Virus record (IMG/VR): IMGVR_UViG_3300001598_000004
Span: 1-64,000 of that record
Origin: a virus
Lineage: Duplodnaviria; Caudoviricetes
Reading direction: 5' to 3' (one strand)
Length of the DNA stretch: 64,000 nucleotides
Shown here: in pieces, positions 1-64,000 of the stretch
Layout: the number at the start of each line of letters is the position of its first letter
Numbering within the stretch: the first letter of the stretch is position 1
Position numbers and translations under genes: made by a program
The notes under the pieces: generated by a model
The model's input: only the letters and a program-made list of their open reading frames with translations
Told to the model about the DNA's origin: nothing
Databases searched by the model: none

Positions 1-219
1 TATATCTTTACCACCTATAAGCGCAGTCTTCATCGCTTCAAGTGAAACGTGCTTAACGATGCCTTCTCTTGTAGGAATCCGATGATACTTACATAGCATA
101 CGGCGAATATCATCCCAACTGATGCGTACTCTATTCTCTGGGTCTTCGTTCACCCAATTCTTTGCCCAAGTAGTCTTACCACTGCCTTGGATTCCTCTTA
201 CAAAAATTACTTTTGCCAT
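1..219 (-). CDS. P-loop kinase (AAA_33 / polynucleotide-kinase-like), truncated by window edge
   Basis: Not in ORF track. Manual translation from ATG at 219 gives MAKVIFVRGIQGSGKTTWAKNWVNEDPENRVRISWDDIRRML (Walker A plus DDIR motif). Confidence 0.8.
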   Translation of the reverse strand, partial: MAKVIFVRGIQGSGKTTWAKNWVNEDPENRVRISWDDIRRMLCKYHRIPTREGIVKHVSLEAMKTALIGGKDI

Positions 220-619
220 TGTTAATTGATTTAACCGTGATGTCGAGGGCTGTAATTGTTATTGATATGTCTAAACGTGGAAAATAATTGCAAATTCTCT
301 GTCTATTCCAGAGTGCCAACCTTAGTGCCAATAAGGATTTTGTCTTCTTTTAGGATGTGCCTTACATCTGTCAGAAATTTATAACCTAACAACTATCGTT
401 ACAATTCAACATTCAAAATGTTCTTGACTAACTGTTTATTAAGTTATATAAAATTCAATATAAAAATGATTAACTTGTATGGTGTTATAAATCGAAAATA
501 TATCGTTGGAAAAGTGTAAATTTGGGAAGCGTGAAAAATTCACGGATATTTTTCTCGTACAACCATTTGATGGATAGCGATTTACAACACCTAAACTAAA
601 TAAGCACGATTAATCATGC

Positions 620-1174
620 TTAATTCGTCACGTTTCGGGGATTTTTATATTTCTCTACGAAATCATCTACGTCCATATACTTTACTCCAGCGTTCTCAGC
701 GCATTTCTTGTCACTATCAGAGAACTGACCTTCCTTTCCACTTGCATCGCCTATCATAAGGCAATTACGCTTTGAGCAGTCTGTTCCATTATAGGCATCT
801 ATGCAATAGTCGTCAATCATTCCGCTATTAGGCTTTCTGCGTTCACAATTCGCGTCATTGACTATACAATACGCAAAGGTTACCCTTGTGTTAGGTAGGT
901 ACTTTCGCAGTTGACCACAAATGGCTGTTATCTTGTTGAAGAACTCTTTTTCATCAACGAAGCCTTTCTCGATACCACCTTGATTGCTTACTATGTGCAA
1001 GTGTGTAGGGTTATACTCTTGTATCGCAGAAATTATAGTCTCCTTGAATTGCCAATCATAGCAGTTCTCTGGGAATGTCTTGCCACTCTTGGTGATTATG
1101 ATAGTTCCGTCAAGGTCTGCGAACAAGACTCTTTCAAGTCGAAGATGTTTTTTTATCCATTTAAATATCTTCAT
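620..1174 (-). CDS. HAD-IIIA polynucleotide/DNA 3'-phosphatase (PNK3P-like)
   Basis: FADLDGTII (DxDGT), SNQGGI, RKPNSGM and MIGDASG motifs. Confidence 0.85.
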   Translation of the reverse strand: MKIFKWIKKHLRLERVLFADLDGTIIITKSGKTFPENCYDWQFKETIISAIQEYNPTHLHIVSNQGGIEKGFVDEKEFFNKITAICGQLRKYLPNTRVTFAYCIVNDANCERRKPNSGMIDDYCIDAYNGTDCSKRNCLMIGDASGKEGQFSDSDKKCAENAGVKYMDVDDFVEKYKNPRNVTN

Positions 1175-1192
1175 ATACTTTTATTTAAATTG

Positions 1193-3361
1193 TTATATTT
1201 GTTTATCCTCATTTGCGAGTGACTTAGCAAACATCTTATATCCTTTAGCATTAAAGTGCGAGGTGTCAACTGAGTAATATGCAAAGTTGAAAGCCGTTCT
1301 GCCACCCATTCTAAACATATCAAATACTCTAATGTTTGCCTTTGCGCAATTCTCTATTGCTGCATCAACGAAATCAACAAACGTAACTCCATTAGGATTA
1401 CGGTACTGACTTGGCACTACCATAGTTCCACTTGTTCCACCATCATCAGAAACCGATGTTCCAAGCCTTCGCCAACCTTGTGTTACATAAACAATCTTAA
1501 TGTGTGGGTACTTTGCAAGTATTTTGCTGAATCCATAATTCAGACCACCAAGATAGGTGTTTCTCGCATACTCCGCACCATCTTCGTACATATCACCGAT
1601 AGGACTGCCACCAGTGATGTCATTGTTGCCATAGTTGATGAATATTGTCGTAGGCTTGGAGAAGTCGCAAATCTTAAGGTTTGCCAATCTCTGATTAAAA
1701 TAAGAGTAACTTGCGCCTATATTAGCAATGGCACTTTCTTGATCTGCAAAACTTTCGTTATAAATAGCATCTGCAACACCTACAAGTGATAGTTTGTTCC
1801 AATATGGATCGCTTGCTTTTCCTGTGTCTCTCTCTGCTGCCCTACAACCAGAGAAACCTCCATTAAACACCATCTTATCAGTATATGAAATCAAGAACTG
1901 TTCAAGAGCGTTTTGTGGATTGTAACCAAAGAGAGAATCACCCAATAAAACAATATTCTCTTTTCTTGACAAATATTCCTTAATTCTTGGAGAGTTGTTC
2001 ACCTCTACGACCAAATCAATATTTAGTGGTTTGCCTCCACTAAATGACTGAGCATATTCAGTGCCGTTATAATGTATAACATAATAGCCGATAACCTCAC
2101 TTCCACGATAGAACTTTAGAATCTTATCAGTAAAGTCTAAACCATTTTTGTTGCCATCATTTACACCACCATATCTGCTTGCTAATGCAGTTCCGTTCTC
2201 GTCTATAAGACCAAGACTGACATAATCTTCTTTTGCTGCAATACTATTTATTTTCCACGCTGATGTCATGTTTGGGAAATACATTTCCACTAATGCGTCC
2301 TTATTCACAGAAGCACAGAAAACAACATCATTGGTTGGCTCGAATATCGCACCTTTTATCTGCTCAATCTCTTTCTTGTTGTTTTCTACAATATCAGAAA
2401 GTGAATTAGTTTTTATACTTACGGTGAAGTTTGCGGAACTTGATACTACTGCGGTTTTTGATATAAATTGAATATCCGTAGCATCGTCTGGAAATACTAT
2501 TTCGTAGGATTCGTTAGAATTAATTCCATCAGCCAATATCTTGCCTATTAATGTTGTTCCATTATATGCGAATATATCAATCTTTGTTATGGCTGTTTCA
2601 GATGTCTCTACTTTAACGTTGTAAACCGTGCCACCATTCAAGCCACCGATTTTCTTATTTAATTTAGCACCGCTACTAACGTCATATTGTTCAGTTATGT
2701 TTGTTCCACTGAACTCTGAAAGAGCCTTGTCAATATCCTTAATACTACCCTTAATAGATGTTATATCTTTCTGAGTGTTGAAAACATTTTGCTCAACGAC
2801 AGAAAGTCTTGGTTTGATTCCTTCTACTTGGTACGATGGCAGTTCTTCTCCGTCAGATTGTTTGGTTGGTAGCATACTTGTAAAATATGCCAAATCCTCT
2901 TCCGTCAACGATTGTGCTGTAGTACCTTTCTGATAGCACAAGACAAATGTGCCATCACTTTCAAATGTTAATGCAACCTGTGTCTTAGTTCGCTTTGATA
3001 CGCAAGTATTTGCAGCTTCATCATAAGAAAACATAACTACCCAATAATCACCCGTGAGAGCATTGGTTGTGTAAGTGCCTTCTGGAAGTATATTTGTTGA
3101 TGCGTAATTCGCATTTGTGGTTTTTCCATTTGCTGCATATCTAACATTTGGCTCAAGTATGACATTTGATGGTAGGGATGGCTGATTAGGGTTGATTGTT
3201 CCACCATTGAGTTCAACGTCAATCTTTGAGCCTAACGTGTCAAGTTGCTCCTTGACCGTCTTACCTGTCTCGCTATCCTTGACTAAGGAAGCCTCAGTAT
3301 GCGGGTAGTAGAGCTTGCTACCATCCTTGTTTGTTAATGTTATTTCTTGTGCTGTAGCCAT
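1193..3361 (-). CDS. Tail fibre/spike-associated protein with C-terminal SGNH/GDSL hydrolase
   Basis: LLGDSL, NYGNND and DTSHFN blocks; distal end of tail operon. Confidence 0.7.
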   Translation of the reverse strand: MATAQEITLTNKDGSKLYYPHTEASLVKDSETGKTVKEQLDTLGSKIDVELNGGTINPNQPSLPSNVILEPNVRYAANGKTTNANYASTNILPEGTYTTNALTGDYWVVMFSYDEAANTCVSKRTKTQVALTFESDGTFVLCYQKGTTAQSLTEEDLAYFTSMLPTKQSDGEELPSYQVEGIKPRLSVVEQNVFNTQKDITSIKGSIKDIDKALSEFSGTNITEQYDVSSGAKLNKKIGGLNGGTVYNVKVETSETAITKIDIFAYNGTTLIGKILADGINSNESYEIVFPDDATDIQFISKTAVVSSSANFTVSIKTNSLSDIVENNKKEIEQIKGAIFEPTNDVVFCASVNKDALVEMYFPNMTSAWKINSIAAKEDYVSLGLIDENGTALASRYGGVNDGNKNGLDFTDKILKFYRGSEVIGYYVIHYNGTEYAQSFSGGKPLNIDLVVEVNNSPRIKEYLSRKENIVLLGDSLFGYNPQNALEQFLISYTDKMVFNGGFSGCRAAERDTGKASDPYWNKLSLVGVADAIYNESFADQESAIANIGASYSYFNQRLANLKICDFSKPTTIFINYGNNDITGGSPIGDMYEDGAEYARNTYLGGLNYGFSKILAKYPHIKIVYVTQGWRRLGTSVSDDGGTSGTMVVPSQYRNPNGVTFVDFVDAAIENCAKANIRVFDMFRMGGRTAFNFAYYSVDTSHFNAKGYKMFAKSLANEDKQI

Positions 3362-3362
3362 A

Positions 3363-4724
3363 TTAGTCTATATTAAAAGTTTTTCCGCCTATCTTCATTA
3401 CTATCTCGTTGCCATCATCGTCCACCATTGGCTCTCCATCAATGTAGAGAGCGTTAGGGTTCTCATAACTGAACTCCGAATATGGCACTCTGTTCTCGCT
3501 TGAGTATGCCTTTGCGAGAGGTATGTTAGAGACGCTGATGTAGGAGGTGGTTGGATCTGCAAGTTCAAAGAGTAGTTCTACGCCTCTGTTCGATTCAGCA
3601 AACGCTCTTGCATCAAGGCACGAAGTATCTTTTACATACAGATATTTAGTTTCGCCATAGTTGCTCGCACTAATTGTTTTATCTGGATACTCGTCATATT
3701 TATTTGAGGCATAAGGTTCGCCTTTCTGATATTTAGCACATAAGAGTATCTGCGATATTATTTTTTTAGGGTCAAAGTGTATTGTATATAAATATCCCTC
3801 ATCTCTTTTTCTCCAACCCAAACTACCCATATCTACACTACCAATATTTCTCGTCACTCTGGCGGTGTTGGCCGTATCAGTCGGAAACTCAATAGTATCA
3901 GCTACATCTCCAACCTTACGCAATGGTTTATCCAAAGGAATGTCAATAACCTCACTGTCTGCTTTAATAAGCACATGGTACTTGCCATCTTCGCCTAAGT
4001 CACTGCAAGACATAATTGTCTTTGAACTCTCTGCAAGTTTGTAAGCAAATGGTTCTGCACCTGTTACATCGCTACAATAGTATGTCTTGTTGCCAATCGC
4101 ATCATAAAGACAGGCAACACCATTCGCATCCAAACAAGGTATCCAATCATGTACAAGTACACCATTATCGAGTGCCTGCAACTTGTATAGTCTTATAGCC
4201 GCAGTCAATGTATCAATCGCATTTTGCCGACCAAAAAGATAATAGTTACCATTATTACTTGCACCTGTTGCTGACTTGTACTCTCCATCTACGGTAGCCT
4301 CTATCAAATCATTCTTAAAAGTAACTACAGCATGCTGTATATCATTTGGAGAATCGAAAGCATACGTATTCCAACTTAATGTAAGTGTCCCGTTATAATA
4401 TGCAAAGAAATTTGTAATTGAACCTCCATTGCCTATAATTACATCAGTTCCAACTCTTTTTCTTGTAGAGGACACTAACATATCATACGTGAGTTTAGTG
4501 TTATATCCTAAAGCTATCACTTGATTGCCATTGCTTTCGATATACTCACATAACTGATACCCTTTTGGAAGCATTGTGTTGTCAACCTCTCCATCTTCTA
4601 CAATAATGGAGTTGCCTACCAGCTTCCATTGGGTGAGGAAGGTGATAGGCTCACGTTTATTGCCTGTGCCTATGCCCCCACCGTCAAGATAGGTGCACAG
4701 GTCTATATACAAAGTCTGGATCAT
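3363..4724 (-). CDS. Putative tail structural protein (beta-sandwich/lectin-like)
   Basis: 453-aa ORF in tail operon containing YCEYIES and DWIPCLD..G..CLYD motifs, common in Bacteroidales phage tail proteins. Confidence 0.45.
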   Translation of the reverse strand: MIQTLYIDLCTYLDGGGIGTGNKREPITFLTQWKLVGNSIIVEDGEVDNTMLPKGYQLCEYIESNGNQVIALGYNTKLTYDMLVSSTRKRVGTDVIIGNGGSITNFFAYYNGTLTLSWNTYAFDSPNDIQHAVVTFKNDLIEATVDGEYKSATGASNNGNYYLFGRQNAIDTLTAAIRLYKLQALDNGVLVHDWIPCLDANGVACLYDAIGNKTYYCSDVTGAEPFAYKLAESSKTIMSCSDLGEDGKYHVLIKADSEVIDIPLDKPLRKVGDVADTIEFPTDTANTARVTRNIGSVDMGSLGWRKRDEGYLYTIHFDPKKIISQILLCAKYQKGEPYASNKYDEYPDKTISASNYGETKYLYVKDTSCLDARAFAESNRGVELLFELADPTTSYISVSNIPLAKAYSSENRVPYSEFSYENPNALYIDGEPMVDDDGNEIVMKIGGKTFNID

Positions 4725-4726
4725 AC

Positions 4727-5002
4727 TTACTCAGCCTCTGTGATGTAACAATTTGTCTTTGGCTTAGTGCGTGATGTGATTCGCAAATATTTAGGGTACA
4801 CACCAGCTCTGAAATCCTTATCGACTACCAAGCCGACACGAGCACCCCATTTAGTTTCGTACTCACCGCCACTAACCGTACTCATATCAAGTACGATTGT
4901 ACCTTCCTGTTCTAACTCAACATGAAGGTTGAAGTCTGAATTAACTTGAGCATTACATACATAGAATCCATGCTCATTCTGTGTGAATGTCATTTTTGCC
5001 AT
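4727..5002 (-). CDS. Small hypothetical tail-region protein
   Basis: ORF tightly packed in operon. Confidence 0.5.
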   Translation of the reverse strand: MAKMTFTQNEHGFYVCNAQVNSDFNLHVELEQEGTIVLDMSTVSGGEYETKWGARVGLVVDKDFRAGVYPKYLRITSRTKPKTNCYITEAE

Positions 5003-5027
5003 AATTGTATTATTTTATAGTTAATAT

Positions 5028-6281
5028 TTAGTTATTCTGTTCTTCCTCGCTTGGTTCAGTAGGTGGTACTCCATCTTGATAGTAGTTCTGCTTCTCATAC
5101 CACAAGTGACCATTAAAAGCGAAACAATTGCTTGCCTTGACATTTTCCGTATCAAGGTCGTATATAGGAGTGTTGATGTATAATCCTTCGCGCGGCTCTC
5201 CGACTTGACTTGGATTGATAGTGTTTTCAAACAAAATACTCGACTCTTTGATTGGTGTTCTTCCAACAAAAGCACCTGTATAGATGAATCCGTCTATAGT
5301 AAGTAAGTGGGTACGCATCTGCTCAACATATCTGCAACCTATAACCTCTAATGAACGAATCTTCTTTGCATAGATAAATTTTGTGTTACCTTCGGCATGG
5401 ATATTCCATAGTTTCATGGAATTGACATTGCCTTCTTGGTTTGATATATCCTCAGTATCAAGCATGGCATTATCTGCGAACTTGAATGCTGTTCCACAAC
5501 TGTTTATCATGAAATCTCTGAACAATATTTCTCCTATGGTATTTTTACCTGATTCACGAACAACATCAACTCCTATATTAGAATTTACTATTTTTTTCCC
5601 TTCTATGACACAATCATATACACCATACCCTGTAGATTTTATCTGTATTGATGGCATACCTGTTTTGCTGCCAGCGAAACTATTGAACTTAATTCTGACA
5701 AGATTAATGTTTGCACTATCACTATATATTTGTATTCCACCAGATGTAGCGTTATTCTGCTGAATAGTTCCGTTAATAGTTACATTCGCCTCTGATGCTG
5801 TTATTTTTACGGCAAATTCATTTGTGAGTACGCAGTTTAATGTTCCATCGCAAATGAAATTAATAGCCTTGTTAATGACGATAGGTTTCGTGATACGATA
5901 CGCATATATCGTTCCGTTAGCAGCTTTGACATTAGCAGGAATATACACAGTATCTCCAGCAGATGCAGCAGCAATGGCAGCGTTAATCTTTACTGAGCTA
6001 TCTGCTACATAGGCATTATTTACAAGACCATAATCAAGACCATGCACTACCTTAACGGTACTTTTTGCAAATAACTCTACGCGCCATTTTCCTGTTGTTG
6101 CATTTACCTCGTTAGCAGCATGGTATTCATAGCGATTACCATCCTCAAGACAATATGATTTGTGACCTTCGTCGCATATAGTACACGCTTTCATTTCTGC
6201 GAGTGTAGCGAATTGGTCTCGTTCAAAATTAGGCTTAGTTGAACTTTCCAACTTAAAGCCATCGCCAATTAATATACTCAT
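5028..6281 (-). CDS. Tail-spike-like protein with right-handed beta-helix (pectate-lyase-like)
   Basis: DSSVKINAAIAAASAGDTVYIP start-of-helix motif followed by I/V/N-rich repeats. Confidence 0.6.
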   Translation of the reverse strand: MSILIGDGFKLESSTKPNFERDQFATLAEMKACTICDEGHKSYCLEDGNRYEYHAANEVNATTGKWRVELFAKSTVKVVHGLDYGLVNNAYVADSSVKINAAIAAASAGDTVYIPANVKAANGTIYAYRITKPIVINKAINFICDGTLNCVLTNEFAVKITASEANVTINGTIQQNNATSGGIQIYSDSANINLVRIKFNSFAGSKTGMPSIQIKSTGYGVYDCVIEGKKIVNSNIGVDVVRESGKNTIGEILFRDFMINSCGTAFKFADNAMLDTEDISNQEGNVNSMKLWNIHAEGNTKFIYAKKIRSLEVIGCRYVEQMRTHLLTIDGFIYTGAFVGRTPIKESSILFENTINPSQVGEPREGLYINTPIYDLDTENVKASNCFAFNGHLWYEKQNYYQDGVPPTEPSEEEQNN

Positions 6282-6291
6282 ACGAATTTAC

Positions 6292-7278
6292 TTATTGTAT
6301 TACCCAAGACATACCATCAATCTTGGCAAGGTCTGATATTGTGTAAATATTATATGATGTTGTTATTGTCGGTGCATTCTGGTATTCAAACCCACCTCCA
6401 AACATTCCACTAACGTTAACACCTTTCTTGCACGCAAAAACGAGCTTCTTGCCGATTGTGTCAGTGCCAGACGGAATTGTAAACGTAGCTGGTAGCGCAT
6501 CTTTTTCAATACTATTGCCCAAAGACAGCACGTTCGCATCCGTTGTAGGCACAGAAGAAACAATTCCCCACCACATCTTGAGTGCACCAACAACATATTC
6601 ACTTGATGTTGCGACAGCACTATTTACCCAATTGCTCTTAACGGCTATCGCCTTAATAGTCTTTGTCGCGTTAATAGTTGGCTTGTTTGCTGACGAATAT
6701 ACTGCGCTCGATGTCGTTGGTTGTGTGCCATCGGTAGTATAGTATATTGTCACTTCGTCAGTTGCGCAATCTATTGTTATAGTGCGAGACAAAGAATACT
6801 TGTTTCCGCTTGCGCTGATTGTAGGCTTTGCCACATTGCGGCTTGTTATGACTGAAATATTCACAACAGCAGATTCAAGACCATTTTTGACAGCCTTGAC
6901 AGCTATGATAGTTTCAGTTTCTTTTACGCTACTTGATGCGACACAAGTATATGAATTGCCATCAATCCAACTACCGCCATTAATGCTATATTTTATAATT
7001 GCTCCATCGGTGCTGCAAGCAAAAACAACATTACGGCTTGATGATGTATTGCTTCCAGAAACCGTATAGGTAGGAGAATTTGGCGCTACATAAGGAGATA
7101 CAGGAACAGCATATTTAATGCCATCATTTTCTACAATCAACATGCCGTTCTCTATATCTGCACCTGGAGTGCCACCACCACCGCCGTGTTCTACTATATC
7201 GTTGACTACCTTGTTGGTGTTATTCAGAAATTCAGCGAATATTACATCGCCATCTTCATAATTTGTCTTTAATGCCAT
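6292..7278 (-). CDS. Structural protein with CHB_HEX_C/Fn3-like domains
   Basis: ITIDCATDEVTIYYTTDGTQPT...TIKAIAVK motif, present twice in degenerate form. Confidence 0.65.
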   Translation of the reverse strand: MALKTNYEDGDVIFAEFLNNTNKVVNDIVEHGGGGGTPGADIENGMLIVENDGIKYAVPVSPYVAPNSPTYTVSGSNTSSSRNVVFACSTDGAIIKYSINGGSWIDGNSYTCVASSSVKETETIIAVKAVKNGLESAVVNISVITSRNVAKPTISASGNKYSLSRTITIDCATDEVTIYYTTDGTQPTTSSAVYSSANKPTINATKTIKAIAVKSNWVNSAVATSSEYVVGALKMWWGIVSSVPTTDANVLSLGNSIEKDALPATFTIPSGTDTIGKKLVFACKKGVNVSGMFGGGFEYQNAPTITTSYNIYTISDLAKIDGMSWVIQ

Positions 7279-7282
7279 ATCT

Positions 7283-10200
7283 TCAATCGCTTAATTGATT
7301 AGTATTAATGAGGTATTGACGTAGTTTACGCACTCCAACATAGTGACTTCCGTCAGGCATACATATATGCCAAGTATTGTTATTGCGAACGTTCCAAATA
7401 ACAAACTGCCTGTTCTCTTTTCCATCAACGTATTCCTTGACAATTACAGGCATCACATGACCTTCGGTTGTTGTTGGTGGCATAGTGTGAACTGTGTATA
7501 TACCTTCACTGAGAATAGATGTCGGTTGCTTTCCTTCTTCGGCTTTGGCTGTAACGACCTTACCATCATTCGCAAACTTTTCTTCTTGCCATTTTTCATC
7601 CTCTTGTAGAGAAATCCAATCACGCCAATATGCAGAGTAGTTTTCAATTTCTCCAAGTTTCTTTATACCTTGCCTCCACAGATATGCAGATGTTGGATTG
7701 AATGGCATTATAGTACCTAAATCATCGTCAAGGTTACTCCACTGCAAATATAGGCTAATAGGTGTGTAATATGCCCATTGTACTGAAATTTCAAACATAA
7801 TACCTTTTGGTCCCAGATTGTAAAGCAACTTACCCTCGTTATTGTAGTACTTTAGCACAGCATATCCATCAGCATCAAGTCCGAACTCAATATTTGGTTG
7901 TATATTGCCTGTTTTCATCACACGCATCAAACCGCCAGATATATCAATGGTAGCACCATTCTCTTCCATAGTTTGCAAGCGACCAACGATTAGATCGTCA
8001 ATACTTGCATTTACCACGCGCATAATATCAGCCTTTATCTGCTCGGAATAAAGAATGCGTGTAGCAACGAAATCACTTACTTGTGACTTTTGCCAAGGTC
8101 TGTCTGCATCCCATTTACTATTAGCTTGGTGACTTGCATCGTGTGGATCTTTGTTAGTATGAGTATAGTGACAAAGGAAGTACTCTGTTACTCCGTCAAT
8201 GGTTCTGACAACCATATCCTGATATTCCTCACCTCTCGCACCACCCATGTACTCAACATCTTCTTTCCACTCAGATGGTCCACGAAGAATAGCACCTCTT
8301 TGAGCCTTGTTTAACACATCAACGATAGCCTCTATTCTTGTGATTTGAAATTTTGACTCGCCAAACTTTGCTATGCCCATTTGCTCTACATTCTTAGGCA
8401 AAAGCATGAATGTTATCTTTTCAATACCATCATCCTTCTTGAGTTCAACGAATGAACCTTGAATTGGATTGCCATCATTGATAGAGTAGAACAGCCTATC
8501 CGTTACCTCAGTAGTTGTATCATCGCCAACAGTCTTACGAACCTTGCAAGTAACGATGTCAACATCTGGAACACCTTCGGCATCCCTCTGGACTACTGCT
8601 ACTGATGGAATGAGTGTGTACTGAGGTGTTGATTCTCCTTCTACAGCAGATTGTAACAGCTTCCAATCAGTATTTGTATCTGATGGTTCATCGACTCTTG
8701 CTTGTTCGACCACACACTCCCATTTAGCGTTATTGTGATAAACAGTATCAAAAGTGCTACTATTGCTAACGTATGGATCAGGACTATCAGCCACATTTGC
8801 ATCCCACTCGCCACGGAAACGCTCAATTCGGATAACATTTCCTTTATAGTCGATGAAATGCAAGTCCTGTATGAATGCACCTCTTGCGTATAAGTATGGC
8901 TGTGTAGGGTTAAGGCTGTGACCGCTTATAGTCTTTATGTCATAAGGCAAACCAAAGAATGCAGCATAGTTGTTCTGCGATAACTTAGGCTGAGTAACAC
9001 CATCAAGCATCGCAATTCTCTTCTCGTTTGAAGAGAGATACCAACAAGACTGACGACGGTTCACATACTTACCATCAACCAAATCAATTATTGCCCTATA
9101 TTCAGGATTCTCATGGTTCTCTTTTGTTGCAGGAATGCTATTACCCCAACGCTGAACTACCATGAGTGATGTTGGAGAGTAGTTCTTACTGATTTGGTTT
9201 TTACCACTTGGGCAATCACTATCAGCATACATAGACACTACCATGCTGTTATCGCCTTGTGCATCCGTTGACTCCACATGAAGCCATGTAGTATAGTAGT
9301 CACCTCGTTCTCCAAGATTAGAGAGGTTATTTACGATACCTCTGAGTACATCGCCAACACAGAAAGCGTGGAAATCTGTATCGCCACGCTTCTCCATGAT
9401 AGCCTTGTATCGCCCATCGCCTAATGGTTCAAGTTCCTTAATTGTTCCACTCTCCGTAAAGACATATTCAGATTCCTCCGCAGACAAACGATTATACACA
9501 AGTTCCAGAACTCTCAAAGCTGAACGCACCTCAAGTGACTCAACCTGCATATTACCATCGTTATCAACGCCCCATCCTCTGCCAAATGACATATCGTAGC
9601 CACTCCATGCCGCACTATTTAGCATTCCATCTACGATAGCATTTTTTACAACTTCGAGCCTATCAGCAGTAAGCTTGAATGGAGTTTCATCATCAGCATC
9701 CTTGTGGAGCATCCTTTCTTCGGCATCTTGCAAAGCACGAAGAATCTGCTGTATAGTGGCAGAGGAAACACTATTGCTATTGCTTATAATACCAATCTTG
9801 CTACTGATAGACTTTACGTCCTCTCTAAGTGTCTGTGTAGCACCTTTGAGGATGTCCGTACCGATAGTAAACTCAACTTGCGAAGGAATGTCAAGCTGAG
9901 TCACAATCTTTGTGATACGGCTATCAATCTCCGAGCCATCGACATTGCGGAGAATGACGTGCTGACCTAACGACAAATTTTTGTCGTAGGTGACAGAGTT
10001 TGACTTTACATTGTAGATATTGTTGTCAGCGAGGAGCTTGACAATCTCTTTATTTGCAGCTTCAAGAAGGTCAATACGCGCAACATTGAGGTATTCCTCT
10101 CCCATTAAAATATTGAAAAGGACTACCTTATCGCCGTTATTGCTTGGGAACGCTTCACCCCATGGCTCAAGTGTGTCATCATTAGGAAGAATGAGATCAT

Positions 10201-11407
10201 TCTCCTGCTGATAGCATATCTCATAATAATCTTTGCCGATGTCTATGCCTGTATCCTCAACAGCTTCATTCTTGTTAATCTTGACAGGCTGCGGATGGAA
10301 TATCATTTCAAACTCACGACCTGCAAGAGCAGAGTGTCCTTTACCCTCGTTAGGCTCAAATGAAGCCATCAACTTCTTGCCATTGACGATATGCTCCCTC
10401 GTTGCGCTTGTAAAGTCCTTCCATTCTAACCCTTCCTTATAAGCGAGTTTGATATAGTAGATACTATACTTCTTGTAAGTTCCGTCAGGGTTTTGGATAT
10501 ATTTACCATTCTTATCCTCCAAACGACGGGTTCTCTTCCTTACATCATAGACATAGAGGTCGAGGTGTGGATAGATATGGTCGAAAATAAGGGTTTTTAC
10601 AAGTTTTGGCTGGCTTTCGTCGGTTCGCTTGTCAATTATACTATCAGCACCATAAACCGCCGTATCAAGCGTTAATCGTGTATCCGTTTCTACATTATTG
10701 CCTGATGCAGTCTTTGTTGTAATGTTCCTTGTACCACCACGAACGATGAAACAGTTAGCTACCTCTTCGTTATTCCTGTTGATAGTAGGCACATTGATAT
10801 TGACACCAACTTCAAGGACAGGAGTAGTGATAGCCATATCGCGCTTGATATGTCCGAAGTAAATGAAAGCGTTACTCCAATCGACATAATACTCACACTC
10901 AAACTGATTACATATCTCCGTGAAAGCAGAAAGGATGTCAACGCCAGAGAAGGTACATGAAGCCGATGCAGCTATATCCTCCGCATTGATGATTGAGAAG
11001 TTAAAGTCTTTGCCTAACTCCGTGCGGATAATCTTTTGCATACCATCAAGCAAAGTGGCAAGACCTCCGACGAATGTCCAATCCGTATCCTTTACATCTT
11101 CTCCCGCAGCGTTCTTAGTAGCAAGAAGGCAAGGTGTATGAGCGAGGATCATCTTAGGGTGCTGAAACTGCGGCTCATACACATACTCACCTTCATTCTT
11201 TTGGGTCGGCAAACAATCACCAAAAAGAGTATATCTTATTCCATCAGCGAAAGGGATGATGTACGAACCAGTAGGAGTGATGTAGCTATCTACATCACTC
11301 CACTTCAAACTAACAAAGTCAGACTTCATTAGCTCCTGTTCGTGCTTTGCATCACGGGTTACTACTACATCGTGTAACTCTACTCCTGATGTGCTATATA
11401 TCTTCAT
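7283..11407 (-). CDS. Tail tip/baseplate hub-like host-specificity protein
   Basis: 1374 aa, immediately downstream of TMP and Dit-like genes. Confidence 0.65.
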   Translation of the reverse strand: MKIYSTSGVELHDVVVTRDAKHEQELMKSDFVSLKWSDVDSYITPTGSYIIPFADGIRYTLFGDCLPTQKNEGEYVYEPQFQHPKMILAHTPCLLATKNAAGEDVKDTDWTFVGGLATLLDGMQKIIRTELGKDFNFSIINAEDIAASASCTFSGVDILSAFTEICNQFECEYYVDWSNAFIYFGHIKRDMAITTPVLEVGVNINVPTINRNNEEVANCFIVRGGTRNITTKTASGNNVETDTRLTLDTAVYGADSIIDKRTDESQPKLVKTLIFDHIYPHLDLYVYDVRKRTRRLEDKNGKYIQNPDGTYKKYSIYYIKLAYKEGLEWKDFTSATREHIVNGKKLMASFEPNEGKGHSALAGREFEMIFHPQPVKINKNEAVEDTGIDIGKDYYEICYQQENDLILPNDDTLEPWGEAFPSNNGDKVVLFNILMGEEYLNVARIDLLEAANKEIVKLLADNNIYNVKSNSVTYDKNLSLGQHVILRNVDGSEIDSRITKIVTQLDIPSQVEFTIGTDILKGATQTLREDVKSISSKIGIISNSNSVSSATIQQILRALQDAEERMLHKDADDETPFKLTADRLEVVKNAIVDGMLNSAAWSGYDMSFGRGWGVDNDGNMQVESLEVRSALRVLELVYNRLSAEESEYVFTESGTIKELEPLGDGRYKAIMEKRGDTDFHAFCVGDVLRGIVNNLSNLGERGDYYTTWLHVESTDAQGDNSMVVSMYADSDCPSGKNQISKNYSPTSLMVVQRWGNSIPATKENHENPEYRAIIDLVDGKYVNRRQSCWYLSSNEKRIAMLDGVTQPKLSQNNYAAFFGLPYDIKTISGHSLNPTQPYLYARGAFIQDLHFIDYKGNVIRIERFRGEWDANVADSPDPYVSNSSTFDTVYHNNAKWECVVEQARVDEPSDTNTDWKLLQSAVEGESTPQYTLIPSVAVVQRDAEGVPDVDIVTCKVRKTVGDDTTTEVTDRLFYSINDGNPIQGSFVELKKDDGIEKITFMLLPKNVEQMGIAKFGESKFQITRIEAIVDVLNKAQRGAILRGPSEWKEDVEYMGGARGEEYQDMVVRTIDGVTEYFLCHYTHTNKDPHDASHQANSKWDADRPWQKSQVSDFVATRILYSEQIKADIMRVVNASIDDLIVGRLQTMEENGATIDISGGLMRVMKTGNIQPNIEFGLDADGYAVLKYYNNEGKLLYNLGPKGIMFEISVQWAYYTPISLYLQWSNLDDDLGTIMPFNPTSAYLWRQGIKKLGEIENYSAYWRDWISLQEDEKWQEEKFANDGKVVTAKAEEGKQPTSILSEGIYTVHTMPPTTTEGHVMPVIVKEYVDGKENRQFVIWNVRNNNTWHICMPDGSHYVGVRKLRQYLINTNQLSD

Positions 11408-11412
11408 CTATC

Positions 11413-11862
11413 CTATTGTGTAATTATAACGCCTTGTTTAGACGAGTCGATCAATTCTCTCTGCGAAACGTCATACTCGTGAAATACGATTGCAAATTTA
11501 CCCTTTTTCTTTCCATAATTACCATATTTTGAGCATCGCGAATAAACAAGGAGAAAAAGAGTATTCAACACAGGTATGCCTACAACTATAACACCATTAG
11601 AAATAACGCCAAGAAACGCCGCGTAATTGGCTAAATACGAGGTTTCATCATCGCCTTCGATGAAGAATTGCAATTGTAGTTCGCGTTGCTGATATTTTAT
11701 CGGCTGTGGCTTCACCTCTACGCCGTGTTGTATCCTTGACTCATTAGTCACCTGCTCCTTTGCGTCGGGAGGGGTAAGAAATGCTTCATACCCTCCCTTT
11801 ATAAGCGTTGCACCATACTGACTGATGTCAACACCGTTGATTGTCATCTGGTTCTTAATCAT
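11413..11862 (-). CDS. Distal tail protein (Dit-like)
   Basis: Position after tape measure; MTINGVDISQYGA N-terminus. Confidence 0.55.
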   Translation of the reverse strand: MIKNQMTINGVDISQYGATLIKGGYEAFLTPPDAKEQVTNESRIQHGVEVKPQPIKYQQRELQLQFFIEGDDETSYLANYAAFLGVISNGVIVVGIPVLNTLFLLVYSRCSKYGNYGKKKGKFAIVFHEYDVSQRELIDSSKQGVIITQ

Positions 11863-14800
11863 AATCGTGATGTATTTTCTTTGATTCTTGTAATATCCTC
11901 GGCAATGAGTTCGAGGTGTGAGGTATTCTTGGCAATATCATGCAGGTATCTATTACTCTCATACTGTATGTCGGCAATCTCTGAGATATATCCGTTTTGC
12001 TCCTCCATATATCCCTTGATAGAGCTAACATCGCTTTGCATAAGAGAAGAGAACTCCTTGATGTCGGCAAGGTTCATTGCTTGGTCTGCCTTCATTGCTT
12101 CTACGGCTATTTGCATAGCAGTGATGCGACCTACAAGCTGATCGGCTTGGTCTGCCGTTATGCTCTTTATGCCGTTAGCCGTTGCCTCTTGTGCCGTGCG
12201 CCCGCCATCGTAACCCATTGTAGCAGCAAGTCGCTCGCGTTCTGCGATTTTCTTCTCTCGCATATCAAGAGCATCATTGCGCAAACCTTCCAATGCGTCG
12301 GTGTCGTTATTTTGAACGGCTTTTGCATACTTCTCTTGCCACTCTTTCAGCCACTTATCAAACTCCTCGTCAAGAACGAATGAGTTAACCATAGCCTTAT
12401 ACATCATATCTGAGAAAGAGTTAGCGAAATCCTCACTGCTGCTCTCCATATCCGATAGAGTACCAAGCCAACTATCACGAAGGCTATCGAAGGAGGTCAT
12501 CGTCAGCTTCTCATTCAACTTGCCAACAATATCTTCGACTTTACCTGCTTGGTCTGCTACGGCATCCCAATACTCACTCTTGTCATACTTACCTACTGTT
12601 GTGAGATATTCCCATAACTTCGGCATATAAGTACGGATAGCGTTAAGTTGCTCTGGAGTCATCTTCTCAACATCGCCTATGCCTTTGATATTGTCAGGCA
12701 TATCGACACCTGAGAGTTTTTCAGCACGCCTTGCATCAGCATTGTAAAGCCTTCGCACTTCGGCATCATTAGCATAATAATCGTTACTATGATGTGCACT
12801 ATTGTAGCCCATTTGAGCCTGTAAGGTCTCAGAAGCAAGTTGGTTGATCTCTTTTTGAATATCTACCATCTGCTGAGAAATCTCAACAGCTTGTACACCA
12901 TTCGCGTTATCAAGAGCCTTCGTAAGGCTTTCAAGCCTTCCGTTGAGTCTTTCTATCGCCCTTGTATTTTGCTCCGTCAGCTTGTTTACTTCTGCGGCAT
13001 TACCGCCACCGATACCAAGAGCAGAGCCGAAATCTTTTATGGCAGATACAGCTTTCAATGCAGCTCCTACATAGTTGCCCGACGCAAAGTCAGCAGCAGC
13101 CCCCGCAGCGTTACCAAATCCGCTCAAACCTTTGCCTACTTTCTCTCCTACGTCACCCATACCGAGCGAGTCCAAAAGGTTAGGCAACTGGTCTATACCT
13201 TTCTTCGCGATAAATTCCTGTGCGTCAGCGAACCAATCCGCTACAGCTTGTGCGCTATCTCTCTCTGCTGAGTCCTCCGCATTTTTCAGTTTCTCTGCGG
13301 CTTCCTTTGCCTTTTCTCTTGTCCTTGCAAGACGTTTTTCTGCTGCGTCTATCGCCTCTACACTTGCATTTGTAGCTTTGAGAGATTCGAGGTGTGCTGA
13401 TGCTGCACCGACATCACCTATTGCATTAGAGAACTCTCTCTGCGCATTCGTAACATTAGCTTGAAGCCTCTCACGCTCCATTGCCCTCTCGCCCTTAAAC
13501 TCAAAGAGACCTGACTTGTCATTTATCTTAACATTGAGTTCGTTGATTTTCTGCTGAACCTTCTCAATGTCTGCGATATTAGAGAGTTTGTTACTGCTAA
13601 TAAGTTTCTGTAATTCATCACGAAGATAAACAAGGTACTCCTTAGTATGAGAACTTAAATCAGTAAATACAGTATCCCAATTGATAGAATTGAATGCGTC
13701 TTGTGCGTTAAGAGCCTTCAATTCCTCTTGCATCCTATTCTTGAGAGCTTCCTTTGTATATTCGTCTTTCGCTTTTGCTATCTCTTCTTCATACTTCTTG
13801 GTAATAGCAAAGCGTTTCTCTTCTGCCGTTCCGTAGGCTTCAAGGTATTCATACAGAGCCTGTAGTTTCGCCTGTTGCTCTTCCCTATCGTAGTTCAACT
13901 GGAGAGCCTTCGTCTTATCAGCCGCATTCTTATCAATCTTCTCGCTCTGTGTCTTGAATGTGTCGCTATTAATGTAGGCTTCTGCATCAAAGTTCTTACC
14001 TTTGTTGCTTGCATCATTCTGAAACTCATTGCGAGCCATTTCAACAAGGGCGTTCTTTCTATCCTCTGACTCACGTTGGATCTGGAGCATAGCCTTCTTA
14101 TGGTTAAGTTCACGTTGCGCAAGTTGTTTCTCCGCGCCCTCTTCCATAAGATTAATCATATTTTGCTGTGCCTCAAGCTCCAAGTCCTCCTCCTGACGGA
14201 TACGCTGTCTTGCATCCTTATCGAGGATCTTACGAAGTTTCTCTTCGGCAGCAAGACGACGAGCGTTCTCAGCATCTTGTCTGCGAGAATTTGCTCCTTC
14301 CTGTTTCTTCTTCTTCGCCTCTAAGGTAGCAATCTGCTGTTTGAGATAGGTTTCGATGTCACTGCCAGCTTCAACGCCTTTCGTGAGGTCTTTCACCTTC
14401 TGAATTACAGAGTCGATACCATCAGTGATCTCTGCTTGCTTAATTTTCTGAACTTGAGCCTTAATATCCTTGAGAGACTTTTTCTCTTCGGTATCGTCAG
14501 GTTCTTCGGATGTCGCACCATAAATAGTATCAACATCTTCCAAGAGTTCTTTTGCCTGTTTTGCATCGGCTTTAATCTTGTCAAGGATTTCCCTGAAAGT
14601 ATCATCACCAATTCCACGAGAGAAATTCTTATTAATTTCCTCGAAGGTCTTATAAGACGCATCACCTAACGTATCTACGTCTTTTTTTAGCTTTTGGATA
14701 AGCTGAGAGGCTTTTTCTCTGCCGACGTTATCCTTGATAGCATCAAAGATTTTTTTTACGTTCTCGCCGTATTTCTGTCCGTAATCATCAAGGATTGTCT

Positions 14801-16517
14801 GCTTCTCTGCTTGCATAGCTCTCGCCCTTGCTGCCTGTGTAGCTGCGGTTGCAACAGCTTTGTAAGCACCTTCTACGTCCTTCAACGACTGGATCTCGTC
14901 TGACAGACCTTGCAAGTAAGAACCATACTGGTCTATAATAGCTTTCTTCGCGTCCTCATACTCCTTAGTTCCCTCTTTCGCCTTACGGAGAGTGCCAAAC
15001 AGGTCATCAATCTTAGCCTTCTCATTTGTTGCCGCAGCTTCGATATTCTCCATCGCAGTATTAAGGCGTTCCTGTGACTCTGATGCTTGGTTAGAAGAAC
15101 GAACAAACTCATAGATGCCTGTAACGACGAAAGCAAGAGCCGTAGCTACAGCAATATAAGGATTCTTCAACATCGTCTTATTGAGAAGAGCCTGTGCTTT
15201 CTCCGCAAGCAGTGTTGCGATAGTGCCCGCCTCTGTTGCTGCTTTTTGGATCGCTTGCACCGTTGTAACGGCAATACAAGCGGCTTTGTATGTGCCTAAT
15301 GTAGTAACAAGAGTAACAATAGCAGCAGAAAGTTCCTGTGCGTGATCGGCAAGAACTCCGAAGAGTTCCGTTCCTGTGTTCATCGCAGAGATCAAGCTAC
15401 CCTCCATCTGCTCGCCAAGAGCATTGTAGAGCTTTTGCATTGCGCCCTCGAAGTTACTCCGTGCGCCCTTCATGATAGCGGCTTGGTTCTTGAGCATATC
15501 GTGGAACTGACCGCCCTCTTCCGTAGCTGTCTTGAATGCGTCAGCAACCATCTGAGCAGAAATCTTACCCTCAGACATTTCGTCCTTGAGTTCTGCCATT
15601 GATTTGCCCGTAGTGCGAGCCATTTCCTTGAGAGGATTGAAGCCAGCATTGATAAGCTGCATAAGGTCTTGACCCATCAACTTACCTGTTGCCTGTATCT
15701 GTGAGAAAGCAAGTGTAAGAGATTGCATCTTCTGCGAGTCACCCATTGAAACGTCACCGATTTCTTTGAGATAACCCATAACCTTATTCGCCTCAATACC
15801 GAAGCCAAGCATCGTCTGCGCACCTTGTGCAAGGTCTTTTTCGAGAAGCGGTGTAGAGGTAGCATACTCCGTAATGTCAGCAAAGAGTTTCTTGCCGATC
15901 GCCTCGCTACCTGTGAGGGATTTGAATGATGCTTCGAGGGATTGAAACTCTGATCGCACCTCCATAATCTGCCCGACGAAGCCCTTTATTTGCTCATAGG
16001 CAAAGTATGCCGCAACAGCTTTTCCAACCTTAGAGAGTGTCTGGTCTATACCATCGCCAAGTTTCTCCGTATTCTCAGCCAGCTCGCCCGTGTTCTCGGC
16101 AAGATTCTCCATCTCTTCGGATACCTCCGCAACCTGTTCGACTGCGTTAGCCGCTTCCTCGCCTTCTTTCTTTACCTTTGCTAACTGCTCCCCAAGTGAC
16201 GCGCCCTGTTCGACGAGAGTTTGCATGAGTTTCTCGATATTGGCAAGACGCTCAACATCACTACTACTCAATGCAGAACTAAAGGATATACTACCAACCT
16301 TGTCCTTCAACTGTGCAAGGCTCGCCACAAGTTCATTGATTGTCTCTTCTGAGTTATTCAAAGATGAAAGGGAAGCATTAATCTTATTGACGGCTTTGTC
16401 TGTAGCCGCCTCCATTTTGTTTAACGCTTCGATGTACTCCTTCGAGCCTTTGGTAGCTCCAGAGGAATCTATGGTAGCACTCGTTCCAAGTGCGCCGTCT
16501 ATGCTATTATCTGCCAT
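11859..16517 (-). CDS. Tape measure protein
   Basis: 1552 aa, helical and Ala/Glu/Lys-rich, with tape-measure domain (LMGQDLMQLINAGFNPL). Confidence 0.92.
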   Translation of the reverse strand: MADNSIDGALGTSATIDSSGATKGSKEYIEALNKMEAATDKAVNKINASLSSLNNSEETINELVASLAQLKDKVGSISFSSALSSSDVERLANIEKLMQTLVEQGASLGEQLAKVKKEGEEAANAVEQVAEVSEEMENLAENTGELAENTEKLGDGIDQTLSKVGKAVAAYFAYEQIKGFVGQIMEVRSEFQSLEASFKSLTGSEAIGKKLFADITEYATSTPLLEKDLAQGAQTMLGFGIEANKVMGYLKEIGDVSMGDSQKMQSLTLAFSQIQATGKLMGQDLMQLINAGFNPLKEMARTTGKSMAELKDEMSEGKISAQMVADAFKTATEEGGQFHDMLKNQAAIMKGARSNFEGAMQKLYNALGEQMEGSLISAMNTGTELFGVLADHAQELSAAIVTLVTTLGTYKAACIAVTTVQAIQKAATEAGTIATLLAEKAQALLNKTMLKNPYIAVATALAFVVTGIYEFVRSSNQASESQERLNTAMENIEAAATNEKAKIDDLFGTLRKAKEGTKEYEDAKKAIIDQYGSYLQGLSDEIQSLKDVEGAYKAVATAATQAARARAMQAEKQTILDDYGQKYGENVKKIFDAIKDNVGREKASQLIQKLKKDVDTLGDASYKTFEEINKNFSRGIGDDTFREILDKIKADAKQAKELLEDVDTIYGATSEEPDDTEEKKSLKDIKAQVQKIKQAEITDGIDSVIQKVKDLTKGVEAGSDIETYLKQQIATLEAKKKKQEGANSRRQDAENARRLAAEEKLRKILDKDARQRIRQEEDLELEAQQNMINLMEEGAEKQLAQRELNHKKAMLQIQRESEDRKNALVEMARNEFQNDASNKGKNFDAEAYINSDTFKTQSEKIDKNAADKTKALQLNYDREEQQAKLQALYEYLEAYGTAEEKRFAITKKYEEEIAKAKDEYTKEALKNRMQEELKALNAQDAFNSINWDTVFTDLSSHTKEYLVYLRDELQKLISSNKLSNIADIEKVQQKINELNVKINDKSGLFEFKGERAMERERLQANVTNAQREFSNAIGDVGAASAHLESLKATNASVEAIDAAEKRLARTREKAKEAAEKLKNAEDSAERDSAQAVADWFADAQEFIAKKGIDQLPNLLDSLGMGDVGEKVGKGLSGFGNAAGAAADFASGNYVGAALKAVSAIKDFGSALGIGGGNAAEVNKLTEQNTRAIERLNGRLESLTKALDNANGVQAVEISQQMVDIQKEINQLASETLQAQMGYNSAHHSNDYYANDAEVRRLYNADARRAEKLSGVDMPDNIKGIGDVEKMTPEQLNAIRTYMPKLWEYLTTVGKYDKSEYWDAVADQAGKVEDIVGKLNEKLTMTSFDSLRDSWLGTLSDMESSSEDFANSFSDMMYKAMVNSFVLDEEFDKWLKEWQEKYAKAVQNNDTDALEGLRNDALDMREKKIAERERLAATMGYDGGRTAQEATANGIKSITADQADQLVGRITAMQIAVEAMKADQAMNLADIKEFSSLMQSDVSSIKGYMEEQNGYISEIADIQYESNRYLHDIAKNTSHLELIAEDITRIKENTSRL

Positions 16518-16522
16518 TGTCG

Positions 16523-16894
16523 TTACATTAATTGTTCAAAGAAATTGTTTGCGTGTTGTGTTGCAGGTTTCTTGTGGCTGCTTCCTTCTTCATCTTTCTT
16601 GTCGAAAGGCTTGTACCCTGGTATTGCCCTGTTAAGGAGTATAAGGTTGATGTATGAGCGTTTAAAGACGACCTCTTCGTAACTCATACGGAAGTATTTC
16701 ATTATACCACCTATGAATCCCCAAGGGCTGTCGGATCGCTCGTATTCGTTGGGTTCGTTATCGTCTTGATCCCTTTGAGGAAAGTGAAAGAGGTCAAAAA
16801 AAAACTTGCTTGCATACTTATGAAGCTGTATTCCATGACCTTCTTGTACTGTGCCATCGTTATATGGTTCTTGATATAACGACCAAACAACCAT
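16523..16894 (-). CDS. Tail assembly chaperone, downstream (-1 frame) ORF
   Basis: Overlaps the upstream chaperone in the -1 frame; T9 slippery run at 16796-16804. Confidence 0.55.
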   Translation of the reverse strand: MVVWSLYQEPYNDGTVQEGHGIQLHKYASKFFFDLFHFPQRDQDDNEPNEYERSDSPWGFIGGIMKYFRMSYEEVVFKRSYINLILLNRAIPGYKPFDKKDEEGSSHKKPATQHANNFFEQLM

Positions 16895-17151
16895 CGTTTA
16901 AGCCTTCCTCGGAAGAGAATAATCTTCATCATTTCGGCACAACTCTTCATTGCCCTATGATGGTTCAAGGTTTCTGCCACTACGGTATTGTTCCCGTTCT
17001 TTATCTCAATATCCTCTACATTCTCAAGATAAGAACCAAGTTCCCAAATCTGCGCAAGTGTAAGAGGTTTGAGCAAAAACCAAAAGAAGCCGATATGTAT
17101 CCACATCGGCTTCTCTGTAATCACTTTTGTTGTCTTATTCGTATTTTCCAT
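16711..17151 (-). CDS. Tail assembly chaperone
   Basis: Lies between major tail protein and TMP. Confidence 0.65.
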   Translation of the reverse strand: MENTNKTTKVITEKPMWIHIGFFWFLLKPLTLAQIWELGSYLENVEDIEIKNGNNTVVAETLNHHRAMKSCAEMMKIILFRGRLKRWLFGRYIKNHITMAQYKKVMEYSFISMQASFFLTSFTFLKGIKTITNPTNTSDPTALGDS

Positions 17152-17178
17152 TATCGCTGTTTAAAGCCTGATGATGTC

Positions 17179-17715
17179 TTACTCACCTTTTGTGTACTTC
17201 CAGCGTGCACCAGCAATCTCCTTACCCTGTGCATCGTTGAGTACGAGCTGCTTGAAGGTAATCTGGAAGTTAGGGAAACCACTCTTACCGATGTTACCTG
17301 TGCGAGTAATCTTAACTGCGAGGTTAGCCCACTCAAAGGTCTTGCTTGGGAAGTCAGCAAACTCCTTTGTGATAACCTGTACTGCCTGATTGCCAAGAGC
17401 ATGACCAGGGGTTTCCTCGAAGTAACCTGTAGCCTCGTTCTTTGTGTAGCCCGCAAGATACTTGTAGGTAGCCTCGCCCATGTCGTAGGTCTGGATAGTG
17501 AAGCCTTTTGTAGCGAGTGAAGAAGGGAGAGAAGCATAGAAGTTATCCATATCCTCTACCTCAATATCGTTCTCAGATGACTCAGAGTCGTTGTAACCGA
17601 AAGAGTCCTTAACGATAGCCTTCATTTCATAGGCATCTTCCCATGATGTTGGGAAACCGCTCGCAGAAGCATTCTGCATCTTGAACGACTGAATACCATA
17701 TACGCCGTCTTTCAT
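17179..17715 (-). CDS. Major tail protein
   Basis: Position and 178-aa size; codon usage typical of a highly expressed gene. Confidence 0.7.
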   Translation of the reverse strand: MKDGVYGIQSFKMQNASASGFPTSWEDAYEMKAIVKDSFGYNDSESSENDIEVEDMDNFYASLPSSLATKGFTIQTYDMGEATYKYLAGYTKNEATGYFEETPGHALGNQAVQVITKEFADFPSKTFEWANLAVKITRTGNIGKSGFPNFQITFKQLVLNDAQGKEIAGARWKYTKGE

Positions 17716-17726
17716 AACTTTGTGTA

Positions 17727-18155
17727 TTAATTAGTGAAACGTACTGTTAATTTGAAATTTATGTAATGTGTATTATCAATATCTGATAGTGGTGCACCAA
17801 TATTTGTGATACTATATGCAGCCTTCTTCAATAGCAGCATTTCGTCCTCTTCGCAACCACCCTCAACTGGCAAGACCGTTTGCATCCAATCACGCCACTT
17901 GTTAGCAACGGATCGGTAGTAACGATTGTTAGACCTATCGGGGATATGCAAGTTAACGTTAACGATGTTCTTATCGTTCAAAGCGTAACCATAGACGAAA
18001 GGGAGAGCGTTTACAGAGATATACACGCCTTTATCATCAGCCGCCTTTTCGTCGTACTGATAGACTTTCACGGATTTGTCGGGAGAGTTAGCTATCTCCT
18101 TTTGGAGGTATCTTTGGATCTCTTCCACACAATCATCGGCAGTAATAACGCTCAT
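17727..18155 (-). CDS. Tail terminator-like protein
   Basis: Synteny in neck cluster. Confidence 0.5.
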   Translation of the reverse strand: MSVITADDCVEEIQRYLQKEIANSPDKSVKVYQYDEKAADDKGVYISVNALPFVYGYALNDKNIVNVNLHIPDRSNNRYYRSVANKWRDWMQTVLPVEGGCEEDEMLLLKKAAYSITNIGAPLSDIDNTHYINFKLTVRFTN

Positions 18156-18622
18156 AGTCCTCTCTTCTTTTTAAGTTTTTCTATTTCTTTCTCTAATTCT
18201 ATGCTTGTGAGATGCAATACATTGTAGCCGTAATTTTCGACGTGTACTGCGTAGTTCATTCCCGCAACAATAATAAGAGTCCACCCGTTGACTGATGCCG
18301 TCGCAGAAAAGGCTTCTAATGCCTGTCTCGCTGCTGCTTCGCCAAGTTCTCCGTTGCCGCCCTCGCCTGTTACGGTTTCAAAGCCGCCATCTTTGACAGG
18401 CGTGCCGTTTTTAAGTATTCGGAAGCCAATAGAAGAACGAAGGTTGTGTGTCCAATCATCATAGCCGCCAGAAGCGCGTCCTTTGGTAATGGTTCTTGCA
18501 TGGTTACACATCTTCTCCCCGATGAAGGACAGGTCAAAGATCATATCCTCGTCAGAGATTTTCTGCGCCATACCGCCGTTGCCACTCTTAGCCTTGTCAA
18601 AGCCGAACTTTTTTAAGCCCAT
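18152..18622 (-). CDS. HK97-gp10-like tail completion protein
   Basis: YDDWTHNLRSSIG and IVAGMNYAVHVE motifs. Confidence 0.7.
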   Translation of the reverse strand: MGLKKFGFDKAKSGNGGMAQKISDEDMIFDLSFIGEKMCNHARTITKGRASGGYDDWTHNLRSSIGFRILKNGTPVKDGGFETVTGEGGNGELGEAAARQALEAFSATASVNGWTLIIVAGMNYAVHVENYGYNVLHLTSIELEKEIEKLKKKRGL

Positions 18623-18930
18623 ATTTTAAGGAAGCGACCACCGAGAACGTCGATACCCTTCACTTGTAGTTCAGAGTCGATGACCTTATCTTTCGACTTT
18701 AGGTTTATCCAGTCGCCTTCAATCGGAATACGCAGTTTAGGTTTACGCATCACAACAGTATAGGTGTATGTCCTTTGTTGTGTATTCTCGCTCACCTCTC
18801 TGCTTGCAGCGTTGTTAGGAAATATAGTGCATTTCCCTAATCTCAGCCACTCTTCCGTTTCGACAGGATAGCCATCATCATCCTCAGTTTCGATGATCTG
18901 TTTTAGGAATATCTCATCGTCAAAACGCAT
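18613..18930 (-). CDS. Head closure/adaptor protein
   Basis: Synteny; DDDGYPVETEEW motif. Confidence 0.55.
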   Translation of the reverse strand: MRFDDEIFLKQIIETEDDDGYPVETEEWLRLGKCTIFPNNAASREVSENTQQRTYTYTVVMRKPKLRIPIEGDWINLKSKDKVIDSELQVKGIDVLGGRFLKIWA

Positions 18931-18931
18931 A

Positions 18932-19279
18932 TCAAATAGAGATAAATGTTACGCTTGGTTCATCAGAATCAGCGAGAACTATATCAGAAGGAAGTCCAGC
19001 TTCCGTTGCGATAGCCTTGATACGCTTCTCAAGTTTCTTGACATCGTAATTCTGAGAGATACCGCCGATATTCTCAGCAGTCAACTCCCTTACTCTGTTA
19101 AGACAAAGCATTGCAGCAAACGCAACAACCTTCTTCATTGAGTAGAGATAAACATCCTCAATCTCCAATGTTTCATCTTCTCCGAAACGACCATTGGCAT
19201 CAATGAACGCCTTTTCTACACTCTCGTCAGAAAGTCCGTAAGGCTCGATTTCTCCTGATATAGCTTCTCTTATTGTCAT
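18932..19279 (-). CDS. Head-tail connector
   Basis: Directly follows capsid gene; ENIGGISQNY motif. Confidence 0.55.
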   Translation of the reverse strand: MTIREAISGEIEPYGLSDESVEKAFIDANGRFGEDETLEIEDVYLYSMKKVVAFAAMLCLNRVRELTAENIGGISQNYDVKKLEKRIKAIATEAGLPSDIVLADSDEPSVTFISI

Positions 19280-19304
19280 AATAACACTTTACTTTACTTA
19301 ATGA

Positions 19305-20393
19305 CTACACCTTGTCAGTTTCAAGGATATAGTAATTATCCATACCTGTGAATACAGGTGTTGCCCACATATCGTAGTCGATGAAACGACCCTCGTCAGT
19401 ACGCCATGTACCGATAAGGTTGTTGTCAACTGTAGAGTATGTCTTGTTTGGCAGTGGATCGATAGACTCAAGAGGGTCAGAAACCTTCAATACAGCTACA
19501 CGGTCAGCACACTGAGCAACAACACGATCGTCAACTGTGAAGTTAACAGATGTGCCATCAGCGAGTGTTGCGAAACGATCCTTCTCAATCTCGATTGTTG
19601 GGAGAAGAAGTGACTCGAGGTAAGCGTTTACGTCGTTCACTGAGAGGATTGATGTAGGAGTGATGTCAGCCTTTGCGAGCTTGAGCTTGAATGAAGCAAG
19701 GATCTGGTTACTCTGGCACATCTTACGGAATGTGCGCTTAGACATACGGAGGCGACGGATAACGCGACCATGAGCCTGTGCGTAATCCTCAAGAGCCTGA
19801 ATATCGTCAAGAGGTGTAGCAGTAGCCTGACCCCATGTAGCAACCTTTGCTTGGAACTTCTTCACGTTAAGGCTGTAAGTGAAGGAAACGTTAGCAGAAG
19901 TGTTGTTTGTGCGAGAAACGGTCTGAGTACCATTGAAAAGACCCTCGAAGTAGAGCATATCAATACGCTTCTGAGGAGCGATGACAGCAGCATCGTAAGG
20001 ACGATAAAGGAACTCAATGAGCTTGCGGAACTCGTCGTTGTCCTGTGCAGGAGTGTAGCTCGCACGCTTGTCGCGATAACGACCCTCAAGGAGATAGAAC
20101 TGCTCAAGGCGGTCATTATCCATCTGCCACTTATCAGCCATGTGTGAGAGAGCGCCAGTGATCTGCTCGATTGTTGGCATCAAGTGAGTAGGCTTCTTAC
20201 CATTCTTGTCGATTACAGAACCGACCATAGCAGCAGTGTACTCTGCGAGGTTTGCCTGATAAACCTTATGAGCACTGAACTCAACATCTATTTCCTTCTT
20301 CCACTCTGCCTGATAGGTAGAGAGCTTCATGTTGTCCTGAATGAAGGCATCGAAGAACTTTGGTTCAAGGAGTTTTGAAACTATAGAATCCAT
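19305..20393 (-). CDS. Major capsid protein
   Basis: 362 aa, after scaffold and decoration genes; strongly biased codon usage. Confidence 0.8.
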   Translation of the reverse strand: MDSIVSKLLEPKFFDAFIQDNMKLSTYQAEWKKEIDVEFSAHKVYQANLAEYTAAMVGSVIDKNGKKPTHLMPTIEQITGALSHMADKWQMDNDRLEQFYLLEGRYRDKRASYTPAQDNDEFRKLIEFLYRPYDAAVIAPQKRIDMLYFEGLFNGTQTVSRTNNTSANVSFTYSLNVKKFQAKVATWGQATATPLDDIQALEDYAQAHGRVIRRLRMSKRTFRKMCQSNQILASFKLKLAKADITPTSILSVNDVNAYLESLLLPTIEIEKDRFATLADGTSVNFTVDDRVVAQCADRVAVLKVSDPLESIDPLPNKTYSTVDNNLIGTWRTDEGRFIDYDMWATPVFTGMDNYYILETDKV

Positions 20394-20420
20394 TGTGTGT
20401 CTGTGTTAAATGTTAAACAA

Positions 20421-20966
20421 TTAGAGCTTGAAAGCGTGACGATCTGTAAGACCAGCCTTGATAGCCTCGCTGAGTGGATAAGGAAGTGTATCCTCCTCGA
20501 TCTCATAAGCCTGTAGGGTTGGAGTTACTGTTACCTGACCGCGCATCTTAACACTTGCGTAGTTAAGACCGAGCACCTTCTTAGTGCCAAGAGTGTCAAC
20601 TACCTCGTCCTTCTCAACTGCTGCGCTGAGAGCTGCTACTGTAAGAGTGTCGTAGCCTGTAGCAGATGTGATCTTAGAGATTGCAGAGCCGTTAATTACG
20701 TCACCTACCTCAAGAAGATGACCCTTGGCTACCTTCAAACTTGTTGCTGATGCGTTAGCTGCCTCGTAAGCTACAGCAGTCTTAATGAGAACAGCGTTAC
20801 CTGTGGTTGCGTCAAGAGCGAGTGGTGCGCCCTTTGGAAGCCACTTTGTCTCGTCTGTAGAGAAAGATGACTTAGTGAAGTCATAGCCACCGATACGGCG
20901 ACGGCAAGACTCTTCATCCCACTTACCCTCTGTCAGAACGTCTGGTTTTGTTGATTCGTAAAACAT
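20421..20966 (-). CDS. Head decoration protein
   Basis: KWLPKGAPLALD motif; upstream of capsid gene. Confidence 0.6.
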   Translation of the reverse strand: MFYESTKPDVLTEGKWDEESCRRRIGGYDFTKSSFSTDETKWLPKGAPLALDATTGNAVLIKTAVAYEAANASATSLKVAKGHLLEVGDVINGSAISKITSATGYDTLTVAALSAAVEKDEVVDTLGTKKVLGLNYASVKMRGQVTVTPTLQAYEIEEDTLPYPLSEAIKAGLTDRHAFKL

Positions 20967-20995
20967 AGCGTTAAAAAAATTTGTGTTTGTGTTGT

Positions 20996-21664
20996 TTAAG
21001 ACTTTTTGTTAGCAGATCCTTCCTCTGCCATCTTGTGCATACGAGCGATAAGGTCGTCTGTTTCACCTATGCCGCCCGCCTTTGGCTTCTCAACAAAGCC
21101 TTCCTGTTGAACAAGCTGCTGCTTCATAGTAGCATAATCAGTTTCGATCTGTGAAGCTATTGTCTCAAGATCCTCTGCCTTATCCAACGAATAACGGCTA
21201 CGAAAGAAGTCGGGGATGTCTTTAACCTTTGAGTGCGCAAAGAGCTGTGCTCTGAGTTGAGTAGATTTCTCTCTTGCCTCATACTCCGCAATCTTGTCGT
21301 TGAGTTCCTTAGTTTTTGAGCTGATGCCCTCCGCAATAAGGTTCTGAACCTGCTCCAGAGTAAGACCTTCCTCTGATTTCTTCTCTGGCTCTTTGTTCTT
21401 TGCCTCTGCGAGAAGTTTCTCAACATCCTGTGGACTCTTGAAGTCTTTAAATCCTTCTCTGATTGCAGTTACCTGTCGGCTTGCACTCTTTTGCATAATT
21501 TCGGCGATTGGAATAACACTCTTAGCAAGATTGTCTATCTCTTCGTCGGTTGATGTCTCTGTGAGATTCTTACTGTAAAGATTGGCAAGACTCTCAATTT
21601 CTTCTTTGCTCAACCCTTTGTCCTTAATCAGAGGTTTAAGCACTTCTAAAAATTTCTTTGTCAT
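20996..21664 (-). CDS. Capsid scaffolding protein
   Basis: Charged helical protein, first gene of head operon. Confidence 0.6.
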   Translation of the reverse strand: MTKKFLEVLKPLIKDKGLSKEEIESLANLYSKNLTETSTDEEIDNLAKSVIPIAEIMQKSASRQVTAIREGFKDFKSPQDVEKLLAEAKNKEPEKKSEEGLTLEQVQNLIAEGISSKTKELNDKIAEYEAREKSTQLRAQLFAHSKVKDIPDFFRSRYSLDKAEDLETIASQIETDYATMKQQLVQQEGFVEKPKAGGIGETDDLIARMHKMAEEGSANKKS

Positions 21665-21695
21665 CGTTTATGTGTGATATGTTAAAAATCCGCTA

Positions 21696-21750
21696 CAAAA
21701 ATATAGTTTTTTAATCAAAAAAGAAATTTTCTGATTAATCACGAATAAAC
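21696..21750 (-). promoter_or_regulatory. Late promoter: GTTTATTCG-N38-TATTTTTG
   Basis: Bacteroidetes -7 element at 21696-21703; motif at 21742-21750. Confidence 0.7.
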
Positions 21751-21782
21751 ATCAATAAAAATCCTTTCATTTTTCCCACTTT

Positions 21783-22217
21783 TTAGCCGTTTTGCGACGG
21801 TTTTACCCTTTCTCTGGAATAACTACCAAGCAAAACTTGTTTCTTGGGCATAAAGCGTTTTATTTTACTATGGATCTTGTCAAAGCTGTATGCGTCTTTG
21901 TTCTTTATGCGGCAAAGGTGATAGTCGAGCTTTCGTATGTTTGCGCTTCGGTTGTCGTCGAGTCGCTTCTGATCCTTCGTTTCGTGGTAGCCGCCATCTA
22001 CCTCGATGATGAGTCGAAGGGAAGGAACATAGATGTCGGCATAGTATGTCTTTCTTGGTGTAGTAATCGGGTACTGAGGTAAGAACCTTAGTCCGAGCCT
22101 ACTCAACGCCCTCCCGACGGCACTCTCTGCTTTCGTAGTTGATGCTAACAATTCTCTTCGGAAATTTGAAGAAAACAGCTTTTTGTTTTTTTCTTTTTTA
22201 TTTTTTTCTTTTAGCAT
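21783..22217 (-). CDS. DUF559/Vsr-like endonuclease
   Basis: AESAVGRAL...YYADIYVPSLRLIIEVDGGYH...D..R motifs. Confidence 0.8.
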   Translation of the reverse strand: MLKEKNKKEKNKKLFSSNFRRELLASTTKAESAVGRALSRLGLRFLPQYPITTPRKTYYADIYVPSLRLIIEVDGGYHETKDQKRLDDNRSANIRKLDYHLCRIKNKDAYSFDKIHSKIKRFMPKKQVLLGSYSRERVKPSQNG

Positions 22218-22259
22218 AATAATATATATATTTTAAGCTTTCTTTTTCTTATATCTTTT

Positions 22260-22380
22260 TCTTTATCTTTATCATATGCCCCTACCCCTGCCCCAGAAGC
22301 TGGGGCTACGGCTGGGGCAGAGCCTACCCCAGAAACTGGGGCTACGGCTGGGGCAGAGCCTACCCCAGAAACTGGGGCAG
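22260..22380. repeat. Iteron-like 36-bp tandem repeat (about 2.25 copies) homologous to part of the replication gene
   Basis: Units at 22300-22335 and 22336-22371; 22-bp CTGGGGCAGAGCCTACCCCAGA is identical to 62356-62377. Confidence 0.85.
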
Positions 22381-22381
22381 A

Positions 22382-22406
22382 AATAAAGGCTTAACTCGCC
22401 TTTATT
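22382..22406. terminator. Hairpin AATAAAGGC-N7-GCCTTTATT
   Basis: Perfect 9-bp inverted repeat. Confidence 0.6.
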
Positions 22407-22440
22407 GTTGTAGTGGAGCTGAGAGCCTTGTTTTTGTGGG

Positions 22441-22448
22441 CAAAAATA
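22441..22448 (-). promoter_or_regulatory. Leftward -7 element (TATTTTTG)
   Basis: Matches TAnnTTTG in a divergent intergenic region. Confidence 0.5.
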
Positions 22449-22518
22449 CTAAGAATTATATTAAACTAATCATTTCTTCTTAAAAAATATTAAAAATTTG
22501 TTTATTTTAATGTTTTTC

Positions 22519-22555
22519 TGATTAGTTTAATATAATTTTACCCCATCAAACATTT
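22519..22555 (+). promoter_or_regulatory. Early promoter cassette 1 (TGATTAGTT-N5-TAATTTTA-N3-CATCAAACATT)
   Basis: Same architecture recurs at about 31309, 34402 and 38661. Confidence 0.65.
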
Positions 22556-22581
22556 TGTCTAACTTTTAAACATTAAGTTTT

Positions 22582-22692
22582 ATGGAGATTATCATCTTAT
22601 CAGTTCTAACAGTTTCAGTAGCTTTCATTTTCGGAAGCATAATCGGTCAGGCAATTTACAATTACTTGGCAAAACTATTAAGTGACAAATGA
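22582..22692 (+). CDS. 36-aa hydrophobic membrane peptide
   Basis: Manual translation: MEIIILSVLTVSVAFIFGSIIGQAIYNYLAKLLSDK. Confidence 0.55.
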   Translation: MEIIILSVLTVSVAFIFGSIIGQAIYNYLAKLLSDK

Positions 22693-22859
22693 GCAAATCA
22701 GACACAGAGTTAATCAACAAAGCAGAAAACACCGACGACTTCTGCGCTCTTTGCGACTTGGAAATGCTTGCCGTTTCCAGTGTCGCAAAAAGTGTGATCC
22801 ATAGCCTCGCCGTTAGAGCCTACCACTTGGAAGAGTATTCCGTTTATGGAGAAATGTAA
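22689..22859 (+). CDS. 56-aa hypothetical protein
   Basis: Manual ORF, coupled by ATGA overlap. Confidence 0.5.
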   Translation: MSKSDTELINKAENTDDFCALCDLEMLAVSSVAKSVIHSLAVRAYHLEEYSVYGEM

Positions 22860-23268
22860 CCCAAATCATAAAGTAATGGCACAGGAACGAACCGTAGGAT
22901 GCGGAAGGGGTAGATACCCTCGCACACAAGGCGATTATTCTTTGAAAAGTGAGTGGTTCAAGAACCTCTCTCCTGAGAAGCAAGCAAGACGCATCAAGGC
23001 GATTCAAGCCTTAGTCAACGCGAAAAGTCGAGGTTTCACGCAGATATGTATTGTTATTGACAAAGAAGGTAATGCAAGGAGATTTGAGAGCATCAAGGAA
23101 GCCGCAGAAGCCTGCGGTGTAACAATCTATACAGCTCGCAACAACATCTATCTGAACCGAAATAACCATAATGGTAGTAACGATCATACGACGTTGCGTG
23201 ATAAGCTTCGTTTTTACAACTACGAAAACCCTGTTTGGAAAACCAAAGCTAAAAACACTATTCTATGA
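22846..23268 (+). CDS. NUMOD1-like HTH DNA-binding protein
   Basis: RRFESIKEAAEACGV motif. Confidence 0.55.
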   Translation: MEKCNPNHKVMAQERTVGCGRGRYPRTQGDYSLKSEWFKNLSPEKQARRIKAIQALVNAKSRGFTQICIVIDKEGNARRFESIKEAAEACGVTIYTARNNIYLNRNNHNGSNDHTTLRDKLRFYNYENPVWKTKAKNTIL

Positions 23269-23579
23269 AAAGAGAATACGATTATTTTACAGCGGCATTT
23301 TTCTTTCTGCGCGTTTCATTAGGTATATTCCGAAGGATTATATGGAACGCAACAGAAAAGGTTCTTACACGCCTTCTCTATGCCGTTTTTCGCACTCCTA
23401 ATTGGCTCGTACATCATCCGTGGGCGATAGTGGCTATCTTGGTCGTCGTTATCGCGATCCAACAAGTGAAAATTATCAACTTGTCTGTAAATGCAAATAG
23501 CACAAGTCACAGGATGTGGGAAATGCAAGTCCAGCTTGACTCAGCTTGCATGACTAACTATAAACTATCAAAATACTAA
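23265..23579 (+). CDS. Membrane protein
   Basis: Hydrophobic segment PWAIVAILVVVIAI. Confidence 0.55.
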   Translation: MKREYDYFTAAFFFLRVSLGIFRRIIWNATEKVLTRLLYAVFRTPNWLVHHPWAIVAILVVVIAIQQVKIINLSVNANSTSHRMWEMQVQLDSACMTNYKLSKY

Positions 23580-23583
23580 AAGG

Positions 23584-24450
23584 ATGTATATTTTTTCGAC
23601 TGATCCAAAGCTCAAAGGGCGAGACTTCATTACTCGCAAGATGTCACAGGAAGAAGCCAACGACCTCTTTCAAGATATGACCGCCCGCGTGAAATGTATG
23701 ATGGCTGTAGTCAATAGTGCCGCATACATAACGATGATGGACGCGATAGATAAAGTCAAGAAGAAACCTATCTACAAAGGCAAAATAAAACAGCTCTTCA
23801 ATTCTGCTATAACATCATACAACAAACATGAACGCGATCTAAAATGGGGTAAATTTCAAGGTATAGAGTTCTTCGGACCGAGGAAGAGAACCGAAGATGA
23901 ATTGATGCGAGGCATAGAACAAGCTACAAGGGATGACCTGTATGATTGGTATCTTGACATAGGAGCTTGTGCTTACAAACGCACAAACAATGAGATAGAA
24001 GGTATGCGTAAGGCGATCCTCGAAGTCCTTGACAAGAATAATATCGACGACAAAGATGATTTGTCTTACATCCTTATCGCTGATACAATGCTCGAGTACT
24101 CTTGTTCTATCTACGACCAGTTGATGAAAGAGTTTAAGGCGATGTCTCAGGTAGATTTATCCGAAGCCTTTCGCCCATTCCGATTAACAAACACTTACCG
24201 ATATTATGACGATGCAATCGGAATTATCACGAAAGCTGCAATCAAAGGACATGGCAGGATCAACCTCAATGAAGAGGAAAACATAATGGAGGCATTCAGA
24301 ATCCTCGATACGAAGATGATTGAAGATGTAAACAATATGGACTCTGCCGACGAAGCAATATCTGAAAACCTAAAGATGTTGTCGCCAGAGGTGTATGCGC
24401 AATACAGGGATCTTCGTGACACTCCACAACAACCAGTAACTATTCAATAA
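23584..24450 (+). CDS. Hypothetical phage protein (288 aa)
   Basis: Long ORF in operon. Confidence 0.7.
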   Translation: MYIFSTDPKLKGRDFITRKMSQEEANDLFQDMTARVKCMMAVVNSAAYITMMDAIDKVKKKPIYKGKIKQLFNSAITSYNKHERDLKWGKFQGIEFFGPRKRTEDELMRGIEQATRDDLYDWYLDIGACAYKRTNNEIEGMRKAILEVLDKNNIDDKDDLSYILIADTMLEYSCSIYDQLMKEFKAMSQVDLSEAFRPFRLTNTYRYYDDAIGIITKAAIKGHGRINLNEEENIMEAFRILDTKMIEDVNNMDSADEAISENLKMLSPEVYAQYRDLRDTPQQPVTIQ

Positions 24451-24460
24451 ACCAACAACT

Positions 24461-25889
24461 ATGACAGAAAGAGAATTATTCTATGCGGTTTTTCGCAATT
24501 TCCAAGCGGACTATTGCGGTCTTGATATGAAAGGTACATTGGTGTACTATAAAGGCGAGTGTAAGTTTAACACCGATGGTTTTAACCTTCGCCATAACTT
24601 GAAAATGCTTTGTAAGACCCTCGAAAATTAATTACGTTAGGTAAGTATGGGATCATATACAATACGGAGGACTCACAACCTTTATCAGGTGGTTGAGAAT
24701 GGCATTAAGACCATATATCAAGACAATAATTTGGCAAGGATCAAGGAATTTATCCGTAGATCCAAGAATGAGTTGAAAACACTAAACCAAAAAGGGTGCG
24801 GAATGAGCCATCAGGCTCACGCGCTCAAATATTCACGAACAATTAACTCGTGAGGATATGACAACAACTCTAACATATGAGCAAAAACTTAAAGAGATTA
24901 GGGCGCAACACGTTAAAGAGCATAAACATCTTTACTACATAAAGAATCGTGAACGATATATCGCGTATAGTCGAGAGTATAGCAAGACATACCAACGTAG
25001 TGAGGTTCAGATACGGAAATATCGTAATACCGAGAATGAGAAGTATCGCAATGACCCTATCTTTAGAGAGAAAGCCAAAGCCAGATCTCTTCGTAACCAT
25101 CGCAAGAAAAAGGTTCGTAAGATCCTGACAATACTCGAATCAATAATAACGAAGAAACTATGCCAACAATAGAAGAAAAAGGCAATGGAGGAATAAGGAT
25201 GAAATACAGAATCAAATTAACAGAAGAGCAGTATGACCACATTGAGCAATGTGTAGAGGTCTGCCATCGTATTGCTTGCGGGCAAATTGAGGCAATCAAT
25301 GAGATATTGCCGAACATCATAAACTACAATGATCTTCTTGACCTCAAGAAAATTGCATTTCCTGAGTTATCGAGATATGAATCTTATGGATGGAATGGTG
25401 GCTATCGTGGTACAGGGCATGATGAAGATTTTTGTAAAGCATTCGATAAATTTCAGGCACAAGGCTATCAGATATGGCATCATATGTTATATATCCGTAA
25501 TGTTGCCAAGAATATAGACAATGTTTACTCGTTTCCTACTCTTCCCACTAATAAAGCAGAACAGCCAATTATAGAAGTGATAAAATAATAGAGGAATAAA
25601 TATGGAAGCAAAAGAATTGATGATTAACGACATCGTGGGTTCTCGTTTTCAAGCACGCCTTGAGGTTATGTGAATTGAATAACATAGCTGACAATTTTAA
25701 AGTGTAGTATGCATGTCATTATACAAAGCTATTGAGCACCAAAAGGAACATAGACAGCAGTACCGAGGTGCTAAATTATATAGTTGTAAATGTCGCAATC
25801 ACGGCTCTTGCTCTTGGTGCGAAAGGAGTAGAACGTTCAATAATATCAAACGGCTTGAAAAGTCAAAATCAATGGAGGAACAAATATGA
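24461..25889 (+). other. Cluster of small hypothetical ORFs (incl. 24858-25172, 25160-25588, 25713-25889 with CRNHGSCSWC)
   Basis: ORF track plus manual translation. Confidence 0.55.
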
Positions 25890-26479
25890 AGAAGATAATG
25901 TTTAACGATAAGTACGGACTGACAGATGCTGTACTTGAAGGTCGTAAGACGCAGACAAGACGTATTGCCTATGATGGAATAGTGAAAGATCCAAATATCG
26001 GCTATGGCTTGGAGGGAAGCGAAAAAGACAAATGTGTTCTTTGTAGCGGTTGTATGATAGTCGCAAAATCAACATATCATGTCGGCGAAGAGATAGCTAT
26101 TGCTCAGAGATATTCGGAATGTTTTCGCGCGGTATGCCTTGAGAACAGCAAAGGTTGGAATAACAAGATGTTCGTAATGGCAGAGTTAATGCCGCATCGC
26201 ATAAAGATAACCAATATCCGTGTTGAGCGTCTGCAAGACATCAGCGAGGAGGATTGCTTGAAGGAGGGTGTGTATTATCATACGGAGCCACCGAGACATC
26301 ACGAATATGACAGGTATTCTCCATGGAGCCCAAGTGTAAAGCCTTACAAGTTTGAAAGCGAGAAGTATTTTTGTTCTGCTAAATATGCGTTTAAGCACCT
26401 TATTGAAAAGGTGAGTGGCAAAGGAACCTGGGATTCAAATCCTTATGTGTTTGTGTATGACTTTGAATTAATAAAATAA
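25886..26479 (+). CDS. ASCH/PUA-like domain protein
   Basis: MFNDKYGLTDAVLEGRKTQTRR (GxKxxExR-like) and WDSNPYVFVYDF motifs. Confidence 0.75.
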   Translation: MKKIMFNDKYGLTDAVLEGRKTQTRRIAYDGIVKDPNIGYGLEGSEKDKCVLCSGCMIVAKSTYHVGEEIAIAQRYSECFRAVCLENSKGWNNKMFVMAELMPHRIKITNIRVERLQDISEEDCLKEGVYYHTEPPRHHEYDRYSPWSPSVKPYKFESEKYFCSAKYAFKHLIEKVSGKGTWDSNPYVFVYDFELIK

Positions 26480-26484
26480 TAATT

Positions 26485-28945
26485 ATGGATAAATACACAA
26501 TTTATTGCACCTCAGAGCAGACCAAAAAGGCTCTTGCACTTGGTGCGCCGATAGACCATAGTGGTGTTCCTTTCGAAGACTTAGAATCACTCGGATATAG
26601 TGAATATTATAAAACAAAAATTTATGGGATTATTCCTACCGCAGAGCAGATGATTGGATGGTTACGTAGTAAAGGGTTTAGATTTAAAATAGACGAATTA
26701 TCCGACATCACCCCAGCATATAGAGTAACATTTGGTTATTGGTATAGAAACGGACAAAGTAGTAATCCTAAAGAAGCTACTCTCGCTGCCATTGATGCGG
26801 CGTTGGAGTATTTAATCAATAATAAGAAATGAAAAGGAAGGATGTGCTTATAGAATTATTTACTGATGCAGTAATTGTTATAATTGTATCAATAGTAACA
26901 AGTGTATTAATGCAATGTGTTAATAACTAATACAGAAAATATGGAAAATTTTGATAATGTAAAAGTAGGCGACGAGGTAGCTGTCTGTATAAGATCAGGA
27001 AAGCATATCAAAAAGGTCGATAAAGTCACTCCTAAACGCTTTAAGATCGGATCGGCATACTTCAACAAGAAAGATGGGTGTATCTTCGGATCCTCATATC
27101 ATATCAGCCATTGTGAGATCCTTACAGATGAGCTTCGTGAAGAGATCGCCCACAGTGAACGTATCGGGAAGATGCGAACCAAGCTCTGTAATGTGAATAT
27201 GTATTCGTTCAATTCCGAACAGGTAGAGAAATTGTATGCTTTCATGGTAGAAAACTCACTAATCATAGATAATTAATTATGACAAAAGAATTAGCAAAAG
27301 CAATCGTCAAAGAAATAGCAAAGCAAGAAATGGAAGATTGCTTCAAATGTGCACTCACGGAATTTTGTGACCGTATCGAAGGCGTAATATGTATTGATGC
27401 CGTTCATTCATTAAAAGCAATGGAGAAATGAGTATGACAGATAAAGAAATTATAGAAGTTGTTCAAGCTCATAGCGAGGGTGAGCAAATACAATTCCGTG
27501 ATTTCAATATTCCTACTTGGACTGATTGCATCGATAATGAACCTGTGTGGAATTTTGGTGCGACAGAATACAGAGTGAAACCAGAATCAAAGATTCATCC
27601 TTATAAAGACCGTGACGAGTGTTGGAACGATATGCAGAACCATCAACCTTTCGGATGGATTAAACATAAACATCATGGTAATTATTTTTGTCTTGTAGCA
27701 ATGGAAAGTTGTACTCATTTTGAGGATCTTTTTAAAAAATACATTTATGTTGATGGTTCGCCATTCGGAATAGTAGAGGAGGAATAAAACAATGAAAAAG
27801 ACAGAAAGAATAGAGAAGTTCGTTCGTAACAACGACTTAGAGTACGTAACACTTGCTGACGGCACAGAGGCTATCATCGGTAAGATGGACTTCATGGAAA
27901 TGTATCATTTCGCACACCTCAACCACTTGCGTGTGCAAGTTGTTATACAACGCGATGGTGGGGAATGGACGTTGAGCGAATATATACCTACCGAAGGAGT
28001 GGATATCAAGTACATTCTCTACAATGAAAATTTAGGGCATAACTATTGCAATCTTTATTATAAGAACTATGTTGACGAATTGCTTCAAACACCACTTACT
28101 GAACGCCTTATACAAAATGGTGCAAAGCCGTCGGAATTTATAGCGATGATGGAAGAAGTTAAGGCGGTGAAGGAATTGCTCGAAAGTGGCAAAGCTGGTT
28201 ATGATAAGCCATTGCAAATCGTCATCAATAGAGAAACCCTTTCGGTAGAAGTTATATCCCAAAGCCCTACGTATGTATCCTTTCACGGCATAACATACGC
28301 CGTCGCAATGATGGAGGTTACAAAGCAGATGACTCTCGACATCAAGGATCGCGCTTTAAATCACGGCGCAGTTACTTGTATCGCAGGACAGATGCCAGAG
28401 GAGTTATTTGAAATTCTCACGGAAGAAGAGAAAGATAAGCACGATCTAAGTATATGCCCAAAAGAGTCAGAGTATGATCACTACCTATTTGGTCCTTTTA
28501 TCGTTCTCGATACGGATAACTTTTTAGGATACGCTTACCGAACTTCGTTTGATGGCAAGATATGGTATTGGTCGGGAGGGGAGCATACTAATATCACCCT
28601 TGCCAAGTCAGATGATTTGTTCCCATATCATAGCATAATATCAGAAGATACTCGCGAGGAACGCTCCCATGATTTGGATGTTGCAGCTTGGCAGATACCA
28701 GACATCGTAGAGACGGACAGGTACGGAGAGTTGATAAAGATGCCGAAATGAGCAGAGAAGAATTTAACAGTATCGGATGGACTAAAGAGTGTGTCGTCCG
28801 AGATAAGTTCGGGCACGAAGGACATATCTTGACAGTATTCTTTGAGTATGGAGTCATACATTATGATGATGACGTAAAGAAATGCTCATTCGGTCGTCAT
28901 TATAGAGAACTTACCTTCGTTGGCAAGATACCAAAGCAATTATAA
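26485..28945 (+). other. Cluster of hypothetical ORFs (26485-26832, 26941-27276, 27428-27787, 27792-28751, 28748-28945)
   Basis: Tightly packed ORFs, no recognised function. Confidence 0.6.
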
Positions 28946-28946
28946 T

Positions 28947-29336
28947 ATGAGAAAAAATAAGCAATACACTCCAAGAACTTATTACACCCCTGACGAAATC
29001 CTGAAAATTCGGGAGTTAAGGGGGAAGGGCGCAACAATCAAGGAAGTCGCGGAAATTATAGGCAGAAATATAGGATCTGTATGTAGTGCCTGTGAACGAT
29101 ACCATATCCCTTTCACAAGAAAACGCAAGAGTGACGTAAAATGGGATGAAAAGACCTTAGACCGCCTTTGCTTGCATTACCTTCGAGGAGATTCACGAAA
29201 GATGTTATCGGAAGAGTTCAACGTTTCAATTAACTCCATATCCGTACTTCTAACGAGGGAACGGAAAGCTGGCAGATTCCTCCCTTACGTCAATCAAGGC
29301 AGACCAAGAAAGAATTACGTTTTACCTTTTGAATAA
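28947..29336 (+). CDS. Tandem HTH DNA-binding protein
   Basis: [17 protein letters not shown] and [17 protein letters not shown] helix-turn-helix patterns. Confidence 0.65.
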
Positions 29337-29344
29337 ATCAATGT

Positions 29345-29776
29345 ATGGAAATTAAAGTTATCAACAAAGGTAGCCAAGAACTACCAAAGTATCAAACACC
29401 ACAGAGTGCAGGCATGGATCTCCGTGCCAACATCAATGAGCCAATCGTGCTCGCCCCACTTGACCGTAAATTAATTCCGACAGGACTCTACATCGCTCTA
29501 CCAGTAGGTTATGAGGCACAGATCCGTCCTCGTAGCGGTCTTGCATTGAAGCACGGCGTTACAGTTTTGAACGCCCCTGGTACTATCGATGCAGACTATC
29601 GTGGCGAGGTAGGTGTCGTGCTGATAAACCTATCGGAAGAGCCTTTCACAATCAACGCAGGCGAGAGAATCGCACAAATGGTTATCGCTAAGTATGAGCA
29701 AGCAACCTTCGTAGAGGTTGAGTCTTTAGATGAAACAGAACGCAACGGCGGCTTCGGCAGCACAGGTAGAAAATAA
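29345..29776 (+). CDS. dut: Trimeric dUTPase
   Basis: [25 protein letters not shown] and RNGGFGSTG motifs. Confidence 0.96.
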
Positions 29777-29800
29777 TAACAATCTTAAATTACAAACAAA

Positions 29801-30109
29801 ATGAACAATCTATTCGGTTCGCTTGACCTTACAAACACAGGCAAGCTCGTTAGAGAGGAAGGACTCTCTACTACATTCGTTAGACAGGATGGATCTAAGA
29901 TCCTTAACCTCGGTATCAACATCGTCTTTAATCGTGACGCACAAGGCAATATCTGCGCCAACGAAAAAGGCATCATCGGCAACATCTTTGCATCTTGCAC
30001 AAAGGATAAGCAGAAGGAAGGCGTTTCATACTTCATCGCTTCACTCCGCGAAAGCACATCAGGCGAAAGAGCTGCAACCAAAGAAGAGGTAGAGAACCTC
30101 CCATTTTAA
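29801..30109 (+). CDS. Putative single-stranded DNA-binding protein
   Basis: Acidic C-terminal tip ending EEVENLPF. Confidence 0.45.
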   Translation: MNNLFGSLDLTNTGKLVREEGLSTTFVRQDGSKILNLGINIVFNRDAQGNICANEKGIIGNIFASCTKDKQKEGVSYFIASLRESTSGERAATKEEVENLPF

Positions 30110-30127
30110 TATCTCCTACTAAACGAA

Positions 30128-30154
30128 GAGGGCGCACCATTACGATGCGCCCTC
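30128..30154. terminator. Hairpin between convergent genes
   Basis: GAGGGCGCA-N9-TGCGCCCTC. Confidence 0.75.
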
Positions 30155-30170
30155 AATTAATATATGTATG

Positions 30171-31103
30171 TTAGCGTATGAGAGAAGCGAATTTCTCTGC
30201 CGCCTTATGTAATGCTTTAAGTTTCTCGCAAGCAACGGATACTATGGTGTTGAGATCCTTCGCTTCACAACCATAACCACCGCTATACGTTGCGCTGAAA
30301 TATCGGTACTTGACACCTTCATCCGTGCTCCATTGTAACCTCTCGCCGTATATGCTTTCAATCTCATTAGCATACTCATGGATCGAATTGAACACCTCGT
30401 CGGTATCCTTTTGGTCGGGGTAATGGATCACCGCCTTGATAGTGAATGCGTCTTTCTTCGCACTAATGCTAAGATAGTATCGACTACCGTAACCAATACC
30501 TGCATCAAGCCAGTAGTCGGTAAGGTATTTCCTCTCTTTTGCGAATGGAGCGAAGTGTTCAGATTGACACTTAGCAATGAATGCCTCCCAGAATAGCTTG
30601 AGCGAATTGTTTATAGGTGATAATTCGGCTATTTCGACGGCTCTCTCAGGTTTTACTATTGTATTGAATAGAATTGCTGGCAAGGAGTCATCTATGGCGA
30701 TAGCCGACGCTTTTACAAGGAAGAATACACATCCGTTAAAGAAGTTCTTGTTGAGCGTTTCGAGTGCCGAAATATGTTCTTCCCTTGCTTCTTCGACAAT
30801 CCATATCGCAACTTTCGCACCAACTGTTGACGCATAGGTCACTACTTTGCCCAAATGGTCGTGGTCGCTTGATCCATACTGATTTTCTATCACTACCTTG
30901 CAATCTTCTGAGTCACCTATCTGCGCTACAATGTCAACGAAACAGGTAGTCAGCAAATGTTCTCTCTCAGGATTAGTTATCTCTATCCCTACTGCGGCAC
31001 TAAGAAGATCCAAGTGATGTGTCAGCCACGGCGTAAAGTCGTGAGCTTCATGCTTAAACACCTCGTTAAGGCGTAGATTTTTCAAAGTTCCTGTTTTCTC
31101 CAT
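30171..31103 (-). CDS. PD-(D/E)XK-like nuclease with DUF4268 domain (moron)
   Basis: HEAHDFTPWL, VDIVA...VVIENQYGSSDHDHLGKVVTYA motifs; own TAACTTTG element at 31109-31116. Confidence 0.75.
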   Translation of the reverse strand: MEKTGTLKNLRLNEVFKHEAHDFTPWLTHHLDLLSAAVGIEITNPEREHLLTTCFVDIVAQIGDSEDCKVVIENQYGSSDHDHLGKVVTYASTVGAKVAIWIVEEAREEHISALETLNKNFFNGCVFFLVKASAIAIDDSLPAILFNTIVKPERAVEIAELSPINNSLKLFWEAFIAKCQSEHFAPFAKERKYLTDYWLDAGIGYGSRYYLSISAKKDAFTIKAVIHYPDQKDTDEVFNSIHEYANEIESIYGERLQWSTDEGVKYRYFSATYSGGYGCEAKDLNTIVSVACEKLKALHKAAEKFASLIR

Positions 31104-31237
31104 GAGTGCAAAGTTAAGACAATGTACCAAAAGACCTAAATTTGCACTATTATTATTGTATATTATTAACTGACAGATGGCAGATTTTAAGAGATATTGA
31201 GAAATAATAAAACTAACCTTTTTATACGCTTTTATAT

Positions 31238-31345
31238 CTTAATTTCTCTTAAAAACATTAGTTTTCTACTAAAATTATATTAAATAATGATTAGTTTTCA
31301 ATGTTATATGATTAATTCTATATAATTTTAGACCATCAAACATTT
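31238..31345 (+). promoter_or_regulatory. Early promoter cassette 2
   Basis: 23 bp (31238-31260) identical to 34331-34353; TGATTAGTT at 31288; TAATTTTA at 31323. Confidence 0.7.
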
Positions 31346-31377
31346 ATCAACATTTTTAATCATAGGAGATTTACACA

Positions 31378-31575
31378 ATGGCACAGAAGTTTTCTCTTGT
31401 CGGCATCGACGGCAACGCCTTTTCGATCATGGCTTACGTTTCATCTTGCATGAGGGAAGTAGGTTACACTCGCTCGGACGTAATCGAATATCGATCATTG
31501 GCAACATCATCAAACTACCACAACCTTAACGTTGTAAGCGCAAGCTACATCGACAAGTGTAACAACAGACTTTAA
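31378..31575 (+). CDS. Conserved small phage protein
   Basis: LVGIDGNAFSIM motif. Confidence 0.65.
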   Translation: MAQKFSLVGIDGNAFSIMAYVSSCMREVGYTRSDVIEYRSLATSSNYHNLNVVSASYIDKCNNRL

Positions 31576-31607
31576 TCATTAACATCTAAAAATAGGAGAT
31601 TTACATT

Positions 31608-32519
31608 ATGACAACAACAGCAGTTTCTTCAATCATCGACGGTTCTCAGTTCTTTAGCTTTGAGAAGGTTCGCGTACAAGACATCACTTTCGATCAGCTC
31701 TGCCACACGGTCAAGGAGAATGACGTTAACACCCAACAGGCACTCAAGGGTATCTATCACTACGCCTTCATTCAGGAGGTCTTGGATATGTGCAAGGAGT
31801 TCGGTTACACCCCTGAGATTTACGATCTCTTCGCTGCTCAGAATAAGAACGGCAACACCCCTGGTGTTTCCCTCATCCCATTCATCGAGGAACAGAAGGG
31901 CGAGCGTCACGTTGAAGCACACCTTCTTCGTCGCGTATTCGCCAATGTGCGCCTTGTCGATTTCGACGATGAGGAAAATACCACGAACCTCTCTATCGCT
32001 TACTATCAGCGCGGTATTCAGGTCGGCTTCGGCAACATGGTCAAGATATGCCACAACCAGTGTATGCTCGGTGCGGATAGATACGCCAGCACCTATGGCG
32101 AAGGTGGAGACATGGGTCGCCGCGACTACAAGGAGATCCTTAGTGTCATCCGCAGCTGGCTCACCGACGCACGTCACATCGTTGAAACGGATCGCGAGCG
32201 CATTGAGAAGATGAAGGCTATCGACGTACCCGCAGAGCAGTGCTTCACCCTAATCGGTATGCTCACCGCAGCTCGAGTCGCTCACGATACTACTTTCAAG
32301 GAGATCCGCAAGCCTGACATCTACCCACTCAATCAGGCTCAGATTACCGACTTCACGGAAGATTTGATGCTCCGCTATCATCGCAACGACAGGGTATCGG
32401 CTTGGGATCTTTACGATGCCGCTACCGAACTCTACAAGGCGAAGGCGATGGACATCCCTTCTATCCTTCCTCAGAATAGGGCAATGGTTGCATTCTTGGA
32501 GGAACAATTCGCATTCTAA
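31608..32519 (+). CDS. DUF932-like protein
   Basis: QVGFGNMVKICHNQC and WDLYDAAT motifs. Confidence 0.55.
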   Translation: MTTTAVSSIIDGSQFFSFEKVRVQDITFDQLCHTVKENDVNTQQALKGIYHYAFIQEVLDMCKEFGYTPEIYDLFAAQNKNGNTPGVSLIPFIEEQKGERHVEAHLLRRVFANVRLVDFDDEENTTNLSIAYYQRGIQVGFGNMVKICHNQCMLGADRYASTYGEGGDMGRRDYKEILSVIRSWLTDARHIVETDRERIEKMKAIDVPAEQCFTLIGMLTAARVAHDTTFKEIRKPDIYPLNQAQITDFTEDLMLRYHRNDRVSAWDLYDAATELYKAKAMDIPSILPQNRAMVAFLEEQFAF

Positions 32520-32812
32520 TTCATTCAGTATTCACTCACAGGGAGGGGTCTTACGGCTTCTCCCTCTTAATTCTTTTCATCCATTATGAGCAAACTTATA
32601 TGTTTCCAGACAGACACTTATGTTAGGGTTTCGGAAATTGCAATGGTGCAAATCATACACCCTACCGAAAAACGTGATGCCCTTCTTCTCACCTTGAAGG
32701 GAAACTCAATGTCACAGCAATTCAACTTCAACGGCACAACAGCAGAAAACAACGCTGCTGTAAAGAAGTCTTACGACTACATAATCTCAGCTATCGAAAA
32801 GGAGGACGAACA

Positions 32813-32992
32813 ATGAAAGCAAAGGTAGGCGACAAAATCCGCATCAATCATCTATGCGGAGAAAACGACAGATATGACGGCAAAGTCGGCATTATCACTC
32901 ACATCGACGGAATAGGACAGCTACACGGCACTTGGGGCGGTCTCGCAGTTATTCCAGAAGAAGATTCATTCACAATTCTATCTAACACTTAA
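32813..32992 (+). CDS. DUF4314-like protein
   Basis: Manual ORF: GIITHIDGIGQLHGTWGGLAVIPEED. Confidence 0.7.
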   Translation: MKAKVGDKIRINHLCGENDRYDGKVGIITHIDGIGQLHGTWGGLAVIPEEDSFTILSNT

Positions 32993-33334
32993 CAGTTAAC
33001 ACTATACGACTATGGTAAAAGTATTTTTCACACTAACAGACGAGACTCTTGAGCAACTCGCCAGTCTCGAGACATTTATAAAGAACGCAGAAGGCGGTAA
33101 CCCTATTAAAGCAATGGCGGTACTCTCAGGGGTAAATATTCTCCAAGCCAACCACAAGGGCGGTCACGATGCGCTCTGCCTCGACATTCTCAGTAAAGAA
33201 GGAGATAAGCATGCTCAGGATTTATGGAACGATTCATTAGATATTCTCATTCTTCTTGCCGCAAAAGCATCAATTATGGAACACGAAGCTAAAGAAGCCG
33301 CTTCTCAAACAACAAACTAAACATCTGTACAATT

Positions 33335-33937
33335 ATGCCAAACCACGTAAGAAACATTGTCAGAACGGCTAAATTCGCCGATTTTGAAAAGATTAAAGAA
33401 CTTATCGTTAACGATAAAGGCGAAGTAACCTTCAAAAAGGTTATTCCTATGCCAGCTACGCTACACATTAAGTCAAGCACCGATGTTACAAAAGGATTAA
33501 AGATCCTCGACTTGATGAGATTAGGCGCAATGAAAGAAAATGCTATCTCACAAGTATTCGGCGACGACTACGACACGAAGAGAGTCGAGAAATGTATCCG
33601 TCTTGGTCACATCGCAAGATACAACATTGCGAAATACGGCTACGAAACTTGGTACGATTGGTGTCGTGCTAATTGGGGTACGAAATGGAATGCTTATGAG
33701 AGCAAAATCTTGGATGATAGCCTTTCATTTTGGACAGCTTGGAATACGCCAATACCTTTCTTTACTGCCCTCTCAAAGGCTCTGCCTGACATTACAATAC
33801 GGGTTGATTATGCCGACGAAGATACAGGTTACAACTGCGGCACTCTAAAACTCGTCAACGGCGAATGCCATGAAGATTGTTTTGAAGGTGGATCTGACGA
33901 AGCTGTAGAGTTCGCCGATAACGTTTGGAGTATGTAA
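33335..33937 (+). CDS. DUF1281/YubB-like ferredoxin-fold protein
   Basis: WYDWCRANWGTKWNA and FWTAWNTP motifs. Confidence 0.7.
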   Translation: MPNHVRNIVRTAKFADFEKIKELIVNDKGEVTFKKVIPMPATLHIKSSTDVTKGLKILDLMRLGAMKENAISQVFGDDYDTKRVEKCIRLGHIARYNIAKYGYETWYDWCRANWGTKWNAYESKILDDSLSFWTAWNTPIPFFTALSKALPDITIRVDYADEDTGYNCGTLKLVNGECHEDCFEGGSDEAVEFADNVWSM

Positions 33938-34203
33938 AATCATTAGTCTATGAAGAAGATATATAAGCTCACGAATAAGACAACTGGTAGATACCACTTC
34001 TACCGAAACGTAAAGGCGATCCTTGAACTCAATCCTATTTGCACACATACAGGATCTCTATACAACGCTTTCTCACTTGGGAACGGCGTATTTGAAAACG
34101 ACAAGTACAAGGTAGAGAAGTTGGATGTAAAAGATGCCGTTATTGATGGTATGGAAATCAAATTCGTCGATAGCCTGTTTGTAGTAGATTAGTCTTAGAT
34201 ATA

Positions 34204-34270
34204 GCAAAAGGACGTGCCGATAATGCACGCCCTTTTGTTGGGCACGCTCGCCCTTGTAATCTCTAAAACG
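34204..34270 (-). ncRNA. Putative ~65-nt sRNA with its own promoter and terminator
   Basis: TTTG (34303-34306)-N20-TACCTTTG (34275-34282) on minus strand; hairpins GGGC/GCCC and 34205-34237. Confidence 0.55.
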
Positions 34271-34330
34271 GATGCAAAGGTAACAAAATAAGACTAAACC
34301 ACCAAACACAAGAATAAACACCCGACTCTT

Positions 34331-34440
34331 CTTAATTTCTCTTAAAAACATTAAGTTTTCTGTAAATTTTTATTAAGAATTAATCACTATCTAATCCAAT
34401 CTGATTAGTTCTTTATAATTTTAGGACATCAATCATTTTA
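34331..34440 (+). promoter_or_regulatory. Early promoter cassette 3
   Basis: TGATTAGTT at 34402, TAATTTTA at 34416. Confidence 0.7.
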
Positions 34441-34458
34441 AACATAGGAGATTTAGAA

Positions 34459-35845
34459 ATGACACAGCAACTTTACATTGAGATTTCTCAGACCTTAAAA
34501 GGTATGGATCTCGTCGGTTACTCTACCAAGCAGATGAAGCAGACCTTACTCGCTCGCAAGACTTGGGATAAGGACATCAACCCATTCTGGAAGCGCGTCG
34601 ACAAGGGAGAGTTCACTCTTCACGAATTCATGGTAGCTCTCCGCAAGGCTTTCAAGGAGTTCAAAAGCATATTCTATCAACCAGAGTCTTACGAGGCTTG
34701 GGGCGAAGAGATTTACAACAACTAAAGTCACACATAAATTTATTAGTTATGAAAAAGTACGTACTTTTTTGGGAAGATAAATGTTTTGAATTCTCATCCC
34801 TTACAGAGTTAAATATCGACTATAATGAGCTTGGTCAGATAGTTTATGTAAGCCGTAAAGAATAACAGTTATGAAGCAAGACGACATCAACAAGTTAGGA
34901 ACTATCGTTTCAAAGCTCGAAAACTTTATCGAAAGCCTCGGTGAGCAGATCGATAATCGCAACGACATCTACGACAATCGCTCGGAAGAATGGCAGGATA
35001 GCGAGAAAGGTGAGGAGTACCAAGAAGAGACCGAAAGGCTCGAAGAGGACATGACCGAATTAGAGAACGCTCGCGATTACATTCAGGGCGTATTAGACTT
35101 CTACCTCTAATAGGAGATTTACATTATGGAACACGCACTCATTAACATCGTATCAGCGAAGCTCATCAAGGGCATCGCTGATCTTTCAGTGAGCGAAGCT
35201 CGCTCATTCAACATCAATATTGCCGTCGGCAACCACAAGTACACGGCAGAGTATTTTCACGGCACTTTCGAGAAAGATGGATCTTACGACATCCTCCCTG
35301 GTATTCGCGTTTGTATTGATGACGCGCCTTACGGTCTTGGCGAGAAATGTCACGTTAACGTCGCTTGTCGAATAGACGCTATCGTAGCCAAGTCAGACGA
35401 ATACAAACGCCTACAAGACATCTTCGATGAACGATTAGAAAAATTAGAAAGGTTCATGCACGGAGATAAGTTTTAACCTACTAAATGAATGCTTATGTTA
35501 CTACAGGAATTTATCGACCGCACAGGGTACTACCCTAATGACGTAGAATGGGAACGAATCACACAGGAGTATTCGGAGGGAAAAGACGACAAGGATCATT
35601 TCTGCCGTAGATGGCGCAGACTCTCATTAAAAGGAGCTTCCGAACGCGCCGTCAACCTTCTCCTTCAAAAGAACATTCAAATCAAGGATTTGGAAGAGCA
35701 TATCAAGAAGATCCAAAAGGAGCAAGCCGCATACAAGGACAAGGTTCGCAATCTTGAGGATGAGATCACGGCTCTTATGAGCGAACTACAAAAGGTTCAG
35801 CGCAACTTGATGCAACTATACAACAACCTCGCACCATTATCATAA
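34459..35845 (+). other. Early hypothetical ORFs (34459-34725, 34871-35110, 35126-35476, 35489-35845)
   Basis: ORF track; two are preceded by ATAGGAGATTTA. Confidence 0.6.
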
Positions 35846-35860
35846 CAAATCTATAACATT

Positions 35861-36466
35861 ATGGCAAAAACCGCTCACACATTACCCAAGCCTTCTCCTA
35901 TCAAGAAGCAATTCGATGAGTTGAAGGCGAAACATCCCGACGCACTACTCCTTTTCAGATTAGGCGATTTCTACGAAACTTACGAAGATGACGCAACAGC
36001 CGCCGCAGGGATTCTTGGGATCACCTTAACACGTCAGAACGACAGGAACATCGCAGGTTTCCCATATCACGCTCTTGACTCTTATCTGCCGAAGCTGATC
36101 CGTGCGGGAAAGAGAGTTGCCATTTGCGACGCATTGGAAACGTCCGAGGGTAAAACAGAACAAGTCGCCAAAACAATCGTAACCCCAAACAACAATCAAG
36201 AAGAAACCGATATGACACAAGAAGAAATGACAAAGCAGATCGAGGATGTAAAGCGCGAAGCACAGGACAAGATCCTCGCTATCGCATCCGAAACAATCAA
36301 GGCACTCAACGGCAAGCTGCCTCTAACACTCAACAGTTACTTCGCGAAGGCTATCGGCGAGCTACAGCTCATAAAGCTCAAGAACAACCTTAACGCGGAG
36401 ATAACGAAAGCCGAAATGGCTTACCTTATCGAATGGGCTGAAAAAGGCTTAAATCACGGCAAGTAA
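35861..36466 (+). CDS. Protein with isolated MutS domain I
   Basis: [29 protein letters not shown]...[25 protein letters not shown]. Confidence 0.85.
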
Positions 36467-36469
36467 GCA

Positions 36470-36631
36470 ATGAGTATAAGAATTACTTACGAATGGTGCG
36501 CCAACTGCCGAGAAGAGGTTGTAATCATGGCAATTAGGTACAGGACTCAAACCTGTCCTAATTGCGGCGCACCTATCAAAGCCTGTAACCTATGCGATCC
36601 ACACACATCATGTAAACAATGTAAAAAGTAA
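36470..36631 (+). CDS. Cys-rich zinc-finger protein (53 aa)
   Basis: Manual ORF with CANC, CPNC, CNLC and CKQC. Confidence 0.6.
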   Translation: MSIRITYEWCANCREEVVIMAIRYRTQTCPNCGAPIKACNLCDPHTSCKQCKK

Positions 36632-36635
36632 CAAT

Positions 36636-38523
36636 ATGAAAAACGAGAAATCAGAAGAAATTAGACAGTCCTTTCTTTCCTTTTTAGGATACCAATCTGT
36701 CATTGAGTTTTTTGAAAAAGATCCAATACCTGACGAGTCTCCTAAGGTAGCCGAGACGCACAAGAAGATACAGCAGATTATCAAAGATGATCGAGACATA
36801 GTTATGACGATATTCATCATGTCTTGGAATGAGTGCTGTAACGCGAACAAGTTCCTTTCTGGAAAAGGTAAGGATCTCATCAAACTCGCCCTCAAGGGTG
36901 CGCCTTCTATTGAAGAAGCATTTAGTCTTGGGCGCAAGTTAGGTCTATCTGATGAAGAGATATATAACGTAATGGAAGAATAGATATGGAGAAAGCATAC
37001 GACAGGCGTAGGTTAAAGAAATGGATCAAAAAACATTCTCATAATTAAGTTATCATAGTATGGCTATTAATATAAAACAGAACGATTATGTTCAACCAAC
37101 AGAGATCAGAGATTACGTTGTGCAAGGTATTTGTGATTCATTCCTGAATGAATGCGACTACCACCCAAGACAAGAAGGCTACTACAGACACGCTACACCA
37201 TACATCTGGAGAAGTAAGCCAGACGGGACTTTTGATAAGTTTAGAACCGATTTCGTAAATAACGAAAAGATAGAGACAATCAAGTTTAACGGTGCGGAAA
37301 TGAAACAAGCATTTAAGGAACTGATCAATGCGGGGTATTTTATGTTCAAAGTATATAAGTACGGTACATGGCTCACTTATCGCTGCTCAAAGAAACCAGA
37401 ACTATTTGGATATACCCAATCCAGATACTCACGCGTTACAGAATTTAACGAATTTATAGATTAAAATATAACTAACATGGAACATAGTGAAGCATATAGT
37501 TATTACATCTATTCCTCTTCCAATGAGCCTGATGAAAAGATCGGGAAATTAGTGAATCTCGTCAAGGATATTCATTTCCTTTGGGCAACGGAGGACGACG
37601 CGGCTGAATGCCTCTATCATAGTAGGATCACTACAAAATCAGATATTACTTACGGCACGCATTATTTCAGCATCAAGTTAGAGAATAATGATAAAGACCA
37701 ACTCATAAGGGATTGTATCGCCTTCTCTCGCAGATTGGAAGCTCCACCAATCAAGGAGATCCCCCTACCCCCTTCATCCTTGAAGCTCTACCTCGTTCAC
37801 GAAGAATGGGAGCATATAGACGAGAATAAGCGAAGCAGTTCAGAAGTATTCCCTACGAAAGAGGCAGCATTTGCCTATGTAGAAGGCGAATTAAAAGGAT
37901 GGGATAAGGAATATTACGACCCCGAAGGGAACAACTTTGACAAACGCCTTGAGATAGATAGCAAAGACAGACCGATGTGGGAATGGTCGAGGGCTACATC
38001 AGAGTACGAACATTGTTACGATATATATGTAACGGAAGTATCATTAGAAATCCCAATGAATCTATTATGAAAGATATTCAATTAACAGAGAAGGAGCAGG
38101 AGGCTCTTGAAAAACTCGCGAAGGTCAGCAAGATGGATTGTTGGTTCTCGATAGATGAGTTTGGTGTGTGGGATCGGGAAAATAAAAAGCATATCAATAC
38201 AAGCGAAGCCATCATCGAACTCCTCGATGGGGCTACTTATAGCGACATCCTTCACACTGGTCCAGACGAAGCGTATATCATAATTAACCTACTGATAAAA
38301 ATCATCAACAATGAAACAGATTACAGTAAAAGAAATGGCGGCTGCACTCGCAGCAGAAGTCAAAAAAGGTAACGGCGACAAGATCCTTATTGCGCCAAGC
38401 GATAACGAAGGGAACGAATATCACGGGGTGTTCTTTACTATTTCGGATGCCGAGGGTGTTGACGAGGATTTCATCGGCGATAGCAATGAATTAGATCCTA
38501 AGAAGCTAATGATTATCGGGTAG
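36636..38523 (+). other. Early hypothetical ORFs (36636-36983, 37060-37464, 37477-38070, 38067-38372, 38311-38523)
   Basis: ORF track. Confidence 0.6.
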
Positions 38524-38528
38524 AAAAG

Positions 38529-38557
38529 ATAGGGCGGATCAAGCATCTGCCCTATCG
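38529..38557 (+). terminator. Hairpin
   Basis: GATAGGGC...GCCCTATC. Confidence 0.6.
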
Positions 38558-38606
38558 CTATAATCTCCGTAAGTATCTGGTTATCAGTTCTTAATGTATC
38601 TTAAAT

Positions 38607-38700
38607 TGATTAGTTTTCTACTTAAAATATATTAAGTTTTGATTAGTTTTTAATAGTAGTTGATAGAAAATTATTAATTTTAGAATGTCAAACATAATTC
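38607..38700 (+). promoter_or_regulatory. Early promoter cassette 4
   Basis: TGATTAGTT at 38607 and 38640; TAATTTTA at 38675. Confidence 0.6.
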
Positions 38701-38728
38701 ATTCACTAATTAATAGGAGATTTACATT

Positions 38729-39822
38729 ATGGAGTCAAACTACAACCCTTACACACTACCTTGCGCTCCTTCTTTCACAATCGAGGAGGAAGAGGAAGAG
38801 CCAAAGCTCACACCAAAGCACAGGGATCTACTTAGACGTTTACAGACCCTATTTCCCGAAGCTAACATAGACGAAGATTTCATCCAAATGCGCAATAGAG
38901 GCGGTTGGGTGTATGCGGAAGGAGTAGGGATCTCTTACCGAAGAGTCACATCATCATACGCAGATGGTCCAGAATTTGACTACTCTAAGGAAATCGCACA
39001 GATCCTTTGCAACTCAGGCTTCGAGGCAGCTGGCTACTACACAAGCGGTTGTGATGAGCGCAACTTCGAGAACCACGAAACATTCTACTACATCGAAATT
39101 TCATCCATTAAATACCTATAAGCTATGACACAGACAATGTACGCGCTCGCTCCACAATTCTTCATCTTTGGCAGCGACGGCAATATCAGAGCAAACAGTT
39201 ACACTAAGCAAGTACTTGGCTCTTGGAAGAAGATTGAACCACGAAAGGATTTCATAGAAAGGCATCGCAACAAGCACACAGGGCATATAAGCCGTAGTCT
39301 CGTTTTATGCGCGACGCGTTTGTCAAAGCCTTATACATCATCGACCTTAAATCCTTCGGCACATTCACCGCCTACTCTCGACAGGAAGCAAAGGAAACAC
39401 TTTCCGACATCGCCCACAGAGAAGGCATCGCAATCAAACGGTAAAAGAGATAACAACGCGTTGAATAGCAGACGAATTTCTTATCATTTCTTTGAGGACT
39501 ACTGCTTTACCAAAAACCTGAAAGAAAGAAGTTGGCACTAACTATATAGCCGCCTGAGACAACAGGATAATCCGTAGATAGCGACACTAATTGAGGACAG
39601 CGATACAAACCTTTTCTACTTCAAAACATATCAGATATGAAAACAGCTTACGATTTTCGCGAATTAGTGCTGATTGACGATGCTACACCCTACGGCGGCA
39701 AGTCGCACAGCGAAGAAACTCTCGAAGAGTTTATGATAGAGATAAACAAATCAATTCACACCCCTATTAACGAGGTTAACAAGTGGCTCGTTGAATGTGG
39801 GATACAACCTATTAAAGCATAA
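38729..39822 (+). other. Hypothetical ORFs (38729-39121, 39125-39541 uncertain, 39637-39822)
   Basis: ORF track. Confidence 0.5.
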
Positions 39823-39826
39823 CATC

Positions 39827-40615
39827 ATGGCAGTAACTTACGAAACACTTAAATCATTTTGCGCAGATGAATACGCTCTGAGACCGCAGCTCCATTACGC
39901 TATCAAACGAGGAGAATATTGGTGGGCTTCCGATGGATACCGCATTATATGTGTGCCTATGAATCAGACGCAACAAGGAGATATGAGATTCTTGTGCGAC
40001 GAAATGCCAAACGATGCGGGCGCATACCCTAATGTCGAGAGCATTATCGACGTAAAAGGCTTCAAGTCTAAGTTCACAATCAAGGTTTCCGCAATCAAGG
40101 ATGCAATGTCGAATCTACCCAAGATCGACGCATACGCCGAAGTTAAACGCGAACTCAATTTCATTGAATGCCCCGAATGCGACGACGGCGAGATTGAGAT
40201 TGAAGATTCTGTTTACTACAAGGGAAATAGATACGAACTTATTGCGACCTGTCAATGTCCTATATGCCACGGCTACGGTAAAATACCAGACGTTGAAGGG
40301 TACGATCCAGATTGCGACGACTATGATCCCGATGAAGCCAGCACATACATCGAAATGGTAAAAACAGGGCGCAAGATACCCGATCTTGAAAACACGATGC
40401 TCCATATCAAAGGCACAGCTTACATCAAATCATCGAATTTTAACAGCCTTTTGCGCGTAGCAAATGAACAAGGCGTTAGTGAAATTGAATGTGCTGGCGG
40501 TAATTACAATTCATGCGTTGTTTTCCGTATGAATGGTGTAATAGTTGGTCTTATGCCAATGATTAAGGGTAAAAGCGACAAAAGGACTGTCAGACGAATC
40601 AAAATAGAGGAATAA
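39827..40615 (+). CDS. Beta-clamp-like protein with Zn-finger insertion
   Basis: WASDGYRII and YPNVESII clamp-like motifs; CPEC...CPICHGYG. Confidence 0.4.
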   Translation: MAVTYETLKSFCADEYALRPQLHYAIKRGEYWWASDGYRIICVPMNQTQQGDMRFLCDEMPNDAGAYPNVESIIDVKGFKSKFTIKVSAIKDAMSNLPKIDAYAEVKRELNFIECPECDDGEIEIEDSVYYKGNRYELIATCQCPICHGYGKIPDVEGYDPDCDDYDPDEASTYIEMVKTGRKIPDLENTMLHIKGTAYIKSSNFNSLLRVANEQGVSEIECAGGNYNSCVVFRMNGVIVGLMPMIKGKSDKRTVRRIKIEE

Positions 40616-40638
40616 ACAATCTTAAAAAAGTAAACAAT

Positions 40639-49916: not shown

Positions 49917-51355
49917 TACATCGCCCCTCCAAAAGCATCTTGAATTAGTGCTGCCTGTGACTCCTTCTGTATCTGCTCAAGAACCATCTGTGGGTTGCTG
50001 TTGAGAGAGTTCTGCTTAACAGCTTCCTCCTGTGACATAGTAGCTTTACCACCCGTAGCAAGAGAAAGAATCTGCACGCTCTCATAGTCATTCTTCGGGA
50101 AGTAAGGAGTAAACTGAGGCTCAACATCTATTTCATCAGCAAGGGAAGGAGCAAACGCTCTGCCCTTATTAGGGATAGATGTAATAACACCATTTTGGAC
50201 GAGGTTATAACGTCTTGTAAGCAACTCGCCGAAGGTTTCTATCTTAACGTTTGCCTTCATGTGTGGATCGGTAAACATCAACTTGATAGCCGTACCACTT
50301 GTATTGCTACCAAGTGTTTTCATGTTCTCGAAAGAAACGTCTGGTGTTTGGGTATAAGAGAATACGATGTTAATAAGATTAGCAAGCTCGCCTGTAACGG
50401 ACTGAGGTGAGTTATCCCAAGAAAGGACATTCATTTCAGCACCATTCTCACCTGTGTAGATACGACCAACCTCGCCCTTCTCTGCGAAGCCGTTAAGTTT
50501 GCCCTTGATAAAGTATGAAGGTGTACCGAAGTAGTCGTTGGTATCGCCCCAATTGGAAAGCAGCTCCTCAATACGCTCAATGATAGGCTGCACCTTATTC
50601 CATTCGGTTTCCTCCTGTCGATAGTAGATAACAGGGATCTTAGTGAAGCCATGACGTTTTGGAGATCCTTCCATGAGTTTCATGGAAGCACCTTCGCCTA
50701 CATACTGATAGACGTGAGTGTTTGTATATACGTCGAAATGACGCTCAGAAGAACCATCGGCATCATAGAGGTAATATTGGCGAGCGAAGCCATCCAAGCG
50801 GTCATATTCATCATAATGTGGATAGAGAAGATCACCATTGAGCTTTGAAAGAATACGCATACGCATATCGGTAGGCTTGCCAGACTCGTCGTAGATGAAA
50901 TACCAGAGTTCAGCGCACTCACACTCACGGAACAAGGCGCGAGCAATCTTCTTGTCAGCATACTTCACCTTGTTATCGTGGAATACGCGAAGAACGCGAT
51001 TGAAGAGTTCGGTCTGCGCATCCGTAGCCTCGTTTGTCATCTTGTATTCGACAGGAATAGAGAAAAGGAAGCCAACAGGACGCTCGGTAAGGACTTGCTG
51101 CATAGGAACGCACACACGGCATCTATCCACTACCTTCTCCTTGTAAATAGGTTCGCCTGTTTTATGATCCAGTTTGCCAGTAGGCACTTTGATACGCTTC
51201 TTCTTACGGTAAAGTGGGTTCATTACCTTGTGTGAGTATGGATCATACTCTTTTTCCGTTTCCTCAATAGACTTCTTGAAAGGCTTTTTTCTGCTCGTCA
51301 TTAAGGTGTAAACCTCGAAAGGCTCTAATGAGAGGATTTCTTTAATTGATTTCAT
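49916..51355 (-). CDS. Portal protein (SPP1-like)
   Basis: 479 aa after TerL; HGFTKIPVIYY, SQTPD and SGTAIKLMF motifs. Confidence 0.88.
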   Translation of the reverse strand: MKSIKEILSLEPFEVYTLMTSRKKPFKKSIEETEKEYDPYSHKVMNPLYRKKKRIKVPTGKLDHKTGEPIYKEKVVDRCRVCVPMQQVLTERPVGFLFSIPVEYKMTNEATDAQTELFNRVLRVFHDNKVKYADKKIARALFRECECAELWYFIYDESGKPTDMRMRILSKLNGDLLYPHYDEYDRLDGFARQYYLYDADGSSERHFDVYTNTHVYQYVGEGASMKLMEGSPKRHGFTKIPVIYYRQEETEWNKVQPIIERIEELLSNWGDTNDYFGTPSYFIKGKLNGFAEKGEVGRIYTGENGAEMNVLSWDNSPQSVTGELANLINIVFSYTQTPDVSFENMKTLGSNTSGTAIKLMFTDPHMKANVKIETFGELLTRRYNLVQNGVITSIPNKGRAFAPSLADEIDVEPQFTPYFPKNDYESVQILSLATGGKATMSQEEAVKQNSLNSNPQMVLEQIQKESQAALIQDAFGGAM

Positions 51356-51381
51356 ATCGCGATGTATTTGTGTTAACTCAG

Positions 51382-51436
51382 CAAAGGTACTAATTGTAAT
51401 ACTTAAAAAAGCAATGTTTGTGCTTTGCGAATAAAC
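51382..51436 (-). promoter_or_regulatory. Late promoter: GTTTATTCG-N38-TACCTTTG
   Basis: -7 element at 51382-51389; motif at 51428-51436. Confidence 0.7.
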
Positions 51437-51437
51437 A

Positions 51438-52640
51438 TCAGCCCATCATATCGAGGATTTCTGCCGCACTCATGCCACTACCATAGCCTCCAAGTATCTC
51501 TTCAAGGACTACATAGCGGATAGCATCTATGCCGTGATTGAAAGCGTCAATAGGCTCATTCAGCCAATGTCCTTCCTTATCTTGTCGATAGGTATAGTTC
51601 TTAAACTCCTTACGAAGATTGGTACTGCGCTTGGTTATCTTTAGTTTGAACTCTTGCATCTTCTGAACGCCCGCAAGGATAGAACCAGGGTACTTGCTCA
51701 CCGCATGAATATCAATACCTGCATTATAGATTTCATCGATCAATCGAGGATCAGCAGACTCGCTTATTATCTTCCATTTCTTGCCCGTATCCTCTGTGTG
51801 TGTCTTTATAGCTCTTATTATGTCGCTTGTAAGCATGTGGGTTTGGTAGCACACTTCGTCGATATAGAGCACGTTATCGTGAAACCAAACCTCTACCAAT
51901 GATGTTGGATCGGACGTATAACCAAAGTCCATACCTAACCAACCTTTCTTCTTAACCCAACGTGGTATATCGTCGATAACCTCCGTATTCTCAAAGACAA
52001 GTCCTTCAACAATAGCTTGTAATCCCTCGCCATAAACACGCCATAGAGAAGGGTTCTTCCATTGCAAAGACTCGATTTCGTCAACTACCTTTTGCTCAAG
52101 GAACGGATTTTGCTTGTATGTCGAAATGAAATGAAAGGTCTTTTCCTCTTGATTGAGTTGGCAGATCCAATGGTCGTCGGTAAATGATGGGTTGTAGTCT
52201 ATGATAGTAAACTTTGTGGTACGCATCTGTAGCTGCTGCCATTCTATGAAGGTTAGCTCATTACCCTCGTTCACATAAAGGATCTCACGTTTGCTACCAC
52301 GAAGTTTCTGCTCATTGTCTGCACCGAAGAACTCAATCCAAGAGCCATTATCAAAGTAATATATAAAATCTGATTTCTTCCAATTTCTATCATTCCATAG
52401 TCCAAGATTTATCATATTACCTTGAAAGTCACGGAATACAGAACGGCGAATAGATGTCAAGGTTTCACGGACTACGGATACGGTTGTGCCATAATGATTC
52501 TGGCAATAGACGCAGAGAAACAATATGATGTTATATGTCTTTCCACTTCTACTGCTTCCTTGTGCAGATACCGTTGTATAGCCATCTTTCACGGCTTTAT
52601 CGACGGTTCTATATACAGGAGTTGTCTGTATCTTTGGCAT
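51438..52640 (-). CDS. Terminase large subunit (PBSX-like)
   Basis: QGSSRSGKT Walker A, YVNEGNE Walker B, GMDFGYTSDP and NHGIDAIRY. Confidence 0.95.
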   Translation of the reverse strand: MPKIQTTPVYRTVDKAVKDGYTTVSAQGSSRSGKTYNIILFLCVYCQNHYGTTVSVVRETLTSIRRSVFRDFQGNMINLGLWNDRNWKKSDFIYYFDNGSWIEFFGADNEQKLRGSKREILYVNEGNELTFIEWQQLQMRTTKFTIIDYNPSFTDDHWICQLNQEEKTFHFISTYKQNPFLEQKVVDEIESLQWKNPSLWRVYGEGLQAIVEGLVFENTEVIDDIPRWVKKKGWLGMDFGYTSDPTSLVEVWFHDNVLYIDEVCYQTHMLTSDIIRAIKTHTEDTGKKWKIISESADPRLIDEIYNAGIDIHAVSKYPGSILAGVQKMQEFKLKITKRSTNLRKEFKNYTYRQDKEGHWLNEPIDAFNHGIDAIRYVVLEEILGGYGSGMSAAEILDMMG

Positions 52641-53077
52641 TACTTCCCTTCCTCTTCTTTATCTACTTGCGATGAACTATCTATGACCTCGATAACGATA
52701 GGATCTGGCTTCGTAATCTCCTTATCGTTAGATGTTATATCAAGCATACGTCCTACAACGCGGTCAAGAATCTTCTCAATGGCATCGAAGCCTCCATCGC
52801 CTATTACTTGTCGGGCAATAACGCGGAGTGCCATAGGCTTTGTCTTGTCGGTAACGAGGGATTTGATCTGATCCTCTGTACCAAAGGCACAAACAATCAA
52901 ACTTTCTCTTATCTCGTCTTTCGTAGGGATAGCATAACCGTTCTGAGTCATTTCATCTATGATAACTCTTAGGGTGTTCTTCGGTCGCCCTTTAGGATTG
53001 AACACGTCGCCCTTCCTTGCCATCTTTAGGTTCGCTATCTGCCTCGCCCTTTTCTCAGGGTCTTTACTCATTGCCAT
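52640..53077 (-). CDS. Terminase small subunit
   Basis: KGDVFNPKGRPK motif; directly upstream of TerL. Confidence 0.65.
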   Translation of the reverse strand: MAMSKDPEKRARQIANLKMARKGDVFNPKGRPKNTLRVIIDEMTQNGYAIPTKDEIRESLIVCAFGTEDQIKSLVTDKTKPMALRVIARQVIGDGGFDAIEKILDRVVGRMLDITSNDKEITKPDPIVIEVIDSSSQVDKEEEGK

Positions 53078-53084
53078 AATCTTC

Positions 53085-53360
53085 TTATTTTCTTCTTATA
53101 TCGTTTCCTAAACTATTGGCGTACTCTCTCCTGACTTCTGCTACATACATAAGATTTCCGTCTTGGATGTATCTTGCCGATTGTCTTAGGAAGTAAGGTG
53201 CTTCGGGGTTACTGCGAAGGCTGCCAAGCTCGTCAAACGTCATATTAAGAACATCATCAATAGCTTTTAGCATCTGCTTTGATGTCATCCTACGCTTCGG
53301 TTGGCAGTCCTTAGAGAACCGCCATCCGTTGCCTTCTTTGAAAGATGTTTCATTTTTCAT
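53085..53360 (-). CDS. TerS-like paralogue / hypothetical
   Basis: FKEGNGWRFSKDCQPK N-terminus resembles the TerS motif. Confidence 0.35.
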   Translation of the reverse strand: MKNETSFKEGNGWRFSKDCQPKRRMTSKQMLKAIDDVLNMTFDELGSLRSNPEAPYFLRQSARYIQDGNLMYVAEVRREYANSLGNDIRRK

Positions 53361-53615
53361 TTATCCGCAGAATTTCTTTGAAAGGTCGCCTAAGAGATTT
53401 TCAAACTTGTCGGGGCTGTAACTATATACATCCTGCAACACGAAGCAAGCATAGACGAGGCTTTTGATTACGTCGTTCTCGCCATTTTTCGTTCTGTGGC
53501 GAGTGATATACTTAACGATGTTACCTTCGTCGAATGAAAGGTTGTTTGCGTGGATATACTCGACAGGAGTAATTTTCTTGTCGTAGTGTTCTGGACTGAT
53601 TGTATTGTTTGCCAT
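53361..53615 (-). CDS. DUF3310 protein
   Basis: ISPEHY...FDEGNIVKYITR...D..K. Confidence 0.8.
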   Translation of the reverse strand: MANNTISPEHYDKKITPVEYIHANNLSFDEGNIVKYITRHRTKNGENDVIKSLVYACFVLQDVYSYSPDKFENLLGDLSKKFCG

Positions 53616-53694
53616 AGTTCTTTTGGTTGTTTTAAAGAGGTGGCAGAAACATCACGCCCCCGCCACCTGAAAATTGATTATTGTATTAGGTAAA

Positions 53695-55650
53695 TTATTT
53701 CTTGTTTACGAAATTCATAAACTCAGCACGGGTCTCAGCATCGTTCTTGAAAGCTCCTGTAAGGAATGATGAGGTCATAATACCCTTCTTCTTTACACCG
53801 CGCATTTCCTTGCAAAGGTGTGAGCCTCGCATAACAAGAGCGATACCAAGAGGTGGATATTCTTCGCCAAGAGCCTTCTCAAGCATTTCTACGATGTCGT
53901 GCGTAAGACGTTCCTGCACCTGTAGTTTAGCAGCGCAATAGTCAACAACGCGACCAATCTTTGAGATACCGAGGATCTTGCCCTTTGGATTAGGAATGTA
54001 AGCGAACCAGTAATGCCCGAAGAAAGGCATCATGTGGTGCTCACAATTATGGGTAAGAACGCCGTTGATGCAGAATGTGTGTTCGTTGTCACATTTGAAA
54101 GAATATACCTTAGTAGGCTTATCCACAAACTCAACACTAACAACTTCTACCATTTCGCTCTCGCCAAGGTCTATGTTTGCTTCGTACTTCTCAAAGCCAT
54201 GCTTCTTGAACCACTCTTCACTTAGTACCTTCTTAGAGATATTGGTATTATAGACATCATGCTTAGATACTGCGCTCCGTATGCCTTTTACTCCGTTTCG
54301 TGACGCAACGCCCATGAAGTCACGCAATTCATTGATAAAGTCTTTATTTGTTGACATTATTCTATCATACTCCTGCTTTTCTCCGCGATAGCGAGTGCCG
54401 TCAGTATCAAGATAACCTTCAACAAAGCCTCTCCAACAATCATAGTTAGCCTTTACAATCTCAGGAAGGTGGAATTTCTGAGTCTTAGAGCCACAACCAA
54501 TAGATCCGAATGGAATGTTAAGCATCTTTAAGGTTCTGCGGGCAATCTCTGATGAAACAACACGAATGCGATATTGGATCATCTTACCACCGAAGCCGTT
54601 AGGCTTGCATATAGTTTCGATGTTTGCCTTATATCCAAACACGTTGTATAGAGCATCATAGAATTTACATGTCACCTCAGAATTGTTCGTTTCAAGACAA
54701 ATTCTTCTATCCTCTTGCACCGAGCATTCTGCTGCAACAACAGCAAGGAAATAGCCAAGTTTCTTTCCGACCTTAAAGTCATAATGCTTCTGGGTGAAAG
54801 TCTTTGGATTTATCCATTCAACTTTTCTGCCAAGCGAACTTCCTGCTTCTATCCACTCACCTTCTGAGCGCAAAGGATGATCCGCAGTAACGCTGAATCT
54901 CTTACCATTGGCAAGAGTTATGTTTACATATCCATCTGCCTTATGTGTGGTAATCTCAGTGATTGTTGTTTGCACAGGAATGCCATTGACAATAGTCCAG
55001 AGCTTATCTCCTACTCTCTGGTCTCTTGCGCGATTTTTCTTCCCTACAGAGTTGACGCACTGAAAGCCTGGTACACACATAGAATAGTAGTCGCCCTCGT
55101 CGATAACCATTGAGTCGTAGGTTATACCATCCTCTCCATTAGGGAACACAGTAATCTTTGGCTTCTTTGTTTCATCGTAACCTCTGAATATCTCTGCCCA
55201 CATACGGATGATGCGGTCAGGTGTGCCAAGCAAGCCTGTTCGATTTGGATCTTCGCCAATATACTCAAAAATGCGACGGATGTTATCTTCTACTGTTTCA
55301 CCCTTTTCGTCAGGGAACACGATCCATTCTCCTTCTGGCGACTCAGCACCATAATATGTGCATTTGTCGGTAGAATAAGGACGGCAGAACACTACTGCTT
55401 TATCATACTTGAAGTAATTCTCAAGGGTAGCTCCTGAGTCGCAGATGTCATCAACGACAAGAATGTTGCTATAACTTAATTCGGTAAATACAGGCAAGTC
55501 AAGCAACTTTCCAAGTTTGATTGCAGGATAATAGCCACCGCGAGGTATGCCGTAAACGCCTGTATATTTCTTGCCCGATTGTTCAATCTTACAGGCGAGC
55601 TTATTGATGTAGGCATCGTAAAGCTCATATGTCAAAACTTTCTTTTCCAT
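53695..55650 (-). CDS. folE: Phosphoribosyltransferase-GTP cyclohydrolase I fusion with intein
   Basis: YGIPRGG and LVVDDICDSGATL (type I PRTase); TPDRI, SM/CEHH, ISKIGR, LQVQERLT and HLCKEMRG (FolE). Confidence 0.92.
   Translation of the reverse strand: MEKKVLTYELYDAYINKLACKIEQSGKKYTGVYGIPRGGYYPAIKLGKLLDLPVFTELSYSNILVVDDICDSGATLENYFKYDKAVVFCRPYSTDKCTYYGAESPEGEWIVFPDEKGETVEDNIRRIFEYIGEDPNRTGLLGTPDRIIRMWAEIFRGYDETKKPKITVFPNGEDGITYDSMVIDEGDYYSMCVPGFQCVNSVGKKNRARDQRVGDKLWTIVNGIPVQTTITEITTHKADGYVNITLANGKRFSVTADHPLRSEGEWIEAGSSLGRKVEWINPKTFTQKHYDFKVGKKLGYFLAVVAAECSVQEDRRICLETNNSEVTCKFYDALYNVFGYKANIETICKPNGFGGKMIQYRIRVVSSEIARRTLKMLNIPFGSIGCGSKTQKFHLPEIVKANYDCWRGFVEGYLDTDGTRYRGEKQEYDRIMSTNKDFINELRDFMGVASRNGVKGIRSAVSKHDVYNTNISKKVLSEEWFKKHGFEKYEANIDLGESEMVEVVSVEFVDKPTKVYSFKCDNEHTFCINGVLTHNCEHHMMPFFGHYWFAYIPNPKGKILGISKIGRVVDYCAAKLQVQERLTHDIVEMLEKALGEEYPPLGIALVMRGSHLCKEMRGVKKKGIMTSSFLTGAFKNDAETRAEFMNFVNKK
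54046..55077 (-). mobile_element. Intein with LAGLIDADG endonuclease in FolE (344 aa)
   Basis: Begins CVPGFQ, contains TADHPL (block B) and FVEGYLDTDG, ends GVLTHN, followed by Cys of CEHH. Confidence 0.92.
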
Positions 55651-55653
55651 ATC

Positions 55654-56247
55654 TTAACGCACATTTATGATTTTCTGCTGTTGGAGAGAAAGCTGCCAAT
55701 CAGGATGTTTCTTGATATACTCAATACAACCATCAAGGATAGCCTTATTCTTCTTCTCATCGCCTGTATCACAAGGTTGCAGGTATTTGTTTTGAACCTC
55801 CACAGGGTAGTCCTTTATCTCATGTTCGCCGTCAAAGACGATTTTGATTTCGTCGGCAGCTACGATCTTAGGAGTTCCGTTGTTGACGTATGCGTCCTTT
55901 GGCGAGAAGGTAACATAGTCAATATTCCACGGATAAAGGTTAGTGCCGTTTGTTTCCATAGCGACATAGTAGCCATGATCGTGGAGTCGGTCAATGAGTT
56001 CGTGGTCGGCTTGAAGAGTTGGCTCGCCACCTGTCAAGACGATGAACTTACAAGAGCTATCTCCTGTTGTGACAATCTCTAAGATTAGGTCGTTAGCAGT
56101 CATTTCGACATAATCAGAGAAGTCAGTATCGCAGAAAGGACACTTTAGGTTACAGCCAGAGAAGCGGACGAAGATAGCCGCACTTCCAGCCCATCTACCC
56201 TCGCCTTGCAAGGAGTAGAAGATTTCGTTGATGCGATATGTTTTCAT
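55654..56247 (-). CDS. queE: 7-carboxy-7-deazaguanine synthase (radical SAM)
   Basis: EIFYSLQGEG, GCNLKCPFCDT and LTGGEP motifs. Confidence 0.95.
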   Translation of the reverse strand: MKTYRINEIFYSLQGEGRWAGSAAIFVRFSGCNLKCPFCDTDFSDYVEMTANDLILEIVTTGDSSCKFIVLTGGEPTLQADHELIDRLHDHGYYVAMETNGTNLYPWNIDYVTFSPKDAYVNNGTPKIVAADEIKIVFDGEHEIKDYPVEVQNKYLQPCDTGDEKKNKAILDGCIEYIKKHPDWQLSLQQQKIINVR

Positions 56248-56606
56248 TACATTGCCTCCTCGCCGTCAACCTTTGTATCATCAACATAACAAGCGATGTT
56301 GCCCTCTGACTCTTGCACGAATGCCTTGTAGCATTGAGGGAATTGAGAAACGATCCACTTTGCCATATTCTCAGCCGTAGGATTGAAAGAAAGCACCTCG
56401 TTGAGATACGCATGGTCGAGTTTATCGTGGATAGCATTCTTAATATGCTTGAAGTCGATAACCATTCCGTCATCGTTTAGGAAACGAGACTTGCAATATA
56501 CGGTAATGATCCAATTATGCCCATGAAGGTTCTGGCATTTACTTTCGTATGAGAGTTTCAACTTATGTGCAGCCGAAATCTCCATTCTTTTTGAAACGTA
56601 ATACAT
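56247..56606 (-). CDS. queD: 6-carboxytetrahydropterin synthase
   Basis: AAHKL...CQNLHGHNW...LDHAYLN...PTAEN. Confidence 0.95.
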   Translation of the reverse strand: MYYVSKRMEISAAHKLKLSYESKCQNLHGHNWIITVYCKSRFLNDDGMVIDFKHIKNAIHDKLDHAYLNEVLSFNPTAENMAKWIVSQFPQCYKAFVQESEGNIACYVDDTKVDGEEAM

Positions 56607-56620
56607 ATCCTCTTGTGTTT

Positions 56621-57274
56621 TTAAGATTCATATTCAGTTGTATCCTCGATACCTGCATCACGAAGAGCTTCTTTTCGCTCCACGCAAGTGCCACACTTAC
56701 CGCAGTGCTTCTCACCGCCTTTGTAGCAAGACCAAGTTTCCGCGTAGTCAAGACCAAGCTCTTTGCCGTGACGTGCTACATCAGTCTTTGTGATGTTGGT
56801 GTAAGGTGCAAGGATCTGGATGTTTTCGTAAGTGCCTGCACCCATTGCGTCAGACATAGCAGCGATGAAATCAGCACGGCAATCAGGGTAGATAGCATGG
56901 TCGCCCCCATGATTGGCAATCATCACGTTTTTCAAGCCGTTAGACTCCGCGATACCACAAGCAATCGCAAGCATAATGCCGTTACGGAAAGGAACAACTG
57001 TTGATTTCATGTTAGCATCAGCGTAATGTCCTTCTGGAATAGCATCAGCACCCTCAAGGAGAGAGGATTTGAAGTATTCGTGCATGAAGGTGAGAGGAAT
57101 TACGATGTGCTTGATACCAAGTCTTTCGCAATGCAACTTAGCAAATGGGATCTCTTTCTTCGCATGGTTTGATCCATAATCGAAAGTAATGCCCATTGCA
57201 ATCTTATCCTTATATTCGTGCAGGAGAGTTATTGAATCCATACCTCCTGACACTATAATCAATGAGTCCTTCAT
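56621..57274 (-). CDS. queC: 7-cyano-7-deazaguanine synthase
   Basis: SGGMDS, VPFRNGIML, YPDCR and CGKCGTC motifs. Confidence 0.95.
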   Translation of the reverse strand: MKDSLIIVSGGMDSITLLHEYKDKIAMGITFDYGSNHAKKEIPFAKLHCERLGIKHIVIPLTFMHEYFKSSLLEGADAIPEGHYADANMKSTVVPFRNGIMLAIACGIAESNGLKNVMIANHGGDHAIYPDCRADFIAAMSDAMGAGTYENIQILAPYTNITKTDVARHGKELGLDYAETWSCYKGGEKHCGKCGTCVERKEALRDAGIEDTTEYES

Positions 57275-57279
57275 CTTTA

Positions 57280-57747
57280 TTACTGGTTCTTGAAACAAGC
57301 TAAAAGGCGAGCCTTCTCAATATCCTTGTGTTCGTCGTCAGCATAAGTAGCGACAGGATAGATGCTTATACCACCGCGAGGCATGAACACGCCGATAACC
57401 TCAAGATACTTAGGCTGCATGAGGGCAACAAGGTCATTCTTAATCATATTCACGCAATCCTCGTGGAAATCTCCGTGATTACGGAATGAGAAAAGATACA
57501 ACTTGAGAGATTTAGACTCAACCATCTTCTCATTAGGGATGTAGTTGATGATGATCTTTGCGAAGTCTGGCTGACCTGTCTTTGGGCAGAGTGATGTAAA
57601 CTCTGGGCAGTTGAATGTCACAAGATACTCATTCTCAGGGTGTTTGTTAACGAAGGTTTCAAGCACCTGTGGCGCATAATCAGTTTCATACTTTGTGTTC
57701 TGATTGCCAAGCAAAGTAACGCCGTTCAATTCTTTTTCGTTTCTCAT
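57280..57747 (-). CDS. queF: preQ0 reductase (type I QueF)
   Basis: [17 protein letters not shown] and QueF motif VESKSLKLY. Confidence 0.93.
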
Positions 57748-57772
57748 TTTGTTTTGTTTGTTTATGTTGTTG

Positions 57773-58528
57773 TTATTTCCAAATAGGCTGTACGTTGTTA
57801 TACATAAAGTCTTGATATTTTCTCCATTCCATGAATGCAGGTCGCCCTAATGCTTGTGCGCTCTTCATTCGCTTTCCTTCTGGCTTTGGAATGAGTTTGA
57901 TGATACCCTCTTTAGGAAGGAACTTGAAGGTGTATCCGTATCTACGGCTCACAGACCATGTAGAAGAGTCAACAGAGTCGAAAGGTATCTTATGGAGCAT
58001 CGTACTCTTCGTGAAACCCAGTCCGTGAATACGGCAACCTAAAGAGTGAGCCTTGAGGACGAATTGGCGAGCATATTTCTCCGTTAGCTTTGGTGGGAGT
58101 CCTTCGGTAAGGAAGTATCCAAGAGCGATATAATCATAGTCCTTACAATCCTTTATGAATGACTCTTTGCCTCGGATCGTGTGCCAAACAGGAATAGATT
58201 GCCAACCAACAAGGTTTTCGAGTTTATCACGCAAGCGTCTTGTTTCCTCTACGCCATAAATCTGATCCACATCCATTTCGACATAGTTCCTTATATGGTT
58301 CGCTCTCACGAATGCAGCATACTCTTCGGTATATTTCTTAATATCTACCTGTTTGCCAGAGTTGATGAATGTAAAAACGCCACTATCGAGGATGAAGTTA
58401 CGCATCTTAGGAATGTTATTGATGATGCTATCCATCTTCTTACAATAATAGTAGGAAGAAAGGATGTCTGCACCAACGACCAGATCCTCAATATCCAATG
58501 TATTGTTGATAGCGAGATATACCTTCAT
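57773..58528 (-). CDS. dpdA: DpdA-like DNA deazaguanine transglycosylase (TGT fold)
   Basis: [28 protein letters not shown] and SVDSSTW motifs; inside the que cluster. Confidence 0.75.
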
Positions 58529-58531
58529 AGC

Positions 58532-59116
58532 CTATTTAACGCTTACATTTGGGTAGGAAAGGAGTGCAACAATGACTTTGTTTCTGACATCTTCCTCAAT
58601 GTCAGCTTCCTCATAAGGGATAGTAACAGTAACTACAAGGTCTTTGCCCTTATCCTCTTCTTTCGCCTCTTTTGCTTCCTCGAAGAAATCATCAAGGTCG
58701 CCATTTTCGTCATCATTACCCATGAAGGAAATGTCAACACCCCAATCACCAAGATCCTCGGTAGTACCCCAAGTCTCGTTAGCAAGGATGTCGTAATCCC
58801 AACGACCATTGCTCACGTTGTCACGGATAACAATCTCTTTCTCTCTATTCTCAGAAAGACCGTGCATGAGGACAGTAGGCACTTCTTCCATTCCAAGCTG
58901 ACGAGCAGCCTCGTAACGCATATTACCTGCAATGATAACAAGCGAGCCTGTTCTGTCTGAAAGAATGATTGGGCGGCACTCAAAATAATCAGGATTGTCC
59001 TGAATGCTCTGTTTAAGACGAGCCATATCATCTTCATAGATATAGCGAGGATTACCGCCAAGCTTCTCAAGCTCAGAGGTCTTTCGGTAAACGATTTGTA
59101 CTGCGGGTTTCTTCAT
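58532..59116 (-). CDS. ParB-like N-terminal domain protein
   Basis: NPRYI...LKQSIQD...PII...IIAGNMRYEAA...RDNVSNGRWD. Confidence 0.88.
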   Translation of the reverse strand: MKKPAVQIVYRKTSELEKLGGNPRYIYEDDMARLKQSIQDNPDYFECRPIILSDRTGSLVIIAGNMRYEAARQLGMEEVPTVLMHGLSENREKEIVIRDNVSNGRWDYDILANETWGTTEDLGDWGVDISFMGNDDENGDLDDFFEEAKEAKEEDKGKDLVVTVTIPYEEADIEEDVRNKVIVALLSYPNVSVK

Positions 59117-59135
59117 ACTTTTTAGAATTATTCCG

Positions 59136-59190
59136 CAAAACTAATCATTTTATATAACTTTAAGTAATAATATGATTAGTACGAATAAAC
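59136..59190 (-). promoter_or_regulatory. Late promoter GTTTATTCG-N38-TAGTTTTG overlapped by operator-like inverted repeat
   Basis: -7 element at 59136-59143; motif at 59182-59190; AACTAATCAT (59139) and ATGATTAGT (59172). Confidence 0.7.
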
Positions 59191-59268
59191 ATTGCCGCGT
59201 TTTTCGGCGTTTTTGTGGTGTTTGACGGCTTTTTGTAGTTTTTCTTATAAGTATTACAGGCAATAAAA

Positions 59269-59295
59269 AAAGCCGCATTATAGCGGCTTCTTTCC
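59269..59295 (-). terminator. Terminator downstream of integrase
   Basis: AAGCCGC-ATTATA-GCGGCTT with an A-tract on the left. Confidence 0.7.
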
Positions 59296-59296
59296 T

Positions 59297-64000: not shown

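Follow-up and report, generated by a model that had tools for sequence, protein, structure and literature searches.

Introduction

In phage lambda the replication origin is carried inside the initiator gene itself, with iterons followed by an AT-rich tract within gene O, in the flexible part that connects the DNA-binding N-domain to the C-domain responsible for recruiting the helicase loader. In P1, incA lies beside the incC origin, and such an extra iteron array can titrate or pair with the initiator, restraining replication. To our knowledge, replication origins are essentially unmapped in phages of gut Bacteroidales, and a limited search of the literature on phages with a second iteron origin gave only a paper on Vibrio chromosome II.

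A two-site layout is already known from Bacillus phage SPP1. In the portion of PMC6316719 drawn on here, oriL is placed within gene 38 and oriR in a distant intergenic segment, the origin modules consist of direct repeats together with an AT-rich unwinding element, and the oriR segment and ORFs 8-10 form a break in the head genes, with gp7 on one side and the scaffold gene gp11 on the other. Fork stalling at gp38-bound oriR has been proposed, in the corresponding portion of PMC3485210, to trigger passage from theta to concatemeric replication, and the switch model as outlined in both excerpts (PMC6316719, PMC3485210) makes use of a resolvase, an exonuclease, an annealase and SSB.

We analysed a 64,000-nt stretch of phage DNA (hereafter the window), in which a candidate origin inside the initiator (rep) gene has a counterpart in a distant divergent gap. 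We propose that the segment 22218-22541 is probably, if by no means certainly, a functional second initiator-binding module of origin type and a non-coding copy of the origin predicted in the rep gene. In the respects that the SPP1 excerpts cover, the resemblance extends to the presence of repeats and an AT-rich tract inside the initiator gene with a distant and non-coding second site, to the placement of the second copy in a head-gene gap between the gp7/MuF gene and the scaffold gene, and to the encoding of a RecT-type annealase, an exonuclease-type protein and a junction resolvase. Unlike SPP1, the phage is a temperate one that encodes an integrase and a repressor and has a gut Bacteroidales-type host; its initiator is no detectable sequence relative of gp38, with no match to the gp38/Phage_rep_org_N family profile of Pfam; and its second copy has more repeats than the first, with the AT tract inverted and a shared 22-mer direct. 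The likeness to lambda O lies in the position of iterons and AT-rich tract in the flexible inter-domain part of an initiator whose C-domain is O-like by PHROG, whereas lambda has a single origin with no distant non-coding counterpart, and its repeat words and N-domain are unrelated to those described here. An initiator-type repeat array outside the working origin would also be analogous to P1 incA, in keeping with a decoy; however, plasmid arrays of this kind lie near the origin, have no unwinding element and belong to plasmids of controlled copy number, whereas this site lies 36-40 kb off in a phage with an integrase, and the copy takes in the AT-rich tract as well.

Results

The window comprises bases 1-64000 of a source record of 76,597 bp, the ends of which carry a 99-bp repeat, so that the assembly is effectively circular. 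The 40-kb spacing between array and rep gene claimed in the initial annotation is borne out, and the second module is 36.4 kb from the rep gene the other way round the circular 76.6-kb genome. The array sits within a 364-bp divergent gap. To the left of this gap, on the minus strand, a DUF559 (Vsr/restriction-endonuclease-like) endonuclease gene (21783-22217) lies directly downstream of the module as the first gene of a leftward scaffold/capsid/tail operon, followed by a putative scaffold gene (20996-21664, minus strand; assigned by position; phrog_5824), the gene of a 181-aa protein, the major capsid protein gene (19305-20393, minus strand) and tail genes; a search for related loci with the scaffold protein found nothing. 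To the right, small genes on the plus strand make up a 20-kb block that is inverted with respect to the head genes, and beyond which the minus strand carries the gene of a 1963-aa MuF/SPP1-gp7-like head protein with a C-terminal ADP-ribosyltransferase domain (42724-48615), marking the other side of the head-module gap that holds the second module, then portal and terminase genes and a 7-deazaguanine gene cluster. Integrase, repressor and replication/recombination genes occupy 59-68 kb, the last set consisting of Rep, DUF6633, an SbcC-like and a RecT-like protein, a metallo-beta-lactamase hydrolase, a DnaA-domain-IV-like protein and a DUF4417 nuclease; PHROG matches were obtained to RecT-like (E 1.5e-63), SbcC-like (E 9.9e-40), metal-dependent hydrolase (E 5.6e-50) and resolvase-like (E 3.4e-16) families. 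No helicase or helicase-loader gene was identified in the phage. Minima of the cumulative GC skew fall near 22 kb and near 62 kb, which we do not count as evidence because gene orientation flips at the same places.

The rep gene (61935-62858, plus strand) encodes an initiator of 307 aa from a conserved MAKR start, in which a disordered linker joins an N-domain of an unannotated family to a DnaD/O-like C-domain. The C-domain (residues 167-294) matches phrog_10469, 'DnaD-like helicase loader' (E 1.8e-19), and phrog_345, 'replication initiation O-like' (E 8.4e-8), with middling fold matches (Z about 5). Pfam returned no family on either the 313-aa or the 307-aa form (E up to 0.01 or 0.001), and none of 146 aligned relatives matched an N-terminal Pfam family. 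An earlier homologue search with the N-domain had yielded only Rep itself; an exhaustive HMMER search with the same domain yielded 3,882 representative proteins at E up to 1e-3. The AlphaFold model, built from 146 sequences, features two confident domains (pLDDT above 90 for N-domain residues 10-130) separated by residues 141-177 with pLDDT below 50. Foldseek retrieved nothing from the PDB for the model (E up to 0.001), and VIA-align comparison of the N-domain with winged-helix chains gave middling scores (CodY Z 5.2, Cdc6 Z 5.0, ORC Z 4.5-5.0, pPS10 RepA Z 4.2); as modelled, the N-domain is suggestive of a winged-helix-like fold. The shared 22-mer, the CCCCTA repeats and a (GATAAA)9 tract code for precisely this low-pLDDT linker. 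Its plus-strand iteron words (CTGGGGCAGAGCCTACCCCAG, CCCCTA repeats and GTAGGGG; 62356-62410) encode a stretch containing SGAEPTPEAAPTLTPTVGV, and they are followed in the linker by the A-rich (GATAAA)9 tract (YDKDKDKDKDKDIDKEKEKRK; 62411-62480, plus strand), a candidate unwinding element with 83% AT and 81% purine.

Codon usage across the initiator family bears on whether this linker is read as DNA. Eighty loci were fetched by N-terminal peptide patterns only, a choice therefore blind to the linker DNA, and gave 74 distinct proteins. The linker peptide KPLxSPLQGAKDKDK is common to many family members, and 31 of the 74 distinct proteins carry SP[LIFM]xG[AVS] past residue 90. Within this motif serine is AGC in 31/31 (20% elsewhere in the same genes), proline CCC in 31/31 (17% elsewhere), alanine GCT in 29/29 (33% elsewhere) and leucine TTA or TTG in 31/31, with binomial P for the codon bias between 1e-15 and 1e-24. 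The fixed codons spell AAGCCCCTT at a 12-bp period, then a dyad, AGCCCCTT-NN-AAGG(G/T)GCT (AGCCCCTT..AAGGGGCT), then a hexamer-repeat tract; the word of the phage studied here, CTGGGGC, has diverged from this canonical word of the family. As judged from codon choice, the linker is fixed to a DNA word, as would be expected of an origin inside a gene, and the copy within rep shows the behaviour of a DNA element.

The repeat part of the second module is a GC-rich iteron array (22276-22380; 32% AT versus 58% for the genome) of 2.6 36-bp units. Each unit is made of three 12-bp sub-units (CTGGGGCTACGG, CTGGGGCAGAGC and CTACCCCAGAAA), and the CTGGGG words of the array are accordingly spaced 12, 24 or 36 bp. 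The tandem repeat described in the initial annotation was recovered by Tandem Repeats Finder (22287-22378, period 36, 2.6 copies, 96% matches, score 170), and a 12-mer walk reproduced the two exact copies (22312-22333 and 22348-22369) of the 22-mer of the initiator gene (62356-62377). Eight of the 13 CTGGGG words of the genome fall in the array and two more in the rep gene, and CTGGGG-N9-CCCCAG occurs three times in the window (22312, 22348 and 62356), every time as one and the same 21-mer, against 0 expected from 100 shuffles. The array also contains GGGG runs, put down in the initial annotation as G4-prone, and the hairpins first noted as CCCCAG-AAA-CTGGGG, found as CCCCAG-NNN-CTGGGG at 22291, 22327 and 22363 (0 expected). 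The second copy had been described as non-coding, and the region indeed holds no convincing ORF; a 36-aa ORF at 22276-22386 was rejected as a gene, being composed of the repeat units themselves. Beyond this genome, neither locus had a blastn match in the GenBank phage collection. An exact 19-mer of the repeat had one match in viral contigs, in an unrelated GC-rich phage gene, and a degenerate 21-mer had 74 single matches in metagenome contigs, of which a single one had more than the word in common with the window, and there the likeness amounted to just the 22-24-nt word; both sets were taken as chance.

Contigs of four public runs were aligned to 21000-23600 for a population comparison. One run (X1) provided a single 4,540-nt contig across the locus from a relative about 98% identical, with 55 substitutions over about 2.57 kb. 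This contig has no differences in 22222-22299, skips exactly 36 bases (22299 to 22336), corresponding to one unit fewer, and has none in 22336-22394 among the differences listed. The array therefore persists in a diverged strain while its unit number varies; as to the conservation of repeat number in relatives, a check that the initial annotation had named, the array is kept in the ~98% relative minus one 36-bp unit. Variation of this kind between near-identical strains, attributable to slippage, means that expansion of the array may be neutral, and it lends itself to a different account in which the second copy is a non-functional duplicate of the rep linker, recombined into a module boundary and kept similar by gene conversion. 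We regard this account as unlikely for reasons set out below, and note in its favour that the phage encodes RecT-like and other recombination proteins.

The AT-rich part of the module is an inverted copy of the (GATAAA)n tract of the rep linker (22218-22275, minus strand; 86% AT), and the junction GTAGGGG(C/T)ATATGATAAAGATAAAGA is common to it and the rep gene. The 18-bp inverted match between 22260-22277 and 62411-62428 in the initial annotation was confirmed by the 12-mer walk and is extended by blastn to 45 nt at 91% identity (22241-22285 versus 62403-62446, E 1.2e-11). The adjoining AT-rich stretch described at the same time is also present, in that the left flank 22140-22275 is 80% AT compared with 58% for the genome; the inverted tract is part of this wider T-rich/A-rich stretch, which reaches the K/E-rich start of the DUF559 gene. 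Taken against rep, the 22-mer is in direct and the AT tract in inverted orientation, so that the second copy is rearranged and no simple duplicate, an arrangement which the account as a non-functional copy would accommodate. On the other side of the array, 70 bp to its right, begins the most AT-rich stretch of the genome (22450-22541), a candidate unwinding element or operator pair; 60-bp windows of at least 90% AT are found in the genome only here and at 31270-31330. A perfect 19-bp inverted repeat, unique in the genome, is formed within it by 22454-22472 and 22519-22537.

Between array and AT-rich stretch lie features that could point to transcription. The hairpin at 22382-22406 in the initial annotation is present in both RNA and DNA folds as an AT-rich element with a 9-bp stem and a 7-nt loop, abutting the array; it has no T-run after it and was not called a terminator. 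The Bacteroides -7 promoter motif is TAnnTTTG, and the leftward promoter placed at 22441 stands to the extent that TATTTTTG (22441-22448, minus strand, read from 22448 to 22441) fits this consensus and reads leftward through the array towards DUF559; the motif is, however, not enriched, with 5 occurrences against 3.2 expected. A sigma-70 promoter scan likewise gave 3 sites versus 2.7 expected, not above shuffles. These elements raise the alternative that the array serves RNA or transcription control, either as a structured 5' leader of the DUF559-scaffold-capsid operon or as an operator coupling late transcription to replication via the initiator. A transcript starting at the -7 motif would run through hairpin and array as a 5' leader, the minus-strand RNA across the array folds at -84.3 kcal/mol (z -4.3), and the capsid operon's first gene has the module immediately upstream of it in both this genome and a 61.7-kb relative, G001. 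The lack of motif enrichment argues against this alternative, as do an Rfam 15 search with no family near its gathering score (best 21.2 bits against a threshold of 100) and a scan of 21700-22900 with 0 terminator-like sites. An RNA leader would moreover leave unexplained both the match to the rep linker, AT tract included, and the copies at other sites in two further genomes described next, and we hold control of this kind to be quite unlikely.

To place the second copy in a comparative frame, each rep gene was compared with its own whole record. Four records, those of this genome (G000), G001, G006 and G062, carry a distant non-coding copy of the repeats of their own initiator linker, with three unrelated repeat words: CTGGGGC here, AAGGGGCT in G001 and G062, and GCAATGCAAA in G006. 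In G001, whose capsid is 63% and Rep N-domain 46% identical to those of this phage, the rep linker matches non-coding DNA just upstream of DUF559 (79% over 76 nt, E 6e-13 in the whole record), where four AAGGGGC words stand at exact 11-bp spacing with no ORF; a third, inverted match site lies at 39.3 kb, and the two inverted copies flank an 8-kb insert between the MuF gene and DUF559. G006, which has a different Rep N-domain and its word at 11-bp spacing, has a non-coding array 32 kb from rep with 91% identity over 45 nt to the rep linker. G062, with the canonical word, has an inverted intergenic site 9.4 kb from rep (98.6% over 69 nt), between integrase and small-terminase-like genes. The second copies of G006 and G062 thus sit at module boundaries other than the DUF559 site.

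When the GC repeat parts were compared without their AT tracts by Smith-Waterman alignment, within-genome scores were 46 in this phage, 37, 39 and 22 in G001 and 67 in G006, reached in 0/300 shuffles except for the score of 22 (1/300), whereas scores between genomes were 9-18, equal to background. Strong matches within genomes and background scores between them indicate that each distant copy follows the repeats of its own initiator, and the core words are exact while spacers differ between copies. If the second copies were decaying relics, they would not keep pace with the repeat word now present in each rep gene, and the relic offered as one option in the initial annotation is for this reason disfavoured. 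The options of a second origin or theta-to-rolling-circle switch site and of a decoy, taken as a class in which the initiator still uses the site, are by contrast supported by the comparative evidence; the G4 and RNA-priming details of that annotation gained no support here. From their position and their co-variation with the rep gene, we infer that the repeats are initiator sites.

The second copy is nevertheless a minority trait and no family rule, most members being single-copy. Four records that are 86-100% complete (G011, G012, G058 and G061) have no second copy by blastn, several others being too fragmentary to judge, and among 50 further records of the initiator family 31 have the canonical dyad and none a second distant copy; the sole record of these 50 with the dyad at two places has it at the terminal repeat. 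Since these members do without it, the second copy is dispensable for the family, and that most members manage with one copy suits a neutral duplicate, as do the differing module boundaries in G006 and G062 and the 98.6% identity in G062, which could be a recent duplication. Such neutrality would require, on the other hand, that four records with three unrelated words each gained or kept a matching non-coding copy, that this genome and G001 share the place while their diverged words still match their own rep genes, and that core words remained exact where spacers differ.

The location of all second copies at module boundaries bears on yet another alternative, a site for other DNA transactions such as a hotspot for module exchange or inversion, or a packaging or integration site sharing rep sequence. 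The inverted copies of G001 bracket the 8-kb insert from MuF gene to DUF559, the corresponding 20-kb block is inverted versus the head genes in this genome, and the copy of G062 lies next to integrase and small-terminase-like genes, all of which would be in keeping with such a role. At the far end of the 20-kb block of this genome, however, no partner copy was found (41750-42760 read), recombination between rep copy and second copy would break the rep gene, and the words are here unlinked to the terminase (51-53 kb) and integrase (59-60 kb) genes; we consider a site of this type very unlikely. An initiator-binding module of origin type accounts more simply than any of these alternatives for the fact that each copy matches its own rep gene.

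The association of the module with its cognate initiator was further followed through capsid relatives. DUF559 is found in 76/80 capsid-relative loci, mostly directly upstream of the scaffold gene, the four loci without it being short contigs. A hexamer tract together with at least four GGGGC words in the 900 bp upstream of DUF559 occurs in 1/76, and only in the locus of G001 (L029); the Rep N-domain is likewise found among the 80 capsid relatives only in G001 (1/1, 0/50 and 0/29 in three sets), with four records of the 50-record set matching the Rep C-domain only. In the other 75/76 relatives the module is absent upstream of DUF559 and none shows this N-domain, a pattern that also speaks against a neutral duplicate. 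This genome and G001 may be sister lineages, and their shared module then amounts to one evolutionary observation and not two. The 'older rep-DUF559 module' put forward in the initial annotation is not borne out, as DUF559 is a conserved gene of the capsid module in 76/80 loci whatever the initiator, and the overlap of the A-rich tract with DUF559 is confined to the K/E-rich first residues of the latter in this genome and G001.

Discussion

On this comparative basis, the second copy most likely serves the initiator as another docking site or another origin, with a slight preference for an origin-type site because the AT tract is copied along with the repeats and the most AT-rich DNA of the genome adjoins them. 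The first copy presents GGGGC-core repeats in helical phase (62356-62410) ahead of the A-rich (GATAAA)n tract (62411-62480), and the second has the same two parts as in rep, their order relative to DUF559 kept and the repeat block expanded to eight CTGGGG words. The initiator N-domain probably binds GGGGC-core words at both sites. At the rep copy, the initiator would open the AT-rich tract and its C-domain would recruit a host helicase. At the second copy, the same events could yield a second origin; alternatively, a tight protein-DNA block could stall forks and hand replication to recombination genes, as proposed for SPP1 oriR, or the array could titrate the initiator. The genes that might take over in the event of a stall are those of the SbcC-like ATPase, the RecT-like annealase, the metallo-beta-lactamase nuclease and the resolvase-like nuclease. 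Binding, unwinding, and firing or stalling at the module are in all cases predicted from sequence.

A broader reading joins these elements, in which the gap between MuF/gp7 and scaffold genes would recur as a 'second-origin slot' among siphoviruses whose hosts are unrelated, where initiator-bound repeats stall forks, and in which KPLxSPLQGAKDKDK would be conserved as origin DNA and not for protein function; we put it forward as a conjecture with some chance, well short of even, of being right. If it holds, a stalled fork would switch replication from circle-to-circle to concatemer just ahead of the capsid genes, the explanation of the linker peptide would cover an initiator family of about 3,900 representative clusters, and origin modules, made of repeats and hexamer tract, would be copyable to new sites as cassettes. 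For phages of gut Bacteroidales, the locus supplies two candidate sites and a candidate binding word (GGGGC core, 12-bp phase), and its recurrence in the gap that holds oriR in SPP1 suggests that the fork-stall switch model may reach well beyond Bacillus phages. A large unannotated initiator family with an origin in its own linker would also allow origin prediction in thousands of uncultured phages. The same design, a tandem repeat followed by an AT-rich tract of six-base period, is found in the initiators of relatives with other N-domains.

Origin-type modules inside and outside the initiator gene

The N-terminal domain of the Rep initiator (window 61935-62339) belongs to a family of 3,882 representative clusters (E up to 1e-3) for which Pfam holds no model. 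The conserved linker peptide KPLxSPLQGAKDKDK of this family (proteins P0002-P0150, loci L334-L413) has its codons locked to the DNA dyad AGCCCCTT..AAGGGGCT and a hexamer tract. Judged from these sequences, an origin lying inside the initiator gene looks like a property of the whole N-domain family. The initiators of phages G011 and G012 (L097 and L098) are nearly identical except precisely at the linker repeat block, which encodes GNPTQP repeats in one versus NLTAVD repeats in the other, as if the repeat cassette by itself had been swapped.

Copies of the origin-type module, comprising repeats and an AT-rich or hexamer tract, are also found away from rep in other phages. G001, a capsid relative with the same Rep N-domain, carries the module three times (L102, L103), including two non-coding copies in inverted orientation (39309-39397 and 47100-47484) that flank the 8-kb insert separating its MuF-like gene from DUF559; the equivalent 20-kb block of the window phage is flipped with respect to the head genes. 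In phage G062 (L328), with rep at 18934-19860, the dyad and hexamer tract of the rep linker recur in near-identical but inverted form (9787-9864; 98.6% over 69 nt) between an integrase gene and a small-terminase-like gene. Furthermore, three viral contigs (L220, L239 and L231) feature stand-alone non-coding modules closely upstream of a gene start, each ordered as dyad AAGGGGCT/AGCCCCTT, (GATAAA)3 and AT-rich run; a search of two of them, L220 and L231, both short, revealed no initiator of the Rep family.

Surroundings of the array and other genes

In the window, a perfect 19-bp inverted repeat (arms 22454-22472 and 22519-22537, 46-nt spacing) falls within the 90 bp where the AT content of the genome is highest, with the array of 36-bp tandem repeats (22287-22378) on one side and the first rightward gene on the other. 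The word has no further copies elsewhere in the 76.6-kb genome, and the pair could represent either an operator pair or a piece of an unwinding element. The DUF559 (Vsr/restriction-endonuclease-like) gene (21783-22217, minus strand) is a fixed component of the head module rather than a stray homing endonuclease, as it is found in 76 of the 80 capsid relatives, mostly immediately upstream of the scaffold gene (loci L016-L095).

The window phage also encodes a 1963-aa MuF/gp7-like head protein (42724-48615, minus strand), whose C-terminal part matches ADP-ribosyltransferase toxin families, consistent with the SPP1 genome paper, which mentions capsid-targeted toxin fusions. Finally, past the window end, a 98-aa protein encoded within the replication/recombination block (L207:6971-7267, genome 66971-67267) shows a match to the C-terminal helix-turn-helix domain of DnaA (E 2.7e-7, slightly below the Pfam cut-off), and could on this resemblance be a second origin-region DNA binder.

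Follow-up and report, generated by a model that had tools for sequence, protein, structure and literature searches.

The 651-aa ORF at 53695..55650 (minus strand) of the window, by which we mean the whole 64,000-nt stretch of gut-phage DNA analyzed here, encodes a small phosphoribosyltransferase (PRT) domain joined in frame to FolE (GTP cyclohydrolase I), the first enzyme of the 7-deazaguanine pathway. The domain belongs to a family, the mini-PRTs, which is a widespread and, in the literature searched, undiscussed part of such pathways. These pathways are described in phages as FolE-QueD-QueE-QueC(-QueF) plus DpdA, and the mini-PRT is a further recurrent component of them. We consider it most likely, with middling confidence, that the mini-PRT salvages guanine, refilling GTP for FolE and removing the exchange product of DpdA.

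The PRT-FolE ORF is the last gene of a 7-deazaguanine operon

The ORF contained no internal stop and closed an operon on the minus strand that consisted of DpdA (57773..58528), QueF (57280..57747; preQ0 to preQ1), QueC (56621..57298), QueD (56247..56606) and QueE (55654..56247). Its ATG lay 3 nt past the QueE stop codon. The DpdA of the window was a DpdA1-like DNA-guanine transglycosylase, which resembled the DpdA1 proteins of Nonagvirus and the mycobacteriophages, and not that of Flavobacterium phage immuto.

Four parts were distinguished in the ORF, all on the minus strand. The mini-PRT domain occupied aa 1–116 (55303..55650), and was assigned to the Gpt/XGPRT class, with no flexible-loop hairpin, from profiles, PDB matches and a structural model. 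It was followed by the FolE N-extein (aa 117–202; 55045..55302), a LAGLIDADG homing intein (aa 203–535; 54046..55044), and the FolE C-extein with the stop codon (aa 536–651; 53695..54045).

The FolE part matched PF01227 in two stretches (2.4e-48, 164 bits) and passed NF006826 (164.7 versus a cut-off of 162). The zinc ligands (CEHH ... C) C536, H538, H539 and C613 were conserved, and the domain was whole only once the intein was spliced out. Alignment with intein-less homologues placed the 333-aa intein exactly between YSM and CEHH, at the zinc-ligand cysteine of CEHH. It possessed Cys1, the terminal His-Asn, Cys+1 and an endonuclease domain, and it could be excised cleanly when compared with the intein-less homologues. 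A mini-intein was present at the same FolE site in a 489-aa homologue (P0122). Splicing would be predicted to yield a 318-aa two-domain PRT-FolE protein. Approximately six residues separated the last strand of the PRT from the first helix of FolE, and the two-domain model was confident (pLDDT 94.1, pTM 0.78).

The preliminary description of this DNA had noted an N-terminal PRT continuous in frame with FolE. The uninterrupted 651-aa ORF, the profile matches and the AlphaFold2 fold all agreed with it. Its entry on the fusion did not mention the intein, nor did it note that the domain lacks the flexible loop, that the family is large and mostly stands alone beside FolE, or that in cultured phages the family goes with complete replacement of G (below).

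The fusion recurs in many homologues

In principle, faulty assembly or a frameshift artefact could have produced the fusion, or it could be a remnant in decay. A search with residues 1–202 as the query found 563 homologues. The best 120 of these were nearly all intein-less PRT-FolE proteins of 306–314 aa, 55–76% identical, from many independent assemblies; among them was a protein that NCBI lists simply as 'GTP cyclohydrolase I FolE [Leyella stercorea]'. Two homologues lay in Prevotella-type (pro)phage clusters, in which a DpdA-like gene, QueC, QueD, QueE and PRT::FolE were followed by terminase and portal genes. QueF was present in one of these clusters and not in the other, and an integrase gene followed in one.

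This recurrence in 563 database homologues indicated that the fusion was neither due to chance nor a frameshift artefact. Moreover, the record that carries it comprises a complete genome of 76.6 kb, which has terminal repeats. Together with 15 viral fusions, the cultured Sphingomonas phage MMDA13 and the invariant motifs (below), these homologues reduced an artefact or a decaying remnant to a vanishing probability.

When the PRT domain by itself served as the query of an exhaustive HMMER search, 1679 clusters were obtained at the 50% identity level, most of them stand-alone proteins of 110–150 aa. The proteins of about 230–320 aa in this search that carried a second Pfam domain were, every one, PRT-FolE fusions. 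A single-protein search of genome contigs gave 26 loci, mostly on short MAG contigs, among which were three fusions from planctomycetes, several adjacent pairs, and archaeal PRTs of the ordinary kind that had no FolE beside them.

The PRT domain is a Gpt-class core without loop II

Residues 1–116 matched phrog_8995 ('phosphoribosyl transferase', 2e-9), the NCBIfam xanthine PRT profile NF006613 (7e-9, at 35.4 bits, which did not reach the equivalog cut-off of 138 bits), and the PDB entries of XGPRT and archaeal purine PRTs (5e-6 to 5e-5). The Pfam PF00156 score of the window copy was below the gathering threshold (21.1 versus 26.3 bits); many homologues passed it. This score was the sole point in the direction of an artefact or a remnant.

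The AlphaFold2 model of aa 1–118, built on 51 relatives, had a pLDDT of 95.2. It superposed on Gpt-class purine PRTs with TM scores of 0.81–0.88 (E about 1e-9), and every top PDB match was a type I PRT. A fold search of BFVD matched the PRT of phage phiST and giant-virus PRTs, and gave no new functional clue.

The PRPP-binding motif LVVDDICDSGATL was located at aa 64–76 (55423..55461, minus strand). Its segment LVVDDICDSGAT (aa 64–75) displayed the hydrophobic run, the two acidic residues and the xxxxGxT of the type I PRT motif. By comparison of sequences, D67 and D68 would bind ribose and Mg, and S72-G73-A74-T75 would form the 5'-phosphate loop. D71 aligned with D92 of XGPRT. R37-G38-G39 (55534..55542, minus strand), the putative PPi-binding loop, aligned with R37-G38-G39 of XGPRT. 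W109 (55324..55326, minus strand) aligned with the purine-stacking W134, and R90 (55381-55383, minus strand), which is K in most relatives, aligned with the 6-oxo-binding K115. The purine-site residues of XGPRT are D92, Lys115 (for O6) and Trp134 (for stacking). The Asp that follows the DD pair handles the N7 proton in 6-oxopurine PRTs, according to the HGPRT/XGPRT mechanism.

The flexible catalytic loop (the loop II hairpin of 20–30 residues) was absent: ten residues replaced residues 52–82 of XGPRT, and the gap was family-wide. Other type I PRTs use this loop to cover the transition state. When aligned with XGPRT, with 1VDM and with the Sulfolobus HGXPRT, the family showed a break at one and the same place, which corresponded to the missing hairpin. 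The family thus represents the Gpt-class PRT core without loop II.

The family shared a PRGG loop, an L-V/I-V-D-D-x-x-D-S/T-G-x-T motif, K or R at the 6-oxo position, and a W-I-V-F-P-x-E end. Across 40 fusion proteins (32–76% identity), G38, G39, D67, D68, D71, G73 and E115 were invariant, and T75 was nearly so. R37 was kept in 49 of the 51 stand-alone and 30 of the 40 fused proteins. Position 109 was W in 48/51 stand-alone and 38/40 fused proteins, and position 90 was K or R in 42/51 and 37/40, respectively.

Compared with the XGPRTs of Escherichia coli (1A95-1A98, 1NUL, 4JLS), Yersinia (5XTK/6KP5) and Helicobacter pylori (7KL6), the mini-PRT had the same fold (TM 0.81–0.85), and the N-terminal helix, the RGG PPi loop, DDxxDxGxT, the K/R at the 6-oxo position and the Trp in W-I-x-x-P all aligned. 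On the other hand, the stretch from the RGG strand to the PRPP motif was about 21 residues shorter in the mini-PRT, which shared only about 22–26% identity with them and sits in phage deazaguanine clusters, here fused to FolE. The best matches by profile and fold were the archaeal purine PRTs, namely that of P. horikoshii (1VDM; family profile 1.9e-27), the S. solfataricus HGXPRT GpT-2 (4Z1O; 1.6e-21) and the APRT GpT-1 (4TRB; 6.2e-19), with TM scores of 0.83–0.88 and a shared WIVFPWE end motif. These differ in that they keep a 20–30-residue insert, serve in cellular salvage, and are not associated with FolE at the archaeal loci.

The family profile gave 1e-15 to 1e-17 with XGPRTs, and only 1e-5 to 1e-7 with HGPRTs. 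By sequence and structure together, the closest class was Gpt/XGPRT, ahead of HGPRT, APRT and OPRT. As judged from its sequence, the mini-PRT is a variant of the Gpt class. We did not call it a Gpt orthologue, because the NCBIfam cut-off was missed by a wide margin.

Mini-PRT genes accompany FolE in viral deazaguanine clusters

Scanning of IMG/VR with the family alignment gave 80 viral loci. FolE was present in 64 of them, and in all 64 it was on the same strand as the PRT. The gap between the two genes was 150 nt or less in 47 of these 64 loci. PRT preceded FolE in 39 and followed it in 25, and 15 of the 64 pairs were uninterrupted fusions.

The Que and DpdA genes were tallied with iterated HMMs in the 32 loci that had at least 6 kb on both sides. 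FolE was found in 28, QueD in 28, QueE in 29, QueC in 23 and DpdA in 24. The survey of fusions and of their co-occurrence with dpdA, which the preliminary description had called for, thus yielded 15 viral fusions, and DpdA in 24 of the 32 well-covered mini-PRT loci. The other eight had no detectable DpdA, the detection of which was weak. In three loci (L052, L054 and L083), FolE, QueD, QueE and PRT were present, and neither QueC nor DpdA was detected.

The iterated HMMs were used because PF01702 and phrog_887 had missed DpdA in phages known to have one. The absences of DpdA in these tallies are therefore weak evidence. The iterated QueF HMM drifted into FolE in the third round (both are T-fold proteins), and only the earlier rounds were used.

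In a tree of 158 PRT domains, which had low resolution, the label 'fused' required 11 changes, of which at least five were forced by well-supported branches. This indicated that fusion or fission had taken place several times. PRT and FolE were separate genes in all 24 viral loci that had an immuto-like (DpdA3-like) transglycosylase. All nine fused loci with a detectable DpdA had the window-like (DpdA1-like) one.

The end products made alongside the PRT were diverse. They were preQ1 in the window, preQ0 in a locus without QueF (L004), G+ in MMDA13 (with QueF-L), fdPreQ1 in immuto, dDG in phiST and dADG in CP220. The sole constant across these end products is the GTP-consuming entry step.

Mini-PRTs in cultured phages and complete replacement of G

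Stand-alone members of the same family were found in the phages immuto (gp211), CP220 of Campylobacter (CPT_0182), phiST of Cellulophaga (CGPG_00045), StAshley (00160) and BUCT-ZZ01 (UTS52039), with profile E values of 1e-42 to 1e-15 and the same short loop. They were annotated only as 'phosphoribosyl transferase' or hypothetical, and the DpdA of these phages, where detectable, was DpdA3-like. Most adjoined FolE or QueE: FolE in immuto and Brevundimonas phage StAshley, and QueE in Synechococcus phage BUCT-ZZ01. The gene was sometimes far from FolE, as in phiST and CP220.

True PRT::FolE fusions inside DpdA/Que clusters were represented by gp31 of Sphingomonas phage vB_StuS_MMDA13 and the 'FolE' of a Leyella/Prevotella prophage (P0081). 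Both differ from the window protein in being intein-less, and they were annotated only as GTP cyclohydrolase I; the N-terminal 115 residues of gp31 were unannotated. About 405 deposited phage records encode FolE, and the mini-PRT was seen in roughly 15–20 of these, which makes it an accessory rather than a core gene.

The mini-PRT profile matched CP220, phiST and immuto. These are exactly the three lineages for which complete substitution is reported, by dADG, dDG and fdPreQ1, respectively (PMC10516641). The profile matched none of nine phages with partial substitution (32% or less), namely CAjan, Rosebush, HVTV-1, Dp-1, nt-1, Iggy, phiSM, 9g and VH7D. The fraction of G substituted is 32% in CAjan, 28% in Rosebush, about 30% in HVTV-1, 1.7% in Dp-1 and less than 0.1% in nt-1 (PMC6884629, PMC10516641). 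In Iggy it is 16.5% (PMC10484667). phiSM has about 4000 modifications per million nucleotides, and 9g and VH7D are of the DpdA1 and DpdA2 types.

Thus, among the cultured phages tested, the mini-PRT separated complete from partial replacement of G. The difference (3/3 versus 0/9) gave a p of 1/220 in Fisher's exact test, on a small sample chosen by us. The profile also matched neither of two Fletcherviruses, NCTC12673 and CP81, which are relatives of CP220 with deoxyinosine instead. Phages without the mini-PRT still reach about 30% substitution.

The term 'phosphoribosyl' was absent from two surveys of these modifications (PMC6884629, PMC10516641) and from the MMDA13 paper. Full-text searches of the accessible literature, in which DpdA or 7-deazaguanine was paired with phosphoribosyl terms, returned nothing on the mini-PRT. 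A 2026 preprint reported PF00156 only in Streptomyces gene clusters without DpdA. The earlier remark that the fusion was not known as a described part of Dpd pathways therefore held in the searchable literature.

Possible roles of the mini-PRT

From the observed fold, motifs, fusion, and genomic and phenotypic associations, we infer a substrate, an activity and a physiological role as follows. The N-terminal domain would be a minimal Gpt/XGPRT-class phosphoribosyltransferase for 6-oxopurines. In each exchange by DpdA, one GTP-derived deazaguanine would be used and one guanine freed. The mini-PRT would convert the expelled guanine and PRPP to GMP, and the host Gmk and Ndk would raise GMP to GTP, on which the attached FolE acts. 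A purine ring excised from the DNA would thus be re-used for the next 7-deazaguanine. At the same time, free guanine, which is the exchange product and a likely competitor, would be kept low, bringing the exchange nearer to completion.

We prefer salvage because the domain is of the Gpt class, the N7-handling Asp is invariant, and the link is with FolE whatever the end product. Salvage would also explain the presence of the PRT gene where the flux is highest, in the fully substituted CP220, phiST and immuto and in none of the nine partially substituted phages. The preliminary description had proposed that guanine released by DpdA may be salvaged and channelled to FolE, or that preQ0 or preQ1 may be ribosylated. 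Salvage fits best for these same reasons, but the channelling cannot be literal, since two kinase steps separate GMP from GTP. Several points count against salvage. Hosts as a rule encode a Gpt or Hpt themselves, about 30% substitution is reached by phages that lack the mini-PRT, and eight of the 32 well-covered loci had no detectable DpdA, although DpdA was only weakly detectable. Without the flexible loop, moreover, the enzyme may be a poor catalyst or may depend on a partner, and salvage leaves catalysis without loop II unexplained.

A nucleotide-level route would account just as well for the correlation with complete replacement. In such a route the mini-PRT would be a deazapurine PRT, which would join CDG, preQ0, preQ1 or 7-deazaguanine to PRPP, and the nucleotide would be converted to a modified dGTP for incorporation by the polymerase. 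It may act beside DpdA, or replace DpdA in the DpdA3-type phages. We regard a deazapurine PRT, the main rival to salvage, as unlikely, but as an appreciable possibility. A precedent is found in the tubercidin and toyocamycin clusters, where TubE and ToyH, like the mini-PRT, occur alongside FolE, QueD and QueE homologues. TubE is a 194-aa PRT in a FolE/QueD/QueE cluster that joins CDG specifically to PRPP, and a decarboxylase follows (PMC6112128). By their description, however, TubE and ToyH differ from the mini-PRT in their full size (194 aa), in belonging to Streptomyces secondary metabolism, and in residing in clusters without a nucleic-acid transglycosylase, whereas the operon of the window includes DpdA. 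This DpdA is DpdA1-like, and base exchange by the DpdA1 class has been shown genetically in CAjan (PMC6884629).

Several observations in other phages point to the nucleotide-level route. phiST has FolE, QueD, QueE, a proposed CDG decarboxylase (DpdL) and a mini-PRT. All three fully substituted lineages carry a mini-PRT, and strategies that act on the nucleotide pool typically replace a base completely. A dNMP kinase gene lies beside FolE-PRT in StAshley, a thymidylate kinase gene lies within the immuto cluster, and neither QueC nor DpdA was detected in L052, L054 and L083. Deazaguanines, too, would fit the conserved contacts to the 6-oxo and 2-amino groups. In addition, it is reported that DpdA3 resisted validation and that the cytoplasm of CP220-infected cells contained ADG nucleoside (PMC10516641). 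Against these stand the invariance of the N7-type Asp, when a 7-deaza base has no N7, and the association of the gene with FolE rather than with the enzyme of the final base. Furthermore, the members of a single family, alike as they are, would need to accept many different bases, or else to divert CDG from QueC. It is rather doubtful, on balance, that the mini-PRT supplies the missing step of a route in which a deazaguanine base and PRPP lead to a dGTP analogue that is polymerized. If it does, this would explain the 100% replacement of G in the carriers CP220, phiST and immuto, and would revise the current view, in which phages always introduce 7-deazaguanines by base exchange after replication.

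The family-wide absence of the catalytic loop would also fit a non-catalytic module on FolE, which regulates it by sensing guanine, GMP, PRPP or (p)ppGpp, or serves as a scaffold that holds GTP or H2NTP. PyrR and PurR are regulators with a PRT fold. The linker of about six residues and the confident two-domain model are consistent with such a module, and the two gene orders and the repeated fusion would suit a physical partner of FolE. However, strong conservation has preserved all the catalytic acidic residues as well as the PPi loop, which a mere binder would not require, and stand-alone copies are sometimes far from FolE (phiST, CP220). We know of no FolE regulator with a PRT fold, and consider that there is only a slim chance of such a role.

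Guanine salvage by the mini-PRT would close a cycle from guanine through GTP, deazaguanine and DNA back to guanine; the nucleotide-level route would make it a point of entry into the nucleotide pool. The mini-PRT is thus an assayable candidate for how complete replacement of G arises. It is also of interest for enzymology and for the making of deazapurine nucleotides, as a naturally occurring minimal type I PRT that lacks the catalytic loop.

Fusion of the phosphoribosyltransferase to FolE and transglycosylase type

Among the viral loci compared (L006-L085), the arrangement of the small phosphoribosyltransferase (mini-PRT) and FolE differed with the type of transglycosylase. The fused form was accompanied by a DpdA1-like enzyme, as in the window, in all nine cases with a detectable DpdA. 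At the loci with a DpdA3-like (immuto-type) enzyme, on the other hand, the PRT and FolE were encoded by separate, adjacent genes (24 of 24).

The fusion was also found in a cultured phage, as gp31 of Sphingomonas phage vB_StuS_MMDA13 (L086:5941-6828). Gp31 is annotated solely as a 'putative GTP cyclohydrolase I type 1', whose domain is placed at residues 116-295; the N-terminal PRT domain of gp31 is annotated neither in the sequence record nor in the MMDA13 paper.

Variant gene neighbourhoods

In Brevundimonas phage StAshley, FolE and the mini-PRT followed genes for RNR alpha/beta and a dNMP kinase (L088:3640-5474), with QueC about 10 kb from this run. The PRT-FolE pair is set here within nucleotide metabolism, not in the Que cluster. 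Three viral loci (L052, L054 and L083) contained FolE, QueD, QueE and the mini-PRT, and neither QueC nor DpdA was detectable within 6-10 kb, although the sensitivity for DpdA was low. These loci may represent pathways ending at CDG.

QueC and QueD abut in the window. In related Prevotella-type (pro)phages they are separated by an ORF of 179-191 aa (L002:8317-8892 and L004:5648-6187), which had no match in Pfam and which the window lacks.

In Campylobacter phage CP220, with 100% replacement of G by dADG, the mini-PRT gene (CPT_0182; L117:6870-7283) lies two genes upstream of the gene for a radical-SAM protein of 389 aa. It was absent from the dI-containing relatives of CP220, Fletcherviruses NCTC12673 and CP81.

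Inteins and LAGLIDADG domains

FolE in the window was interrupted by a LAGLIDADG intein (54046-55044, minus strand; junctions YSM|C...HN|CEHH), inserted exactly at the zinc-ligand Cys. The same site held a mini-intein in a 489-aa homologue (P0122), and was free of inteins in most relatives. Inteins seem common among these phages: in one related phage the large terminase (L004:9836-11422) carries an intein, with PT-HINT and Intein_splicing matches, and the CP220 terminase is likewise annotated with an intein.

In a 400-aa protein (P0267), a LAGLIDADG domain at the N terminus was combined with a mini-PRT at the C terminus. One possible reading is that a homing endonuclease has fused with a stand-alone PRT gene or is invading it.
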